A stretch of DNA of 64,000 nt from an uncultured Acidobacteriota bacterium (GTDB lineage: Bacteria > Acidobacteriota > Polarisedimenticolia > J045), in the NCBI GenBank assembly GCA_963702425.1, contig CAVPCQ010000035.1:1-64000 (forward strand). The letters run 5' to 3'. Shown in pieces: positions 1 through 64,000 of this stretch. How positions within the stretch are numbered: the first letter of the stretch is position 1; the number at the start of each line of letters is the position of its first letter. The notes below the pieces were generated by a model that was given only the letters and a program-made list of their open reading frames with translations, made no database searches and was not told the DNA's origin. The position numbers and the translations under genes were made by a program.

Positions 1-73
1 GGGGAGTCGTCCAACGGCAGGACAGCGGACTTTGGATCCGCGAATCGGGGTTCGAATCCCTGCTCCCCAGCCA
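1..73 (+). tRNA. tRNA-Gln (anticodon TTG); first base probably just outside the window
   Basis: Cloverleaf with anticodon arm GCGGA-CTTTGGA-TCCGC, T-loop GGTTCGAATCC, and acceptor GGGGAG/CTCCCC ending in encoded CCA. Confidence 0.95.
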
Positions 74-170
74 GCCCGCGGGGCCCGCGCGCCCCGCCGC
101 CGGGGCCCCGCGACGGGGCCCCCCGCGTCGGCTATCCTCTCCCTCCCGTCCCGCCCGGGACCCTCGAGGA

Positions 171-692
171 GTGACCGCGATGCTTCACGCCGACATTGAG
201 AAAGCCCTGAACGACCAGATCAACGCCGAGCTGTTCTCCTCCTACCTCTACTACGCGATGGCCGCCTACTTCGAGGCGACCGGGATCCCCGGCGCGGCGA
301 ACTGGATGCGGATCCAGACCCAGGAGGAGCTGGTCCACGTCAGCAAGTACTTCGAGTACATCGTCGACCGCGGCGGGCGCGTCGCGCTGGGCGCGGTCGC
401 CGCGCCGGGAGCGCAGTGGAAGTCGCCGCTCGCCGCCTTCGAGGCCGCGCTGAACCACGAGCGCGAGATCAGCGCGCGGATCCACAAGATCGCCGACCTG
501 GCGCTCAAGCACCGCGATCACGGCACGCACAACTTCCTCCAGTGGTTCATCTCCGAGCAGATCGAGGAGGAGAAGACCGCCGAGGACGTGGTCCAGAAGC
601 TCAAGCTGGCCGGCAAGGATGGAGCCGGCCTGTTCATGATCGACCGTGAGCTGGCGACCCGCGTCTTCGTCCCGCCCGCCGCGGGCGCCTAG
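171..692 (+). CDS. ftnA: Non-heme ferritin (start may be ATG at 180)
   Basis: LNDQINAELFSSYLY, QEELVH, HEREIS and FLQWFISEQIEEE ferroxidase motifs. Confidence 0.93.
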   Translation: MTAMLHADIEKALNDQINAELFSSYLYYAMAAYFEATGIPGAANWMRIQTQEELVHVSKYFEYIVDRGGRVALGAVAAPGAQWKSPLAAFEAALNHEREISARIHKIADLALKHRDHGTHNFLQWFISEQIEEEKTAEDVVQKLKLAGKDGAGLFMIDRELATRVFVPPAAGA

Positions 693-708
693 GCCCGCCG
701 CCGCGCCC

Positions 709-3354
709 TTGACCCCGCTCCCGATCGACCCCGAGCTTCCCGATCTCGTCGGGGCGCTGGAGCGGCACCCGTCTCTCGTCCTGGTCGCCGAGCCGGGCGC
801 GGGGAAGACGACGCGCGTCCCCCCCGCCCTGCTCGAGTCCCCCTTCGCCGCCGGGCGCGAGGTGCTCGTCACCGCCCCGCGGCGGCTCGCCGTGCGGCTC
901 GCCGCGCGCCGCGTCGCCGAAGAGCGCGGCGAGCGGTTGGGCGACCGCATCGGCTACCGGATCCGCTTCGAAGAGGCCGCCGGCCCGGCGACGAGCCTGG
1001 TCTACCTCACCGAGGGGGTGCTGCTGCGCCGCCTCGCCAGCGACCCGGCGCTCGACGGCGTCGCGGCGGTCGTGCTGGACGAGTTCCACGAGCGCACGCT
1101 GGACGCCGACCTGGCGCTGGCTCTCCTGCGCCGGCTCCAGCGCGGACCGCGTCCCGACCTGCGGCTGGTCGTGATGAGCGCCACGCTCGCCGCGGAGCCG
1201 GTGGCCGCCTTCCTCGACGCCCCGGTGCAGCGCGTCGCCGGGCGCCCCTTCCCGGTCGCGATCGAGCACCTGACCCGCCCCGACGCGCGGCCGCTCGAGC
1301 AGCAGGTCGCGGCGGCGGTCCGGGCCGCACTGGAGGCCGGGAACGGCGCGGGCGGGGACGGCGACGGCGGCGACATTCTCGTCTTCCTGCCTGGCGCCGC
1401 CGAGATCCGCCGGGCCCGCGAAGTCTGCGCTGCTCTCGCGGCCGAGCACGACCTGGAGGTCGCCCCGCTCCACGGCGATCTGCCGTCGGCCGAGCAGGAC
1501 CGCGCGGTGCGCCCCTCCCCGCGCCGCAAGCTGATCCTCTCGACCAACGTCGCCGAAACCTCGGTGACGATCGACGGGGTGACGCTCGTGATCGACGGCG
1601 GCCTCGCGCGCGTCGCCAGCCACTCGCCGTGGTCGGGCCTGCCGACGCTGGCCACGCAGCCGATCAGCCGCGCCTCCGCGGAGCAGCGGGCGGGCCGCGC
1701 CGGCCGCACTGCGCCGGGCCGCTGCCAGCGGCTCTACACGAAGCACGATCACGACACCCGCCCCGCTTTCGACGAGCCGGCGGTCCGGCGCGAGGACCTG
1801 GCCGGAAGCCTGCTGCTGCTCCACGCGCTGGGCGTGCGCGACGCAGCGGCGTTCGAGTGGTTCGAGGCGCCACGGCCGGCCGCGCTCGAGGCCGGCGAGC
1901 GCCTGCTGTCCGACCTCGGGGCGACCGGCCCCGACGGCGCGCTGACCGCGACCGGCCACGCGTTGCTGCGCTACCCGCTCCACCCCCGGGCAGCGCGCCT
2001 GCTCGACGAGGCCGCCCGGCGCGGCGCCGCGCGGCGCGGCGCGCTCTTCGCCGCGCTGCTGGGCGAACGCGAGGTGCGGCTGGCCGCGCGCACGCGCTTC
2101 GGCGACGGGGCGAGCGGTGGCGGCGGGGCGTTCGGGAGCAGTGCCGCCGCCGGGCCGGCCGGACCGTCGGACCTGCTGGCCCAGCTCGACGTGGTGGAGG
2201 AGGCGACCCGCGGCGCCCACTCCCCCGAGCGGCTGCGCGCGCGCGGGCTCGACCCCGCAGCGACGCTGGCCGTCCTGCGGTCGCGCGACCAGCTGCTGCG
2301 GCTCGCGGTCGGCGACACGCGCGGCGCATCGCGTGACCGCGGCGGCGCGGCCAGCGGACCGGCACTCGCTCCCGACGCCGAGGAGCGGGTGCTGCTCGAG
2401 GCGACGCTCGCCGCCTTCCCCGACCGGGTCGCGCGGCGCCGCGAGCCGGACAAGCCGGCACTCGTCTTCGCCCGCGGCGGCGCGGGGGAGCTGGCTTCCA
2501 CGTCGGTCGTGCGGGGCGCCGAGTTCCTCGTCGCGGTGGACGCCGACGAGCGCCGCGAGCGCGGGATCCTCGTGCGTCTGGCCGGCGCGATCGATCCCGC
2601 CTGGCTGCTCGACCTCTTCCCGGAGCGGGTCGAAGAGCGCACCGAGACCCTCTTCCAGCCCCCCTCCGGGCGCGTCGAGCGGCTCTCGTCGCTGCGCTTC
2701 GAAGGGCTGACGCTCGACGCCAGCCGCTCCCCCGCCCCGCCCGACGACGAGACCGCGGAGGTCCTCTTCCGGGCCGTCCGCGAACTGGGACCGGGGGCGG
2801 TAGTTGACCTCGAGGAGGCGGCCCGCTGGCGGCACCGGATCGCCTTCGCGGCCTCGCTCGAACCGGGTCTTCCGGCGCTGGACGACGCGGCACTCGACGA
2901 CGCGCTGCGGGCCGCCTGCGCCGGACGCCGCAGCCTGGCGGAACTGCGCGACGCGGGGATTCTCGCGGGCTGGCTGGCGCGGCTGACGCCGGCCCAGCGG
3001 GCCGCGGTCGAGCGGCTGGCGCCGGAGCGCGTCGCGCTTCCCGGCGGCCGGCGGGTCGCCGTCCAGTACGAGCCCGGAAAGGCCCCCTGGATCGCTTCGC
3101 GGCTGCAGGACTTCTTCGGGATGAGCGAGGGGCCGCGCGCGGGAGACGGCCGCGTGCCCCTGGTGCTGCACCTGCTCGCGCCGAACCAGCGTCCAGTCCA
3201 GGTCACGACCGACCTCGCGGGGTTCTGGGAGCGGCACTACCCCGCGCTGCGGCGCGAGCTGATGCGTCGCTATCCGCGCCACGCCTGGCCCGACGATCCG
3301 CGCACCGCGTCACCTCCACCGGCCGGGACGAGCAGGCGCCGAAACGCGCGCTGA
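709..3354 (+). CDS. hrpB: ATP-dependent RNA helicase HrpB
   Basis: GAGKTT, DEFHER, MSAT, STNVAETSVTIDG, QRAGRAGR and the HrpB C-terminus (RPVQVTTDLAGFW...RYPRHAWPDDP); TTG at 709 chosen as start because it follows the ferritin stop. Confidence 0.95.
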   Translation: MTPLPIDPELPDLVGALERHPSLVLVAEPGAGKTTRVPPALLESPFAAGREVLVTAPRRLAVRLAARRVAEERGERLGDRIGYRIRFEEAAGPATSLVYLTEGVLLRRLASDPALDGVAAVVLDEFHERTLDADLALALLRRLQRGPRPDLRLVVMSATLAAEPVAAFLDAPVQRVAGRPFPVAIEHLTRPDARPLEQQVAAAVRAALEAGNGAGGDGDGGDILVFLPGAAEIRRAREVCAALAAEHDLEVAPLHGDLPSAEQDRAVRPSPRRKLILSTNVAETSVTIDGVTLVIDGGLARVASHSPWSGLPTLATQPISRASAEQRAGRAGRTAPGRCQRLYTKHDHDTRPAFDEPAVRREDLAGSLLLLHALGVRDAAAFEWFEAPRPAALEAGERLLSDLGATGPDGALTATGHALLRYPLHPRAARLLDEAARRGAARRGALFAALLGEREVRLAARTRFGDGASGGGGAFGSSAAAGPAGPSDLLAQLDVVEEATRGAHSPERLRARGLDPAATLAVLRSRDQLLRLAVGDTRGASRDRGGAASGPALAPDAEERVLLEATLAAFPDRVARRREPDKPALVFARGGAGELASTSVVRGAEFLVAVDADERRERGILVRLAGAIDPAWLLDLFPERVEERTETLFQPPSGRVERLSSLRFEGLTLDASRSPAPPDDETAEVLFRAVRELGPGAVVDLEEAARWRHRIAFAASLEPGLPALDDAALDDALRAACAGRRSLAELRDAGILAGWLARLTPAQRAAVERLAPERVALPGGRRVAVQYEPGKAPWIASRLQDFFGMSEGPRAGDGRVPLVLHLLAPNQRPVQVTTDLAGFWERHYPALRRELMRRYPRHAWPDDPRTASPPPAGTSRRRNAR

Positions 3355-3378
3355 ACATCGATCCGCGCGCGCGAACTT

Positions 3379-3387
3379 TGCTATGAT
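3379..3387 (+). promoter_or_regulatory. Extended -10 promoter element upstream of the histone-like gene
   Basis: TGcTATGAT in an AT-richer intergenic patch. Confidence 0.5.
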
Positions 3388-3435
3388 TCATCGGTCGATC
3401 GTTGTGTGCGAAACATGATCGACGGAGGCGATCTC

Positions 3436-4017
3436 ATGGCGCTGAAGAAGAAGGTTCCTGCGAAGGCCAAGGCGAAGGCGACAAAGAAGGCCAAGAAGGC
3501 CGTCCGGAAGGCCAAGCGGGCCGTCAAGAAGGCCGTCCGGAAGGCCAAGCGGGCCGCCAAGCCCCCCGGCAAACTGAAGCGGGCGGTCCGCAAGGCGGTG
3601 GTCAAGGTCAAGGTGAAGCGCGCGGTGCGCAAGGCCGAGAAGGCCGTCAAGCGCGCCGTCAAGACCGCCAAGGCGGAAGGCAAGTCCCTGAAGACGATTG
3701 CCGGGAAAGCTGTCGCCGCCGTCGAAAAGAAGATCGAGAAGAAGAAGATCGAGAGGAAGGTCGCAGAGGTCGTCGCGGTGGTCGTCAGCAAGGCCCAGGG
3801 CGCCCCGATGAAGACGGCGCTGTCGGCGGCGAGCGCCGCGAAGATGACCCCCACGCCCACGAAGGCCCCGAAGGCCCCCGCCCCCGGCCCCAAGCCGCAG
3901 AAGGAAGCGCGGCTCGTGGTGCGCCGCGCGACGGCGCCGCCCGTCGCACCGGCGACGGCTCCGACAACCCCGTCGCTCCCGCCCCCTCCGCCGGCTTTCT
4001 CGGGTGACACGCCCTGA
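3436..4017 (+). CDS. Lys/Ala-rich histone H1-like basic protein with Pro-rich tail
   Basis: GGAGG upstream of ATG 3436; repeated KKAVRKAKRA units with a matching ~31-bp DNA direct repeat. Confidence 0.75.
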   Translation: MALKKKVPAKAKAKATKKAKKAVRKAKRAVKKAVRKAKRAAKPPGKLKRAVRKAVVKVKVKRAVRKAEKAVKRAVKTAKAEGKSLKTIAGKAVAAVEKKIEKKKIERKVAEVVAVVVSKAQGAPMKTALSAASAAKMTPTPTKAPKAPAPGPKPQKEARLVVRRATAPPVAPATAPTTPSLPPPPPAFSGDTP

Positions 4018-4113
4018 CGCCGCATCCCGGCTGCGGGAGAAGCGCGAGGCGGATCGCCACGGCGGTCCGCCTCGTCATTTCGGGGCCCCCGCGGGGCGCG
4101 CCGCCGGGCTCGG

Positions 4114-4141
4114 TTGACAGCCCCTCCGGGCACCCTATAAT
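4114..4141 (+). promoter_or_regulatory. Consensus sigma70 promoter for tRNA-Glu
   Basis: TTGACA (4114-4119), 16-bp spacer, TATAAT (4136-4141). Confidence 0.9.
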
Positions 4142-4169
4142 CCGCGACTCGGCCCGGGGCCGTCCACGC

Positions 4170-4245
4170 GGGGCTATCGTCTAGGGGTCTAGGACGCGTG
4201 GTTCTCAGCCATGTAACCGGGGTTCGAATCCCCGTAGCCCTGCCA
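4170..4245 (+). tRNA. tRNA-Glu (anticodon CTC)
   Basis: Acceptor GGGGCTA/TAGCCCT, anticodon arm CGTGG-TTCTCAG-CCATG, GGTTCGAATCC, terminal CCA. Confidence 0.95.
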
Positions 4246-4301
4246 GCTTCCGGTGCCCGACGCGACGGCCCGCCTCCCCGGCGGGCCGATTGTTTTCCGG
4301 G

Positions 4302-4898
4302 CTACGGCCTTGCCGGCGGCGGAGTTTTCGACGGGGGCGGCGCCGGCCGTGGCGGCGCAGCGCGGGTCGCTAGGCCGAGCTTCACGACCAGCCGATCCTT
4401 GCCGACCGCGACCCCCTGCACCGCGACCGTGAAGCGGGTCGCGTTGCCGCGCGAGTCCGGCGCGGCGAGCCAGTCGAAAACGCGGGGCAGCTCGATCGGC
4501 GGCAGCAGCGGGGCCAGGTCGGGGAGCCCGGCCAGGTCGCCGGTCGGCTGCGCGCGCGTCGGGCGAAAGACGATCGTCTCGCCGTCGGCGTCCACCTCCG
4601 GCACCAGCCGCACCGTGACCCGGCCGGAGAGTCTGGCCTCGACGATCTCGACCCGCAGCGTCGTCTCCAGCGCCCCTTCGAGGAACGTCACCGGGTCGGG
4701 CGCCGCGAGCGCGAGCGTGATCTTCCCCAGGGGCGGCAGCGCCACCCCGACGCGGGACGGGAGGTGCGCCTGGAGAAGCGCGCCGACCGCGCCGCGGTCG
4801 AGCTGCAGCTCGGCGACGCCGGTGCCGGCCGCAGCCGGGAGCGGGGCAAGCGGGAGAATCAGGGCGAGGAGGAGCGGGACGGCCAGCAGTCTCTTCAT
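4302..4898 (-). CDS. Secreted hypothetical protein
   Basis: Clear signal peptide MKRLLAVPLLLALILPLAPLPAAA; GC3-rich frame. Confidence 0.7.
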   Translation of the reverse strand: MKRLLAVPLLLALILPLAPLPAAAGTGVAELQLDRGAVGALLQAHLPSRVGVALPPLGKITLALAAPDPVTFLEGALETTLRVEIVEARLSGRVTVRLVPEVDADGETIVFRPTRAQPTGDLAGLPDLAPLLPPIELPRVFDWLAAPDSRGNATRFTVAVQGVAVGKDRLVVKLGLATRAAPPRPAPPPSKTPPPARP

Positions 4899-4964
4899 GG
4901 GCGGATTGTACGGGCCGCCCCTGCTTCCGGCCCGTGGGCCGGGGCGCGGCGGGGCGGCCCGCCC

Positions 4965-6479
4965 TCAGTCCAGCGGCTCGAGCGCGACCGGCGGCAACGG
5001 CATCGCGGCGCAGCCGAGTGGCGTTTCGGCCGCCGCCGGATCGGCCGCGACGCGCCACAGGCAGACCCGCGGCGCGAAGAAGCTGGCCTCCGCGATCGCC
5101 AGCACGCCGCCCCCGTCCAGCTCGATCCCGCCGACGTACTCCGACGTGCGGACGACCTCCCGCAACAACTCCGCCCGCTCCGGGTCGAACGCCACGACGC
5201 GCGAGACGTACGCGGCGTCGGTGACCAGGGCGTAGCCGAGCCGCTCGCCCGCCAGCACGAGACCGCCGACGTTCCCCCCCGCGTCGTCGTCGTCGAGCGC
5301 CCAGCGCTCGAACGCGCGGTTGGCCACGTCGACCACCGCCACGCCGCCCGAGAGCTCCTGCGGCAGAAGCCCGGGGTAGATCCCTGCCAACGCGACGTAG
5401 AGCCGCTCCCGGCCGTCGCGTCCGGTCAACGGGCGGATCGCGACCGGATTCTTGCCGGGCAGCAGGACGCTGCGCTCGACGCTGTCGGTCCGGGTGTCGA
5501 TCACGGCCAGCTTCCCGTCGCCGTAGCGGGTGAAGGTCCGGTCGATGTCCTGCAGCGCCACGAACGCGGTCTCGCCGACCAGCGCGATCTCGTCGGCCCG
5601 CGGCGTGCCGTCCGGGTTGGTGGCGAGCGGGCCAAGCGGGATCGCGCCGCGCCGCGCGCCGCCGCGCGGGTCGATCACCAGCAGGTCGTCGTATGGCGGC
5701 TCGTAGCGCGAGACGTAGGCCTTCGTGGCGTCGACCAGCACGACGTCGCGCGGGTTGGAGCCGGGGCCGGTGCCGGCCTGCCAGGCGGTCGCGAACTCCT
5801 CGGCCGGGTCGAGCCGCTGGAGGTTGTCGTAGGAAAAGCCGTTGACGACGAAGAGCGCGTCGCGGGTCAGCTTCAGCCGCGGATCGGAGCTGGCTTCGGT
5901 CACCCCCTCGCGGGTGCTCAGTTCGCCTCCCTCCCGCCACTCGAGCAGGACGACCTGGCCGCCCGAGGCGTAGTCGGTGCAGGCGACCGCGAAGCGATGG
6001 CGGCGCGACCCGACGAAGGTCCCCTCGCCTCCCGTCTGCGACTCGCGGCTGGACCCGGCGACCGTCCAGCCGGTTGCGCCGCTCGTCCCCTCGAGCCGGT
6101 ACTCGAACGCCGTCCCGGCGATCTGCACCGGGCCGAGCCGCGCGATCAGCCACGCGCCGCCGCTCTCGACCAGCATGGCGTCGCCGCCCGAAAGGTCCAG
6201 CACGTCCGTCTCCCGCCCGCCAACCCGCGCCTTGCCGTAGCGCACGACGACGTCGTGCCGCCCGTCGCCCACGCCTTCGACGTCGAGTTCGACCGCCAGC
6301 ATCGCGCCGCGCGCGGGGACCGACGGGAACTCCAGGTACGGAAGCGAGACGGAGAGGTCGAAGGCGCGGCCGAGCGGCGCCGCCGGCTGCCCCGTGGCGG
6401 GAGCCGACGGGGGAACGTAGGACCCGCCGCAGGCGCCCGCGAGGGCGGCGGCGGCCAGCACGAACAGGAGCCGGCTCAT
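4965..6479 (-). CDS. Lipoprotein with YncE/BtuG-like beta-propeller (putative cobalamin-binding)
   Basis: Lipobox MSRLLFVLAAAALAGAC overlapping the receptor stop; propeller blades (GSNPRDVVLVDATKAYVSRY, LAVIDTRTDSV, GKNPVAI). Confidence 0.75.
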   Translation of the reverse strand: MSRLLFVLAAAALAGACGGSYVPPSAPATGQPAAPLGRAFDLSVSLPYLEFPSVPARGAMLAVELDVEGVGDGRHDVVVRYGKARVGGRETDVLDLSGGDAMLVESGGAWLIARLGPVQIAGTAFEYRLEGTSGATGWTVAGSSRESQTGGEGTFVGSRRHRFAVACTDYASGGQVVLLEWREGGELSTREGVTEASSDPRLKLTRDALFVVNGFSYDNLQRLDPAEEFATAWQAGTGPGSNPRDVVLVDATKAYVSRYEPPYDDLLVIDPRGGARRGAIPLGPLATNPDGTPRADEIALVGETAFVALQDIDRTFTRYGDGKLAVIDTRTDSVERSVLLPGKNPVAIRPLTGRDGRERLYVALAGIYPGLLPQELSGGVAVVDVANRAFERWALDDDDAGGNVGGLVLAGERLGYALVTDAAYVSRVVAFDPERAELLREVVRTSEYVGGIELDGGGVLAIAEASFFAPRVCLWRVAADPAAAETPLGCAAMPLPPVALEPLD

Positions 6480-8591
6480 CGTCCCTCCGAGGGCGCCCAC
6501 GACAGGCTGGCGAAGACCATCCGTCCCGGCAGCGGGAAGCGCAGCACGTCGCGCGTCTGGACGTCGAAGACGTTGCGGGCCTCGAGGCCGAGGGTGAACC
6601 CCTGGCCGAGCGCGCGCGCGACCCGCGCGTCGTTCAGGCTGCGCGCCGGGATCCGGTAGCGCGGGAGGTTCAGCGGGTCGGTCGAGTTCTCGCCGACGTA
6701 GGTCACTTCCCAGCCGAGCTGCCAGCGGCCGGGCGACCAGCGCGCCGCGAGGAACCCCTCCACTGCGGGCCGGCCGGGCAGCGGGTTGCCGTCGGCGAAG
6801 CCACCCGAGGTGTCCTCCGAGTGCAGCAGCGTGCCGGAGGCCTCGATCGTCACGTTCCCGGGCACGCGCAGCGCGATCGAGCCCTCCAGCCCGTAGAGCT
6901 GCGCCGAGGCGATGTTGCGCGGGATGACGACTCCCTGCGCGTTGGGCCACAGCAGGATCATGTCGTCGAGGCGGCTGCCGAAGGCGACCAGCTCGCCGCC
7001 CAGCCGCCAGCCGCTCCAGTCGCGCTCGCCGAGGGCGTAGCCCAGTTCCGCCTTGACGCCGGTCTCCGGCTTCAGGCGCGGGTTGCCGACGACGGCGCCG
7101 CGGTCGCCGAACAGCTCGAGCAGGCTCGGGTCGCGGGAGAAGCGCCCGGCGCTGGCGCGCAGCGCATCGCCCGCGCCGATCGCGCAGGCGGCGGAGATCT
7201 TGCCGTCGAGCCACGCCTCCTGGCCCGAGGTCGCGGGCGGCGGAAGCAGCCCCTCGGCGCCGGCCACGAACCGGTCGTCGCGCACCTTCCAGCGCAGCGC
7301 CGGGGCGAGCGTGACGCGGCCGAAGGTCAGCGCGTCCTCCGCCACCAGCGCCAGCGCGGTCCGGGTGCCGCCGCCGCGGTCGGAGAGCACCAGCGCGTCG
7401 TCGGTGATCCGCGCCTGCTCGCGCCGCGCGTCGGCGCGGACGAGCAGGTGGTGCACCCCCGCCTGGCCGCGCCACGCGGCGCCGACGCCGGCGCCGTCGA
7501 TACGCGTTTCCTGCGAGCGCCGCACGCCGAGGTCCGCGTCGGGATCGTCGAACAGGGTGCGCTCGCCGAAGCCGTCGGCCGCGATCTCCCAGCCGCCGCG
7601 GACCCAGGTCAGCGCCAGGTTCGCGGTGCGCTCGGTCAGGCGCGCGGTCTCCGAGGGGAGCGAGTCGGGTCCGGGGACGCCGCCGTCGCCGCTGCGGCCG
7701 CGCAGGCCGAAGGACAGCTCGCCGCCGGCGACCCGGTCGACGCTTCCCTGCAGCTGGAGCGAGAGCGCCGAGCTGTCGTTGTTGGCGCGCGCGCGCTGCT
7801 GATCGTCGGACGGCTCGTAGATCGTGCCGGCGGTGTCGAGATAGACGAAGTCGCCGTCGCTCCGGAACCCTTCGACCGCGAGGCGGATCCCGCCGCGTCC
7901 GTCCGCGAAAGGGGTTCCCCAGGCCGCGGCCAGCCGGGCGGTGGCGAGCGAACCGGCGACCAGGTCGACCGCCGCGCTGCTCGCCTCGTCGACCGGGCGG
8001 CGGGTGCGGACGTCGATCGCGCCACCGAGGCCGTCGAGCCCCAACGCGGCCGGCGCGAAGCCGCGGTAGACCGTCACCCCCGCGACCTGCGAGATCGGGA
8101 TCGAGGAGAGGTCGACCGGGCCGCCGAGCGCGCGGTTCTGCGGCACGCCGTCGACCAGCAGCGTGACCTGCTCGGCGGTCGAGCCGCGCAGCGAGACGGT
8201 CGCGAACTGCCCGATCCCGCCGTAGCTCGTGACCCGCGCGCCGGGGACGCGGCGCAGCAGGTCCGAGAGATCGGCGCCGCGGCGCGCCAGCTCGTCGGCG
8301 GGGACGACGGTTGCGAACGCAGCGTCTTCCGGGCGCGGTGTGCGGGCGCGGACGAGGACTTCTTCGGTCAGGCCGGAGGCGGGGATCGCCGGCTCCGGGG
8401 CGCCAGGGGCATCGGGAGTGCCGGGCGCGCCGGCATCGCCGGGCGGGGCGCGGCCGGTTTGGTGGGCTCGGCGGCGGGCGTGGAGGGCTCGGCGGCGAGC
8501 GCGGGGGCTCGGCGGCGGTCGCCGGCGGCCCGGCACCGGGGATTGCGCCCAGCGCGGCCAGCGCGAGGAGCGCGGTGAAGGTGCGACGCAT
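6476..8591 (-). CDS. TonB-dependent receptor, BtuB-like (frameshifts near 8440-8510, likely sequencing error)
   Basis: TonB box EEVLVRA, plug LSDLLRRVPG...SLRGS...LLVDGVP, NPRLKPETG, C-terminal PLPGRMVFASLSW; signal peptide MRRTFTALLALAAL lies in another frame. Confidence 0.85.
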
Positions 8592-8724
8592 GGCGATCTC
8601 CGTGGGGCGGAGATCGATCCCCGGGCGCGTCGGCCGACAAAAAACCCCACGCCGTGGGGGCGCGGGGGCCGGTGCGCACGAAGCGGAGGACCCTGGCCCT
8701 GGTCGGGTCCACCTCGCGCGTCCC

Positions 8725-8897
8725 GGTCGGTCTCCTGGCTCGCGGGTCAACCGGCCCTCCGCGCCTTCCCGGGCCGGCGCTGTCGCGCCCACCCAGTGGC
8801 TTCCCCGCCCTTCGGCAGGGACTGCGGATGCCGTCACCGCTCACAGTCGCCGGGCGGCAGGGGAATCGCACCCCTTTCCCGTTACCGGACCGCGTGT
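8725..8897 (-). ncRNA. Cobalamin riboswitch
   Basis: Minus strand reads GGGAAAGGGGTGCGATTCCCC-TGCCGCCCGGCGACTGTGA...AAGCCACTG...GGGAAGGC...AGCCAGGAGACC (B12 box), upstream of a TonB receptor. Confidence 0.92.
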
Positions 8898-8994
8898 CGA
8901 CGTCCGGGTTGTAGCACCGTCCGGCTCCCGGGGGCAAGCGGCGGCGGACAGGAGCAGCGCGTGCTAAAACCCTCCCGCGCGCACGAGGGGACGG

Positions 8995-9309
8995 ATGATC
9001 AAGGCCAACGACACGAAGGCGCTCGCCGCGGTGGTGGACGGGAAGCGGGCGCTCGTGCTGTTCCACGCCACCTGGTGCCCGTACTGTCGGGCCTTCGCCC
9101 CCGTCTTCGAGGAGGCGGGCGCGGCCGCAACCGATTGGGTTCCGGTGGAGGCCGTGATCGACGACGACGAGAACCCGCTCTGGGACGAGTTCGGGATCGA
9201 CGTCGTGCCGACGCTGATCCTCTTCGAGGCCGGGCGCCCGGCGAAGCGCGCCGACGCGCACCACGGGATCGGGCTGACCAAGAACGACCTTCGGAAGATC
9301 CTGTCCTAG
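8995..9309 (+). CDS. Thioredoxin family protein
   Basis: FHATWCPYC and cis-Pro motif VVPTLILF. Confidence 0.88.
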   Translation: MIKANDTKALAAVVDGKRALVLFHATWCPYCRAFAPVFEEAGAAATDWVPVEAVIDDDENPLWDEFGIDVVPTLILFEAGRPAKRADAHHGIGLTKNDLRKILS

Positions 9310-9319
9310 CCCCGCCGGG

Positions 9320-10600
9320 TCAGCCGGCCGGCGTCGGATGCCGGCCGAAGAGCGCGTCGAGGTAGCGCGAGCGGAGCTGGCGGCCGGCCAGCGCGCGCTT
9401 GATCGGCGGCAGTTCCAGGATCACGCCGAGGACCGCCGCCATCGCGCGGTGGCTGGCCAGCACCTCCCCGTCTGCGATCAGCTCGGCCAGCTTCCCGCGC
9501 TCGAGCGCCATGAGCACGATGCGACGCGTCGAGTCGACCGGCGTGATGACGCGCCGGGCGCGCGGTGCCAGGGCCAGGCCGCCGGTCGCACAGGCCGCGA
9601 CGCAGACCCCGCAGCCGAGGCAGATCGCCTCGTCGACCGTGGCGACGGTGCCGCCCTTCCCGGCTTGCTCCCGGAGCGCAAGCGCACCGATCGGGCAGCG
9701 TGCGGCGCAGCGGCCGCAGCCGGTGCACGCCTCGGCGTCGACCGCGGCGATGAAGTTCGTGGTGTGGACCGGGAGGAGCGCGCCGAAGCGCTGCTGGGCC
9801 AGCAGCGCCTCGCAGCAGCAACCGCAGCAGTGGCAGATGAAGTTGACGTGGCGCTGGACGTTCTCGCCGAACTGCACCAGGCCCCGCTCGACCGCCTGCT
9901 GCAGCAGGTCGGTCGCCTCGGCGGCGTCAGCCCGGCGCGCCGCGCCGTGTTTGACCAGCGACGCCGCGGTGTTGTTGAAGGTCATGCAGATCTCGAGCGG
10001 CGCGTCGCAGGCCCGGCCCAGGTGGCCCATCTTGTGCCGGCAGTAACAGGTGCCAACGCCGATCGCGCTGGCGTCGCCGATCACCGCGCTCGCGCGCTCG
10101 AAGTCGAGGACGTGGAGCGCGAGCGATTCCGGCAGCGCCCGCTCCTGCACGAAGACCCGCCCGAGCCGCGTCTCGCCGTCGGTGAAGAGCCGGCGGATGA
10201 ACTCCTCCTCGACGTTGAGGTACTCGTAGAACAGCTCGGCCAGCAGTTTCTGATCGAGCCGCCCCGAGACCCGCATCATCGAGAACTCGAAGAAGCCGGC
10301 CATCGGCGGCGGCAGGACGTAGGTCGACTCGCCGACCTGCTCGATGTCCAGCAGCATCGCCCGGTCGGCGAGACCCTCGAGCACCGCCGCGGCTCGCGCT
10401 GGCTCCACTCCCCAGATGCGGGCCGCCCGGGCGGCAGTGAAGGGGCGGATCGGGAGCTGCGCGACGAGCGCGGCTTCCTCCTCGGTGAAGAGCAGGGCGA
10501 GGATCCGGTGGAGCAGCTCCGACGGCGGCGCACCCTGCGGGAAGCGGTTCAGCCGCTCGGTGAGCGCCCGGTAGGCGGAGCGTGCGGTGGCGTGGGCCAT
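9320..10600 (-). CDS. 4Fe-4S dicluster domain protein
   Basis: CYCRH, ICHCCGCCC, CTGCGRCAARCP, CLGCGVCVAAC; start MAHATARSAYRALTERLNRFPQGAP. Confidence 0.88.
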   Translation of the reverse strand: MAHATARSAYRALTERLNRFPQGAPPSELLHRILALLFTEEEAALVAQLPIRPFTAARAARIWGVEPARAAAVLEGLADRAMLLDIEQVGESTYVLPPPMAGFFEFSMMRVSGRLDQKLLAELFYEYLNVEEEFIRRLFTDGETRLGRVFVQERALPESLALHVLDFERASAVIGDASAIGVGTCYCRHKMGHLGRACDAPLEICMTFNNTAASLVKHGAARRADAAEATDLLQQAVERGLVQFGENVQRHVNFICHCCGCCCEALLAQQRFGALLPVHTTNFIAAVDAEACTGCGRCAARCPIGALALREQAGKGGTVATVDEAICLGCGVCVAACATGGLALAPRARRVITPVDSTRRIVLMALERGKLAELIADGEVLASHRAMAAVLGVILELPPIKRALAGRQLRSRYLDALFGRHPTPAG

Positions 10601-10651
10601 GGCGTCAGGGAGAGGATAGCGCCGGGGCGCAGCGGCGGGCTCGGGCAGCCG

Positions 10652-10720
10652 CGTCGGTGCGGGCCGGCGCGGAGGCTGGCCCCTACGTCGGTGCGGGCCG
10701 GCACGGAGGCCGGCCCCTAC
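10652..10720. repeat. Two tandem GTAG-type REP-like palindromes
   Basis: GGGCCGGC(A/G)CGGAGGC(C/T)GGCCCCTAC at 10661-10686 and 10695-10720. Confidence 0.85.
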
Positions 10721-12173
10721 GTCGGCAGCACGACCTCGAACGTCGCCCCCTGCCCCGGGCGCGACTGCACCCGGATCGTCGCCGCCGTGCAGCTCGACCA
10801 GTTGGCGCACGATCGACAGGCCGAGACCGGTCCCTTCCTCGCGCGTCGCCTTGTCGCGGGCGAGCGGCGAGAAGCGCTCGAACAGCAGGTGGATCCGGTC
10901 CGGCTCGATCCCGGGGCCGCGGTCGGTGACCGACAGCACGGCGGTCTCGTCGCGGGATCGCGCCGCCACCGTGACGGCGCTCGCGGCCGGCGCGTGCTTG
11001 ATCGCGTTGGAGAGGAGGTTGTTCACGACGCGGAGCAGCATCAGCCGGTCGCCCCGGACGACCGGTCCCTCGCTTGCACTCCCCTCCGGTTCTTCGAGCA
11101 CGAGCTCCACGCCGCGCGTCGCCGCGTAGCTGCGCGCGCCGGCGACCGCCTCGCGGGCCAGCGCCGCGAGGTCGACCGGCGCCAGGCGCGGCGCCTCGAC
11201 CCCGGCCTCGATCCGGGCCAGATCGAGCAGGCTGTCGACGAGGTGGATGACCGTCTCGGCACTGCGCAGGTTCTCGTGCAGGATCTCCGCCGTGGCGCCA
11301 CCGGCTCGCGGGGACTCGCGCAGCAGCAACTTGCAGCCGGCGTGGACCGAGAGCAGCGGGCTGCGCAGGTCGTGGCTGCAGACCGCGAGGAACTCGTCCT
11401 TGCGCCGGTGCAGCTCGACCAGCTCGACGTTCCGGCGCGCCAGCTTCGGCCTGCGCTCGCTCGTTCGCCTGGGTCTGGACGCGGATCAGGTGGTCCGCCC
11501 GCCGCACGAGGAGCCAGAGGGCACCGAACGCCAGCAGCGCGGCGACGCCGGCCAGGATCACCAGCCACGGCACGACCCGTTGGGAAATCCCCAGGGCGGG
11601 CGTGAAGTCGCGCCGCACATCGGCCACCGCCACGACGCGCCCGCTTTCGCGCACCGGGATGCAGAGCTCGCTCCCGCCCAGCGATCCGAGGCCGAAGATC
11701 GCGAGGGGCCACGGCGCCGATCCGGCGCGACGCAGCGCGATCCGCCCCGCGGCCGCTTCTTCGAACCCCTCGTGCCAGGGCGCGGGCGGTTCGGCTCCGG
11801 GGAGCGCGAACCGCTGCAGCGGGGTCCCGTCGAGCGCGAGCAGGCGGACGTCCGTCAGCCCGAAGTTCTCCATCTCGGCCAGGATCTCCTCGCGCAGCCC
11901 CGCGGGGGGAGGCTCGCCCCAGGCGCGGCGTGGATAGCCGCCCTCGTGGCAGAGCAGCACGAGGTCCTCGACGATGCTGTCGGCCTGGTCCTTGGCGACG
12001 CTGACGAACGCCTCGTGCACGAGCCACGCGCCGGAGGCCGAGAGCGCGAGGAAGACGGCCAGCATGATCGCCAGGCTGGCGCCGGTGAAGTAGCGCAGCA
12101 GGTTGAACGAAAGCCCCGGCGCGTCAGCGCCGGGGCCGCTCGAGGCGGAGGGTGTTCCAGCGGGCTTTGCCAT
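10717..12173 (-). CDS. Membrane sensor histidine kinase (several frameshifts, likely sequencing error)
   Basis: Two TM helices; H-box EFLAVCSHDLRSPL, N-box NNLLSNAIKH, DRGPGI and GTGLGLSIV are spread across frames. Confidence 0.8.
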
Positions 12174-12381
12174 CTCTCGTCTGCCGGCGCCGATTGTAGG
12201 AGCCGGGAGCGGGAGGCGCTCGGGCACCCCCCGTCCCCTTCGACGCGACCGAGCTGGACCCGGGCCGGACAGGGAGGAGTTTGCGAACCCCGGACTGACG
12301 GTCCGGGGCCGTGGATTGCGGCTGCTGCGCTGCGATATTCTCGCCGAGCCGGTTCGCTGACCGGCGGGCCGGGGTCCCAGA

Positions 12382-12926
12382 ATGCCGACCTACATCGCGC
12401 TCCTCCGCGGGATCAACGTCTCCGGCCGCAACACGATCCCGATGGCCGAGCTTCGCGCGCTCTGCGAGAGGTTCGGGGCCACCGACGTCCGGACGTACAT
12501 CCAGAGCGGCAACGTCCTCTTCGCGGCGCACGGGCACGGGCGCCGGCGATCGAGTCCGCGCTCGAGGCGGCGATCGAGCAGCGCTTCGGGTTCGCCATCC
12601 CCGTCATCGTCCGCGCGACCGCGCAGTGGCCGGGCTACATGGAGGGCAACCCCTTCCCCGAGGCCTCCGCGCGGGAGCCGAGCCACGTGCTCATGGGGCT
12701 CGCCAAGGCGCCGCCGCGGAAGGGCGCAGTCGAGGCGCTGCGCGAGCGCGCAACCGCCGGCGAACGCATCGAGGCGGCCGGCGACGCGCTCTGGTTCCAC
12801 TTCGCAGGTGGCGTCGCGCGCTCGAAGCTGACACCGGCGCTCATCGACCGGTTGGTTGGCTCGGCCGTCACCGCCCGCAACTGGCGCACCGTCCAGAAGC
12901 TGGGCGAGCTGGCCGCGGGCGGGTGA
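12382..12926 (+). CDS. DUF1697 family protein (one frameshift near 12535)
   Basis: YIALLRGINVSG, VRTYIQSGNVLF, and C-terminal TARNWRTVQKL in a second frame. Confidence 0.85.
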
Positions 12927-12948
12927 CGACGACGACTCGAGCGGGGCG

Positions 12949-13179
12949 CTACTTCTTCCGGGACTTCTTCGGCTCGTCGTGCTCGACGATGAAGGTGACG
13001 CGCATCGTCACGCGGTACTCGACGACCTTGCCCTTGTCGACGACGACCTTCTGCTCGGAGACCCAGGCCCCGTGCACGTGATCCACGGTCTCGGCCACCG
13101 TGGCGATGCCGGAGCGCACGGCATCCTCGAAACCCTTGGTCGACGAGGACGTGACTTCGATCACCTTCGCGACGGACAT
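12949..13179 (-). CDS. Dodecin family protein
   Basis: MSVAKVIEVTSSSTKGFEDAV...VVEYRVTMRVTF. Confidence 0.88.
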   Translation of the reverse strand: MSVAKVIEVTSSSTKGFEDAVRSGIATVAETVDHVHGAWVSEQKVVVDKGKVVEYRVTMRVTFIVEHDEPKKSRKK

Positions 13180-13258
13180 CTTCCCTCCTCCGCGGCGCCG
13201 CATCGGGGGCGGGCCGTCGGAAGGAGTATAGGAGACCTGGACGGCGGACGGAACCCGC

Positions 13259-15238
13259 TCAGAGCCGCCAGATGAACCCGCCGCGCACCGTCGCCCCCGG
13301 CATCGGGTAACCCGGCCGGTAGCTGTAATCGGTGTCCGTGAGGTTCTCGCCGGTGACGAACAGCTGGATCCCGTTCTCCTTCGCCGACAGATCCCACGCC
13401 ACACGCCCGTTGAGCAGCAGGAAGCCGTCTACCGCCTCCGGCTGGCCGGGGAAGCGCGGGTTGCCGACGAACCGGTCGTCGATCCACTGCGCGTCGAGGT
13501 TGACCTGCCAGCGCGCGGCCGGCGCCCAGTTGAGCCCCGCGACGGCCGTCCACTGGGGGGTGTACGGGATGTCGTCGGGATCGGTCGTCGTGTAGGTCGC
13601 ACCGATCATGATGTCCACCGTCCGCGCCGGTTTGACGGTGAAGGTCGCCTCCACCCCGCGGATCAGGTACGACCCGATGTTGTCGAAGCTGGGCGGCGGC
13701 GGCGGGGGCGGGACGAAGCGCAGCGCGTCGCGGACATCGGATCGGAAAAGCGCGACGTCGAGGTGCGCCGAGCGGCCGAGCGCGAGCCCCGTGCCGACTT
13801 CGAACTGCTCCTGGCGCTCCGGTTCGAGCGTGAGCCAGCCGTCGCGGTTGGGGCCGAAGCCGCCGTAGAGGAACGCGGTCCAGACGCCGGGAAGGTTGTA
13901 GGAGTCGGACCAGCGCGCATAGACCTGGCCCCACGCGCCACGCAGCACCAGCCCCGCCTGCCCGCCCCAGTCGCCGCCGAAGTAGCGGCTGTCGTTGTAG
14001 CGCAGGCCGGCCGACGGCACGAGTTCCGTTCCGCTGCCGCCGAGGGGGATCGCCCAGTTCGCCGCGAGGTACGGCGAGCTGTTGCGGAAGTGGAGGTCGC
14101 CAAGCGGCTGGTCGGGCTGGCCGCGGCGCGTCTCCCGGGCCCGGCCGCCGTAGAAGTCCTGGTCGAAGCCGGCGACGAGCTCGCCGCGCGCCGCGATCCG
14201 GAAGGTGGCCTTCAACCGAGCGCCGTAGTTGAGGTAGTCGGTGAGCGTGGTGAAGACATCTTCCCCGGCGGAGCCGGTCTCCACCTGCTGCCAGTCGAGC
14301 CCGCCATCGTCGGCGTAGAGGCGAACCGACCCGCTCCAGCGCTCGCCGGTGTGCTCCAGCGCCAGGAGGCCGATCAGGTCCTCGACGGCGAAGCGCGGCG
14401 TCACCGAGGGCTTCGGCGCCCCCTCGGGCCCCGGGTCGTTGGCCCACGCGTCGTTGTAGTCGGCGAGCAGCGACAGGTCCCAGCCCGGCGCGACCTGCCA
14501 GCCCACGCGCGCGAAGGCGTCGGTCACGCGGCCGTCGGCATCCTCGCGGTGCCCGTCGCTGCGGGTGGTGCTGGCGGCGGCGAAGTAGTCGAATTCCCCC
14601 TGCCGGCCGCCGTACTCGAGGGCCGCCTCGCCGAAGCGATCGACGCCGAGCGAGGCCAGCAGCTGCCCGCCGTGTCCTTCTCCCACGTAGCGCTTCGGCA
14701 CCAGGTTGACCGCGGCGAAGGCCATGTTCCCGAGCAGCGCCGGCTCGGGCGCCTTGTGCACGTCGATCCGCGCCGTGGTGTGGACCGGCATCGTGTCGAG
14801 CAGCGGGTGGGTCCAGATGCCGACGAAGCGCGGGACGCCGTCGTACAGGGTCGTGATCTCCGCCCCGGGACGGCCCGAGCCCTGTCCGCGGATGAAGATC
14901 GCGCCGCCGTCGGCGCCGCCGTAGCTGCCGACGGCGTTGTAGCGCGAGATCACCACCCCCGGCACCCGCCGCAGCGCCGACGCGAAGTCGACCGCGTCGA
15001 GGTCCTCGATCTGGCGTTCCCCGACGCGCACGATCGGGTTGCCGTAGGCGTCGACCGTCGTCTCCTCGACCACCGGCGAGGCGACGACCGTCACCTCCTC
15101 GGTGACGCCCGAGGGAAGCGGGGGCTCCGTCGGGGTCTGGGGCGGGTTCGCCGGCTCCTCGGCGGCGACGGCTGCGAAGGCGGCGACGCAGACCAGGCAG
15201 GGGGCCACGACGACGGCGAGCATCCGGTGGAGCGGCAT
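13259..15238 (-). CDS. TonB-dependent receptor, putative nickel or nickel-chelate uptake
   Basis: Signal peptide, EEVTVVA TonB box, ALRRVPGV...FIRG plug, ENLTD...YPMPG C-terminus; directly downstream of nikR. Confidence 0.88.
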   Translation of the reverse strand: MPLHRMLAVVVAPCLVCVAAFAAVAAEEPANPPQTPTEPPLPSGVTEEVTVVASPVVEETTVDAYGNPIVRVGERQIEDLDAVDFASALRRVPGVVISRYNAVGSYGGADGGAIFIRGQGSGRPGAEITTLYDGVPRFVGIWTHPLLDTMPVHTTARIDVHKAPEPALLGNMAFAAVNLVPKRYVGEGHGGQLLASLGVDRFGEAALEYGGRQGEFDYFAAASTTRSDGHREDADGRVTDAFARVGWQVAPGWDLSLLADYNDAWANDPGPEGAPKPSVTPRFAVEDLIGLLALEHTGERWSGSVRLYADDGGLDWQQVETGSAGEDVFTTLTDYLNYGARLKATFRIAARGELVAGFDQDFYGGRARETRRGQPDQPLGDLHFRNSSPYLAANWAIPLGGSGTELVPSAGLRYNDSRYFGGDWGGQAGLVLRGAWGQVYARWSDSYNLPGVWTAFLYGGFGPNRDGWLTLEPERQEQFEVGTGLALGRSAHLDVALFRSDVRDALRFVPPPPPPPSFDNIGSYLIRGVEATFTVKPARTVDIMIGATYTTTDPDDIPYTPQWTAVAGLNWAPAARWQVNLDAQWIDDRFVGNPRFPGQPEAVDGFLLLNGRVAWDLSAKENGIQLFVTGENLTDTDYSYRPGYPMPGATVRGGFIWRL

Positions 15239-15262
15239 GACGACACCTCTTGACCGTCGCGC

Positions 15263-15670
15263 TCAGCGCGACGCGGATCCGATCACGAGACGGGCCTGCA
15301 GGACCCCCTTGAGGCGGCCGAGCCGGTCGGCGACGCGGCGCAGCTCGGCGGGCCGGCCGCGCAGGGCGTGGACCTCGAGGCAGAGGTCGTGGTCGAGGTG
15401 GACGTGCAGCGTCGCCAGGATCCGGCCGTGGTGCTCGTGCCCCTCGTCGATCAGCCGGTCGGCGAGATCGCGGCGGGTGTGGTCGTAGACGAGCGTGAGC
15501 GTGGCCACGGCGTCGCCGGCGCCGCGCTCCCACTCCTCCTCGACGAGGCCGCGGCGGATCATCTCGCGGATCGCCTCCGAGCGGTTGGCGAGGCCCCGTC
15601 GCGTGACGAAGCGGTCGAGGCGGCCGAGGAGCTGCTTTTCGATCGCGAGGCTGACCCGTTCGACGCTCAC
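15263..15670 (-). CDS. nikR: Nickel-responsive regulator NikR
   Basis: RHH domain (RVSLAI...NRSEAIREMIR), LVYDH, HEHH, TLHVHLDHDLCLEV. Confidence 0.95.
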   Translation of the reverse strand: MSVERVSLAIEKQLLGRLDRFVTRRGLANRSEAIREMIRRGLVEEEWERGAGDAVATLTLVYDHTRRDLADRLIDEGHEHHGRILATLHVHLDHDLCLEVHALRGRPAELRRVADRLGRLKGVLQARLVIGSASR

Positions 15671-15682
15671 GCGTTCTCTCCT

Positions 15683-15729
15683 TCATACGAATCTGAAGAA
15701 TCTTCCTACCGGTCGGGGCGCAAGGTCAA
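15683..15729 (-). promoter_or_regulatory. Putative nikR promoter/operator
   Basis: AT-rich patch with imperfect palindrome GTAGGAA-N11-TTCGTAT, an E. coli-type GTATGA half-site next to the SD, and TTGACC upstream. Confidence 0.45.
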
Positions 15730-15775
15730 GCGGGTCCGGGGACGGCCTTCGCGGGGGGTGGCGCGCCGGCGACGG

Positions 15776-17236
15776 CTACGGGGCCGACGCCGGGCCCGGG
15801 GTCGGGGGCGGCACCAGACCCGGGGGCGGGGGCGGCGGTGACGCTTCCGCCGACGCGGCCGGCGCCACGCGCAGCAGCGACGCCGTCGGCGCGGCGAAGA
15901 CGCGCAGCCCCACCGCGCCGACGCCGCGGCGCGGAATCTCGCGCGCCAGCTGCTCGGGCAGGCCGGGGACGAGCCCGATCTCGATCGTCCGGCCGCTCTT
16001 CGACGAGAAGGCGGCGCGCGGAACGACGTCGGCGACCTGGGGCTTCAGGTTCCCCTTCCCCGTCGTCGCGCCGCTGCCGAGCTGGATCCCGTCGACGAAG
16101 CAGTCCTGCGGTGGTCGCCCGATCGTCACGGGGCGGACCGCGAGGTCGAAGTAGCCCGGGGAATCGAGCCGCTCGCGGGCCAGCACGGCGGCGCGGAAGC
16201 CGAGCACGACGTAGGGCCCGAGGTGACCATGGAAGGCGGCGAGCCGCTTGAGCGGCGGCCCGGCCGCGTCGGCGGCGGCGGGCTGATCGGGCGGCGTCTC
16301 GGTCCAGAGCGCGACCAGCAGGCGGCCGTTCGCCTCGCCGTCGAGCGTGTTGAGCAGCACGGCCCGGTCGCCGGCCGCCGCCGTCAGCGTCCCCTCCGGA
16401 TCGAGGTCGACCCGCCTGTCGCGCGCCGCACCGCCCGCGTCGCCGCCGAGGAAGGCGGCCACGAGCGCCGCGTCGGCCAGCGGCGGAACGGGGTGGCCCG
16501 ACCCGCGCCAGACCGCGGCGAGCAGGCGCGCCGGGAGCGCCACCGAGGAGGCGAGGCGGGACGCCGTCCCCTCGGGGAGCGCGATCGCGTGCGCGGCCGT
16601 TTCCGGCACCAGGACGAGCGGGACGCCGGCGCGGAAGACGGCGCGCGCCGCGGCCGGATCGGCGTCGATGTTCCACGCGTGCTCGCCGGGCCCGCCGAGC
16701 AGCCACACCGCGGCGATCCGGCGCGCCGCGGCCGGGTCGGCGGCGAAGAGCCGCGCGAGGTTCGTCAGCGGTCCGAGCGCGAGCACCACGATCTCGGCGT
16801 CACCGTGCGCCCCGAGCACGCGCCCGATCAGCGCGGACGCGTCGCGCTCCGGCACCGCTCCCACCGCGGGAAGCGCTACCCCACCCAGCGATTCGGCGAC
16901 CGCGCGCCACCGGGGGGCCTCCCCGGACGGCGTAGCCCCCGTCGCCACGGGCACCCCGGGCGCGCCCGCCAGCGCGAGGAAACGCGCTGCGTTGTCGGCG
17001 CCGCGTTCCGGCGCGGCCGCGCCGCCGACCGTCGTCACGGCCACGATCTCCACGGTCGGCGCGGCGGCGAGCGCCGCCAGCGCGGCCAGGTCGTCGAGTC
17101 CCATGTCGGTATCGACGACGACGGGAATCCTGTAGGCCGGATCGGCCGGGTCGTGGTCGGCCAGGCCGGCCCCGCTCGCCCCCAGCCCGAGCGTCACCAC
17201 CGCGATCGCAACGATGACACGCCGCCCGCTGTTCAT
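15776..17236 (-). CDS. Exported nucleoside hydrolase (IUNH)-FmdE fusion protein
   Basis: Signal peptide; DTDMGLDD, LGPLTNLA and WNIDADPAAA (IUNH); FHGHLGPYVVLG...CFVDGIQLGSGATTGKGNL (FmdE). Confidence 0.85.
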   Translation of the reverse strand: MNSGRRVIVAIAVVTLGLGASGAGLADHDPADPAYRIPVVVDTDMGLDDLAALAALAAAPTVEIVAVTTVGGAAAPERGADNAARFLALAGAPGVPVATGATPSGEAPRWRAVAESLGGVALPAVGAVPERDASALIGRVLGAHGDAEIVVLALGPLTNLARLFAADPAAARRIAAVWLLGGPGEHAWNIDADPAAARAVFRAGVPLVLVPETAAHAIALPEGTASRLASSVALPARLLAAVWRGSGHPVPPLADAALVAAFLGGDAGGAARDRRVDLDPEGTLTAAAGDRAVLLNTLDGEANGRLLVALWTETPPDQPAAADAAGPPLKRLAAFHGHLGPYVVLGFRAAVLARERLDSPGYFDLAVRPVTIGRPPQDCFVDGIQLGSGATTGKGNLKPQVADVVPRAAFSSKSGRTIEIGLVPGLPEQLAREIPRRGVGAVGLRVFAAPTASLLRVAPAASAEASPPPPPPGLVPPPTPGPASAP

Positions 17237-17283
17237 CGGTTCCGGTCCTCCGGCTGCGGAGCGCTTCACGCTCGCCGCCCACT

Positions 17284-19092
17284 CTACAGTGCCGGCGCGT
17301 CCCCCCGCTCCACGGCCTGCCGCGCCAGCTCGATCCCCCGCTCCAGCCGACGGACGACGCGCACGTCCGGCAGCCGGTGGCGCCAGTCGGCCCGCACCAG
17401 CGCGCGCGCGGGCTGCCGGCGCAGCCCGGCCAGGACGACCGCGACGTGGCGCCGGCGCAGGAAGTCGATCGCCGCCTCGAGGTGCACGATGCCGGTGGCG
17501 TCGATCGCGGGTACCGCCGTCAGGTCGAGCACCACGACGCGCGCGCTGCGGTCGACCGTCTCGAGGGCCTCGACTGCCTTCGCCGCGGCGCCGAAGAAGA
17601 GCGGGCCCGCCACCTCGTAGAGCACGATTCCGGGCGGCAGCGGCTCGCGCAGCGCCGGGTGGTCGGCGGTGGCCCGCTCGATGCCGAAGACGTCCGCCAT
17701 GCGCTTGATGAAGAGCATCATCGAGAGCAGCATCCCGGCTGTCACCGCGACCGTCATGTCGAAGATCACGGTCAGGCTGAAGCAGGCCAGCAGCACTGCC
17801 ACGTCGGCACGCGGCGCCCCGCGCAGCAGGCGCAGGAAGTGCTGCGGCTCCGACATGTTCCAGGCCACGACCAGCAGCAGCGCGGCCATCGCCGCCATCG
17901 GCAGGTAGCCGAGGGCGGGGGCCAGCGCAAGCATCGTCGTCAGCACGACGACACCGTGGATCGCCGACGCGAGCGGCGTCCGGGCCCCACTGCGGATTCC
18001 GGTCGCCGTGCGCGCGATCGCCCCGGTCGCGGCGATCCCGCCGAAGAACGGCGCCACGACGTTGCCGATCCCCTGCGCGACCAGCTCGGCGTCGGGGTCG
18101 TGCTTGGTCCCCTTCATCCCGTCGGCGATCGTCGCCGAGAGCAGCGACTCGATCGCGCCCAGCACGGCGATCGCGAAAGCGGAGGGGATCAGCGTGCGCA
18201 CCAGGTCGAAGGAGAACCGGGCCGTCTGCCCGTCGGCGCCGCCGACGCGCCACGGCAGGACCGGGAGCGGAAGCTGGCGCGGAATCCCGGGCAGCAGCCG
18301 CCCGTCGCCGGCCTCGAAGACGAAGCGGTCCCGGATCGTCGCCACGTGGAAGCCCGGGACCAGGCGCGAGGCCAGCCACGCCGCACCGGCGGCGACCACC
18401 AGCGCGACCAGCGGCGAGGGGACCTTGCGCGTGAGCTTCGGCCACAACAGCAGCACCGCGAGCGTCAGGGTCGCGATCGCGACGTCGGGCAGGCGCGCCG
18501 TCGGCAACGCGAAGGCGATGTCGCCCAGCCGCTCGACGAAGTGGGGCGCGGGCGACTCGATCGTCAGGCCGAGCAGGTCCTTGACCTGCAGCGTCGCGAT
18601 CACGACGCCGATCCCGGCCGTGAAGCCGGTCGTCACCGGGTAGGGCACGAACTCGATCAGCTTGCCGAGCCGCAGCAGCCCCATCGCGATCAGCATCAGC
18701 CCGGCCAGGACCGTCGCGACGAGCAGGCCGGAGAGGCCGAAGCGGGCCGCGATCGGCGCCAGCACGACGACGAACGCGGCGGTCGGGCCGGTCACCTGCC
18801 AGCGCGATCCGCCGAGCAGCGGGACCAGGATCCCGGCGACGATCGCGGTGGTGAGGCCGACCTGCGGGGGGACACCGGAGGCGATCGCCAGCGCCATCGA
18901 GAGCGGCAGCGCGACGATGCCGACCACCAGACCGGCCAGGATGTCGGCCCGCAGCGTACCCGCTCCGTAGCCCGGGGCGAGTGCGCCGCGGAGCGCGACG
19001 CCGAGCCGCGGCAGGCGGACCAGCGCGCCGTCCTCGCCGCGCGGCCGGTCGCCGGCGGGCGAGGCCGGCGCGGAATGCGACGGCTCAGACGT
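17284..19092 (-). CDS. SulP family transporter, DauA-like C4-dicarboxylate transporter with STAS domain (start uncertain)
   Basis: DILAGLVVGIVALPLSMALAIASG, GPTAAFVV, GAIESLLSA, ATGAIART, GPLFFGAA. Confidence 0.9.
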   Translation of the reverse strand, partial: TSEPSHSAPASPAGDRPRGEDGALVRLPRLGVALRGALAPGYGAGTLRADILAGLVVGIVALPLSMALAIASGVPPQVGLTTAIVAGILVPLLGGSRWQVTGPTAAFVVVLAPIAARFGLSGLLVATVLAGLMLIAMGLLRLGKLIEFVPYPVTTGFTAGIGVVIATLQVKDLLGLTIESPAPHFVERLGDIAFALPTARLPDVAIATLTLAVLLLWPKLTRKVPSPLVALVVAAGAAWLASRLVPGFHVATIRDRFVFEAGDGRLLPGIPRQLPLPVLPWRVGGADGQTARFSFDLVRTLIPSAFAIAVLGAIESLLSATIADGMKGTKHDPDAELVAQGIGNVVAPFFGGIAATGAIARTATGIRSGARTPLASAIHGVVVLTTMLALAPALGYLPMAAMAALLLVVAWNMSEPQHFLRLLRGAPRADVAVLLACFSLTVIFDMTVAVTAGMLLSMMLFIKRMADVFGIERATADHPALREPLPPGIVLYEVAGPLFFGAAAKAVEALETVDRSARVVVLDLTAVPAIDATGIVHLEAAIDFLRRRHVAVVLAGLRRQPARALVRADWRHRLPDVRVVRRLERGIELARQAVERGDAPAL

Positions 19093-20480
19093 GGATCGCT
19101 CTCCCGTCGACGGCGAGCGCCGCCTCCTTGACGACCTCGGCGAGCGTCGGGTGCGCGTGGCAGGTCCGCGCCAGGTCCTCCGACGACGCGCCAAACTCGA
19201 TCGCCGCGACCGCCTCGGCGATCAGGTCGCCGGCCCGCGGGCCGAGGATGTGCACGCCGAGGATCCGGTCGGTCGCCGCGTCGGCCAGGATCTTCACCCG
19301 GCCGTCGACCTGGGCCAGCGCCTTGGCGCGCCCGTTGGCCATGAACGGGAAGCTCCCCTTGCGGTAGGCCACGCCGGCGGCCTTGAGCTCCTCCTCGGTC
19401 TTCCCCACCGACGCCACCTCGGGGTGGGTGTAGACGACGTTGGGGATCGCGTCGTAGTTGACGTGGCCGTAGCCGGTCTTGATGAACTCGGCGCAGGCGA
19501 CCCCCTCGTCCTCCGCCTTGTGCGCCAGCATCGGCCCGGGGATCACGTCGCCGATCGCGAAGACCCCGGGCGCGGCCGTGCGCCAGTGCGCGTCGACCGG
19601 GATCCGTCCGCGCGCGTCGAGCGCGATCCCGACCGTCTCGAGCCCCAGCCCCTCGGTGTACGGCACGCGGCCGACCGAGACCAGCACGCGGTCGCAGCGC
19701 AGCGGCTCGCTCCCTTCGCTTTCCACGACCGCGCCGTCGCCGTCCGCGCGCGCGCCGGTGACGCGCACGCCGGTCCGGATCTCGAGCCCCTGCTTCTTCA
19801 GCAGCTTCTCCATCTCGGCCGCGATCTCGCCGTCCATCCCGGGCAGGATCCGGTCGAGGTACTCGAGCACCGTCACCTTCGCCCCGAGCCGCGCCCAGAC
19901 CGAGCCCAGCTCCAGCCCGATCGCGCCGGCGCCGATCACGACCAGGTGCTGCGGGACCTCGGGGTAGGACAGCGCCTCGGTGCTGGTGCCGACCCGCTCG
20001 CCGTCGAAGCGTCACGCCGCGCAGCGGCGCCGACCGGCTGCCGGTCGCGAGGATGACGTGCTTCGCGGCGAGCGCCGTCGCCGTCCCGTCGGCCGCGTCG
20101 ACCACGACCTGGCCTGGACCCGCCAGCCGGCCCCGGCCCGCGTAGCGCGTGATCCTGTTCTTGCGGAACAGCCCCTCGACCCCCTTGGTGAGCGCTGTGA
20201 CGATGTCGGTCTTGCGCTTCAGCATCTCCGCCAGGTCGAGCTCGACGCCGGCCAGCCTGATCCCCTGGCGCGGGAAGCCCTTCTTCGCCTCGGCGAACAG
20301 CTCGGACGACTCGAGCAGCGCCTTGGACGGGATGCAGCCGATCCGGAGGCAGGTCCCGCCGAGCGCCGGCTCGATCTCGACGCACGCCGTGTCGAGCCCG
20401 AGCTGCGCCGCGCGGATCGCGGCGACGTACCCGCCCGGCCCGGCCCCGATGACGACGACCTCGTGCTCCTTCGCGGCCAT
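19085..20480 (-). CDS. lpdA: Dihydrolipoamide dehydrogenase (frameshift near 20010)
   Basis: GAGPGGYVAAIRAAQLG, GGTCLRIGCIPSK, GAGAIGLE, HAHPTLAE. Confidence 0.95.
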
Positions 20481-20481
20481 C

Positions 20482-21756
20482 TCAGACCTCCAGCAGGATG
20501 CGCTGCGGGTTCTCGACGCACTCCTTGATCCGCTTGAGGAAGGTGACCGACTCGCGGCCGTCGATGACGCGGTGGTCGTAGGTCAGGGCGACGTACATCA
20601 TCGGCCGGATCACGACCTGCCCGTCCCGGGCCACCGGCCGGTCCTGGATCGCGTGCAGCCCCAGGATCCCGCTCTGCGGGTAGTTGAGGATCGGGGTCGA
20701 GAGCATCGAGCCGTAGATCCCGCCGTTGCTGATCGTGAAGGTCCCGCCGACCAGGTCCTCGAGCGTCAGCTTGTTGTCCTTGGCCTTCCGGGCGTACTCG
20801 CCGATCGCGACCTCGATCTCGGCGAACGAGAGCTTCTCGGCGTTGCGGATGATCGGCACGACCAGTCCGCGGCCGCCGCCGACCGCGATCCCGACGTCGT
20901 AGTAGTTGCGGTAGACGATCGTCTCGCCGCGGATCTCGGCGTTGACCTGCGGCACCTCCTTGAGCGCCTCGATCGCGGCCTTGACGAAGAACGACATGAA
21001 GCCGAGCCGCACGCCGTACTTCTTCTCGAACGGCTCCTTGAACTCGGCCCGCAGCGCCATGACGTTCGTCATGTCGATCTCGTTGAACGTCGTGAGCATC
21101 GCGGTGACCTGCTTGGCCTGCACCAGGCGCTCGGCCGCGCGCTTGCGCAGCGGGGTCATCGGGACCGCGTCCTCCAGCCGCGGGTGGGTCGGCAGGTTGC
21201 GCGCGGGAGCCGAGGGGAGCGCGGCAAGGCCGGCGCCGCCCGGGGCGGACGCGGGACCGGGCGCAACCGCCGCGCGCTGCACGTCCTCCTTCAGCATCCG
21301 GCCGCCCGGACCGGTGGGGGTCACCTGCGCTGCGGCGAGGCCGGCGTCGTGCAGCGCCCGCGCGGCGGCCGGCATCACGAACGGCGCGCCGGATGGGGCG
21401 ACAGCGGCCGGAACGGCGGGGGGCGCCGGCGGGGCCGACGCTGGAGCCGACGAAGCCGGCGCCGGCGCTGGAGGGGCCGTCGCGGCTGCGGCCGGCGCAG
21501 CCTTCACCGCTGGCGCCGCCCCCTCCTCGATCAGCGCCAGCACCTCGCCGATCTTCGCGTACTCGCCTTCCTGCTTCTTCAGCTCGAGCAGCGCGCCGGA
21601 GACGGGCGCCGGCAGCTCCTGGGTGATCTTGTCGGTCTCGAGCACGACCAGCGGCTCGTCCTGCGCGAACGGCTCGCCGGGCTGCTTGAGCCAGCGCGCG
21701 ATCAGCGCCTCGTTGATCGACTCGCCGAACGACGGGACCTTCAGTTCCAGCGGCAT
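20482..21756 (-). CDS. sucB: 2-oxoglutarate dehydrogenase E2
   Basis: Lipoyl motif LETDKIT, E3-binding [26 protein letters not shown]. Confidence 0.95.
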
Positions 21757-21776
21757 GTCCGTTCCTTCTGTCGTTC

Positions 21777-21885
21777 GGGCCGGCACGGAGTGCCGGCCCC
21801 TACATGGGCGGGCCGGCACGGAGGCCGGCCCCTACATCCGGCGGGAGCACCGTAGGGGCCGGCCTCCGTGCCGGCCCGCCCCTAC
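21777..21885. repeat. Cluster of GTAG-type REP palindromes (two direct copies, one inverted copy, one half-site)
   Basis: Copies at 21777-21803, 21810-21835 and inverted 21852-21877, plus GCCCCTAC at 21878-21885. Confidence 0.88.
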
Positions 21886-24710
21886 GTCCTCGCCTCGACC
21901 GCGAACGCGCGCTCGACGAGCTGCTGCTGCTCGAGCGCGTGGCTCTTCGCCGAACCGGTCGCCGGGCTCGCCGACGACTCGCGCGTCACGCCCGAGAAGG
22001 GCCAGCGCCCGAACAGCGTCTCGCCGAAGCGCGCGCGGAAGGCGCGCCAGGCTCCCATGTTCTCCGGCTCCTCCTGCACCCAGACGACCGGCGTCCCCGG
22101 ACGGTAGGGCTCGAACGCGGCGAGCAGCGTGGCGTCGGCCAGCGGGTAGAGCTGCTCGATCCGCAGGATCGCGACGTCGCGCCGTCCGGCTTCCTCGCGC
22201 GCCCTGGCGAGGTCGAAGTAGACCTTGCCGGTCGCGCACAGCACCCGCCCGACCTCCGCCGGCACGGTCTGCCCCACGTCGGGCAGGATGCGCCGGAAGC
22301 GCCCCGTCGCCAGCTCGCCCAGCGAGGAGACGACTTGCGGGTGGCGCAGCAGGCTCTTGGGGGTCATCACGACCAGCGGTTTGCGCAGCGGGCGGACCAC
22401 CTGGCGGCGCAGCGCGTGATAGTACTGGGCCGGGGTCGTCGGCTGGATCAGTTGGATGTTGTCGTCGGCGGCCAACGCCAGGAAGCGCTCGAGCCGCGCG
22501 GAGGAATGCTCCGGGCCCTGGCCCTCGAAGCCGTGCGGCAGGAGCAGCGCCAGGCCCGACAGCCGCTCCCACTTGTCCTCGGCGCTGACCAGGAACTGGT
22601 CCACGATCACCTGCGCCCCGTTGACGAAGTCGCCGAACTGCGCCTCCCAGAGCACCAGCGCCTCGGGCATCTCGAGGCTGTAGCCGTACTCGAACCCGAG
22701 CACACCGGCCTCGGAGAGCGGGCTGTTGATGATCGCCACCGGCGCCTGGTCCGGTGCGAGGTGCTGCAGCGGCAGGGTGCGCGCCCCGGTCTTCACGTCG
22801 GTGATCGCGGCGTGGCGGTGGCTGAAGGTGCCGCGCTGCGAGTCCTGTCCCGACAAGCGCACCGGGTGGCCTTCCACCGCCAGCGTCGCGAAGGCCAGCG
22901 CCTCGGCGGCGGACCAGTCGATCGGGCGCTTGCCTTCCGCCATCTCCCGCCGCTGGCCCAGCCAGCGCTCGATCTTGGGATGAGGCGTGAAGCCGTCCGG
23001 GAGGCGCGTCTGGGCCTCCAGCAGCCGTGCGAGCGTGCTCTCGGGCACGCCGGTGTCGACCTCGGGGGTCTTGTCGTCGTCCCCTCCGTGGTAGCCGCCC
23101 CAGGTGCCACGCAGCTCGTTCCCCTTGAGCTGGTACTCGGGGCTGCGGGCGACCGACAGCTCGCGCTCCAGGTTCTCGCGGCGCGCCCGCGCGATCTCGT
23201 CGGCCTCCTCCTTCGTCACGCCGGACAGCGCGAGCAGGTGGTCGAGGTACCCCTCGCGCACCGACTTTCGGCGCTTGATCGCGGCGTACATCAGGGGCTG
23301 CGTGAACTCGGGCTCGTCGCCTTCGTTGTGGCCATAGCGCCGGTAGGCGTACATGTCGATCACGACGTCGCGCCGGAACTCGCGCCGGTAGTCCATCGCC
23401 AGGTGGATCACCTGCGCGACGGCCTCGGGGTCCTCGCCGTTGACGTGGAAGATCGGGACCTGGAGCATCTTCGCCACGTCGGTGGCGTAGGTCGTCGAGC
23501 GCGACTCCTCGGGATCGGTGGTGAAGCCGATCTGATTGTTGACGATCACGTGCAGCGTGCCGCCGATGGCGTAACCCGGCAGCTCGCTCATGTTGAGCGT
23601 CTCCTGCACGATCCCCTGCCCGGCGAAGGCCGCGTCGCCGTGGATCAGGATCGCCAGGCCGCGGGTCCGCGAGGCGTCGCCGTGGCGCTCCTCCTTGGCC
23701 CGCGTGCGCCCGACCGCCACCGGGTCGACGAACTCGAGGTGGCTCGGGTTGAAGCAGAGCGTCAGGTGGATGCTGCGGCCGTTGCTGCAGGTGGTGTCCG
23801 CGCTGTACCCCATGTGGTACTTGACGTCGCCCCGGCCGAAGAAGTTCTCGGGGTCGTTGTCGTCGAACTCGCGGAAGATCTGGGCCGGGCTCTTGCCGAC
23901 GATGTTGGCCAGCACGTTGATCCGGCCGCGGTGCGCCATCCCGAACACGACCTCGTCCACACCGTGCTCGGCCGCCGTCTCGACCGCGATGTCGAGCAGC
24001 GGGATCAGGCTCTCGGCCCCCTCCAGCGAGAAGCGCTTGGCCCCGAGGTACTTGCGCTGGATGAACTCCTCGAAGACGACCGCGTCGGTGAGCTTGGTCA
24101 GCAGGCGCAGCTGCTCGTCGCGGGTCAGAAGGATCCGGTTCTGCGAGGCCTCCATCCGCTCCTGCAGCCACAGCTTGGGACGGATGTCGTCGATGTGCAT
24201 GTACTGCGCGCCGATCGAGCGGCAGTAGGTGTTCTTCAGCCGCTCGAGGACCTCGCGGAAGGTCAGCGCGCCGGGCGAGCCGGCGATCGTGCGCGAGGAG
24301 ACGACCTTGTCCATGTCGGCTTCGGTGAAGCCGTAGTGGGACGGGTCGAGCTCCGGGTGTGGCGGGCGCGGCAGCCCCAGGGGGTCCAGGCGCGCGATCA
24401 GGTGCCCGCGCACGCGGTAGGCCCGCACGATCTGGTCGACGCGGTCCTGCCGGGCAGCGACGTCCGCTTCCTGGCGGATCACGGCGCAGGTCTCGCAGGC
24501 GTCCTTCGTCGGGTGGAAGAGCGAGGGCGGCCGGAAGGAGGGGCCGTGGCGGGCCGGCTGGTCCATCGCCGGCAGGCCGACGAAGTAGTCCCGCCAGGCC
24601 TCGGAGACCGACAGCGGATCGCGCTGCCAGTCCTCGTAGAGGGCTTCGACGAACGCGAGGTTCAGGGGGACGTGCTCGTGCTCGGGGTGGCGCTGTTCGC
24701 CGTCGCTCAT
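21882..24710 (-). CDS. sucA: 2-oxoglutarate dehydrogenase E1
   Basis: KRFSLEG, GMAHRGR, GDVKYH, HGDAAFAGQG, WEAQFGDF, GQGPEHSSAR. Confidence 0.97.
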   Translation of the reverse strand: MSDGEQRHPEHEHVPLNLAFVEALYEDWQRDPLSVSEAWRDYFVGLPAMDQPARHGPSFRPPSLFHPTKDACETCAVIRQEADVAARQDRVDQIVRAYRVRGHLIARLDPLGLPRPPHPELDPSHYGFTEADMDKVVSSRTIAGSPGALTFREVLERLKNTYCRSIGAQYMHIDDIRPKLWLQERMEASQNRILLTRDEQLRLLTKLTDAVVFEEFIQRKYLGAKRFSLEGAESLIPLLDIAVETAAEHGVDEVVFGMAHRGRINVLANIVGKSPAQIFREFDDNDPENFFGRGDVKYHMGYSADTTCSNGRSIHLTLCFNPSHLEFVDPVAVGRTRAKEERHGDASRTRGLAILIHGDAAFAGQGIVQETLNMSELPGYAIGGTLHVIVNNQIGFTTDPEESRSTTYATDVAKMLQVPIFHVNGEDPEAVAQVIHLAMDYRREFRRDVVIDMYAYRRYGHNEGDEPEFTQPLMYAAIKRRKSVREGYLDHLLALSGVTKEEADEIARARRENLERELSVARSPEYQLKGNELRGTWGGYHGGDDDKTPEVDTGVPESTLARLLEAQTRLPDGFTPHPKIERWLGQRREMAEGKRPIDWSAAEALAFATLAVEGHPVRLSGQDSQRGTFSHRHAAITDVKTGARTLPLQHLAPDQAPVAIINSPLSEAGVLGFEYGYSLEMPEALVLWEAQFGDFVNGAQVIVDQFLVSAEDKWERLSGLALLLPHGFEGQGPEHSSARLERFLALAADDNIQLIQPTTPAQYYHALRRQVVRPLRKPLVVMTPKSLLRHPQVVSSLGELATGRFRRILPDVGQTVPAEVGRVLCATGKVYFDLARAREEAGRRDVAILRIEQLYPLADATLLAAFEPYRPGTPVVWVQEEPENMGAWRAFRARFGETLFGRWPFSGVTRESSASPATGSAKSHALEQQQLVERAFAVEART

Positions 24711-24874
24711 CTCGTTCGCCCTGGTTCCGGCGCCGGGGACGCTGCGCCGTGCGCCGCCTTCCGACCGCGGAAGCCGTTCATCTTAGCCGGGTTCCGAACG
24801 GGTGTCCGGCAAGGTCGCGCGCGCCCGGCGGCGGGGCCGCGCGCGGCTCGTCGAGGCATCCCCGCGCACAGCGA

Positions 24875-24905
24875 TTGACACCCCCCCCCCGACGCGCCTA
24901 CAGAT
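24875..24905 (+). promoter_or_regulatory. Putative promoter with a C10 tract in the spacer
   Basis: TTGACA at 24875-24880 followed immediately by 10 C; weak -10 (TACAGA) about 18 bp away. Confidence 0.45.
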
Positions 24906-24958
24906 GATCCGTCCCCGCGTGGACCCGCGCGAGGTCCTCAGCCGAGAGGAGGCCCGCC

Positions 24959-26934
24959 ATGTCGATCGGAACCCCGTCGCCCCGCCCACTCGACCACCCG
25001 GACGGCTCGCCCTCCGGGCGTCGTTCCCGTTCCCGAAGCCCCCTGCTGGTCGCTGGCGGACTGGCCCTGGTCACCGCCGTGCTCGCCTCGGCCGGGTTCG
25101 CCGGCGCGGCCCCCGGCGCCGCGAAGAAGGCGAAGGCCCCGCGTGCGCTCGTCGTCGACTCGCTGGCCGACGATGCGGCACCGGCGAACGGTACCGTGAC
25201 GCTGCGATCGGCTCTCGCTCGGATCCGGCCGGGGGGGAAGATCACCTTCGCCCGCGCCCTCGACGGCGGGACGATCCGGCTCACGCTGGTCGGGGACGAG
25301 CACACGGTGCTGCTCGGCGAGACCTTCGCGCAGGGCAAGTTCCTCGAGTACGCGGAGCGGGACTACGGCCGCTCGGCCCTCTCCGTGCGCAAGAGCGTGA
25401 CGATCGACGCCTCCGGACTGCCGCACGGGATCACGCTGGCCTGGGACGGCGGCGCAGGGGCCCGTGCCCGCGTCCTCGCGGTGTACGGCGACCTGGCGAT
25501 GACCAACGTCACCGTCACCTCCGGCTTCGCCGAGAGCGCACCGACCGCCGACCCGTTGCAGCCCTGGACGCTGGCCCGCGGCGGAGGTCTCGCGATCTGG
25601 GGCACGGCCACGCTCCGGCGCTGTACCTTCGCCGGGAACCGCGTCGCCGGGGATCTCGAGGCGAGCCGTGACCGCGGCGCGTTCGGCGGTGCGATCTACG
25701 GCAACCGGCTGGTCCTGACCGACTGCGTGATCGCCGGCAACGCCGTCTCCGGGTACGGCGGCGCAGGCGGCGGAATCTACTCGGTCGGCGGCGCGCGGAT
25801 CACCGGCGAGTCGTCGCTGCTGCGCACGACCGTCAGCGGGAACCGCGTCTCCGCGCAGCACGCCTACGGCGGGGGGGTCTACAGCGACGGCGGCGGGCCG
25901 GGGAACCGGAAGACGATCACGCTCGAGAACTGCACGATCGCGCGCAACCTGGTCGAGGACAACCCCGCCCTGCCCGAGCCGCCGGGCTCGCAGTACTACT
26001 ACCGCGGCGGCGGCTTCTACATGTCCAACGGCTCGCTCGCCCTGACCAGTTCGACGATCGTCGAGAACGCGGTGACCGGGTTCCCGGCGATCTTCAAGGG
26101 GAAGCCGAACATGGGCGGGGGCGCGATCGCGGCCACGATCGGCGACGCCCACGTCGTGGAGACGATGGCGATCCGGCACTCGATTCTCGCCGGGAACACG
26201 CTGAACGGCGCCCCGAGCGACATCTTCACCGGATCGCTCCTGCACTTCACCAGCGACGGCTACAACCTCGTCGGCTCGCTGGACGCGAGCCAGATCCTGG
26301 TCCCGATCCCGCCCTGGTGGTCGCTCTCCCGCAGGCACTGGCCCAAGGTGGGCGACCAGGAGGGGGTGCCGCTGTCGGCCGCGGTGGCGCTCGACGAGAT
26401 CGCGTTCGACGACGCGATCCTCTCCGTGGGCGTCGACGCCGGCGGGCCCGCCGTTCTCTGGTACCCGCCGGGAAGCGAGGCGCGCGACAAGGTCGCCCGA
26501 CAAGCGCTACCGGGTCCCCGTCGTCATGGCGCAGTACCAGGTCGAGTCAGGGCCGGGAGGACGGTTCCTCGTCGCAGTGCTCGAGCGGCTCCGCACCGAG
26601 TACGCAGCCGAGCTGGGCACGACTTCGGCGAATAGTTCGGCGACGTCTCCGGGATCCCCTTCGTGCCCACCCCGGAAACCTGGCCGAGCGAGCCGGCCAA
26701 CGCGCCGTGGATCCGGTTCTGGCACGACCTCGACGCGGCGATCGGCGACCGGCTCGGCGACGCGGGCCTGGGGGACGGGTTCTGGGGCCCGTTCGATGCG
26801 TTCCCGCCCGACGCCGGCTTGAAGCTGAGCCAGCGGCTGCTCGAACCGGTCGGTTCAGCCGACTCCTCTCGACCAGCGTGGCGAGCGGCGCCCGGCGCGG
26901 CGGGCGCAGCGACATCGGGGCGATCGAGCGCTGA
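24959..26934 (+). CDS. Secreted right-handed beta-helix protein with GGAI repeats and choice-of-anchor-Q-like end (frameshifts after ~26500)
   Basis: VVDSLADD...TLRSAL N-terminus, GGAIY/GGGIYS/GGGVYS repeats, SDGYNLVG, terminal DIGAIE in a later frame. Confidence 0.7.
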
Positions 26935-26962
26935 TCCGGGAGAGATCGCGGCGGTCGCCGGG

Positions 26963-28775
26963 CTAGCCGGCGCCGCCGCCGCCGCCGCCCGAGCCGCCGC
27001 CGCCGCCGCCGGAGGCGCCGCCGCCTGCGCCCACGCCGGAGCTCTGGGCCGAAGCGACGATTCCCGCGAACGACCCGAGGGCCGTGCCGAGGCCGCCTGC
27101 GCCGCCCGCTTCACCGGACCCGTCGCCGCCCGCGATCGCCCCCGCGTACCAGCCGTAGTAGCCGGCGGCCTGCTCGCGCGGCAGGCGGCCGACGAGCGTG
27201 GCGAACTCTTTCGAGACCCCGAGCCCGATCGCCAGCGCGAACGCGGGTCCCCCACTCGCCCGGCGCGAAGCGCGGTGCGAGCCCCGCCTTCGCCTCCTGC
27301 TTCACCCGCGCGGCCCACGCCTTCCAGGCGTCGAACTCGCGCTGACCCTCGAGCGTGCGGCGCCGGAAGGCGACGGTGAAGACCGCGACCACGACGCCGC
27401 CGATCAACGCGGGGAGCGCGGGGGCAGGAGCGCGGGCCCAGGCGATCAGCACGGCCGCGGTCGTGAACAGCAGGGCGGCGATCCCGAGGTTGGCGGCGAT
27501 CGCTCCGGTCGGGCGGGGCTCGAACGCCGCGTGGCCGGCGTCGGTCTCGTCCACCAGCGCCTTCCAGCCCGAGAACCAGCTCGTGATGCGCTCGCCCGAA
27601 CGGCGCGCGGCACCCGGCAGGTCGGCGAGGTCGAGTTCCTGGCCCGACGATCCGAGGCGGCGCAGGAAGTCCAGCAGGTCGGACTCGAACGGCACCAGCC
27701 GATCGGAGGTGCGCGGCGCGAGGCGCACCCAGTAGTGCGGCGTGCTGTGGTGCCAGCTCACGTCGGCGCGGTCCTCGACGATCGACAGGTGGCCGCGCCG
27801 CGCGAGGTCGGCAATCGTCGCCCCGAGCGCCCGCGCGTCGACCGTTCCGTGCACGAGGCGCGCCACGAGCGCCGGCGGCCGGTCGGACGGGCACTCGCCG
27901 GGCGCCTGCGTCGGCGTCACCGCGTGGGGCCACGCGCTCCTGCGGAACAGCGCGAACGACCCCGCCAGGCCGAGCGCCGCGAGCACACTGCCGATGATCA
28001 GCGCCGGGCGGCGGCGCGCGGCGACTTCCCTGGCCTGGGCCCGCGCCCGGTTCGCTTCGTCGGCCCAGCGCCCTTCCTCGGCCAGGATCGCGTCCAGCCG
28101 CGGCCCGTCCGCGCTCGCGGCGAGGCCGGGCACGGCCGCCGGCGGGAAGACCGCGCGTCCCTCGAAGAAGGTGCGTCGCGGCAGCGGGGCAACGTCGAAC
28201 CGAACGCTCCCGTCGGGCTCGATCCGGACCGCGCCGTAGAGCGGGCCGTGGGCCCAGGCGCGCAGCTCGGACGCCGCCACCGGCTCGGAGAAGCGCAGGC
28301 GCGCGGTCACGGCGCCGATCGTCCGGTCCCATTCGTCGCCGACGAACTGGTGGTAGAACTGCGCCACCTCGGGGCCGCGCGTCACCGCGCCGGTGAAGGT
28401 GTACGAGAGCGTGAAGGCCCGGCGCTCGTCCCGGGCCCGGTAGTACCAGGTGACACGGACGCTGTCCGGCTTCCGCTCGACGCGGAAGGTCCCCGGCTCC
28501 TCGCCGTCGCCGGGCGCGTAGGGGACGCCGGCCTCCGCGACCTCGAACCGGTCGACCGACTGTCCCGGAGCGAGCGGGATGTCGCGGGTCGCGTAGCGGA
28601 AGCTGCCGCGGTAGTCGTAGACGATCGTCTCGACGAAGGCCGCGCGGCCGTCGGGCAGCACGAGCGCGTCGACATCGACCTGCGGCACGCTGTGGCGCTT
28701 GTCGGCGAGCGCGGGCGACACCGCGGCGAGCAGCGTCGCCGCCGCCATCGCCCCCAGGACCAACTGTCGTCTCAT
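26963..28775 (-). CDS. DUF2207 family membrane protein with Gly-rich tail (frameshift near 27240)
   Basis: Signal peptide, LPDGRAAFVETIVYDY, AWAHGP, PPALVARL, ATIADLARRGHL, and a GCC-repeat-encoded poly-Gly C-terminus. Confidence 0.85.
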
Positions 28776-28821
28776 CGGGGTCCTCGTGGTCGAGCGGGCC
28801 GACACCTTGGGCGGCCAGCCC

Positions 28822-29169
28822 TCAGAACAGTTCGGCGTACGCGCTGTCGCTGAAGCCGACGATCAGCGTCTTGCCGACCCGGAGCGTCGGCGCGCGCAGG
28901 TTGCCGGTCGGCCCGAGCAGCACGGCGAGCAGCTCGTCGTCGGTCGGCCGGTCCTTCCGGAGGTCGAAGGCGACGATCCTGGCGCCCCGGGCGGCGACCA
29001 CCCGGTCGACGCCGCGGGCCAGCGCCAGCGCCTCCTTGCGGCCCAGCTTCGTCCGGCCAGCGTCGACCTCTTCCTCGACCTTCACACCGCGCGGCTCAAG
29101 GAACCCCTGAGCCTTCTGACAGCTCGTTCATCCCTTGCGCCGGTAGTACCAGTCGATCGTGTAGGCCAT
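28822..29169 (-). CDS. ArsC/Spx-like selenoprotein (UxxC; Sec codon at 29128-29130)
   Basis: MAYTIDWYYRRKG-TGA-TSCQKAQGFL continues in frame to LGPTGNLRAPTLRVGKTLIVGF. Confidence 0.85.
29093..29113 (-). promoter_or_regulatory. Putative bacterial SECIS hairpin
   Basis: GGCUCAGG-GGUUC-CUUGAGCC begins 14 nt 3' of the UGA; apical loop starts with G. Confidence 0.7.
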
Positions 29170-29192
29170 GGGCATCCCCTTCCCGAACGATC

Positions 29193-29627
29193 TTACCCCC
29201 GCGAAAGGGGCAGCCCGGCGGCCTCCAGGAAGCTGACGAGCGAGCGGTCCGCACCGGACACGTGACCGGCGAGCCAGTCGCGCAGCAGGTGGATGCTGTC
29301 GAGCGTCCATCGGGTGACGCCGACCGCGTGGCGCCGCTTGAGGTCCTCCAGCAGTTCGATCGCGTGGTCGTGCTCCCGCGCATGCGTCTCGCGCTGCGGG
29401 AACCGGTGCCGCTCCATCAATAGCTGCTCGGACAGGAAATGGGCGCGGAGGTACTCGATCAGGCGGCCCACCGCCGCGTCGACTTCCGCCGGCTCGCGCC
29501 CCGCGGCGACGGCCTCGGCGACCGCGTCGATCAACTCGAACTGGACCCTGTGTTCCTCGTCGAGCTCGTCGTGGCCAAGCGCGGGCACGCGACGGTCGGG
29601 AGCGGCGGATGAGGGCTGAGGCACCAT
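29193..29627 (-). CDS. Single-domain bacteriohemerythrin
   Basis: LDEEH, HFLSEQLLM, HAREH and WLAGHVSGAD di-iron ligand pattern. Confidence 0.88.
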   Translation of the reverse strand: MVPQPSSAAPDRRVPALGHDELDEEHRVQFELIDAVAEAVAAGREPAEVDAAVGRLIEYLRAHFLSEQLLMERHRFPQRETHAREHDHAIELLEDLKRRHAVGVTRWTLDSIHLLRDWLAGHVSGADRSLVSFLEAAGLPLSRG

Positions 29628-29720
29628 CGGAACCTCCTGTCTTACCTGATTTCGATAGCGAGTATGCACCCGTCCGCCGGCGCGCGCGAACCGTGCGGCC
29701 GCCCGCTCGCCCATGGGAAG

Positions 29721-30743
29721 ATGCCGCTCGTGAAAGCGATCGTGATCACCCGCCCGGGGCCGCCCGAGGCGCTGGCCTTTCGCGACCTGCCCGATCCGGC
29801 GCCGGGTCCCGGCGAACTGCTCGTCGCCGTTCGCGCGACGGCGGTCAACCGGGCCGACCTGCTGCAGCGGCGCGGCCTCTACCCCGCGCCACCGGGCTCG
29901 CCGGCCGACATCCCGGGGCTCGAGTTCGCCGGGGAGGTGCTGGGGGGCGATCCTGCCGGAACGGGCTTCCGGGCGGGCGACCGCGTGATGGGGATCCTCG
30001 GCGGCGGCGGCTACGCGGACCGGCTCGTCGTGCCGGCCGGGCAGTGCCTCCCGGTCCCGCCGTCGCTCTCCTTCGCCGAGGCGGCGGCGATCCCGGAGAC
30101 CTTCCTGACCGCCTTCGACGCGCTGGTGCTGCAGGCCGGGCTCGACGCCGGGGAAGTGCTGCTGGTGACCGCAGCCGCGTCGGGCGTCGGCACCGCGGCC
30201 GCGCAGGTGGCGCGGGAGGTCGGCGCGCTCGCGATCGGCACCTTGCGCACCGCCGCCAAGCGCGCGCGGGTCGAGCAGCTCGACCTCGGCTTCGCCGCGC
30301 TGCTCGACGCCGGGTCTGCCGATCTCGCGGCGCAGCTCGCGGCCACGTCCGGCGGGCGCGGCGTGAACGTCGTGCTCGACCTCGTCGGCGCCGCCAGTTG
30401 GCCGCTGGCGCTCGACGCGCTGGCGCCGCGCGGGCGGATCGTCGCGGTCGGCACGCTGTCCGGCGCGCGGATCCAGCTCGACCTGGCGACGCTGATGCGC
30501 CGGCGCGCGACGCTGATCGGGACCGTCCTGCGCTCGCGGCCGGCGGCCGAGAAGGCGGCGCTGACGAGCGCCTTCGCGGAGCGGATGCTGCCGGCGCTGG
30601 CGGCCGGGCGGCTGCGCCCGGTCGTCGACCGGGTGATGCCGTTGGCCGAGGCGGCCGCGGCGCACGCCCTGCTCGAGCGAAACGAGACGCTCGGGAAGGT
30701 CGTCCTGCTGGTCGGATCGCCGGGTAGCGACGCTACTCGCTGA
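29721..30743 (+). CDS. NAD(P)H-quinone oxidoreductase (PIG3/zeta-crystallin family)
   Basis: AVNRADLLQRRGLYP, PGLEFAG, AAAIPETFLTA, AASGVGTAA, GKVVL. Confidence 0.92.
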   Translation: MPLVKAIVITRPGPPEALAFRDLPDPAPGPGELLVAVRATAVNRADLLQRRGLYPAPPGSPADIPGLEFAGEVLGGDPAGTGFRAGDRVMGILGGGGYADRLVVPAGQCLPVPPSLSFAEAAAIPETFLTAFDALVLQAGLDAGEVLLVTAAASGVGTAAAQVAREVGALAIGTLRTAAKRARVEQLDLGFAALLDAGSADLAAQLAATSGGRGVNVVLDLVGAASWPLALDALAPRGRIVAVGTLSGARIQLDLATLMRRRATLIGTVLRSRPAAEKAALTSAFAERMLPALAAGRLRPVVDRVMPLAEAAAAHALLERNETLGKVVLLVGSPGSDATR

Positions 30744-31539
30744 CCGCGATGAAGAGCTGCGTCCCCGACGCGCCGGCGGCGGTGCCGCCCAGCGCCACGA
30801 CGCGCGCGATGCGCGAGCCGTCGTGGTTCCGGGCGGTGAGCATCTTCCCCGCCGCGCCGCCCGCATCACCCGACGCTCCGTAGCCGTCGGGCCCGGTGAC
30901 CTCGAAGCCCGCCGCACCGAGCTGCTCGCGATACCAGGCGAGCGCGTCGTCCGGCGTCCCGTCGACCGTCAACGCAAAGACCGCCGCCCCTTCGAACTCG
31001 GCGGGGAGTCCGGGGAACCCGGACGCCCCGACTCCCGTCCCGTAGCCGCCGGTCCCGGGGAAGACCGGCAGCCAGTCCGGGGCCGGGCCGGCGGCACCGA
31101 GGCGGGTCACCTGGCCGTCCTTCTCGACGGTCAGCCCCCCCTCGCCGGCGGCGATCTTCACGTCCCGGCCGCCGGGCCGCTTCAGCTCGAACTTCCCTTC
31201 CTTCAGCCGGGTCAGGTCGATCGTCGACTCCTCGCCGGTCTTGCGGTTGCGGACGAGGTAGCGGCCGTCGGCCTGGCGAGTGATCTCCAGCTCGGGGTTC
31301 AGGCGGGTGATCCACTCGACGGCCTTGGCGCCGGGGTCTTTGGCGACCTCCGCGGCCACCTGCGATGCCTTCCGGACCGCGAAATAGCCCGCCACGCCGA
31401 CCAGGGCGACCACGATGAACGCGATCAAGGCGAGGGCCACGACGATCTTGACCAGGACGCCACCCCGCTGGCCGCGCCAGGCTCCGAGTTCGCGCGGGGA
31501 CGGAAGCGCGCAGGGCTGCGGAAAACCTCCTTGGCTCAC
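30733..31539 (-). CDS. Membrane-anchored hypothetical protein (true start may be ~31450)
   Basis: Single hydrophobic helix followed by a soluble domain with PDWLPVFPG; GC3-rich frame. Confidence 0.65.
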   Translation of the reverse strand: MSQGGFPQPCALPSPRELGAWRGQRGGVLVKIVVALALIAFIVVALVGVAGYFAVRKASQVAAEVAKDPGAKAVEWITRLNPELEITRQADGRYLVRNRKTGEESTIDLTRLKEGKFELKRPGGRDVKIAAGEGGLTVEKDGQVTRLGAAGPAPDWLPVFPGTGGYGTGVGASGFPGLPAEFEGAAVFALTVDGTPDDALAWYREQLGAAGFEVTGPDGYGASGDAGGAAGKMLTARNHDGSRIARVVALGGTAAGASGTQLFIAVSE

Positions 31540-31616
31540 TGCTTCGTCTCCTTATGTAAGGTCCGGCTCCTGGATTAGGATCGCGCATCTTTCCGTTTCC
31601 GTCAGGAGCCCCCCTC

Positions 31617-32913
31617 ATGGCCTACAAGACGATCCAGGTTCCGGAAGGCGACAAGATCACCCTCAAGGACGGCAAGCTCACCGTGACCGACCGGCCGATT
31701 CTCCCGTTCATCGAGGGCGACGGCACCGGCCGCGACATCTGGCGGGCCTCGGTCCGCGTGCTCGACGCCGCGGTCGCCAAAGCCTACGGCGGCAAGAAGA
31801 AGATCGCCTGGATGGAAGTGCACGCCGGCGAGAAGGCCTTCAACAAGTTCAACACCTGGCTCCCCGACGAGACGGTCGACGCCTTCCGCGAGTACCTGGT
31901 CGGGATCAAGGGGCCGCTGACGACGCCGATCGGCGGCGGGATCCGCTCGCTCAACGTGGCGCTGCGGCAACTTCTCGACCTGTACGTCTGCCTGCGCCCG
32001 GTACGCTGGTTCGAGGGGGTCCCCTCGCCGGTGAAGCACCCCGAGAAGGTCAACATGGTGATCTTCCGCGAGAACACGGAGGACATCTACGCCGGGATCG
32101 AGTTCGAGTCCGGCACCCCGGAGCTGAAGAAGGTCCGGGACTTCCTCGCCCAGAGCTTCCCCGACATGTTCAAGAAGATCCGCTTCCCCGACAGCGGTGG
32201 CGATCGGCATCAAACCGGTCTCGCGCGAGGGGACCGAGCGGCTGGTCCGCGCGGCGATCCGGTACGCCCTCGAGCACAAGCGCAAGAGCGTCACCTTCGT
32301 GCACAAGGGCAACATCATGAAGTTCACCGAAGGGGCGTTCCGCAACTGGGGCTACGAGCTGGCCGAGCGCGAGTTCGGCGACCGCGTCTACACCTGGGAG
32401 CAGTGGGAGCGGACCAAGAAGGACAGGAGCGAAGAGGCGGCCAACGCCGAGCAAAAGGCCGCGCTGGGGGCCGGCCGGTTGCTGATCAAGGACGCGATCG
32501 CGGACATCACGCTGCAGCAGGTCCTGACCCGTCCCGACGAGTTCGACGTCGTCGCGACGCTGAACCTGAACGGCGACTACCTCTCCGACGCCCTGGCCGC
32601 GCAGGTCGGTGGAATCGGGATCGCGCCGGGCGGCAACATCAACTACCTCACCGGCCACGCGATCTTCGAGGCGACGCACGGCACGGCCCCCAAGTACGCC
32701 GACCTCGACCGGGTCAATCCGGGCTCGGTCGTCCTGTCGGGCGAGATGATGCTGCGCCACCTCGGCTGGGGCGAGGCGGCCGACCGGGTGATCAAGGGTC
32801 TCGACGGGGCGATCGCGGCGAAGACCGTGACCTACGACTTCGCGCGGCAGATGACCGGCGCGAAGGAGATCAAGTGCTCGGAGTTCGGTGACGCGGTGAT
32901 CGCGCACATGTGA
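31617..32913 (+). CDS. icd: NADP-dependent isocitrate dehydrogenase (frameshift near 32195)
   Basis: [61 protein letters not shown]. Confidence 0.95.
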
Positions 32914-32920
32914 ATCCCGC

Positions 32921-32949
32921 GGCGGGGCCGGCCGACCCGCCGGCCCCGC
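32921..32949. terminator. GC-rich hairpin between convergent genes
   Basis: GCGGGGCCGGC/GCCGGCCCCGC stem right after the icd stop; no U-tract. Confidence 0.5.
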
Positions 32950-32957
32950 GACCTGCC

Positions 32958-33686
32958 TCAGACTTCGTTCGACTGCTTGTTCCGGACGAGGTAGTAGCGG
33001 GTCGTGCCGGCCGGGGGAGCCACGGCGTCGTTGTAGGTCGTTCCAGCCGAGCCGCCGATCGGGTCGGTCGTCGTGCGGCCGGTGTTGAAGGTCCGGTCGT
33101 TGGCCGCGATCTCCACCTTGAACGTCCCGTCGCCGCCGGTCCACGACAGGTTCGCCACGCTGACGTTGCGGGTCACGGTGAGCACGATCAGCCGCGACAC
33201 CTTGAGCGTCCCCGACATCCCGGGAAGACCGTTGTGCTGCGGGTTGTCGTGCTGGCGGCAGTAGAAGCCCCACTGCGAGTCGGCCGGGAAGGCGCTCGCC
33301 GCGTAGCTGCAGGTGGCGTCGACGTTCGCGCTGGGGGGGGCCGAGATGTTGCCGGTGTCCCACTTGCAGGCCGGCGGCGCCGGGTTCGCGCAGGAGTTGA
33401 CCCCGTCGTCGGGACAGGTGTCGGACGCGCCGCTGTGCACGCCGCCGGTGGCGTCCCAGAAGATGCAGTCTCCGGGCTCGATGACGGGCCGCGTCGGGGT
33501 GAAGCTGAAGCTGGCGACGGTGATCTTGAGCGTGCGCGGCGCAGCGAGCTTCTGGCACGCCGCGGGCGGCGTGGCCGCGCCGGCGCAGTTGGACGTGCGG
33601 CACGTGGTCTGGGCGCGCGCGGGCGGAGCGACGAGAACGAGAGCCGCGAGCAAGGCGGCGAGGGTGAGCGGGAGCGGATGGCGCAT
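32958..33686 (-). CDS. Secreted cupredoxin (type-1 copper) domain protein with C-terminal FN3-like domain
   Basis: Signal peptide; FSFTPTRPVIEPGD.IFW, VHSG, FYCRQH...PGMSGTLKV (His, Cys, His, Met ligands); many additional Cys. Confidence 0.78.
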   Translation of the reverse strand: MRHPLPLTLAALLAALVLVAPPARAQTTCRTSNCAGAATPPAACQKLAAPRTLKITVASFSFTPTRPVIEPGDCIFWDATGGVHSGASDTCPDDGVNSCANPAPPACKWDTGNISAPPSANVDATCSYAASAFPADSQWGFYCRQHDNPQHNGLPGMSGTLKVSRLIVLTVTRNVSVANLSWTGGDGTFKVEIAANDRTFNTGRTTTDPIGGSAGTTYNDAVAPPAGTTRYYLVRNKQSNEV

Positions 33687-33704
33687 CGCAAGTCCTCCTG
33701 TTGC

Positions 33705-33730
33705 GGGCCGGCACGGAGGCCGACCCCTAC
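33705..33730. repeat. GTAG-type REP palindrome
   Basis: GGGCCGGCACGGAGGCCGACCCCTAC. Confidence 0.85.
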
Positions 33731-35093
33731 GGATGTGGGGGAGAGGAGCCGGGTCCGCTTGCCGGCAGGGAGGCCGGCTCGGGGACCGGAGGAGAGGCCG
33801 GTCGTGGGGTACGGCGGCGGAAGGCGGAGCGGTCGAAGGTTCTCACGATGTTGAAGCCCAGCCGGAACTCCCCCTCGCCCCAGTCGAGTTCGCCGCCCGG
33901 CGCGTAGAGGCTGGTGTGGGTCCCGTTCGTGTTGGTGAGCACCAGCCGGAAGACGTGGCGCGCGGTGAAGATCGAGAAGGCGATCGACCCCGACTGGTAG
34001 GGCGCGTCGACGCCCGCCAACTGGCCGATCCACTCGCCGGTCAGCGCGAGGTAGGAGTTGAGCCACAGCTCGCCGCCCAGACCCAGCGCGACGGTGCCGT
34101 CGGTGTCGGCGGGATCGAACGGATCGGTGCGGGTTGCGATCATCGGGACCGCCAGCAGCGAGAGTCGCTCGCCGAAGCGCCGGGCCAGCGGCAGCGAGAG
34201 CGAGACGCGGTTCCGGTTGGCCGCGTTGCGGTCCTGCAGGTACTCGTAGCCCAGGACCGCAGAGAACGACAGCGGCGCGCCGCCGGGCCGTTGCCGGGCC
34301 AGGGCGTACTTGCCGTACGCCTCCCAGTCCTTGAAGAGGTTCGTGCGCCGCAGCCCGAGATCGACGCGCTCGCCCAGCCCGGCCGCGACGCCGAACGAGA
34401 TCCACGCGCCGCCGTCGAGCCCGCCCAGGTTGTACCAGCCGGCCTCCTTCACCGACTCCTTGAAGCGGTGCAGGAAGCGCATCTCGAGACCCGACGCGCC
34501 GAGCGTCTCGGTCGTCGGGAGGTTGATCAGGTGGGTGTCCTGGAAGATCGGGACCGGGCGCTCGTCGCGCGGCGCCGGCGGGATGGCGGCCTGCTCGGCG
34601 ATCGGCGGCACCGGCTCGGGGTCGCCCCACACGGCCGGATCGAACGATCCGATCCAGTCGCGCAGCACGGCCTCCTCGTCCGCGCCGAGCGGCGGCGCGT
34701 GCATCGGCATCCGCGGGCCGCGGGTGCGCCCTTCGGCCAGCGGCAGCGTCTTGAGGAAGAGCGCGCTGCGCTCGGGGTGGCCGGGATCGACGAGGAGGAG
34801 TCCGGGCTGGGTCCGGGAGGGGACGTTGACCGTGGACCGGGACAGCCTTCGAGGGGAAAGATCGAGCCCGGCCTCGGGCTCCTCCTCGCCATGGCAGTTG
34901 GTGCAGCGCGCGGCGACCAGGCGCTGCGCGGCGGCGTAGGCCGCGGCTTCGGTGGTAGCCGCGGCGGGTGAACGTCGAGCCTGGCGAGCGCCGCCAGGAC
35001 GGCCAGCGCGGCCAGCCCGGAACGGGCCGCGGCGCGGGCCCGCGGCCGTTCCGGCGCCGCGCGCGGCGCGTCAGTTGTTCGGCGCGCCGTCAT
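33727..35093 (-). CDS. Monoheme cytochrome c domain fused to a DUF5777-type outer-membrane beta-barrel (frameshift near 34975 after the signal peptide)
   Basis: The frame is open upstream of the listed ORF: ARCTNCHG...LDL...VDPGHPERS...RMP...LRDWI, then FQDTHLINLPT...HRF...GLDG...HVFRLVLTN...GFNIVRTF. Confidence 0.8.
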
Positions 35094-35556
35094 CGATCCA
35101 CTCGCGGATCACGTCGATCTCTTCGACCGAGAGCGCGCCGCCGACCGGCATCCGGTCGCCGACGATGCCGCGGCCGGTGATCTTGTGGACCAGGTAGGAG
35201 CTGCGGCTGGCACCGGGCTCGATCCGGAACAGCGGCGGCAGCTCGCGGCTCGGCACGCCGACCGCACCGAGCGCGGGATCGTAGAGCCGGCCCGGCTCCA
35301 GCGAGAGATTCATCTCCGGGCTCGCGCCGCCGTGACAGGGGACGCAGTTGAGGTTGAAGATCGGCTGGACCTGGCGGCTCAGGCTGATCGTGCCGCCGGA
35401 GGGGTCGAGCGGGTCCGGGAAGATGCGCGGGTCGGCGTTTCGACACCCGGCACCCGCGAGCAGCGTTGCGAGCGCAACCAGCGACGGGAGCGGCCGTCGT
35501 TGCGTGCTGCCGGCGAAACCCCTGTGCGCTGCGGGCACCCGTTCCCCTCCCCTCAC
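35071..35556 (-). CDS. Lipoprotein monoheme cytochrome c (planctomycete-type)
   Basis: Lipobox LLAGAGC; VQPIFNLNCVPCHG, IEPGASRSSYL, RMP, IREWIDDGA. Confidence 0.85.
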   Translation of the reverse strand: MRGGERVPAAHRGFAGSTQRRPLPSLVALATLLAGAGCRNADPRIFPDPLDPSGGTISLSRQVQPIFNLNCVPCHGGASPEMNLSLEPGRLYDPALGAVGVPSRELPPLFRIEPGASRSSYLVHKITGRGIVGDRMPVGGALSVEEIDVIREWIDDGAPNN

Positions 35557-35623
35557 GACTGGAGAGCGAGGATGCGGGGCCCGCGGACCCGGCGTCTGTG
35601 ACCTGGGTCCGCTGACTTAGGAG

Positions 35624-36067
35624 TCAGTCCGTAATCGCGCGCAGCAGCAGGTCGAGTGCTTCACGGTAGCCCTCGGCCCCCTTCCCGTCGACCGCCGCGA
35701 CGCAGGCCGGCCGCACGACGCTGACTTGCCGCCAGGCCTCGCGCTCGGCGAGACGCGAGAGGTGGACCTCGACCACCGGCTTGCCGAAGTCGAGCAGCGC
35801 GTCGAGCAGCGCGTAGCTGGTGTGGGTGAAGGCGCCGAGATTGACGAGCGCCCCGTCGACCGTGCCGGCGTGATACTGCAGCGCGTCGATCAGCGCCCCC
35901 TCGTGGTTCGACTGGACGAAGACCGTGCGCGCCCCGCGCTCGGCGGCCCAGGTCGCGACGCGCGCCTCGAGCTGGGGCAGCGTGAGCGTGCCGTAGTGCG
36001 CCGGGTCGCGCCGCCCGAGACGGTTCAGGTTCGGGCCGTGCAGGACGAGCAGCGTCCGCGGGATCAC
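35624..36067 (-). CDS. aroQ: Type II 3-dehydroquinate dehydratase
   Basis: LHGPNLNRLG.R.P..YG, QSNHEG, HTSYAL.DA, EVHLS. Confidence 0.95.
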   Translation of the reverse strand: MIPRTLLVLHGPNLNRLGRRDPAHYGTLTLPQLEARVATWAAERGARTVFVQSNHEGALIDALQYHAGTVDGALVNLGAFTHTSYALLDALLDFGKPVVEVHLSRLAEREAWRQVSVVRPACVAAVDGKGAEGYREALDLLLRAITD

Positions 36068-37695
36068 GCGAGTTCCTCCGCCAGGAGGGCGCCCACCGTC
36101 GCCGACGGCACCGCCGCGATCATGACCTCGCCCGCGCGCACCGGCAGCACCCACGGCTGCTCGCCGCCGGCCCGCTTCTTGTCGTGCGCCAGCGCCTCGG
36201 CGAGCGCCTCGCGCTCCGCCGCGGCGAGCGCCGGAAGCGCGGAGGGCAGCCCGAGGGCATGAAACAGGGCCGGGACGCGGTCGAGCAGGGGGCGCTCCTT
36301 CAGGATGCCGGCGCGATCCGCCAGCTCGAGCGCGAAGACCGTGCCGATCGCCACCGCCTCGCCGTGTCCCAGCGGCGCCGGGCGGGCCCGGGTCGCGGTC
36401 TCCAGCGCGTGGCCGAGCGTGTGACCGAGGTTGAGCTTGCGGCGCTCGTCCTTTTCCTCGAGATCGCGCTCGACGATCGTCAGCTTGACGCGCGCAGCGC
36501 GGCTCGCGACCTCCTCGAGTTGCGGCAGCGGCCAGCCCGCCTCGCGCGCCGCCCCCTCCTCGATCGCCTCGAGCAGCGCGGCATCGCCGATCAGCGCGCT
36601 CTTGACCGCCTCGGCCATCCCGGCGGCGATCTCCGCCGGGGGCAGCGTGAGCAGGAACAGCGGGTCGAGGTGCACGCGGTCCGGCAGGCGCACGGTGCCG
36701 ACCGCGTTCTTCGCTCCCGCGAGGTTGATCCCGTTCTTCCCGCCCAGTGCGGCGTCGAGCTGCGCCAACAGCGTCGTCGGCAGGAGCGCCAGCGGCACGC
36801 CGCGCTTGAAGGTGTCGGCGGCGAGGCCGGCCAGGTCGGTGATCGTCCCGCCGCCCGCCGCCCAGAGCGGCATGTCCTTGTCGAGACCGGCCTCGAGCAG
36901 CGCGCTCCAGACGCGCGCGAGCGTCTCCGGCGACTTGGCCGGTTCGCCGCCGGGGATCTCGAGCCAGGCCAGCCCGCCCGGTGCGTGGGACGCGAGCGGC
37001 CCGCGCAGCGCATCCCTGTGGCAGGCCGGGAGGTGCGCGTCCCAGAGCATCGCGGCGCGCAGGACCGGCGGAAACGGCAGGGCTCCACGGCCGACCGTGA
37101 CCCCGCGCGCCGATGGCAGCTCGGGCGCCAGGGGCCGTGCGCGGTCGGCCCACGGCCCGGCGTCGTCGGCATAGAGCGCGCGCAGCACGCTCACCGCGAC
37201 GTCGCGCGGCCCGCTGCCGCCGGTGTCGAGACGGACGTCGGCGCGGGCATACCCCGCCGCGCGCTCGCGCCGCAGGTCCTCGAGCCGCGCCACGCGATCG
37301 GCCGCGCTCGCCAACAGCGGCCGTGCGGCCACCTCGTGTGCGGCGAGGCGCGAGGCGAGGTCCTGCGCCGGCGCGTCGAGGTGGACGATTGCCGCGCGCC
37401 GCGCCAGCGCCTCGGCCAGCGCGGCGTTCTCGAGCGTGCCGCCGCCGACCGCGAGCACCTCCGGCCAGGCGTCGGGCGGGCGGGCCAGCCAGAGCCGGGC
37501 CGCGCGCTCCTCGGCTGCACGGAAGACCGGCTCGCCGGCGGCGAAGAGGGCCGCGATCGAGCGCTGCTCGAGGATCTCGATCCGCGCGTCGAGGTCGACG
37601 AAGGCGCGCTCGAGCATCGCGGCCACGAGCCGGCCGACGGTCGTCTTCCCCGAGCCCATCGGGCCGGCCAGGACGAGATCGCGGCGCGCGCTCAC
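36064..37695 (-). CDS. Bifunctional shikimate kinase / 3-dehydroquinate synthase (AroK-AroB fusion)
   Basis: GPMGSGKTT Walker A, then GGGTITD, PTTLLAQLDAALGGKNG, LNLGHTLGHALE, HGEAVAIG. Confidence 0.92.
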   Translation of the reverse strand: MSARRDLVLAGPMGSGKTTVGRLVAAMLERAFVDLDARIEILEQRSIAALFAAGEPVFRAAEERAARLWLARPPDAWPEVLAVGGGTLENAALAEALARRAAIVHLDAPAQDLASRLAAHEVAARPLLASAADRVARLEDLRRERAAGYARADVRLDTGGSGPRDVAVSVLRALYADDAGPWADRARPLAPELPSARGVTVGRGALPFPPVLRAAMLWDAHLPACHRDALRGPLASHAPGGLAWLEIPGGEPAKSPETLARVWSALLEAGLDKDMPLWAAGGGTITDLAGLAADTFKRGVPLALLPTTLLAQLDAALGGKNGINLAGAKNAVGTVRLPDRVHLDPLFLLTLPPAEIAAGMAEAVKSALIGDAALLEAIEEGAAREAGWPLPQLEEVASRAARVKLTIVERDLEEKDERRKLNLGHTLGHALETATRARPAPLGHGEAVAIGTVFALELADRAGILKERPLLDRVPALFHALGLPSALPALAAAEREALAEALAHDKKRAGGEQPWVLPVRAGEVMIAAVPSATVGALLAEELA

Positions 37696-38894
37696 CGCTC
37701 GCGGTCCTTCGGCCAGCGCGGCAGCCGGCCGCGGTATGCGGCGAGCGCGGCGAGCAGGTCGGACAGCGCGTCGCCGCCGAACTTCTCCAGCAGCGCGTCG
37801 GCCAGCACGATCCCGGCGACCGCCTCGGCGATCACCGTCGCCGCCGGGACGACGGTGACGTCGCTGCGGATGTAGCGTCCCTCCACCGCGCGGCCGGTGT
37901 CGAGGTCGACCGACGGCAACGGGCGCTTGAGCGTGGAGATCGGCTTGAGCGTCAGCCGCACGACCAGCGGCTGGCCGTTCGTGACGCCGCCTTCCAGACC
38001 GCCGGCCCGGTTGCTCTCGCGGCCGAGCCTGGCCCCGGCGCGGGCGATGACGTCGTGCGCGTCGTGCCCGATCGACCGGCCGGCAGCGAGCGCGTCGCCC
38101 AGCTCGACTTCCTTGACGGAGGGGATCGCAGCCAGCGCCGCGGCCAGCCGCGCGTCGAGTCGCCGGTCGTGCTGGACGTAGCTGCCGAGGCCGGGCGGCA
38201 GGCCCCACACGATCAGCTCGACCCGGCCGCCGAGCGTCTCGCCCTGCGCCAGGGCCTCGTCGATGAGGGCCACCATCGCCTTCGACGCGACCGGGTCGGC
38301 GGAAGCGACCGGCGACGCGTCGCGCGCCTTCTCCAGCCGGTCGGCGGCTGCGGCGGCGGGTGCCGCACTCGTGCCGGCGCCGTCGTTCGCCCCGTCCTCC
38401 GTTCGGCCCGGATGAGGCGCCGCAGGGATCCCGCCCAGCTCGATCACGTGCCCGGCGAGCCGCGCGCCGGTCAGCTCGAGCAGCCGGCAGGCCGCCGCGC
38501 CGAGCGCGACGCGCATCGCGGTCTCGCGCGCCGAGGCGCGCTCGATCACCGGGTTGGCGTCGGCGAAGCCGTACTTGAGCATCCCGGCGAGGTCGGCGTG
38601 GCCGGGACGCGGGACGGTCTTGCGCACCGTCGTGCGGCCCTGCCGGTTCGAGCGGTTCTCGATCAGCACGGCCAGCGGCGCGCCGGTCGTCTCGCCCTTC
38701 CAGACCCCGCCGACGAGCTGCGGGCGGTCGGCCTCGAAGGTCATCCGCTTGCCGCGGCCGTAACCGCCCATCCGGCGCTTCATCCGCGGCGCGAGGTCGC
38801 GCTCGGCGAGCGGGATCCCGGCCGGCAGCCCGTCCAGAATCCCGACCAGCACCGGGCCGTGCGATTCCCCGGCGGTGAGGTACCGAAGCGCCAT
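37692..38894 (-). CDS. aroC: Chorismate synthase
   Basis: LRYLTAGESHG, PRPGHADL, ERASARETA, SNRAGGLEGG, KPISTL, RSDV. Confidence 0.97.
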   Translation of the reverse strand: MALRYLTAGESHGPVLVGILDGLPAGIPLAERDLAPRMKRRMGGYGRGKRMTFEADRPQLVGGVWKGETTGAPLAVLIENRSNRQGRTTVRKTVPRPGHADLAGMLKYGFADANPVIERASARETAMRVALGAAACRLLELTGARLAGHVIELGGIPAAPHPGRTEDGANDGAGTSAAPAAAAADRLEKARDASPVASADPVASKAMVALIDEALAQGETLGGRVELIVWGLPPGLGSYVQHDRRLDARLAAALAAIPSVKEVELGDALAAGRSIGHDAHDVIARAGARLGRESNRAGGLEGGVTNGQPLVVRLTLKPISTLKRPLPSVDLDTGRAVEGRYIRSDVTVVPAATVIAEAVAGIVLADALLEKFGGDALSDLLAALAAYRGRLPRWPKDRER

Positions 38895-39006
38895 CCATCC
38901 TCCGTCCCGGGAGAATCCCCCATGAAAACCCGCACCAAGACCGACAGCATGGGTCCCGTTGAGGCCCCGCCGGCCGCTACTGGGGCGCGCAGACCGAGCG
39001 CTCGCG
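38817..39006. repeat. Left copy of an ~190-bp degenerate direct repeat (aroC head, spacer, fumC head)
   Basis: Aligns by eye with 47091-47281. Confidence 0.9.
38922..39006 (+). pseudogene. 5' remnant of fumC
   Basis: MKTRTKTDSMGPVEAP, then a frameshift into [10 protein letters not shown], then homology stops. Confidence 0.85.
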
Positions 39007-39113
39007 CCGCTGAGTCGGTGCCGTGAGGCAACCGCGTTGTCGTGACGGATCACCAGGAAATCGCGGCCGGACGGGGTCGTGGCAAGGCCCAACGGGTAAC
39101 TTCAGCTCAGTCC

Positions 39114-42100
39114 TCATGGCCCCTCCTGGTGACACGAGTTGATGGCGCGCACCTCGAAGAACGTCACCGCCGGCGTAGTGTGCGCGCCGTTCTCGATGCT
39201 GAACGTCGTCGCGGTTGTCGTCGTGCCGATCAGGTCCACCGCGCGGAAGGTCTTGTCGACGGACTGGAGCACGTGGTAGCCCGCACCGGCGACCGGTGTC
39301 CAGGAGAGGACGAGGTCGAGGTCGGGGCCGGCCGGGACGACGGTGACGCTGAGGTTGGGCGCTGCGGTCGGGGCAGGCTCGGCGCAGGCCTGCGGCGTGC
39401 AGCCGAGCCCCCCCGCGATGGTCGCGTGCAGCGTGCGGGCGTTGATGGAACCGCTGACGATCGAGCCCGAAGGGTCCACGTCCTGGACCGACAGCGTCCA
39501 GACCCCGGCCAGCGGCTCGCCGACGAAGTCGGTCATGCTGCCGGGACCGGAGGGCACCGTGTCGCGATCGTAGCGGGTCTGGATGTTGCGGCCGCCAGGG
39601 ACGGGGCCGCGATCGTGCAGCCGGACCCGCGTGCCCCGCGGCGAGATCAGCTCGACGACGAGCTGTGTCGGGTCCTGGTGGGTGATGTCGACCGACACGT
39701 CGAGCTCGGCGACGGTGTCGTCGTCCCCGCTGGTCCAGAACACCTCGACCGGCGTCGGCGTCTCGTACGGGATCGGCTCGCGGAAGGTCTCCGTGTAGTC
39801 GATGTAGGGGTTACCCATCGGGATCCGGATCTCGTCCGAAAACGGCGCGGAATTCTCCGCGTCCCCGGTCAGCGCGAGCGTCAGCACCTCGCCACAGCGC
39901 GCCTGCTCGAGCACCACGATCCCGAAGTGCGGCGCGTTGGTCTCCCCCGTCGTGCCCGGCGCGATCGCGGGCCAGGTAGCCTGTGGCTGCAAGATCCGCA
40001 CGTCGGCGGGGCCGACGAGGCGCAGCGTGCCGCTGGCGTTGGCGCTGGGATCGCCCCCGTTGTTGAGCAACGTCACCGCCAGATCGAGCGTCTCTCCCGG
40101 CTCCGGCACGCCGTCGCCGTCCCCGTCGATGACGCGGTGTGCGACCTCGTCGAGCCGGCTTCCCGGCGGCGCCACGATGCAGTTGGACAGGGGGCCGGCA
40201 CAGGCTCGGTTCGTGCCGAACGCCTGGACCCGGTACGAGCGGCTCGCCAGGGAATCCCGGCTGTTGTCGGTGTAGGTCGTCTGCCCCGACCCAAGCTTTG
40301 CGAGCGGGACCTGCTGGCGGTTGCAGCCGAGCTCGCCGCGGAAGATGCGGTACTCGACGGCGTTGGCGACCGCGGCCCAGTTCAGCTCGACCCCGGCCGG
40401 CGTCATGGTCCTCGCCACGACCGGCGCCGCGAGCGGTGGACAACTCGACGTGCTCTTGTTCGTCGCGTCGGCTGCCGCGCCACAGGCGAGATTGTGCCGG
40501 TTGAACGCCGCGAACAGCGCCGCCGCGTGCGGCGTGCCGTTGGCCAGGTTGCCATTGTCGTCGTCCGCGACGCGCATCCGCTGGTACCAGCTCGTCGAGC
40601 CGCACGAGTTCGACGATGGGACGCACGTGTAGGCCTCGCCGCCCGATCCGGGCCGCGTCTGGTACCACAGGCGCTCCACGACCTGCCACGCGCTGTCCTG
40701 GTCCATCCCCGACGCCGGCAAGTCACGCGTCGCGAGGTCGAACATCGCTTCGCTCACGACGTAGGATTCGCAGTGGGGCTCGCGCCGGCACGGGCCGCCC
40801 CAGGCGGAATAGTCCGTTTCGCAGCGAACGCTCGCGAAGTTCGTCGGCGTGGCCGGAGTCTTCGACGCCCGCGCATTCCAGTCCATGTCGCGAATCCCGG
40901 TGCAGTTCAGGCAGGTGTCCCCGTAGCCTCCTTGGGGGCCGCACATGGTCCCGTCTTTGTAGAGTCCGCGCCCGACGCACGAGTCGTGGGTCGTGAGGAT
41001 CGCCACGATGTCGGAGTAGGCCTCTGACGGGCGGTCCGCCCCGCCGCCGTCGTTGTCGTCGTAACCGTGTCCCCACTCGTGGACGAGGACGCCTGCGTTC
41101 TCCCCCGAGTTCCTGCACTTCTTGCCGTCCCCGTTCATGTTGATGCTGGTCATGTTCCAGTTCGCGTTGCAGTCACCCGTCGTGAGATTGACGTTGACCG
41201 TGAGCGGGTTTCTCAACCAACTGTTGCTCGCGTTGTAGAAGCGGGCGATCTCGGCGATGCGGTTGATGTGGTAGTAGGAGCTCCGGGCGGCCGCGGTGTT
41301 CCCGGCCGACGCACCCGGAGCGACCGCGCAGTTCTCGCCATACTTGAGCCCGAGCTCGACGCCCTCACTGCAGGTCCCGGACTCCGCCATGGCGCCGCAC
41401 GCGTCGACGATGCGGACGTAGCTCCCGGCGAGGTTCGTCACAACGGCCGCGCCCGGATCGGTGCACACGAGATTGCCGAACGTGTCGGCGAACCTCTCCG
41501 CCTGCCCCGTCTCGGTGTAGTCCACGAACGGCACCGGCATCCACGGCAGCTCACAGCCGCCGGCCACGCAGTCACCGTCCGGCGAAACCGGGAACGCGCC
41601 GCCCCGGACCGTGCCGTACCGGGTTCCCTCGTAGAACGCCCGGACCGTACCGTCGTGCGCGTCCACCTCGCCGACCCAGCGGACCGGCGCGTCGGCTTCG
41701 TCGAGCAGGAAGCGCCAGACGAGGAGGTGCGAGAGGCCCGCGCCGCGGGCGCCCGACCAGGGCCGCGGCTCGCCCTCGCCCGCCTCACCGTCCGCGGCGA
41801 CGGCGATCAGCGTCAGCTCCGGTGCGGCGGCGAGCTGCAGCCCGGCCGCGTCCGCGCCGATGTACTCACGGAGGAAATCGCCCGCGACCTCCGCCCCGAC
41901 GGCCGGGATGCCGCTCTTGCCAAGCCGGCCCCAGAAGTGCGCGCCGAACAGGACCATCCGCCCGCGCACCACGTGCAGGTCGAGCCGCGCATTCTCGACG
42001 CGCACGCCATTCACGTTCTGGCGGAAGACGAGCTGCCACTGCCCTTCCCGAACGAGCAGGCTGGCGGCGCGGTCGAGTTCGAGAATCCCGGACCAGTCCC

Positions 42101-42488
42101 CGAGCAGCGCCGCGTTCTCCTGCAGGAACGCGCGGGCGAGCGCCTCGATCTCATCGAGCGTCGCCGCGGCGGCCGCCTCATCGGACAGCCACGTGATTCC
42201 GCGCCCCGACACGAGCGTCGGCAGGCCGGTGCGCTCGTCGAGGTACACGGACCAGGCACCGGATCCGCCATGGCGAGCCCGGAAGGTCTCCCAGCCCCTG
42301 CGCAGCGGGTCGGTCGCAGCGAGGCTTTCCACGGGACGCGGGTCGACGGAGATCGCGCCGCCCTCGCGCCCCCTGAATCGTCCGTCGAACCGTGACGGCG
42401 GATGCTCGGTAGACACTGCGTGCACCGCCGCTATCGTCGACAACAGGACCGCCGCCGCGGCAGGCGCCACCCGAAACTGCAAGCGCAT
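39114..42488 (-). CDS. Large secreted M4/M36-like zinc metallopeptidase with propeptide, FN3-like and proprotein-convertase P domains
   Basis: Signal peptide; FRQNVNGVRV and EVDAHDG propeptide motifs; HEWGH...SEAYSD; P-domain DITH...ELISPRGTRVRL...GVWTLSVQD. Confidence 0.82.
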   Translation of the reverse strand: MRLQFRVAPAAAAVLLSTIAAVHAVSTEHPPSRFDGRFRGREGGAISVDPRPVESLAATDPLRRGWETFRARHGGSGAWSVYLDERTGLPTLVSGRGITWLSDEAAAAATLDEIEALARAFLQENAALLGDWSGILELDRAASLLVREGQWQLVFRQNVNGVRVENARLDLHVVRGRMVLFGAHFWGRLGKSGIPAVGAEVAGDFLREYIGADAAGLQLAAAPELTLIAVAADGEAGEGEPRPWSGARGAGLSHLLVWRFLLDEADAPVRWVGEVDAHDGTVRAFYEGTRYGTVRGGAFPVSPDGDCVAGGCELPWMPVPFVDYTETGQAERFADTFGNLVCTDPGAAVVTNLAGSYVRIVDACGAMAESGTCSEGVELGLKYGENCAVAPGASAGNTAAARSSYYHINRIAEIARFYNASNSWLRNPLTVNVNLTTGDCNANWNMTSINMNGDGKKCRNSGENAGVLVHEWGHGYDDNDGGGADRPSEAYSDIVAILTTHDSCVGRGLYKDGTMCGPQGGYGDTCLNCTGIRDMDWNARASKTPATPTNFASVRCETDYSAWGGPCRREPHCESYVVSEAMFDLATRDLPASGMDQDSAWQVVERLWYQTRPGSGGEAYTCVPSSNSCGSTSWYQRMRVADDDNGNLANGTPHAAALFAAFNRHNLACGAAADATNKSTSSCPPLAAPVVARTMTPAGVELNWAAVANAVEYRIFRGELGCNRQQVPLAKLGSGQTTYTDNSRDSLASRSYRVQAFGTNRACAGPLSNCIVAPPGSRLDEVAHRVIDGDGDGVPEPGETLDLAVTLLNNGGDPSANASGTLRLVGPADVRILQPQATWPAIAPGTTGETNAPHFGIVVLEQARCGEVLTLALTGDAENSAPFSDEIRIPMGNPYIDYTETFREPIPYETPTPVEVFWTSGDDDTVAELDVSVDITHQDPTQLVVELISPRGTRVRLHDRGPVPGGRNIQTRYDRDTVPSGPGSMTDFVGEPLAGVWTLSVQDVDPSGSIVSGSINARTLHATIAGGLGCTPQACAEPAPTAAPNLSVTVVPAGPDLDLVLSWTPVAGAGYHVLQSVDKTFRAVDLIGTTTTATTFSIENGAHTTPAVTFFEVRAINSCHQEGP

Positions 42489-42918
42489 ACGCCTTTCTCC
42501 CTCGGCGGGGCGGGCCAGACCCCGCGCTGCGCTACTTTGACATGCCGGCGAGGGTATGTCTCCCAGGCTGCGCTTCCCGCCGGGTCGGAAAATGCAGCAG
42601 TTCCTGGCCCGGGAGGACGGAGCCATGGATCTTGTCGGCGTGCTTGTCGAGAAAGGCGTCCATAGTCCAAGCGCACCACCGAACAGGGTCCGAGGGCAAG
42701 GGCCCTTACCGGATCGCGATGGTCAGCGACTTGGTTGCGGCCGGAGCGCCGCGGCAGGTGGTATTGGCCGGGTTTCGCTACGGGCTCAGGGTAGCACCGG
42801 CGAGTAGGGACGGCCCTCCGGCGCTGACCTGCACCTGGTGTGTTGGTGGTGGAAGCCCTTACCAACCGTCGACGACGCGCTCGTGAACGCCAGAGTGCTC
42901 AAAGACGACACCGTCCCC

Positions 42919-43515
42919 TCAGCGCGGGAGCCGCGCACCGTTGAGCGGCGGCAGCTCGGAGCTTACCCCGTTCTGAATCAGAACGCGCTGCTCCGGCCGG
43001 ATGTGCAGGGTGCGGCCGTCGATGCCGTCGAACACGAAGGTATCGAGAATCCTCTCCGGACCATCCAGCGCGACGTCCTGTTCGCATTCCAACTGCAGGC
43101 CGGACCGCAGTACCTTGTCGTTCTCGAAGAAGAAGCGTCGCGCCGCATCCATGTCGTCCCCATCGAGGGAAACGCTGCGAGAACGCTCGGGAAGGACGCG
43201 GTCCAGTTCAGTCCGAGGCACCGCCACGATCGTCGCCCGGAAAGAGACTTTGTATCCCTCGCAGGGGAAGGGGTCGGAGCCGATCCTCGTGACGACAAAC
43301 TGAATCGGGGTGTCGTTGACGAAGTAGAGATCGTATCCGCTGACTTTCCCGACGCGCCTCACCTTGAGAGCGTGCGAAACAAGCTTCCGATCAGGACGCA
43401 TTGTGTCAGCCCGCCAGGCCGACGGGCTGGCGAGGAGAACGAGCGAGGTCATGGCCAGCACGCCGAGAAGTCGGAGAATGAGTCGGGAGTGAGCTGTTTG
43501 AAAGGAATGTGCCAT
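42919..43515 (-). CDS. Hypothetical exported protein with lower GC
   Basis: N-terminal hydrophobic stretch ending SAWRA; no recognised motif. Confidence 0.5.
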   Translation of the reverse strand: MAHSFQTAHSRLILRLLGVLAMTSLVLLASPSAWRADTMRPDRKLVSHALKVRRVGKVSGYDLYFVNDTPIQFVVTRIGSDPFPCEGYKVSFRATIVAVPRTELDRVLPERSRSVSLDGDDMDAARRFFFENDKVLRSGLQLECEQDVALDGPERILDTFVFDGIDGRTLHIRPEQRVLIQNGVSSELPPLNGARLPR

Positions 43516-43728
43516 CGGGCGGCCCTCCTCCCCGCGACAGCGGCCCCGAACGGGGAGACTCGCTGCGTCGCTGCATTGGACCAGGCCAATCCACGTTCAA
43601 CTGGACACGAATTCACGCTACACCCCCCGCTCGAGGGACCACAACCGCAGCGTCCGCCGGACCGATGGCCCCTGGTCCTGAATGGCCTCTCTCCGCGCTT
43701 CCAAGTCCTGCCCCAGCAGAGACTTGTC

Positions 43729-45087
43729 ATGCACCGCGCATCGGTCGAGGCTGGGACCTTCCAGAAGGCTTCCCCGGCGTCGGGCGACCGCGGTTTCGAG
43801 TTCCGGCTTCCTCACCGCTGGCCTCGGCGGGCCCGCGCCGCGATCGTCCACGCCCTCTCCCTCGCCCGGGTCGCACTGACCGCGGCTGGGGCTCGCACTG
43901 GGGATTCAACCCGACTGCAGCGCGAGGTTGCCCTGCTCCGCGATGAGCTCAGCATCAAGGACACCCGCTTGGAGCGGGCGCCACCGCATCGCCGCTCGCA
44001 CTACCCCGCGGTGGAGCACCTCGCGATTCTCGAGCTTCGCGCGGCACGCGGCCGGTCGGCGGCTCAGTCGGCCGAACCGCTCCTCGGCAGCGAGGCCACG
44101 GTCGTCTCCTGGATGGCGCGCCTCGACGAAGAGGGGCCTCCCGCGCTAGCCTCAATGTGACATTCCGCTTCGGCCAGAACCGCTGCGCTCGCGTGATAGC
44201 GCGCCATCTGCGGTGTCTGCGGGGGTTTGCAAGGCTTCACCTACCGTGACGGTAAGCCTCGCCTTCCAAACCCCCGCAAACACCACATCTGACGCACTCT
44301 GACGCGTTCTGGCTCGAACCGGGATGTCACATTGAGGCTAGTCCGGACTCCCGAGCCAGTCAACAAGTTCCCGGACCTGGTCGCGTCCCAACCACGTCTG
44401 ACTGGTCGACCTGACCACCGTGCCGACGTGCGCCGGTTTCTGGGTCTCGTGGCTGCCCTGGTCCGTCCCGCAGCGCCGGCCCTTCTGCTGCTGGGTTGCC
44501 GTCGGCGTGGACCACTCATCGCGGCGCATCATGGGGGTGCCGGCATTCCGGGGCCGGCCTTCCGCGATGACGATGCAGGCCTTCCTCGCCGGCATGATCC
44601 GAGCTGCCGGCGAGCGGCCCGCGAACCTGATCACGGACCGCGGCAAGCAGTTCACGGCGCGATCGTTTCGGCGCCGGCGCCGCCGCACCGGGATCCGCCA
44701 GCGCTTCGGCGCGATCGGGAAGCACGGCAGCATCGCGCTCGTCGAGCGCTGCATCCGCACGCTCAAGGACGAAGGTGTGCGGCGCTGGCTTGCGCCCGTC
44801 CGATGGCGCACCGTCGGTAGGGAGCTGTCGTTCTTCGCTGACTGGTAGATCGGTCAGCGCCCGCATGATGGACTCGGAGGCGCGCCCCCCGACGAGGTCT
44901 ACCTCGGACGGCACCTCGCCCACCGTCGCCCGCGCTTCGAGCCCCGCGCGCGATGGCCACGTGATCCCGCCTGTGCGCGACCGCAGGCACCGGCCCCCGG
45001 GCGGCCGGGAGTGTGGCTCGCGCTCGACCTCCGGTACCTGGAAGGACGAGCGCACCTTCCCATCGGCACGTTGAAACGCGCAGCGTC
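43729..45087 (+). pseudogene. Degraded DDE/rve-type transposase (IS3/IS481-like core)
   Basis: LAILELRAARG...SWMARLDE HTH region; PNHV*LVDLT, VDHSSRRI, ITDRGKQF, VERCIRTLKDE; nonsense codons, an internal deletion and a MITE insertion. Confidence 0.8.
44150..44337. mobile_element. 188-bp MITE with CTAG target duplication
   Basis: Terminal inverted repeats CCTCAATGTGACAT.CCG.TTCG..CCAGAAC; CTAG at 44146-44149 and 44338-44341; removal restores the reading ...GPPAL-VRTPEPVNKFPD. Confidence 0.9.
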
Positions 45088-45320
45088 AGGAGGCCTGCGC
45101 CGCCCCGCGTCGCGACCGTGACCCGCGTGTGCCTTCCGGCACCCTGGTATGACACTCGACGAGCAGTTACCGCGGCTCGACCGTCGTGCGGCGAAGCGCC
45201 TGGCCGCCAGCAGTACTCCGCGGCCGTGAATTCGACCCCGAAATCGCCCACTCGCCGCGATCCAAGATCCCTGGCGCCGGACACCACCGACGGACCCGGG
45301 CGGGAAGCGCTGAAGAGGAA

Positions 45321-46919
45321 CTACGGACAGGCTCGGGCGACGATGACCGAGCCGCCGCTGTCGAACCCCGCGGGCCCGGCGTCGCAGGCGTTCTCCGCCC
45401 GCGCCAGGTACGAGAACAGCCCGCCGGCAGACGGCGCCGGGACCATGTAGGCGTTGTTGAACGGACCGTTGCGATCGATCGACGTCGCCTCGCAGACGGC
45501 GGAACCGGCGAAGTCCGGGGGATCGGCGCTCCGCACGACGTCGTAGACCAGATCGGTGACGAGCGCACCCGGCGCGTCCGGCTGGAACCAGTCGAGGAGG
45601 TTCGTCGTCGACCAGCAGGTGAGCGCCCCACTCTGTGGGTTGTAGCTGACGGTGAGGCAGGTCGGGTCGCCGTAGAAGATCGCGCGGCCGGTCTCGCCGG
45701 GCGCGGCCCACAGGCGCGCGTTCGACGGCGCGCAGTCGCACGCGTCGCCCGCGCCGTCTCCGTCGGCGTCGCGCTGCGCCGGATCGGGCGTCGAAGGACA
45801 GCGGTCCGCCGCGTCGCAGACGCCGTCGCCGTCCGCGTCGGCCACTCCAGCGGTCATCCGCTCGCGCACGATCGTCTCGATCTGGAACGCGACGTGACGC
45901 CCGCCGCCTGACGCCGCACCATCCGGGTCGTTCTGCATCACGATCCCCGCGATGCCCGTGTCGACGTCGTACCACGGGTGGAAGCCGAACTTGCCGGGAT
46001 CGCTCAGCACGTGAGCGTGCTGGGAGCTGTCCGGGCGGAAGCGCCAGATCCCGAGCCCGTAACGGACGTCGGGCTGGGCCGCGGAGTAGTAGACGGGAGC
46101 CCCGAACGTCTGGTCGCGCGTCATCGCGTCGACAGCGTCCGGCGAGAGCACGCGCACGCCGTCGACCTCGCCGCGGTTCACGATCATCCGCCAGAACGTG
46201 ACGTAGTCCGACAGGCGGCTGAGGAGTCCGCCGGCGATCCGCGGGTTGGTGGCGCTGCTGTAGAACATGCCGAGGCCCAGCGGGTTCTTCAGCCGTTCGG
46301 TGAAGATGCGCCGCCAGACCTCCCCGGAACCGAGACCGGCGCACTTCGCCGGGAAGCGGTTGCAGAACGCGATCTCCGCGATCCGGCCCGCGACGTGCAT
46401 CGAGTTGCCGCCGTAGTAGAACGTCGCACCCGGCGGAGAGACCCGCGGCGCGTGGTCGAGGATGTCCAGCGCGCACGCGGAGAGCGTCGTCGACCCGTCC
46501 GCGATGCAGGGCCATTCGTCGTTGTAGAGGCCCGTCGTCTGGCTGAACGCCTGCCGCAAGGTGATCGCCCCGTTCGGCGTGCCCGCGTACTGCGGCAGGT
46601 ACGCCGCTACGGCGTCGTCGAGGGAAAGCGTCCCGTCGTCTACGAGGCTCATGATCACCGCCGCCCCGACCGCCTTCGACGCCGAGGCCAGCGGCACGAA
46701 CGTCGCCTCGGTGTAGGTCCCGAAGAAGCGGCGGTGGAGGTTCGTCCCGGCCCCGTCGAAAACCACGACCGCGGCACCGGGGAGCGTGCGGTCCTGGCGG
46801 TGCAGCTCCAGGACGGCATCGACCTGGGTGAAGTCGGGAGCGCACGCCGCCGAAGCGGGCAGAACGGCGGCGGAGATCAGCGCAAGGACCGTGGCGATCG
46901 TGCGGGCGGCAGGTGGCAT
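45321..46919 (-). CDS. Secreted serine hydrolase (class C beta-lactamase family) with TSP3-like Ca-binding repeats and a Cys-containing C-terminal domain
   Basis: ASASK (SxxK), FYYGGN, RYGLG; DADGDGVCDAADRCP...QRDADGDGAGDACDC; ends YLARAENACDAG...ARACP. Confidence 0.85.
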   Translation of the reverse strand: MPPAARTIATVLALISAAVLPASAACAPDFTQVDAVLELHRQDRTLPGAAVVVFDGAGTNLHRRFFGTYTEATFVPLASASKAVGAAVIMSLVDDGTLSLDDAVAAYLPQYAGTPNGAITLRQAFSQTTGLYNDEWPCIADGSTTLSACALDILDHAPRVSPPGATFYYGGNSMHVAGRIAEIAFCNRFPAKCAGLGSGEVWRRIFTERLKNPLGLGMFYSSATNPRIAGGLLSRLSDYVTFWRMIVNRGEVDGVRVLSPDAVDAMTRDQTFGAPVYYSAAQPDVRYGLGIWRFRPDSSQHAHVLSDPGKFGFHPWYDVDTGIAGIVMQNDPDGAASGGGRHVAFQIETIVRERMTAGVADADGDGVCDAADRCPSTPDPAQRDADGDGAGDACDCAPSNARLWAAPGETGRAIFYGDPTCLTVSYNPQSGALTCWSTTNLLDWFQPDAPGALVTDLVYDVVRSADPPDFAGSAVCEATSIDRNGPFNNAYMVPAPSAGGLFSYLARAENACDAGPAGFDSGGSVIVARACP

Positions 46920-47090
46920 GAGACCTCTCCCGGACAGTGTCGGTCGTCGTCCGGCACGTTCGCCAGCGCGCCGACTCCCTCGGCTTGAAGGACGGGGATC
47001 CGGGGTGCCGCGTTGACAGCCGTCGGCGCTCACCCGGATCGGGGTGGCGTCCCGGCCAATCCCCCGCCTCTCCTCGGACCGCATGGCCGG

Positions 47091-48569
<1,479 letters not shown>

Positions 48570-48575
48570 TCGGGG

Positions 48576-51500
48576 CTACGCCGGAACCGTCCGTTCGTCC
48601 GCCGCCGCGATGCGGCGCAGATAGGCCCGCAGCTCGCGCGACTGGACCGGTTTGGCGAGGTGGCCGTCCATTCCGGCGGCGAGGCACTCTTCCCGGTCCT
48701 GCGGCAGGGCGCGCGCGGTCATCGCGACGATCGGAACGTGCCCGCCGCGGGTCTTCTCCAGCGCGCGGATCGCGCGGGTCGCCGCCAGCCCGTCCATCTC
48801 CGGCATCTGGACGTCCATCAGCACCGCGTCGAACCGGCCACACTGGAAGGCCTCGACCGCCTCCTGCCCGTTGGCCACGACGGTGGCACGATGCCCGGCT
48901 TTCTCCAGAACCCGCGTCACCAGGCGCTGGTTCACCGGGTGGTCCTCGGCGACCAGTACCGCGAGCGACCGCGCCGCGATGCCGGTCAGCGCCGTCTCGT
49001 CCGGCCCAGGCTCGCTCACCGGCGACGAGACCCCCATCGCCTCGATCAGCGCACGCCACAGCTCCGCGCCCGCCACCGGTTTGGTGACGAGCGCGCTCCG
49101 TCCGGACTCGGTCTCCGGCATCCCGCCGCTGTGGGGCCCGAGGACGGCGAGGTGGACGGTGCACACGTCCGAGAACCGCGCGTCTTCGGCGATCTCCCTG
49201 GCGAAGGCGAACCCCGGTTCGTCGCCGAGCCGCTCGTCGACCAGGGCCAGCAGGTAGGGGTCCTGCTCGTCGAGGGCCCGCAGCAGCACGGCCCGTGCAT
49301 CCGCCGAGCCGTTGGCGCCGGCCGCACGCAGCCCCCACTCGATGAGCTGCGCGACGAGGTGGGAGCGCGCCGTGGCGTTGTCGTCGACGACGAGCGCCCG
49401 CACCCCGGAGAGGGACGCCAGGTCTCGGCCGGCATCCGGCTCGCCGGCCGGGCTGGCGACGCCGAAGCGCACGGTCAGCTCGAACGTGCTCCCGCGCCCC
49501 GGCTCGCTCCGGACTTCGAGGTCGCCACCCATCAGCTCGGCCATGCGGCGCGAGATCGTCAGTCCGAGGCCGGTCCCGCCGTAGCTCCGTGTGTGCGATC
49601 CGTCGACCTGTCGGAACGGCTCGAAGATCAGGTCCAGCTTCTCGCGTGGGATTCCGATCCCGGTGTCGCGCACCGTGCAGGCGACCAGGACTTCCGTCGC
49701 GCTCCGCTCGCGCGCGACAACCTCGATCGCGACCTCGCCCCGCGGGGTGAACTTGACGGCGTTGCCGATCAGGTTGACCAGCACCTGGCGGAAGCGTCCC
49801 TCGTCTCCGATCAGCCGGTCCGGGACCTCGGGTGCGACGCGGAAGGCGAGCTCGAGGTCCTTCTCGAAGGCGTGGCAGGCCAGCCCTTTGATCGCCTCGC
49901 CGAGCCGCTCGCGCAGCGGGAATTCCTCGTGCTGCAGCTGCAGCTTGCCGGCATCCACCTTGGACAGGTCGAGAATGTCGTTGAGCAGCCGCAGCAGGGA
50001 GTGAGCCGAGAGCTTCACCAGGCCGAGGTACTCGCGCTGCTCGGGCGACAGCTCGGTGCCGAGCGCCAGCTCGGTCATCCCGATGATCCCGTTCATCGGG
50101 GTGCGGATCTCGTGGCTCATCGTGGCCAGGAACTCGCTCTTGGCGCGGTTCGCCGCCTCGGCCTGGTCGCGGGCCGACGCCAGCTCGACGTTCGCCGCCG
50201 CGAGCTGGTCGGCCTGCTGCCGCAACTCGGCGGTGCGCACCGCGACCCGTTCCTCCAGCGCGCGGTTCTGGCGGTTCAGCTTGAAGATGCGGGCCAGGTA
50301 GATCCCAGAGAAGGCCGCCACCGAGAGGGTGCCGGCCAGCAGGTAGAAGGCCCAGGTCTCGTGGAACAGCGGCGGGACCGTGATCGCCTGCGCCGCGCCG
50401 GCCTCGCTCCAGCGTCCCGCCGCGTTGCTGGCCACGACGCGGAAGGTGTAGGCGCCGGGCGGGAGATTGGTGTAGAAGGCGGTCCGGCGGTCGCCGGCGT
50501 CGACCCACTCCTCGTCGTAGCCCTCGAGAATGTAGCGGTAGCGGACCCTCTCGGGGGCCTTCAGCGAGATCCCGACGTAGCCGATCTCGAGGTCGCGCAC
50601 GCCGGATGGCAGCGGCGCCACGACGGCGAACGGCTGCACCTCGTGCCCGGCCTCGATCCGTTCGATCAGGACCTGCGGCGGCACGCCGTCGCCGAAGTCG
50701 CGCGCCGGATCGGTGACGACGATCCCCTTGACCGTCGGGAACCAGATCCGGCCGTCGGCACTGCGCGTGGCGGCGGGCTGGTAGGCGCCGTTGCACTCCG
50801 CGCTGCGCATCCCATCGGCGGTGCCGAAGACCCGGCCCGCCGCGCTCGGCACCTGGCCGGAGACGAGGCCGTCGAACTCGCGCTTCGGCATCCGGCACAC
50901 GCCCCGGTTGGAGGCGAGCCACAGCGCCCCGCGCCGGTCGTCGACGATCGAAAACACGATGTCGTCGAAGAGCCCCGTCCCGGCGTCGGCGTGCTCGAGC
51001 TTCCCGCCGCGCATCCGGGCCAGGCCGCCGCCGTCGGTGCCGATCCAGAGCGTCCCGTCCAGCTCCGCGTACAGCGCCAGGACGCGGACCGACGGCAGCC
51101 CCTCGCGCAGCGACCAGGACCGCTCCTTGCCTTCCTTCTGCTCGATCAGCCCCTGCCCGTCGGTCCCGATCCAGAGCGTGCCGTCCGGGGTCTCGGCCAG
51201 CGCGCGCACGGTGCGGCCCGGCGCCGCCGCTGCAGCGCACTCGAAGAAGCGGCCGCCGTCCTGGCACTGCAGGCCATCGCCGTCGTCGAAGCCGATCCAC
51301 AGCCCGCCCGCCGCGCGCGGGACGATCGTCTTGACGTGCCGCGCGCGAAGACCGTCGGCCGGCGTGAAGATACGGACCTTCCCCGATCGATCGATGCGCG
51401 CCAGCCCCGCGGAGGAAAGCCCCGCCCAGATCGCCCCGTCGGCGTCCTCGGCGATCGCGCCGACGATCGCGCCGTCGGCTCCGCCCGCCCCGGGCAGCTC

Positions 51501-52649
51501 GACGCGCCGCGCGCGGCCGCGCTCGATCACCGCGAGGCCCCCGCCGTTGGTCCCGACCCAGAGGCGACCGCGACGGTCCCCGAAGACCGACCAGGCGTCG
51601 TCGACCGGCAGTCCCTGCTTGCGTGCCAGGGTCGTGAACGCCCCGTCGGAGAACCGGTGCAGGCCACCGCCGTCGGTGCCGACCCAGAGGTTCCCCTCGC
51701 GGTCGATGCCGAGCGAGATGACGTCGTCGTGCGCGAGCCCCTCGGGCGTGCCGAAGTGCTCGAACCGGCCGCCCTCGAAGCGCGCGAGACCGCCGCCCTG
51801 CGTGCCGACCCAGATCGTCCCCTCGGCGTCCTCCGCCAGGGCCTGGACCCGCGTGCGGCGCAGCCCCTCGCGCGCACCGAAGAGGGTCGTCCGGTCCCCG
51901 CGCAGCAGGCCCAGTCCGGCGTCGGTGCCGAACCACAGCGAGCCGTCGAGGGCCGCCATCACGACGTGGATCTCCTGGACCGGTACCCCCTCGTCCGGAC
52001 CGAAGCACCGGAAGCGCCCGTTCTCGAAGACTGCGAGCCCAGCCGCGGTCCCGACCCACAGCCCGCCACCGGGAGCCGAGGCGAGGGTGCGGATCCGCTC
52101 GTCGGGTAACCCGTCGGCGCTCCGGAAGGTCGTGATCCTGCCGCGCTCGAGATGGGCCAGGCCGGCGTCCGCGGTGCCGATCCAGAGCGAGCCGTCGGGC
52201 GGCGCGGCCAGCGCGGCGATCCGCCCGCTCGGCAGGCCGTCCTCCTTCCCGATGCGCCTGAAGCCGCGCGCCGTGCGGCCGACCAGCCCGCCCTCGGTGC
52301 CGATCCAGAGCTCGCCGTCGGGGCCGATCGCGAGCGCCGTCACCTTGTGCGAGCTCAGCTCCGGCGTGTTGCGTCGATTGAAGACCTGGAACGTGACGCC
52401 GTCGAAGCGGACCAGCCCCTCCTGCGTCCCGAGCCAGAGATAGCCGTAGCGCCCCTGCGCGATCGCGGTGACCGAGTTCTGCGGCAGGCCCTGCTCGGCG
52501 CCCCAGCCGCGCTGGGTGTACTGGGTCACGCCGCGCCCCGGGTCGAGCGCCAGCGCCGCGGACCCGGCGGCCAGCAGGCAGGCCGCGGCCGTGAACGCGC
52601 CGCGAGCAGCGCACCTCCCGTGCGAGCGTCGGATCGCCGAAAGCGCCAT
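48576..52649 (-). CDS. Hybrid sensor kinase (Reg_prop propeller, Y_Y_Y, HisKA, HATPase, two REC domains)
   Basis: Repeated DG.LWIGT.GGGL blades, [39 protein letters not shown]. Confidence 0.95.
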
Positions 52650-52787
52650 CTCGATGGGGTTCCTGGTCCCTCGGGGGGCGGCCCTGGGCCGCCGCTCCGA
52701 ATATGGGTTCCCGGTCCCGGAAGCGCCCGGGCGGGGGCGGGCCCGCCGGCTTGCGGTTGCTGTCCCCGATGCGGTCGGCTTACCGGC

Positions 52788-54674
52788 TTACGGTTGCTGT
52801 CCCCGCTCGAGGAGGCGGGCGTAATCGCCGCGCCGGGCGAGCAGGGCCTCGTGGTCCCCCTGCTCGACGATCCGCCCCCCGGAGAGCACGAGGATCCGGT
52901 CGGCGTGGCGAACGGTGGAGAGCCGGTGGGCCACGACGAGGCTGGTTCGACCGGAGGTCAGGCGGGCCAGCGCGCGCTGCAGCGCCTGCTCGGTCTCGGA
53001 GTCGACATTGGCCGTCGCCTCGTCGAGGATCAGCAGCGGCGGGTCGGCGACCAGCGCGCGCGCGAACGACAGCAGCTGCCGCTCGCCGGCCGAGAGGGTG
53101 CGGCCCCCCTCCTCGAGCGGGGCGTCGAGCCCCCCCAGCCGCTCGACCAGGCCGTCGAGGCCGACCGCGGAGAGGCATTCCCGTACCCGCTCCTCCGGGA
53201 CCTCGAGCCCCAGCGTCGCGTTCTCGCGCAGCGAGCCGGCGAACACGACAACCTCCTGCGGGACGATCGCGATCCCGCCCCGCAGCCGGGCCAGCGTGTA
53301 GTCGCGCACGTCCCGCCCGTCGACCAGCACGCGCCCCTCGTCCGGGTCGTGGAAGCGCGAGACCAGCTTGGCGATCGTCGTCTTCCCGGCCCCGGTGTCG
53401 CCGACCAGCGCGATCATCTCGCCGCGCCGCGCCGCGAACTCGATCCCCTCCAGCGCCGGCATGCGCTGGCCGGGATAGGTGAAGCGCACCCCCTCGAAGC
53501 GCAGTGTCCCCTCCCGGACCACGAGCCCCGGATCGGCCTCCGCACGGTCGGCGATCGCCGGCTGCGCGTCGAGCACGGCGGCGATCCGCTCGGCCGCGGT
53601 CAGCGCGGCCTGGATCGTGTTGAACTTCTCGGTCAGGTTGCGCACCGGGATCCAGAGCCGCGTCGTGTACTGGAGGAAGGTCAGCAGCATCCCGACCGAC
53701 ATCAGCCCCGCCGCCACGCGCTGCTGGCCGACGAGCAGGACCAGCGCCGTCGCCAGCGCGGTGACCGACAGCATCGCCGGCCGCAGCAGGGCCCAGGCGC
53801 GGACCACGTCGGTGATCGAGGCCTGGTGCGCGCCGGTCAGCGCCGCGAACTCCTCGCGGCGGCGCCCCTCGGCCCGGTAGAGGTGGTTCTCGCGCATCCC
53901 GGCCAGGTTCTCGGCCAGCCAGGAGTTCATCCGCGACTGCACCGCGGCGTTGGTCCGGAGCGGCCCGCGCGCCATCCGGCGGTAGCCCCAGGCGATCAGC
54001 ACCAGCGGCGGGAAGGTGCCGACCAGGATCGCCGCCAGGGGGGCATCGAGCGCGAACATCACCGCGCCCAGCACGACGACGAAGAACAGGTCGCGCACCC
54101 CCTGCGCGAAGGCGTCCGAGAACAGCTCGGCCAGCGCCTGCACGTCGAAGGTGGTCCGGTTGACGAGCCGGCCGACCGGTTGGACCGCGAACCAGCCGGC
54201 GTCCATCGCCGTGATGCGGCGGAAGACGTCGACGCGGATGTCGTGCACGATCGCCTGGCCGAGCCATTGCACGATGTACGAGGTCACCACCGCAATCGCC
54301 CAGCGCAGCGACCAGACCAGGAAGAGCAGCAGGCCGAGCCCGCCGACCAGCGCCGCCCGCGGACCGATCGCGGCGAGCAGCGCACCGAGCGCGTCGGCGA
54401 TGACCAGAACGCCGCGCTCGAACGCCGAGCCGGGGCGCGCGGCGCCGGTCAGACGATCGACCGCGAGACCGATCACCCAGGCCGGCAGCGTCATCACCAG
54501 CGCCTCGACCAGCGCCAGCACGAGCGCCGCCGCGGCCAGCGCCGGGTGGGGGCCGAGGGCGCCCGCGAAGCGGCGCAGCAGCGCCGCGTCGAGCAGCCGC
54601 GTCTCGACCCGCTCCTCGGCGATCATCCGCTCCAGCACCGGGTCGCGCGGTGCAGCCGGGCGGCGGCCACTCAC
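52788..54674 (-). CDS. ABC exporter, fused permease/ATPase (MdlB-like half)
   Basis: GDTGAGKTT, LSAGERQLL, LDEATA, AHRLST. Confidence 0.93.
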   Translation of the reverse strand: MSGRRPAAPRDPVLERMIAEERVETRLLDAALLRRFAGALGPHPALAAAALVLALVEALVMTLPAWVIGLAVDRLTGAARPGSAFERGVLVIADALGALLAAIGPRAALVGGLGLLLFLVWSLRWAIAVVTSYIVQWLGQAIVHDIRVDVFRRITAMDAGWFAVQPVGRLVNRTTFDVQALAELFSDAFAQGVRDLFFVVVLGAVMFALDAPLAAILVGTFPPLVLIAWGYRRMARGPLRTNAAVQSRMNSWLAENLAGMRENHLYRAEGRRREEFAALTGAHQASITDVVRAWALLRPAMLSVTALATALVLLVGQQRVAAGLMSVGMLLTFLQYTTRLWIPVRNLTEKFNTIQAALTAAERIAAVLDAQPAIADRAEADPGLVVREGTLRFEGVRFTYPGQRMPALEGIEFAARRGEMIALVGDTGAGKTTIAKLVSRFHDPDEGRVLVDGRDVRDYTLARLRGGIAIVPQEVVVFAGSLRENATLGLEVPEERVRECLSAVGLDGLVERLGGLDAPLEEGGRTLSAGERQLLSFARALVADPPLLILDEATANVDSETEQALQRALARLTSGRTSLVVAHRLSTVRHADRILVLSGGRIVEQGDHEALLARRGDYARLLERGQQP

Positions 54675-56464
54675 GGGGCATCCCCCTCGGTCCGGGTCTG
54701 GGCGCGCGCGATCGTCGCGTACCAGCCGCCGCGGGCGACCAAAGCGGCGTGGGTGCCGCGCTCGACGACCCGTCCGCCGTCCAGCACGAGGATCTCGTCG
54801 CAGCGCCGGACCGCGCGCACGCGCTGGCTGATCACGATCCCGCTGCGCCCGGCCAGGGCCTCGTCGAGATTGGCCAGGATCTCCGCCTCGGTCGCCGCGT
54901 CGACCGCCGCCAGGCAGTCGTCGAGCACCAGCACGCGGGGCGCGGCCCCGACCGCGCGCGCGATCGCCAGCCGCTGGCGCTGGCCGCCCGACAGGTTGAC
55001 CCCGCGCTCGCCGAGCAGCGTCGCGTACCCTTCCGGCAGCGCCTCGATCTCGTCGTCGATCGCCGCCAGCCGCGCCAGCCGGCGCGCGTCGAGGCGGTCG
55101 GTCGCGGAGGCCAGCACGATGTTGCTGAGGACGGTGTCGCCGAACAGGAAGGTGTCCTGTGGGGCGACCGCGATCGCGCCGCGCAGCGAGGCGAGCGTGA
55201 GCTGCCGCACGTCCACCCCGTCGAGCAGGATCGTCCCGGGCGGCGGCTCGTAGAGCCGGACGAGGAGGGCGGCCAGGGTCGACTTGCCGCCGCCGACCGG
55301 GCCGGTGACGCCGAGCGTGCCGCCGGGCGGGAGGGTGATCGACACCCCTTCGAGCGCCGGCGCTTCGGCCCCGGCGTAGCGGAAGGTCAGGTCCTTCACC
55401 TCGATCCGCCCGGGCCCCGCGGCCTCGACCGCGTCCGCCGCGCTCTCGATCTCGACCGGCTCCGCCAGCAGCGCGTCGATCCGCTGGAGCGATTTGCGGC
55501 CGCGCTGCATCAGCGAGACGGCCCAGCCGAACCCGATCATCGGGCCGGAGAGCTGGCCGACCAGGTACAGGAAGGCGGTGAACGCGCCGATCGACAGCGT
55601 CCCCTTCGCCAGCTGCACGCCGCCCGCGACGAGCACGAAGAGCGTGGAGAGACCGAGGAAGTACTCGAGCGACGGATCGAACAGGCTGCGGATCCGGGCC
55701 AGCCGCAGGTTCAGCGCGAAGTGGCGGCGCGAGTCGGCGGCGAAGCGCGCGCGCTCGAACTCCTCGCGCGCGTAGCCCTGCAGCAGGCGGATCCCGGCGT
55801 AGGTCTCGCGGGCCCGCTCGGTCAGCTTCGCGAGGTCCTCCTGCACCGCCCCGAAGCGCGCGAACTCGGCGTGCGAGACGCGCTGCGTGAAGAGCGCGAT
55901 CGCGGGCAGCGGGATCAGCGCCGCCAGCGTCAGCGGGACCGACAGCGTGGCCATCGTCCCCAGCACGAAGACGATCAGCAGCAGGGTGTCGACCAGCAGC
56001 AGGACGCCGGGGCCGAGGGCCATCCGCAGGGCCTGGGTGTCGGCCGTCGCCAGCGACATCAGGTCACCCGAGCGGGAGCGGTCGAAGAACGGGCGCGCGA
56101 GCCGCAGCAGGTGTCCGACCAGCGCCTGCCGGACCCCCTGCACGACGCGGTGCGAAGGGACCGAGACGTTCATCAGCATCGGGTAGCGGAAGAGGTTCGA
56201 CAGCAGGGAGATCGCCAGGAAGGCGGCGACCGCCGCGCCGACCGAGCCGGTCGCTCCGCTCAGCCCGAGCCAGACGAGCAGCCGCGGGACCGCGGCGGGC
56301 TGCCCCGCCGCGCCGGCCGCGACCCGGTCGATCGCCACCGCCAGGAAGAGCGGGGCCAGGACGTCGGTCAGGTTCACCACCAGCAGCGAGAGCAGCCCGA
56401 AAGCGTAGCGGCCGCGCTCGGGGCGCAGGAGCTGGGCCAGGCGGCGGGTCGTGGCGGTCGGCAT
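54671..56464 (-). CDS. ABC exporter, fused permease/ATPase (MdlA-like degenerate half)
   Basis: GPVGGGKST, LSGGQRQR, degenerate LDDC Walker B and SQR switch. Confidence 0.93.
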   Translation of the reverse strand: MPTATTRRLAQLLRPERGRYAFGLLSLLVVNLTDVLAPLFLAVAIDRVAAGAAGQPAAVPRLLVWLGLSGATGSVGAAVAAFLAISLLSNLFRYPMLMNVSVPSHRVVQGVRQALVGHLLRLARPFFDRSRSGDLMSLATADTQALRMALGPGVLLLVDTLLLIVFVLGTMATLSVPLTLAALIPLPAIALFTQRVSHAEFARFGAVQEDLAKLTERARETYAGIRLLQGYAREEFERARFAADSRRHFALNLRLARIRSLFDPSLEYFLGLSTLFVLVAGGVQLAKGTLSIGAFTAFLYLVGQLSGPMIGFGWAVSLMQRGRKSLQRIDALLAEPVEIESAADAVEAAGPGRIEVKDLTFRYAGAEAPALEGVSITLPPGGTLGVTGPVGGGKSTLAALLVRLYEPPPGTILLDGVDVRQLTLASLRGAIAVAPQDTFLFGDTVLSNIVLASATDRLDARRLARLAAIDDEIEALPEGYATLLGERGVNLSGGQRQRLAIARAVGAAPRVLVLDDCLAAVDAATEAEILANLDEALAGRSGIVISQRVRAVRRCDEILVLDGGRVVERGTHAALVARGGWYATIARAQTRTEGDAP

Positions 56465-56644
56465 CGGGGGCGCGAAACGGAGAGGTTAGCCCGGACCGCG
56501 GCCTTTCTCCCGTGCCCCGGCGCGCCCGGAACGCGCCGGGCTTGCCGGGCCGCTCCGCCGGGACCTAGCTTCGCCTCACCCGGTCTCCTGCCCGACCGCT
56601 CGGCCCCTTCCCGCGGCCGCTCGCGCTCTCCCCTTCCCGCCCCC

Positions 56645-56670
56645 GCAACCTTCCGCCGCGCCGTCCGTTT
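56645..56670 (+). promoter_or_regulatory. Possible ECF sigma promoter
   Basis: GCAACC-N16-GTTT (CGTT) upstream of the two exported hypothetical genes. Confidence 0.35.
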
Positions 56671-56726
56671 CGAGCGGCGAAGGCCGGGGAGGCTCCCACC
56701 GGGGCCGGCCCCAGGGAGGCACGATC

Positions 56727-57305
56727 ATGAAGGCCCGGATCATCGCCGTATCGCTCGCCCTCGCCGCCGCGCTCTTCGTCTTCGCCCCCGCGCTCGCCGC
56801 CGACGCCTGGCTGCACCTGCGGGTCGAGAAGTCCGGGGACGACCCCGAGACGGTCTCGATCAACGTCCCGCTCGATCTGGCCGCGAAGGTCCTCGCCGCC
56901 GTCGACGACGAACACCTCAAGGGGGGCAAGATCGTCTTCGACGTGGAGGACCACGCCGACGTCGACCTGGTCGCGATGTGGAAGGCCGTCCGCGAGGCGC
57001 CGGACGCCGAGTTCGTCACCGTGAAGTCGCGCTCGGAGAACGTCCGCGTCGCGAAGGACAAGGGGTTCCTCGTCATCCTGGCCGACGAGAAGTCGGACGA
57101 GGAGGGGCAGCGCTCCACGGTCCGGGTGAAGGTCCCGCTGGCCGTCGCCGACGCGCTGTTCGGGGCCGCCGGCGCGAAGGGGGAGCTGGATCTCGTCGCG
57201 GCGCTGCGCGAGCTGCAGCGCACAGGCAACGGGGAGCTGATGACGGTCGAGGACGGCGACGAAACCGTCCGGATCTGGATCGACGACCGGAACGAGGCGC
57301 CGTAG
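56727..57305 (+). CDS. Secreted hypothetical protein with two internal repeats
   Basis: GGAGG SD, signal peptide ending ALA, duplicated V.(I/V).VPL...DLVA...TV...E.VR unit. Confidence 0.8.
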   Translation: MKARIIAVSLALAAALFVFAPALAADAWLHLRVEKSGDDPETVSINVPLDLAAKVLAAVDDEHLKGGKIVFDVEDHADVDLVAMWKAVREAPDAEFVTVKSRSENVRVAKDKGFLVILADEKSDEEGQRSTVRVKVPLAVADALFGAAGAKGELDLVAALRELQRTGNGELMTVEDGDETVRIWIDDRNEAP

Positions 57306-57330
57306 CGCGCCGCGCGGCACGGGAGGATCG

Positions 57331-57855
57331 ATGGCCATGACCCGCGGAACGAAGATCGTCATCACCGGCGTCGTCGCGACGGCCCTGCTCGCGCTCGCCG
57401 GGGTTGCCTGGGCCAGCTCGGCGGTCCGCCACGCCTCCGGCGGCTCGGTCCGGATCGAGGTCCACGAGCAGAACGGCGAGGACGTGAGGATCGCGGTCCC
57501 CGGCTTCGTCGTCGGGATGGCGATCGCGCTCGCGCCGGACGAGGCCCTGTCCGGCGCGTTCGACGAGGCGCGCCCGTGGCTCGACGTCGCCCGCGTGGCG
57601 GCCGAAGAGCTCAGCAAGGCCGGGGACTTCACGCTCGTCTCGGTGGTCAAGCGCGACGAGCGGGTCACGATCCGGACCTCAGCAGGTGCGCTGGTGGTCG
57701 AGGTGCACGAGCGCGGCGACCACGTGCGGATCGAGATGCCGCTGCGGACGGTCGACCGGATCGTGCGCCGGCTCGACCGCGCCGCGGCCCGCACCGCACG
57801 CGCGGAGCGCCGCACGGAGGTCCCGGAGGCCCCGGCGACGGGCGCCGCGATGTAG
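57331..57855 (+). CDS. Membrane-anchored or exported hypothetical protein, distantly similar to the upstream gene
   Basis: GGAGG SD, N-terminal hydrophobic helix, EVHE...VRI.(V/M)P repeated twice. Confidence 0.75.
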   Translation: MAMTRGTKIVITGVVATALLALAGVAWASSAVRHASGGSVRIEVHEQNGEDVRIAVPGFVVGMAIALAPDEALSGAFDEARPWLDVARVAAEELSKAGDFTLVSVVKRDERVTIRTSAGALVVEVHERGDHVRIEMPLRTVDRIVRRLDRAAARTARAERRTEVPEAPATGAAM

Positions 57856-57902
57856 CCCGGCCGCGGTGGCGGCGCGCGGCGCGCCGCTCCATCCTGTGTC
57901 GC

Positions 57903-59381
57903 ATGGACGATCCGGCCGGCGACGCGCTCTTCCGCGCCTTCGATCCCGAGGTCTTCCGCCGCGACGGCCACGCCACCGTCGATCTGCTCGCGGGCTACCT
58001 CCGGGCGGCACTCGAGGAACGAAGCCTGCCGGTCCTGCCCTGGACGCCGCCGCGGGCGATGCTGGACGAGTGGCCGGGCGACTTCCCCGAGCGCGGCGGC
58101 ATGCCGTTCGCCGAGCTGGTCGAGCGCGCGCTCGCCGGCTCGACGCACCTGCATCACCCGCGTTTCGTCGGCCACCAGGTCACGGCGCCGCTGCCGCTCG
58201 CGGCGCTGGCGGAGCTGGTCGCCGCGCTGCTCAACAACGGGATGGCGGTCTACGAGATGGGTCCGGCCGCGACCGCGATGGAGCGGACGGTCATCGGTTT
58301 CCTGGGGCGGGCGCTCGGGTTCGACGGCGGCGATCCCGGCCCCGGCGGGGCCGGCTGCGACGGGGTGCTCACCTCGGGCGGCTCGCTCGGCAACCTGACG
58401 GCGCTGCTGGCCGCCCGGCAGTTCCGGGCCGGCTACGATGCCTGGGGCGCCGGCGCGCACGCCGGGCCGCCGCTGGCGCTGCTCGCCGGCGCCGACGCGC
58501 ACTACGCGATCGCGCGGGCGGCCGGGGTGATGGGGCTCGGCGCGGAGGGCCTGGTGCGCGTGCGGCTCGACGAGCGCCGGCGCCTCGATCCGGACGCGCT
58601 GGGTCCGGCGCTCGACGCCGCGACCCGCGCCGGGCGACGGGTGATCGGCCTGGTCGCCAACGCCGGCTCGACCCCGGTCGGCGCCTTCGACCCGCTCGAC
58701 GCGAGCGCGGACTTCTGCGCCGCGAAGGGGCTCTGGCTGCATGTCGACGGGGCGCACGGGGCGGCGGCCGCGCTCTCGCCGAAGTACCGCGGCCTCGTCT
58801 CGGGGATTGAGCGCGCCGACTCGGTCGTCTGGGACGCGCACAAGATGCTGCTGGTCCCGGCGCTGGTCACCGCGGTGCTGTTCCGGGACGGCCGGCGCTC
58901 GTGGGACCCCTTCGCCGAGGAGGCCTCGTACCTGTTCCCGGGTGAACGCCGCGAAGATGACGCCGAGTGGTTCAACCTCGCGCACCGCACGCTCGAGTGC
59001 ACCAAGCGGATGATGGCCTTCGAGCTCTACGCGGTGCTGGCGGCCTACGGCCCGGCGCTGCTGGGCGACTACGTCACGCGCTGCTTCGACCTGGGGCGCC
59101 GTTTCGGCGAGCTGCTCGAGGAGACCTCCGACTTCGAGCTGCCGGTCGTCCCGGAGGCGAACATCGTCTGCTTCCGCCACGTTCCACCCGGGCGCGACGA
59201 CGATCTCGACGCGGTCCAGGAGCGGGTCCGGCGCCGCTTGATCGAGGACGGCAGCTTCTACCTGGTGCAGACGCGACTCGACGGCGCGGTGCACCTGCGC
59301 ACGACGCTGATCCACCCGCGCACGGCGGAGTCCGACCTGATCGACCTGCTGGCTGCGATCCGCCGGGCCGCGGCGGACTAG
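57903..59381 (+). CDS. Group II PLP-dependent decarboxylase
   Basis: HHPRFVGHQV, TSGGSLGNL, WLHVDGAHG, ADSVVWDAHK (PLP lysine). Confidence 0.92.
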   Translation: MDDPAGDALFRAFDPEVFRRDGHATVDLLAGYLRAALEERSLPVLPWTPPRAMLDEWPGDFPERGGMPFAELVERALAGSTHLHHPRFVGHQVTAPLPLAALAELVAALLNNGMAVYEMGPAATAMERTVIGFLGRALGFDGGDPGPGGAGCDGVLTSGGSLGNLTALLAARQFRAGYDAWGAGAHAGPPLALLAGADAHYAIARAAGVMGLGAEGLVRVRLDERRRLDPDALGPALDAATRAGRRVIGLVANAGSTPVGAFDPLDASADFCAAKGLWLHVDGAHGAAAALSPKYRGLVSGIERADSVVWDAHKMLLVPALVTAVLFRDGRRSWDPFAEEASYLFPGERREDDAEWFNLAHRTLECTKRMMAFELYAVLAAYGPALLGDYVTRCFDLGRRFGELLEETSDFELPVVPEANIVCFRHVPPGRDDDLDAVQERVRRRLIEDGSFYLVQTRLDGAVHLRTTLIHPRTAESDLIDLLAAIRRAAAD

Positions 59382-59392
59382 CGGTCGGCCGC

Positions 59393-60160
59393 GTGGAACT
59401 CTCCGCGCCGCTCGTCGCCGGGCTCGCTGCAGTCGGCGCGACCGCCGGCTTCGTCGACGCGATCGCCGGCGGCGGCGGCCTGCTCACGCTCCCGGCGATC
59501 CTGCTGACCGGCCTGCCGCCGCACCTCGCGCTGGGTACCAACAAGGGGCAGAGCGTCTTCGGCACGGCCTCCTCGCTGCTGCGCTATGCCCGCTCGCCGC
59601 TGCTCGACCAGCGCCGGGCGCGGATCGGCGTCGTCCCCGCGCTGGCCGGGTCGGCGGCCGGCGTGCTCGCCGTGCGGGCGGTCGCGCCCGCGGCCCTCGC
59701 GCCGCTGGTGATGGTGCTGCTGGCGGCGGTGGCGATCTTCTTCATCGTGCGCCGTCCTCCGGCGCGCGACGGCGCGCGGACGCCGCCGCGCGACCGGCCC
59801 TGGACGCTGGCCGCACTCGTCGCGTTCGGGCTGGCGTTCTACGACGGCTTCTTCGGGCCGGGGATGGGGACGTTCCTGATCGCGATCTACACGCTGCTCT
59901 GGCACGACCCGCTCGACGCCGCGAGCGCCAACGCGAAGGTCGTCAACTTCTGCTCGAACCTCGCGGCCGCGGTTTCCTTCGCGGCGGCCGGCCTGACGGT
60001 CTGGAGCGTCGCGCTGCCGATGGGAGCCGGACAGCTCGTCGGGAGCTGGCTCGGCGCGCACCTGACGGTCCGCCGCGGCCAGGGGCTGGTGCGCGGAGCG
60101 GTCATCCTCGTCAGCCTGGCGCTGCTGGTGCGCCTGGCGTGGCAGTTCAGCCGCGGCTGA
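59393..60160 (+). CDS. TSUP (TauE/SafE, YfcA-like) family transporter
   Basis: AGFVDAIAGGGGLLTLP, ALGTNK, FYDGFFGPGMG, ANAK..N. Confidence 0.92.
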   Translation: MELSAPLVAGLAAVGATAGFVDAIAGGGGLLTLPAILLTGLPPHLALGTNKGQSVFGTASSLLRYARSPLLDQRRARIGVVPALAGSAAGVLAVRAVAPAALAPLVMVLLAAVAIFFIVRRPPARDGARTPPRDRPWTLAALVAFGLAFYDGFFGPGMGTFLIAIYTLLWHDPLDAASANAKVVNFCSNLAAAVSFAAAGLTVWSVALPMGAGQLVGSWLGAHLTVRRGQGLVRGAVILVSLALLVRLAWQFSRG

Positions 60161-61487
60161 CGCGCCACAGGCCGGCACGCCGCGCGGTCGCGGCGTAGCC
60201 GCCGATCCCCCAACCCAGCACCAGCGCCGCGCCGACCAGCGACAGCCCGCCGACCGCGACGAGCGCGGCGGGAAGCGCCGCCTCGTCGCCGAAGACGCGG
60301 TCGGTCGCCAGCGCCACCGCGGTCGGGCCGAGGCCCAGTCCAACGAGGTTCTGCAGGAGCAGGTAGAGCGCGACGACCTGGCCACGCAGCCGGTTCGGCG
60401 CGAGGTCGGCAATCGCGGCCGCCAGCGCGCCCCAGGGCGCGGTGAGGCAGAAGACCAGCGCCACGAAGAACGACGCCGCCAGGCCCGCCGAAGGGGCGAG
60501 CGCGAAGCCGGCCAACAGCGGTAGCGCTCCCGCCGCAGCGACGAGTGGAACACGGAAGCGCGCCGCGCGAACGCCGCGTCCGTGCCAGCGATCGGCCAGC
60601 CGTCCGCCCACGACCATTCCCGCCGTCCCGGCGACGAGCATCGTCAGCCCCTGCAGCGCCCCGGCGGCGGCGAGCGAGAGGCCGTGCACGCGCACGAAGA
60701 AGGTGACGGCCCAGGCCTGCACTCCGTAGACCGCGGCGCCAAGCGCCGCGGCGCCGAGGAACAGCGCGACCAGGCTGCGTGCGTTCTCGCGCAGGTACGA
60801 GACGAGCGCACCAAGCGGCGCGTCGGCCGCCGCGGCGCCGGCCCCCTGGCGTTCCGGCTCCCGCACCGCGAGCATCAGCGCCGCCACGCCCAGGCCCGGC
60901 AGCCCGATCCAGAGGAAGACCGATTGCCAGGCGAAGATCGTCTGCCCCGTCGGCAGCGCGATCGTGCCGGAGCCGGCCGCGGTGGCGAGCGTCCCGCCGA
61001 GCAGCGTCGCGAGGCCCGAGCCGACGGTGCTCCCCGCGGCGAAGAGCCCGCTCGCTCCCGCGACCTGCCGCGGCGGGAAGAGGTCGGCGATCATCGAGTA
61101 GGCAGCCGGGGCCAGCGTCGCCTCCCCGATCCCGACCGCCGCCCGCGCGAGCAGCAGCTCGCCGTAGCCGTCGGCCAGCGCCGCGGCCGCGGTCGCGAAG
61201 CTCCAGGTCGCGATCCCGGCGGCCGCGATCGTGCGGCGCGTGCCGCGGTCGACGAGGCGGCCGAGCAGGAGACCGGACAGGACGTAGGTCGTCGAGAACG
61301 CCGCCCCCATCAGCAGGCTCAGCTGCGTGTCGCTGAGCGCGAGGTCGCGCTTGAGCGGGACGGCGAGCGCGAACAGCACGGCGCGGTCGAGGAACGACGA
61401 GACCTGCGCCAGCACGAGCACGGCGAGTGCGCCCCAGGCGGCGGGGGCGGCAGCGGGAGGACGGACGGGCGGAGGCGGGTCGATCAC
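60147..61487 (-). CDS. MFS transporter, spinster-like (start approximate)
   Basis: SFLDR, LSDTQL, GRLVDRGTRR, RAAVGIGEA...SMIADLFP, GLGLGP. Confidence 0.9.
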   Translation of the reverse strand: MIDPPPPVRPPAAAPAAWGALAVLVLAQVSSFLDRAVLFALAVPLKRDLALSDTQLSLLMGAAFSTTYVLSGLLLGRLVDRGTRRTIAAAGIATWSFATAAAALADGYGELLLARAAVGIGEATLAPAAYSMIADLFPPRQVAGASGLFAAGSTVGSGLATLLGGTLATAAGSGTIALPTGQTIFAWQSVFLWIGLPGLGVAALMLAVREPERQGAGAAAADAPLGALVSYLRENARSLVALFLGAAALGAAVYGVQAWAVTFFVRVHGLSLAAAGALQGLTMLVAGTAGMVVGGRLADRWHGRGVRAARFRVPLVAAAGALPLLAGFALAPSAGLAASFFVALVFCLTAPWGALAAAIADLAPNRLRGQVVALYLLLQNLVGLGLGPTAVALATDRVFGDEAALPAALVAVGGLSLVGAALVLGWGIGGYAATARRAGLWRVSRG

Positions 61488-61514
61488 GGGGAGTCCGGGG
61501 GCGGAGGATACGGC

Positions 61515-61557
61515 TTGACCGGGGACCGGCAGGGCTGTACTTTGTATTGCAAAGTAC
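61515..61557 (+). promoter_or_regulatory. sigma70 promoter overlapped by a palindromic operator
   Basis: TTGACC-17 bp-TACTTT; perfect inverted repeat GTACTTTG-N5-CAAAGTAC at 61537-61557. Confidence 0.8.
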
Positions 61558-61573
61558 TTCATAGGAGCTGTTC

Positions 61574-63132
61574 ATGACTCGCCCGCACCTCCCTCCCGCG
61601 AACCGCCTGCGCCCCCCGCACCTCCCCCTCGCCATGCGCCTGGCCCCTGCGCTCGACCCGCTTGCCCCGGCCCCTCCCCCGACTCCGCGCCATGCCCTGC
61701 TGCTCAACCCGTTCTATCCCAAGGACCCGCACGGCAGCTTCGGCAAGCACGTGCTCACCCCGTCGCTGGCGCTGACCTCGCTCGCGGCCGCGACGCCCCC
61801 GGAGTGGACCGTCGCTGTCTGGGACGAGAACCTGCTCCAGGGACCGCCGCCGCTCGATCCGTTCCCGACGCTCGTCGGGATCACGGTCCACCTGACCTTC
61901 GCGCGCCGGGCCTACGAGCTGGCTGCCTGGTATCGCGCCCGCGGGGCGCTCGTCGTGCTCGGCGGCCCGCACGTCCAGAGCTGCCCCGGCGAGGCGCGAG
62001 ACCATGCCGACGCGCTCGTCTTCTCGGGCGGCGTACGCGCCTGGCCCCGGGTCCTGGCCGACGCCGAGCGCGGGGTCCTCTCGGCCGAATACCAGGGGAG
62101 CTACCGCGCGCCGCTCGCCGAGGAGCCGCCACCGCGGCGCGACCTCCTGCCGCGCGGCAGCTTCCTGAGCACCGCCAGCCTCGTCGCGACGCGCGGCTGC
62201 GCCAACCACTGTGCCTTCTGCCACCTCGCGACCGACGGCCTCGACATGCCCTACCAGGCGAAGGACCCGGCCGCGGTGGCGGCCGAATGGGCGGCCACGG
62301 GCGAGCCGTACGCGGTCTTCCTCGACAACAACCTCGGCTCGCGGCCGGACGACCTGCGCGCGCTCTGCCGGACCCTCACCCCGCTCGAAGGGATCTGGAG
62401 CGCCGCGGTCACGATCGACGTCACCGACGACCCGTCGCTGGTCCGGGAGATGGCGCTGGCCGGCTGCACCGGCGTCTTCGTCGGCCTGGAGACGCTGAAC
62501 CGGGAGAACCTGCGGGCGGCCGGCAAGCGCTCGCCGCCCCCGGAGGACTACGGGCGCCGGGTACGGATCTTCCACGACGTCGGGATCCAGGTGAACGGCA
62601 GCTTCGTGCTCGGCTTCGATGCCGACGGCCCGGAGGTCTTCGAGCACACCGCGGCGTGGATCGAGGAGCAGCGGCTGGAGTGCGCGACGTTCCACATCCT
62701 CACCCCCTACCCGGGCACGCCGCTCTTCCGCCGCCTCGAGGCGGAAGGGCGCCTGCTGCACCGGGACTGGGAGCTGTACGACACCGCGCACGCCGTCTTC
62801 CGCCCGCTCCGGATGTCCGCCGAGGAACTGGAGACGGGCTACGCCTGGCTCTACCGCCGGCTCTTCTCGCCGGCCTCGATCTGGGCCCGCAGGCCGGAGG
62901 ACGCGCGCGCGGTGCTCCCCTACCTGGCGATGTCGGTGCTCTACAAGAAGACGAACCGGATCTGGCCGCGGCTGATCCGGCACCGGCTCGTGGGACCGAT
63001 GTGGCGCCCGCTGATCGCGCTCTCGCGGCGGCGGCATCACTCCTTTCGGCGGCGGCTGGCGCTTGCTACGATGGCGGCCCCCCCGCGGAGATCGCGCCAT
63101 GCCGCGTTCCGGCCTCGCCGCCGCTCTCGTGA
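61574..63132 (+). CDS. B12-binding-domain radical SAM protein (not in ORF track; 3' end uncertain)
   Basis: AGGAG then ATG 61574; HALLLNPFYPKDPHGSFGKHVLTP, VLGGPH, TRGCANHCAFC, FLDNN, VFVGLET, FVLGFD, LTPYPGTPL. Confidence 0.88.
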
Positions 63133-63521
63133 CGATCCTGTGCGCCGCCGGCTGCGGCGGCTCCCGCCTCGAAGCCGACGACCCTGTCATGCAGCGCGGG
63201 CGCGAGCTCTACTCCGACAACTGCGTCGTCTGCCACCAGGCCAGCGGTGCCGGGGTGGTCGACCTGCAGCCCGCACTCGCCGGCTCATCGCGCGTCTCCG
63301 GGGACCCGGCGACGCTCGCGCGCTGGGTGCTCCGCGGGTCGGAGGCGGAGCCGGCTCCCGGCGGACGGCGCTTCCAGAACGTGATGCCTGCGTTCGATCA
63401 CCTCGGCGACGAGGATGTCGCGGCGGTCGTCACCTACGTCCGCCAGACCTTCGGCGGCGGTGCGTCACCCGTTTCCCCCGCGCTCGTGGCCGAGACCCGG
63501 AAGTCGGCCGGCAGCCCCTGA
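63099..63521 (+). CDS. Lipoprotein monoheme cytochrome c
   Basis: Lipobox CAAGC; GRELYSDNCVVCHQ, MPAF, VAAVVTYVR. Confidence 0.9.
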   Translation: MPRSGLAAALVTILCAAGCGGSRLEADDPVMQRGRELYSDNCVVCHQASGAGVVDLQPALAGSSRVSGDPATLARWVLRGSEAEPAPGGRRFQNVMPAFDHLGDEDVAAVVTYVRQTFGGGASPVSPALVAETRKSAGSP

Positions 63522-63533
63522 AGGGAGACGACG

Positions 63534-64000
63534 ATGCGTGCGCTCCGGCTGTTCCTCGCGCTCTCCGTCGTGCTGTGCGCGGCCCCTTCGGTGCGTGCCG
63601 AAGGCGAGCGCTGGCTCGGCTACGGCTGGGAGAAGGTCACCTCCGCGCGCTACCGCGTCGTCACCGCGAGGAATCGGTCACGGTCCACGAGGGGAAGAGC
63701 ACGCCCAGCACGGCGACGATCGAGACCGACCTGCTGCTCCTGCCCGGCGCGCGCAGCGAGAAGGAGACGCTGATCGAGGTCCGCTTCGAGCGGGTCCGGA
63801 TCCAGACCGAGCCCCAGGGGCTGGAGGCGGACTCGGATGCGACCGCGAACCCCAAGGGAGGCCCGCTGGCCGGACTCCCCGGCATCCTCGCGGCCACGCG
63901 CGCGACGCCGCTGAGGATCGCGCTCTCGCCGGGTGGCCGGGCGCTCCGGGTGGAGGGGTTGCCGGCCTTCCTCGATGCCGCGCGATCGGCGCTGCCGGAA
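63534..64000 (+). CDS. Secreted hypothetical protein, partial (frameshift near 63670, runs off the window)
   Basis: GGAG SD and signal peptide; a GC3-rich reading continues in another frame to the window end. Confidence 0.55.

Follow-up and report, generated by a model that had tools for sequence, protein, structure and literature searches.

A putative one-electron route at the outer membrane, with a DUF5777 barrel fused to a FoxE-type haem domain, in an uncultured acidobacterium

Fused cytochrome-porins are so far known, to our knowledge, from the single family Cyc2, which serves as a marker gene for neutrophilic iron oxidation. Three adjacent genes of an uncultured sediment acidobacterium (class Polarisedimenticolia, going by the taxon names attached to homologues), here called a, b and c, raise the question of whether a similar design can be built from other parts. 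In the window (the whole 64,000-nt stretch of DNA that was analysed), an initial annotation proposed a lipoprotein cytochrome (a), a haem domain hidden in frame ahead of a barrel (b) and a blue copper protein (c), and likened the three to Cyc2 and its partners. In the passages that set out its architecture, Cyc2 is described as a protein of ~440 amino acids in which a signal peptide and a single haem motif close to the N-terminus are combined with a C-terminal barrel, a porin of 16 strands (PMC8406198). The rus operon, in the portion of a second source that covers it, encodes Cyc2 together with cytochrome and cupredoxin partners, and the same portion names FoxE as an Fe(II) oxidase (PMC10654088).

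An ORF check of the window found the three genes at the positions first assigned to them, all on the minus strand and thus co-oriented as proposed. Genes a and b overlap by 23 nt, a gap of 40 nt separates b from c, and the ATG of c is preceded by AGGAGG at a distance of 7 nt (Table 1). Past the end of c lies an inverted repeat that, to judge from its letters, is possibly a two-way terminator hairpin, albeit one lacking a T-run; it is not among the sites reported by the consensus terminator scan. Within 32700-36200, the consensus promoter and terminator scan found no promoter-like site and a single terminator-like site, which falls within the aro genes and corresponds to about the level given by shuffles. 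No NCBIfam cut-off was reached by a, b or c.

Table 1. Features of the a-b-c locus, in coordinates of the window
Feature	Position	Strand	Basis or context
Perfect 11-bp GC-rich inverted repeat, 6-nt loop	32922..32949	.	Separates the facing stops of c and icd
Gene c, secreted disulfide-rich type-1 cupredoxin with C-terminal FN3-like domain, 242 aa	32958..33686	-	Model and alignment A3
Gene c ligand codons	H84 33435-33437, C143 33258-33260, H146 33249-33251, M157 33216-33218	-	Alignment A3
Gene b proline-rich tail at the C-terminus, with stop codon; tail strain-specific	33727..33834	-	Homologues, related contigs
Gene b DUF5777 domain, 12-stranded outer-membrane beta-barrel after invariant NLPT segment	33835..34545	-	PF19089 and AF2
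Gene b proline-rich linker, haem domain to barrel	34546..34611	-	Low pLDDT
Gene b haem domain, CTNCH 34891-34905, RMP Met codon 34708-34710	34612..34968	-	Alignment, profile
Gene b 5' part, ATG (35091-35093) and signal-peptide region	34969..35093	-	Frame differs from rest of b
Gene a, lipoprotein monohaem cytochrome c, FoxE/PSCyt1-like type, 161 aa as listed	35071..35556	-	ORF and alignment A4

The two domains that had been read into gene b are both present, and its barrel is a true DUF5777 domain rather than merely a DUF5777-like one (PF19089; 141 bits where the cut-off is 23.1, E 5e-41, with the profile covered in full, 1-247 of 247). It is the sole copy in the genome (142.9 bits in a genome search). 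The AF2 model of b has a pLDDT of 87.6, and its 12 strands fall within residues 160-379. Barrels of 12 strands also head the structural matches: Foldseek returned NanC (3.5e-7), and VIA-align returned KdgM (Z 18.1, rmsd 2.0, 167 aligned), followed by FapF (18.0), VhGalP (17.4), the COG4313 channel (17.1) and NanC (16.8). That the C-terminal region might not be a barrel at all, which had been set as a test of the proposal, is refuted by these three methods, all of which point to a 12-stranded outer-membrane barrel.

Residues invariant in the DUF5777 family comprise NLPT, HRF, GLD, R, E, GH.F and GFN..R.F. Conserved barrel residues that strand parity would turn towards the lumen are mostly Arg, Lys and Glu, a lining that would be compatible with an anion or with a barrel that is plugged as well. 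The idea that the invariant H167 and H338 bind a bis-His haem within the barrel was considered and rejected, given that strand order would put H167 where strand 1 ends on the outer side and H338 where strand 11 begins on the periplasmic side. Most b homologues stop soon past the terminal ...GFNI.RTF strand, and contigs of related strains from runs X2 and X4 carry 28 other letters in place of 33709-33812. A full-text literature search returned no paper naming DUF5777.

Ahead of the barrel, the haem domain of b contains a single CTNCH, at residue 22 of the mature-region reading. C25 and H26 of its haem motif are kept in at least 90% of the 46 rows of the b alignment and M87-P88 are invariant, and from these residues we infer His/Met ligation of the haem; many members of this haem-domain family have CX4CH in place of CXXCH. 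The Pfam check suggested in the initial annotation bore out one of its two expectations: DUF5777 was recovered as given above, whereas for PSCyt1 (PF07635, cut-off 22 bits) the b haem domain reached 21.1 bits and gene a 12.9 bits, both related to that family but short of its threshold. The remaining Pfam matches of gene a are below cut-off as well, with Cytochrome_CBB3 at 19.9 bits against 27. As a single sequence, the b haem domain had no match in the PDB; FoxE was found by profiles only, as the first match both for the b haem domain (profile A6, E 3.4e-4) and for the gene a family (5mab, E 1.6e-7), the latter aligning with both FoxE domains. We consider the haem domains to be distant homologues of FoxE on the strength of these profiles.

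Gene a resembles the haem domain of b closely enough (38% identity over residues 15-109, E 5.5e-8) to be recognised as its paralogue, and it is translationally coupled to b. The description of a as a lipoprotein with CVPCH and a distal RMP holds across its family, in that all 11 rows of alignment A4 retain Cys38 (35443-35445), which closes the hydrophobic leader, as well as C71, C74 and H75 of the CVPCH motif (35332-35346) and M136-P137 (35146-35151; the Met codon of RMP is 35149-35151). The contexts of Cys38 in these rows are AGC, TAC, VGC, VAC and GAC, and the presence of this lipobox Cys identifies the product, on sequence grounds, as a bacterial lipoprotein. A second GTG at 35536-35538, preceded by GGAGG, may be the true start of the gene. 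Structure prediction of the a-b complex gave an ipSAE of 0.38, compared with 0.00 for the best control, and its runs share at least 87% of contacts with a partner pLDDT of at least 80. The mark applied to such predictions was passed by 58 of 80 solved complexes and by two of 110 mismatched pairs, and at or below 0.60 it was passed by just seven of the 80 solved complexes, together with both of those mismatched pairs; the prediction thus lends weak support to a partnership of a and b.

Gene c was annotated as a secreted cupredoxin with complete His/Cys/His/Met ligands, and both fold and ligands agree with this assignment. All 37 rows of alignment A3 have C143, H146 and M157, and at least 90% of them also have H84 and eight Cys residues. 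The ligand order, H84 ... C143-x2-H146-x10-M157, is canonical, and the loop length varies among homologues. The AF2 model (pLDDT 88.7) matched auracyanin best in Foldseek (1qhq, E 7.8e-5, prob 1.00), followed by azurin, pseudoazurin, plastocyanin and amicyanin. No Pfam family matched gene c at E values up to 1, Copper-bind (PF00127) included. One distant homologue, P0110, carries PF00127, and JGI records label homologues of c 'plastocyanin'.

With these parts in hand, we see about an even chance that a, b and c constitute a one-electron relay of the envelope that is anchored at the outer membrane. Our best guess at its function, by analogy, is that it takes single electrons from a small reductant at this membrane, Fe(II) being one possibility. 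A small reduced species would reach the tethered haem of b through, or at, the barrel, and Fe(II) is the best-guess substrate in view of the Fe(II) oxidase activity of FoxE and of the parallel between this set and Cyc2, Cyc1 and rusticyanin. From the haem of b, the electron would pass to lipoprotein a and on to soluble carriers such as cupredoxin c, and may end in an aerobic chain, the source genome holding three haem-copper oxidase (COX1) genes. RuBisCO is absent from this genome at 91% completeness, and thus iron lithoautotrophy via the Calvin cycle is not indicated.

Electrons could instead run the other way, from respiration outward to an acceptor in the periplasm or outside the cell, for which Fe(III), Mn(IV), humic quinones and an oxyanion are candidates, or to a metal that is reduced for uptake. 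Sequence fixes no direction, monohaem His/Met cytochromes and cupredoxins operate in both, and the conserved Arg/Lys-rich lumen would suit an anionic acceptor. We nevertheless regard outward flow as improbable, given that FoxE, the sole functionally characterised relative of the haem domains, oxidises Fe(II) according to the portion of PMC10654088 concerned with it, and that neither a quinol dehydrogenase nor a multihaem wire adjoins the a-b pair in any Acidobacteriota locus read. The loci read also contain no conserved neighbour that links a-b to a respiratory complex.

A different reading would make the barrel a solute channel or an anchor, give the cytochromes non-respiratory roles (peroxide or radical detoxification, redox sensing, or the handling of haem, copper or iron) and leave c as an unrelated neighbour. 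Such roles would agree with the closest folds, which belong to substrate-specific channels and enzymes (KdgM, NanC, the COG4313 channel, PcoB and LpxR), and with the gene neighbourhoods, where c is linked to b in one genus only and the a-b pair occurs in unrelated surroundings, its flanks in G015 and G008 being unrelated genes. The comparison of genomes nevertheless persuades us that this reading, too, has a small chance of being correct. An a-like gene lies immediately upstream of fused b in 11 of the 12 loci with upstream sequence (G000, G004, G003, G001, G015, G008, G017, G028, G370, G273 and G011; the exception is G388), and where read, b begins 17-23 nt before the end of a. The a-b pair is therefore the conserved core, and cupredoxin c is outside it. 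In G001, a and b read as one frame of 574 aa, with the last ~30 residues of a unmatched.

The link between cytochrome and barrel extends well beyond these loci. PF19089 is present in 45 non-self homologues of b, and for 42 the match spans at least 86% of the query. A profile search yielded 2618 cluster representatives of the DUF5777 type, and the best 150 of these 2618 were classified: 91 are stand-alone barrels, 42 are fused to a haem domain of the b type, six have another CXXCH fusion, four have a long N-terminus without a haem motif and seven are fragments. Fusion of a cytochrome to DUF5777 is not unique to this locus, with about one third of the best 150 representatives haem-fused, and the statement in the initial annotation that DUF5777 barrels usually stand alone near small cytochromes agrees with these counts and with the split forms in which such a barrel adjoins a small cytochrome (G363, G092, G117, G077, G105 and G387). 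In a FastTree phylogeny of the barrel with 140 rows, the fused or stand-alone state switches at least 16 times, at least seven of which are forced by starred branches. Given that the two have been fused or adjacent many times over, cytochrome and barrel appear to work as one unit, and this repeated fusion and fission argues for a joint redox role and against a simple channel or anchor.

Associations with cupredoxins argue in the same direction, being three in number and independent. Gene c adjoins b in 3/3 congeners, which runs counter to the possibility, raised beforehand as a test, that it is neither conserved nearby nor co-transcribed; it was not found beside b in seven loci of other genera (G015, G008, G017, G028, G370, G273 and G388). 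In two further lineages, cupredoxins that are not orthologous to c lie beside the module: G011 has a different Copper-bind protein upstream of a-b, and G387 has two more cupredoxins upstream of a split pair. Moreover, in sister lineages, four of six loci with orthologues of c (G194, G308, G289 and G402, all Polarisedimenticolia) encode c, a small Cys protein, a dihaem cytochrome c, an a-like lipoprotein, a 360-aa CXXCH-porin-like protein and a GntR regulator, so that c appears in operons made up wholly of redox carriers and a putative haem-porin. The 360-aa protein of G194 matched no Pfam family and had no meaningful sequence match in the PDB; in a protein atlas, it falls in unnamed clusters and in one with Porin_O_P in 20% of members. 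Within the Polarisedimenticolia, the same cupredoxin and the same type of lipoprotein cytochrome would be wired either to a DUF5777 fusion, as in the source genus, or to a 360-aa CXXCH-porin-like protein. The original analogy to a Cyc2-like set consequently survives in part: the recurrent, non-orthologous cupredoxins, the operons of c orthologues and the relationship to FoxE speak for it, and the position of c outside the conserved core speaks against it.

Another interpretation takes that analogy literally and casts b as a true trans-outer-membrane conduit of the Cyc2 type, with haem in the barrel or at its outer mouth and electrons crossing without entry of the substrate. Its appeal lies in the overall plan of b, which matches the portion of PMC8406198 that describes Cyc2, and in partner genes for a cytochrome and a cupredoxin, as in the account of the rus operon within PMC10654088. 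Structure prediction gives this conduit a slim chance. The predicted barrel has 12 strands and falls in the KdgM/NanC size class, instead of having 16, and the haem domain is a folded unit of ~110 residues that would be too large for the lumen. The linker that joins them varies in length and sequence among b homologues and is modelled with a mean pLDDT of 58-59 (residues 121-140) that falls below 50 at 133-135. The N-terminus of an even-stranded outer-membrane barrel is periplasmic; from this topology rule and the low-confidence linker, we picture the haem domain as a probable periplasmic globule on a flexible tether of ~30 residues. With a narrow barrel and a domain of this size so attached, haem placed in the pore in the manner of Cyc2 is unlikely. 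The family itself is DUF5777, in which haem-free, stand-alone barrels form the majority of the best 150 representatives.

All of these readings concern a gene that is out of frame as assembled. The listed ORF of b (33727-34710) begins at the Met codon of its RMP motif; upstream, the frame is open past CTNCH and offers no ATG, GTG or TTG. The start used by the family is an ATG at 35093, in another frame, where translation gives MTARRTTDAPR...LAALAVLAALA and matches the N-termini of b homologues, so a shift of 2 nt (mod 3) is needed near 34969-34990. This agrees with the indel first suspected at ~34975. Runs X1, X2 and X4 each supply contigs of related strains that cross the break (X3 does not cover it), with indel sums relative to the window of -11, -11 and -2 nt, and in 3/3 of these covering runs the ATG comes into frame with the haem domain. 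An assembly indel is the most likely cause of the break in b, for the copy of icd in this window has a broken frame as well, and the fusion is real rather than an assembly artefact, as the in-frame contigs of related strains and the similarly fused homologues demonstrate. Read-through of the gene a TGA into b was rejected because b of homologues begins at the overlapping ATG and carries its own signal peptide, and the related contigs, in frame with that ATG, also disfavour it. A programmed frameshift was likewise rejected, the leader being hypervariable and rich in indels, with no conserved slippery sequence. The stop of a shares its frame with the haem domain of b. That b is instead a decaying pseudogene with a real frameshift, for which one could cite its broken frame and a similar discontinuity at a nearby but different spot in the nearest genome, G004, which also lacks an in-frame ATG and signal peptide, is very unlikely in view of the in-frame contigs, of 413 open codons past the break that are 94% identical to G004, and of icd, an essential-type gene that is broken here yet intact in G004.

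We therefore return to the envelope relay. The a-b-c set looks like an undescribed single-electron route at the outer membrane, in which joint action of cytochrome and barrel is indicated by comparative evidence, namely fusion and fission, a conserved paralogous lipoprotein and recurrent cupredoxin neighbours. If metal oxidation or extracellular electron exchange proves to be its role, a large and phylogenetically broad set of bacteria, Acidobacteriota among them, would possess a redox interface that has been overlooked. A bolder proposal, which we think unlikely but worth stating, is that DUF5777 barrels and FoxE-type cytochromes form a widespread, unrecognised minimal Fe(II)-oxidising system that is functionally interchangeable with Cyc2-like haem-porins, such that marker surveys based only on Cyc2 and Mto would miss iron oxidation in sediment and soil. 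With two to three genes and monohaem proteins, the DUF5777 system is small and amenable to the methods already applied to Cyc2PV-1.

Several known systems offer points of comparison. As in MtrCAB, PioAB/MtoAB and the Pcc complexes of Geobacter, an outer-membrane barrel is genetically tied to c-type cytochromes. In porin-cytochrome complexes, however, a multihaem cytochrome is threaded through a barrel of at least 20 strands, whereas the present locus encodes monohaem domains only and a barrel that lacks the width to enclose a protein. In fold and size, b matches the 12-stranded barrels of the KdgM/NanC type (FapF, the COG4313 channel, PcoB and Tsx), from which it differs in its low identity to them (6-15%), in having no Pfam match but DUF5777, in its own set of invariant residues and in its association with cytochromes.

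Among solved structures, both haem domains are closest to FoxE of Rhodobacter ferrooxidans SW2 (PDB 5mab), with which they have the motifs C..CH, PG(D/E)P, RMP.G and WI..GA in common. FoxE is a soluble, periplasmic dihaem protein encoded with FoxY and FoxZ. The homology detected by profiles does not extend to this arrangement, in that a and b carry one haem motif each, the first in a lipid-anchored protein and the second in a domain fused to a barrel, rather than two haem domains in one soluble protein.

Like Cyc2 of the Acidithiobacillus rus operon and Cyc2PV-1 of Mariprofundus, as portrayed in part by the sources cited, b combines a signal peptide (which the assembly leaves out of frame), one CXXCH close to the N-terminus and a barrel in one polypeptide, and nearby genes encode another cytochrome c and a type-1 copper protein (PMC8406198, PMC10654088). 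The Cyc2 barrel is 16-stranded and PhoE-like, which by description sets the 12-stranded DUF5777 barrel of b apart from it. Further differences are that the haem of Cyc2 sits in a short N-terminal segment, compared with a linker-borne domain of ~110 residues in b that has the complete FoxE/PSCyt1-like fold, that the partner cytochrome of Cyc2 is a dihaem c4, compared with the monohaem lipoprotein paralogue a, and that c belongs to a separate disulfide-rich cupredoxin family with an FN3-like tail, unlike the rusticyanin set. With its 12 predicted strands and globular, tethered haem domain, gene b is not a Cyc2 member as modelled; rather, a Cyc2-type design appears to have been built here from unrelated parts, a 12-stranded DUF5777 barrel and a FoxE-type haem domain.

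The three genes a, b and c are all co-oriented on the minus strand, as the initial annotation had read them. In our ORF reading of the window, aroQ lies upstream and icd is convergent downstream, and aroQ and icd flank the module in the closest genome (G004) as well. The leader of gene a, the putative lipoprotein cytochrome, ends in a cysteine that is invariant in 11 of 11 family members, and a perfect 11-bp GC hairpin lies 3' of gene c. The ORF listed for gene b had been suspected of hiding an upstream haem motif, and its frame does stay open for 86 codons upstream of the listed ATG, through CTNCH, with no start codon present in that stretch. The listed ATG is itself the methionine of a conserved RGPRMP motif. 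The start shared by the gene b family is an ATG in a different frame, which encodes MTARRTTDA followed by a hydrophobic leader. The stop codon of gene a is also in frame with the gene b haem domain with no intervening stop, which we judged to be a coincidence.

Features of the three-gene region and its flanks in the window
Feature	Position	Strand	Remarks
aroQ, fused shikimate kinase and dehydroquinate synthase, aroC	35624-39092	-	directly upstream, co-oriented with gene a, 67 nt away
Gene a	35071-35556	-	161 aa; one CVPCH; invariant Met-Pro
Gene a stop (TGA)	35071-35073	-	no stop between it and the haem domain (34906-35070)
Gene b, family start	ATG at 35093	-	23-nt overlap with gene a stop
Gene b, frame break	near 34969-34990	-	2-nt shift (modulo 3) needed
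Gene b, CTNCH motif	34891-34905	-	upstream of listed ATG
Gene b, listed ORF	from ATG at 34710	-	327 aa
Gene c	32958-33686	-	242 aa; starts 40 nt after gene b; AGGAGG ahead of start
icd, ORFs in two frames	31617-32891; 32197-32913	+	split near 32195-32215; each ORF half of the protein
Whole three-gene region	32958-35556	-

A frame shift is needed to join the family start of gene b with its haem domain. Contigs from three public sequencing runs span the break, and their indels relative to the window sum to -11 (X1), -11 (X2) and -2 nt (X4), each of which restores the frame from the family start into the haem domain; these contigs represent related strains, with most of the aligned contigs 95-99% alike, and a fourth run has no cover at the site. 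The icd gene of the window is also divided between two frames, and its product is intact (431 aa) in G004. This split probably stems from an assembly indel and points to error as the source of other frameshifts in the window's assembly. Because icd is split here yet intact in the closest genome, and because the run contigs restore the frame, the break in gene b is most likely an assembly indel too. The G004 copy of gene b (94% identical) has either a similar discontinuity at another spot or a GTG start with a poor leader. The leader region is indel-rich between strains, and a 35-residue proline-rich C-terminal tail is strain-specific.

The proposal that gene b ends in a barrel is borne out by both sequence and model. 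Its C-terminal 237 residues form a full-length Pfam DUF5777 domain (E 5e-41), the sole copy found by searching the window's genome. An AlphaFold2 model built from 46 sequences (pLDDT 87.6) places a helical cytochrome domain at residues 1-126 and 12 beta strands between residues 160 and 379, joined by a linker of low confidence. When this barrel was compared with known structures using Foldseek and VIA-align, 12-stranded outer-membrane barrels ranked first with both tools, among them KdgM (Z 18.1, rmsd 2.0, 167 aligned), FapF (Z 18.0), VhGalP (17.4), the COG4313 channel (17.1) and NanC (16.8). Strand parity assigns to the lumen a conserved set made up mostly of Arg, Lys and Glu among small residues, and the best-conserved loops are two long extracellular ones. 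Together, these residues and loops hint at a specific site, without naming its ligand.

Gene a and the haem domain of gene b are paralogous (38% identity). Both fall below the Pfam PSCyt1 threshold, one just under and the other well under, and in profile searches of the PDB FoxE ranks first for the a family (E 1.6e-7, where both FoxE domains align) and for the haem domain of b (E 3.4e-4). FoxE is a dihaem cytochrome that a passage of one source describes as taking electrons from Fe(II) in Rhodobacter ferrooxidans (PMC10654088). In our family alignments (A2, A4 and A6) and among the barrel representatives discussed below, the motif of FoxE/PSCyt1-like haem domains is CXXCH in some members and CX4CH in others (e.g. 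C-A-M-P-G-C-H), with 24 and 18 examples, respectively, among 42 fused representatives.

Given the frame break, a fusion of cytochrome and barrel might itself have been an assembly artefact. However, all 45 non-self homologues recovered from a large protein collection carry DUF5777, 42 of these 45 match the fused query over at least 86% of its length, and the haem-motif CH persists in at least 90% of the 46 aligned rows. Within the phylum, 210 of 401 genomes match some part of the gene b profile, and full-length matches occur in only seven (G370, G004, G000, G023, G273, G388 and G028, where the contig stops within the match); the unpublished genomes G062 and G086 are counted in these tallies, and no locus was read from either. 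Many other genomes match in the barrel alone and encode the haem domain in a small gene of its own, no more than a few hundred bases away (G363, G092, G117, G077, G105 and G387 among them), and in a third group (G116, G139 and seven more) the haem domain resides in a protein of about 490 aa located 1-2 kb downstream of the barrel.

A barrel-only profile retrieved 2618 representatives of 50%-identity clusters (E up to 1e-3). Among the best 150, a sample biased towards a search profile half built from fused proteins, 91 are stand-alone, in keeping with the expectation that DUF5777 barrels mostly occur alone near small cytochromes. A further 42 are fused to a FoxE/PSCyt1-like haem domain, six to another CXXCH domain such as Cytochrome_CBB3, four have a long N-terminus that carries no haem motif, and seven are fragments. 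The CBB3 type of fusion (370-448 aa) was also seen at G116 (L031 5339-7901) and at two further loci (L038 and L039), where it precedes a protein of about 465 aa that ends in a FoxE/PSCyt1-like haem domain.

In an unrooted FastTree of 140 barrel domains, from which 10 partial matches were dropped, the fused or stand-alone state changes at least 16 times, and the starred branches, which carry FastTree support only, force at least seven changes for the FoxE/PSCyt1-like fusion; miscalled genes or frameshift errors between adjacent genes could mimic some fusions. Given the fused homologues, the split forms and these repeated changes of state, the fusion is neither an artefact nor unique to the window, but a form that the partnership of cytochrome and barrel takes repeatedly. 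By the Rosetta-stone argument, this recurrence indicates that the cytochrome and the barrel act together.

Gene b was matched in 15 of 41 sampled related genomes, and an a-like lipoprotein gene lies directly upstream of the fused gene in 11 of the 12 loci read that hold fused b with upstream sequence, G388 being the exception. The wider neighbourhood differs between loci, with a large peptidase-like gene adjoining the pair in G015 and a GntR regulator and folate genes in G008, and therefore we regard a and b as a cassette that stands on its own. When an a-b complex was tested by structure prediction, the ipSAE was 0.38 against 0.00 for the best control. Of 80 solved complexes, 58 reach the mark, as do two of 110 mismatched pairs; at an ipSAE of 0.60 or less, only seven of the 80 and both passing mismatched pairs do so. 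The runs share at least 87% of their contacts, with partner pLDDT of at least 80, and overall the test lends weak support to the predicted complex. At the corresponding locus in G001 (L023 5643-7367), a and b form one 574-aa open frame in which the last approximately 30 residues of a are unmatched; the cause is a frameshift error or else a natural fusion of the two genes.

Gene c matched no family in a Pfam search. The modelled fold (pLDDT 88.7) is that of a cupredoxin and matches auracyanin, azurin, pseudoazurin, plastocyanin and amicyanin. Among 37 homologues, C143, H146 and M157 are invariant, and H84 and eight cysteines are conserved in at least 90% of rows, which agrees with the secreted cupredoxin and complete ligand set originally proposed. 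An FN3-like C-terminal domain follows; in several genomes of the class it also matches parts of predicted 1000-1200-aa proteins, with hits at G000:C10:86563-86763 and in large ORFs of G030, G394, G161 and G402.

The expected conservation of the cupredoxin beside gene b holds within the window's genus, where c adjoins b in all three genomes (G004, G003 and G001), but c was not found at the b loci of seven other genera. Even so, a copper-protein link to the cytochrome-barrel module recurs with different genes. In G011, which belongs to the same family as the window, an a-like gene and the beginning of a fused b that runs off the contig lie behind the gene for a 547-aa protein (L044 5941-8410); this protein matches the LVIVD repeat weakly and has a Copper-bind domain at its C-terminus. 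In G387, of another class, two Copper-bind (PF00127) proteins, one of them also with Calx-beta and FN3 domains, lie directly upstream of a split lipoprotein-cytochrome and DUF5777 pair (L034 5655-9237).

Close gene c orthologues occur in 34 of 401 genomes (E up to 1e-5), and c heads an operon in four of six orthologue loci read (G194, L040 5328-8790; G308; G289; G402; not G378 or G270). The G194-type operon, read at L040-L043 in sister lineages of the class, continues after c with a secreted protein of 125 aa that contains Cys and a dihaem cytochrome c anchored in the membrane. Next come a lipoprotein cytochrome resembling a, a 360-aa protein that bears an N-terminal CXXCH and whose porin-like body ends in VYF, and a GntR regulator of the kind adjoining a-b in G008. 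A Pfam search assigned the 360-aa protein to no family. Judged by sequence, its plan appears to be that of Cyc2, and the operon looks like a Cyc2-style set. If this plan holds, the same cupredoxin and lipoprotein cytochrome combine with either of two unrelated haem-barrel proteins.

With the parts, their folds, the paralogy, the a-b coupling and the pattern of fusion and fission established, we propose the following working. From the topology of outer-membrane proteins, the N-terminal haem domain of gene b would be periplasmic and tethered under the barrel. A KdgM-size barrel is too small to house a 110-residue domain. By analogy with FoxE and with Cyc2-Cyc1-rusticyanin, a small reductant, with Fe(II) as a first guess, could reach the tethered haem through or at the barrel. 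Lipoprotein a may then take up the electrons and hand them to carriers such as c, with one of the genome's three haem-copper oxidases as the final recipient. RuBisCO was not found in the window's genome (91% completeness), and thus the system would supplement heterotrophy or detoxify rather than support Calvin-cycle autotrophy.

Among known systems, FoxE stands closest by sequence to the haem domains of a and b, and the gene b barrel has its closest relatives in the uncharacterised DUF5777 family; a full-text search of one literature library found no mention of DUF5777. The genes are not of the Mtr/Pcc type of complex, and gene b does not belong with Cyc2, from which it differs in strand number and in the Pfam family of its barrel, and which it resembles in plan only. 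The idea that Cyc2-like logic is built here from different parts is upheld in part: the plan is alike and copper-protein links recur, but cupredoxin c is tied to b only within the genus. The window adds an Acidobacteriota form with both a lipoprotein and its fused paralogue, quantitative evidence of repeated fusion and fission, and a cupredoxin connection with an apparent swap of the haem-barrel type.
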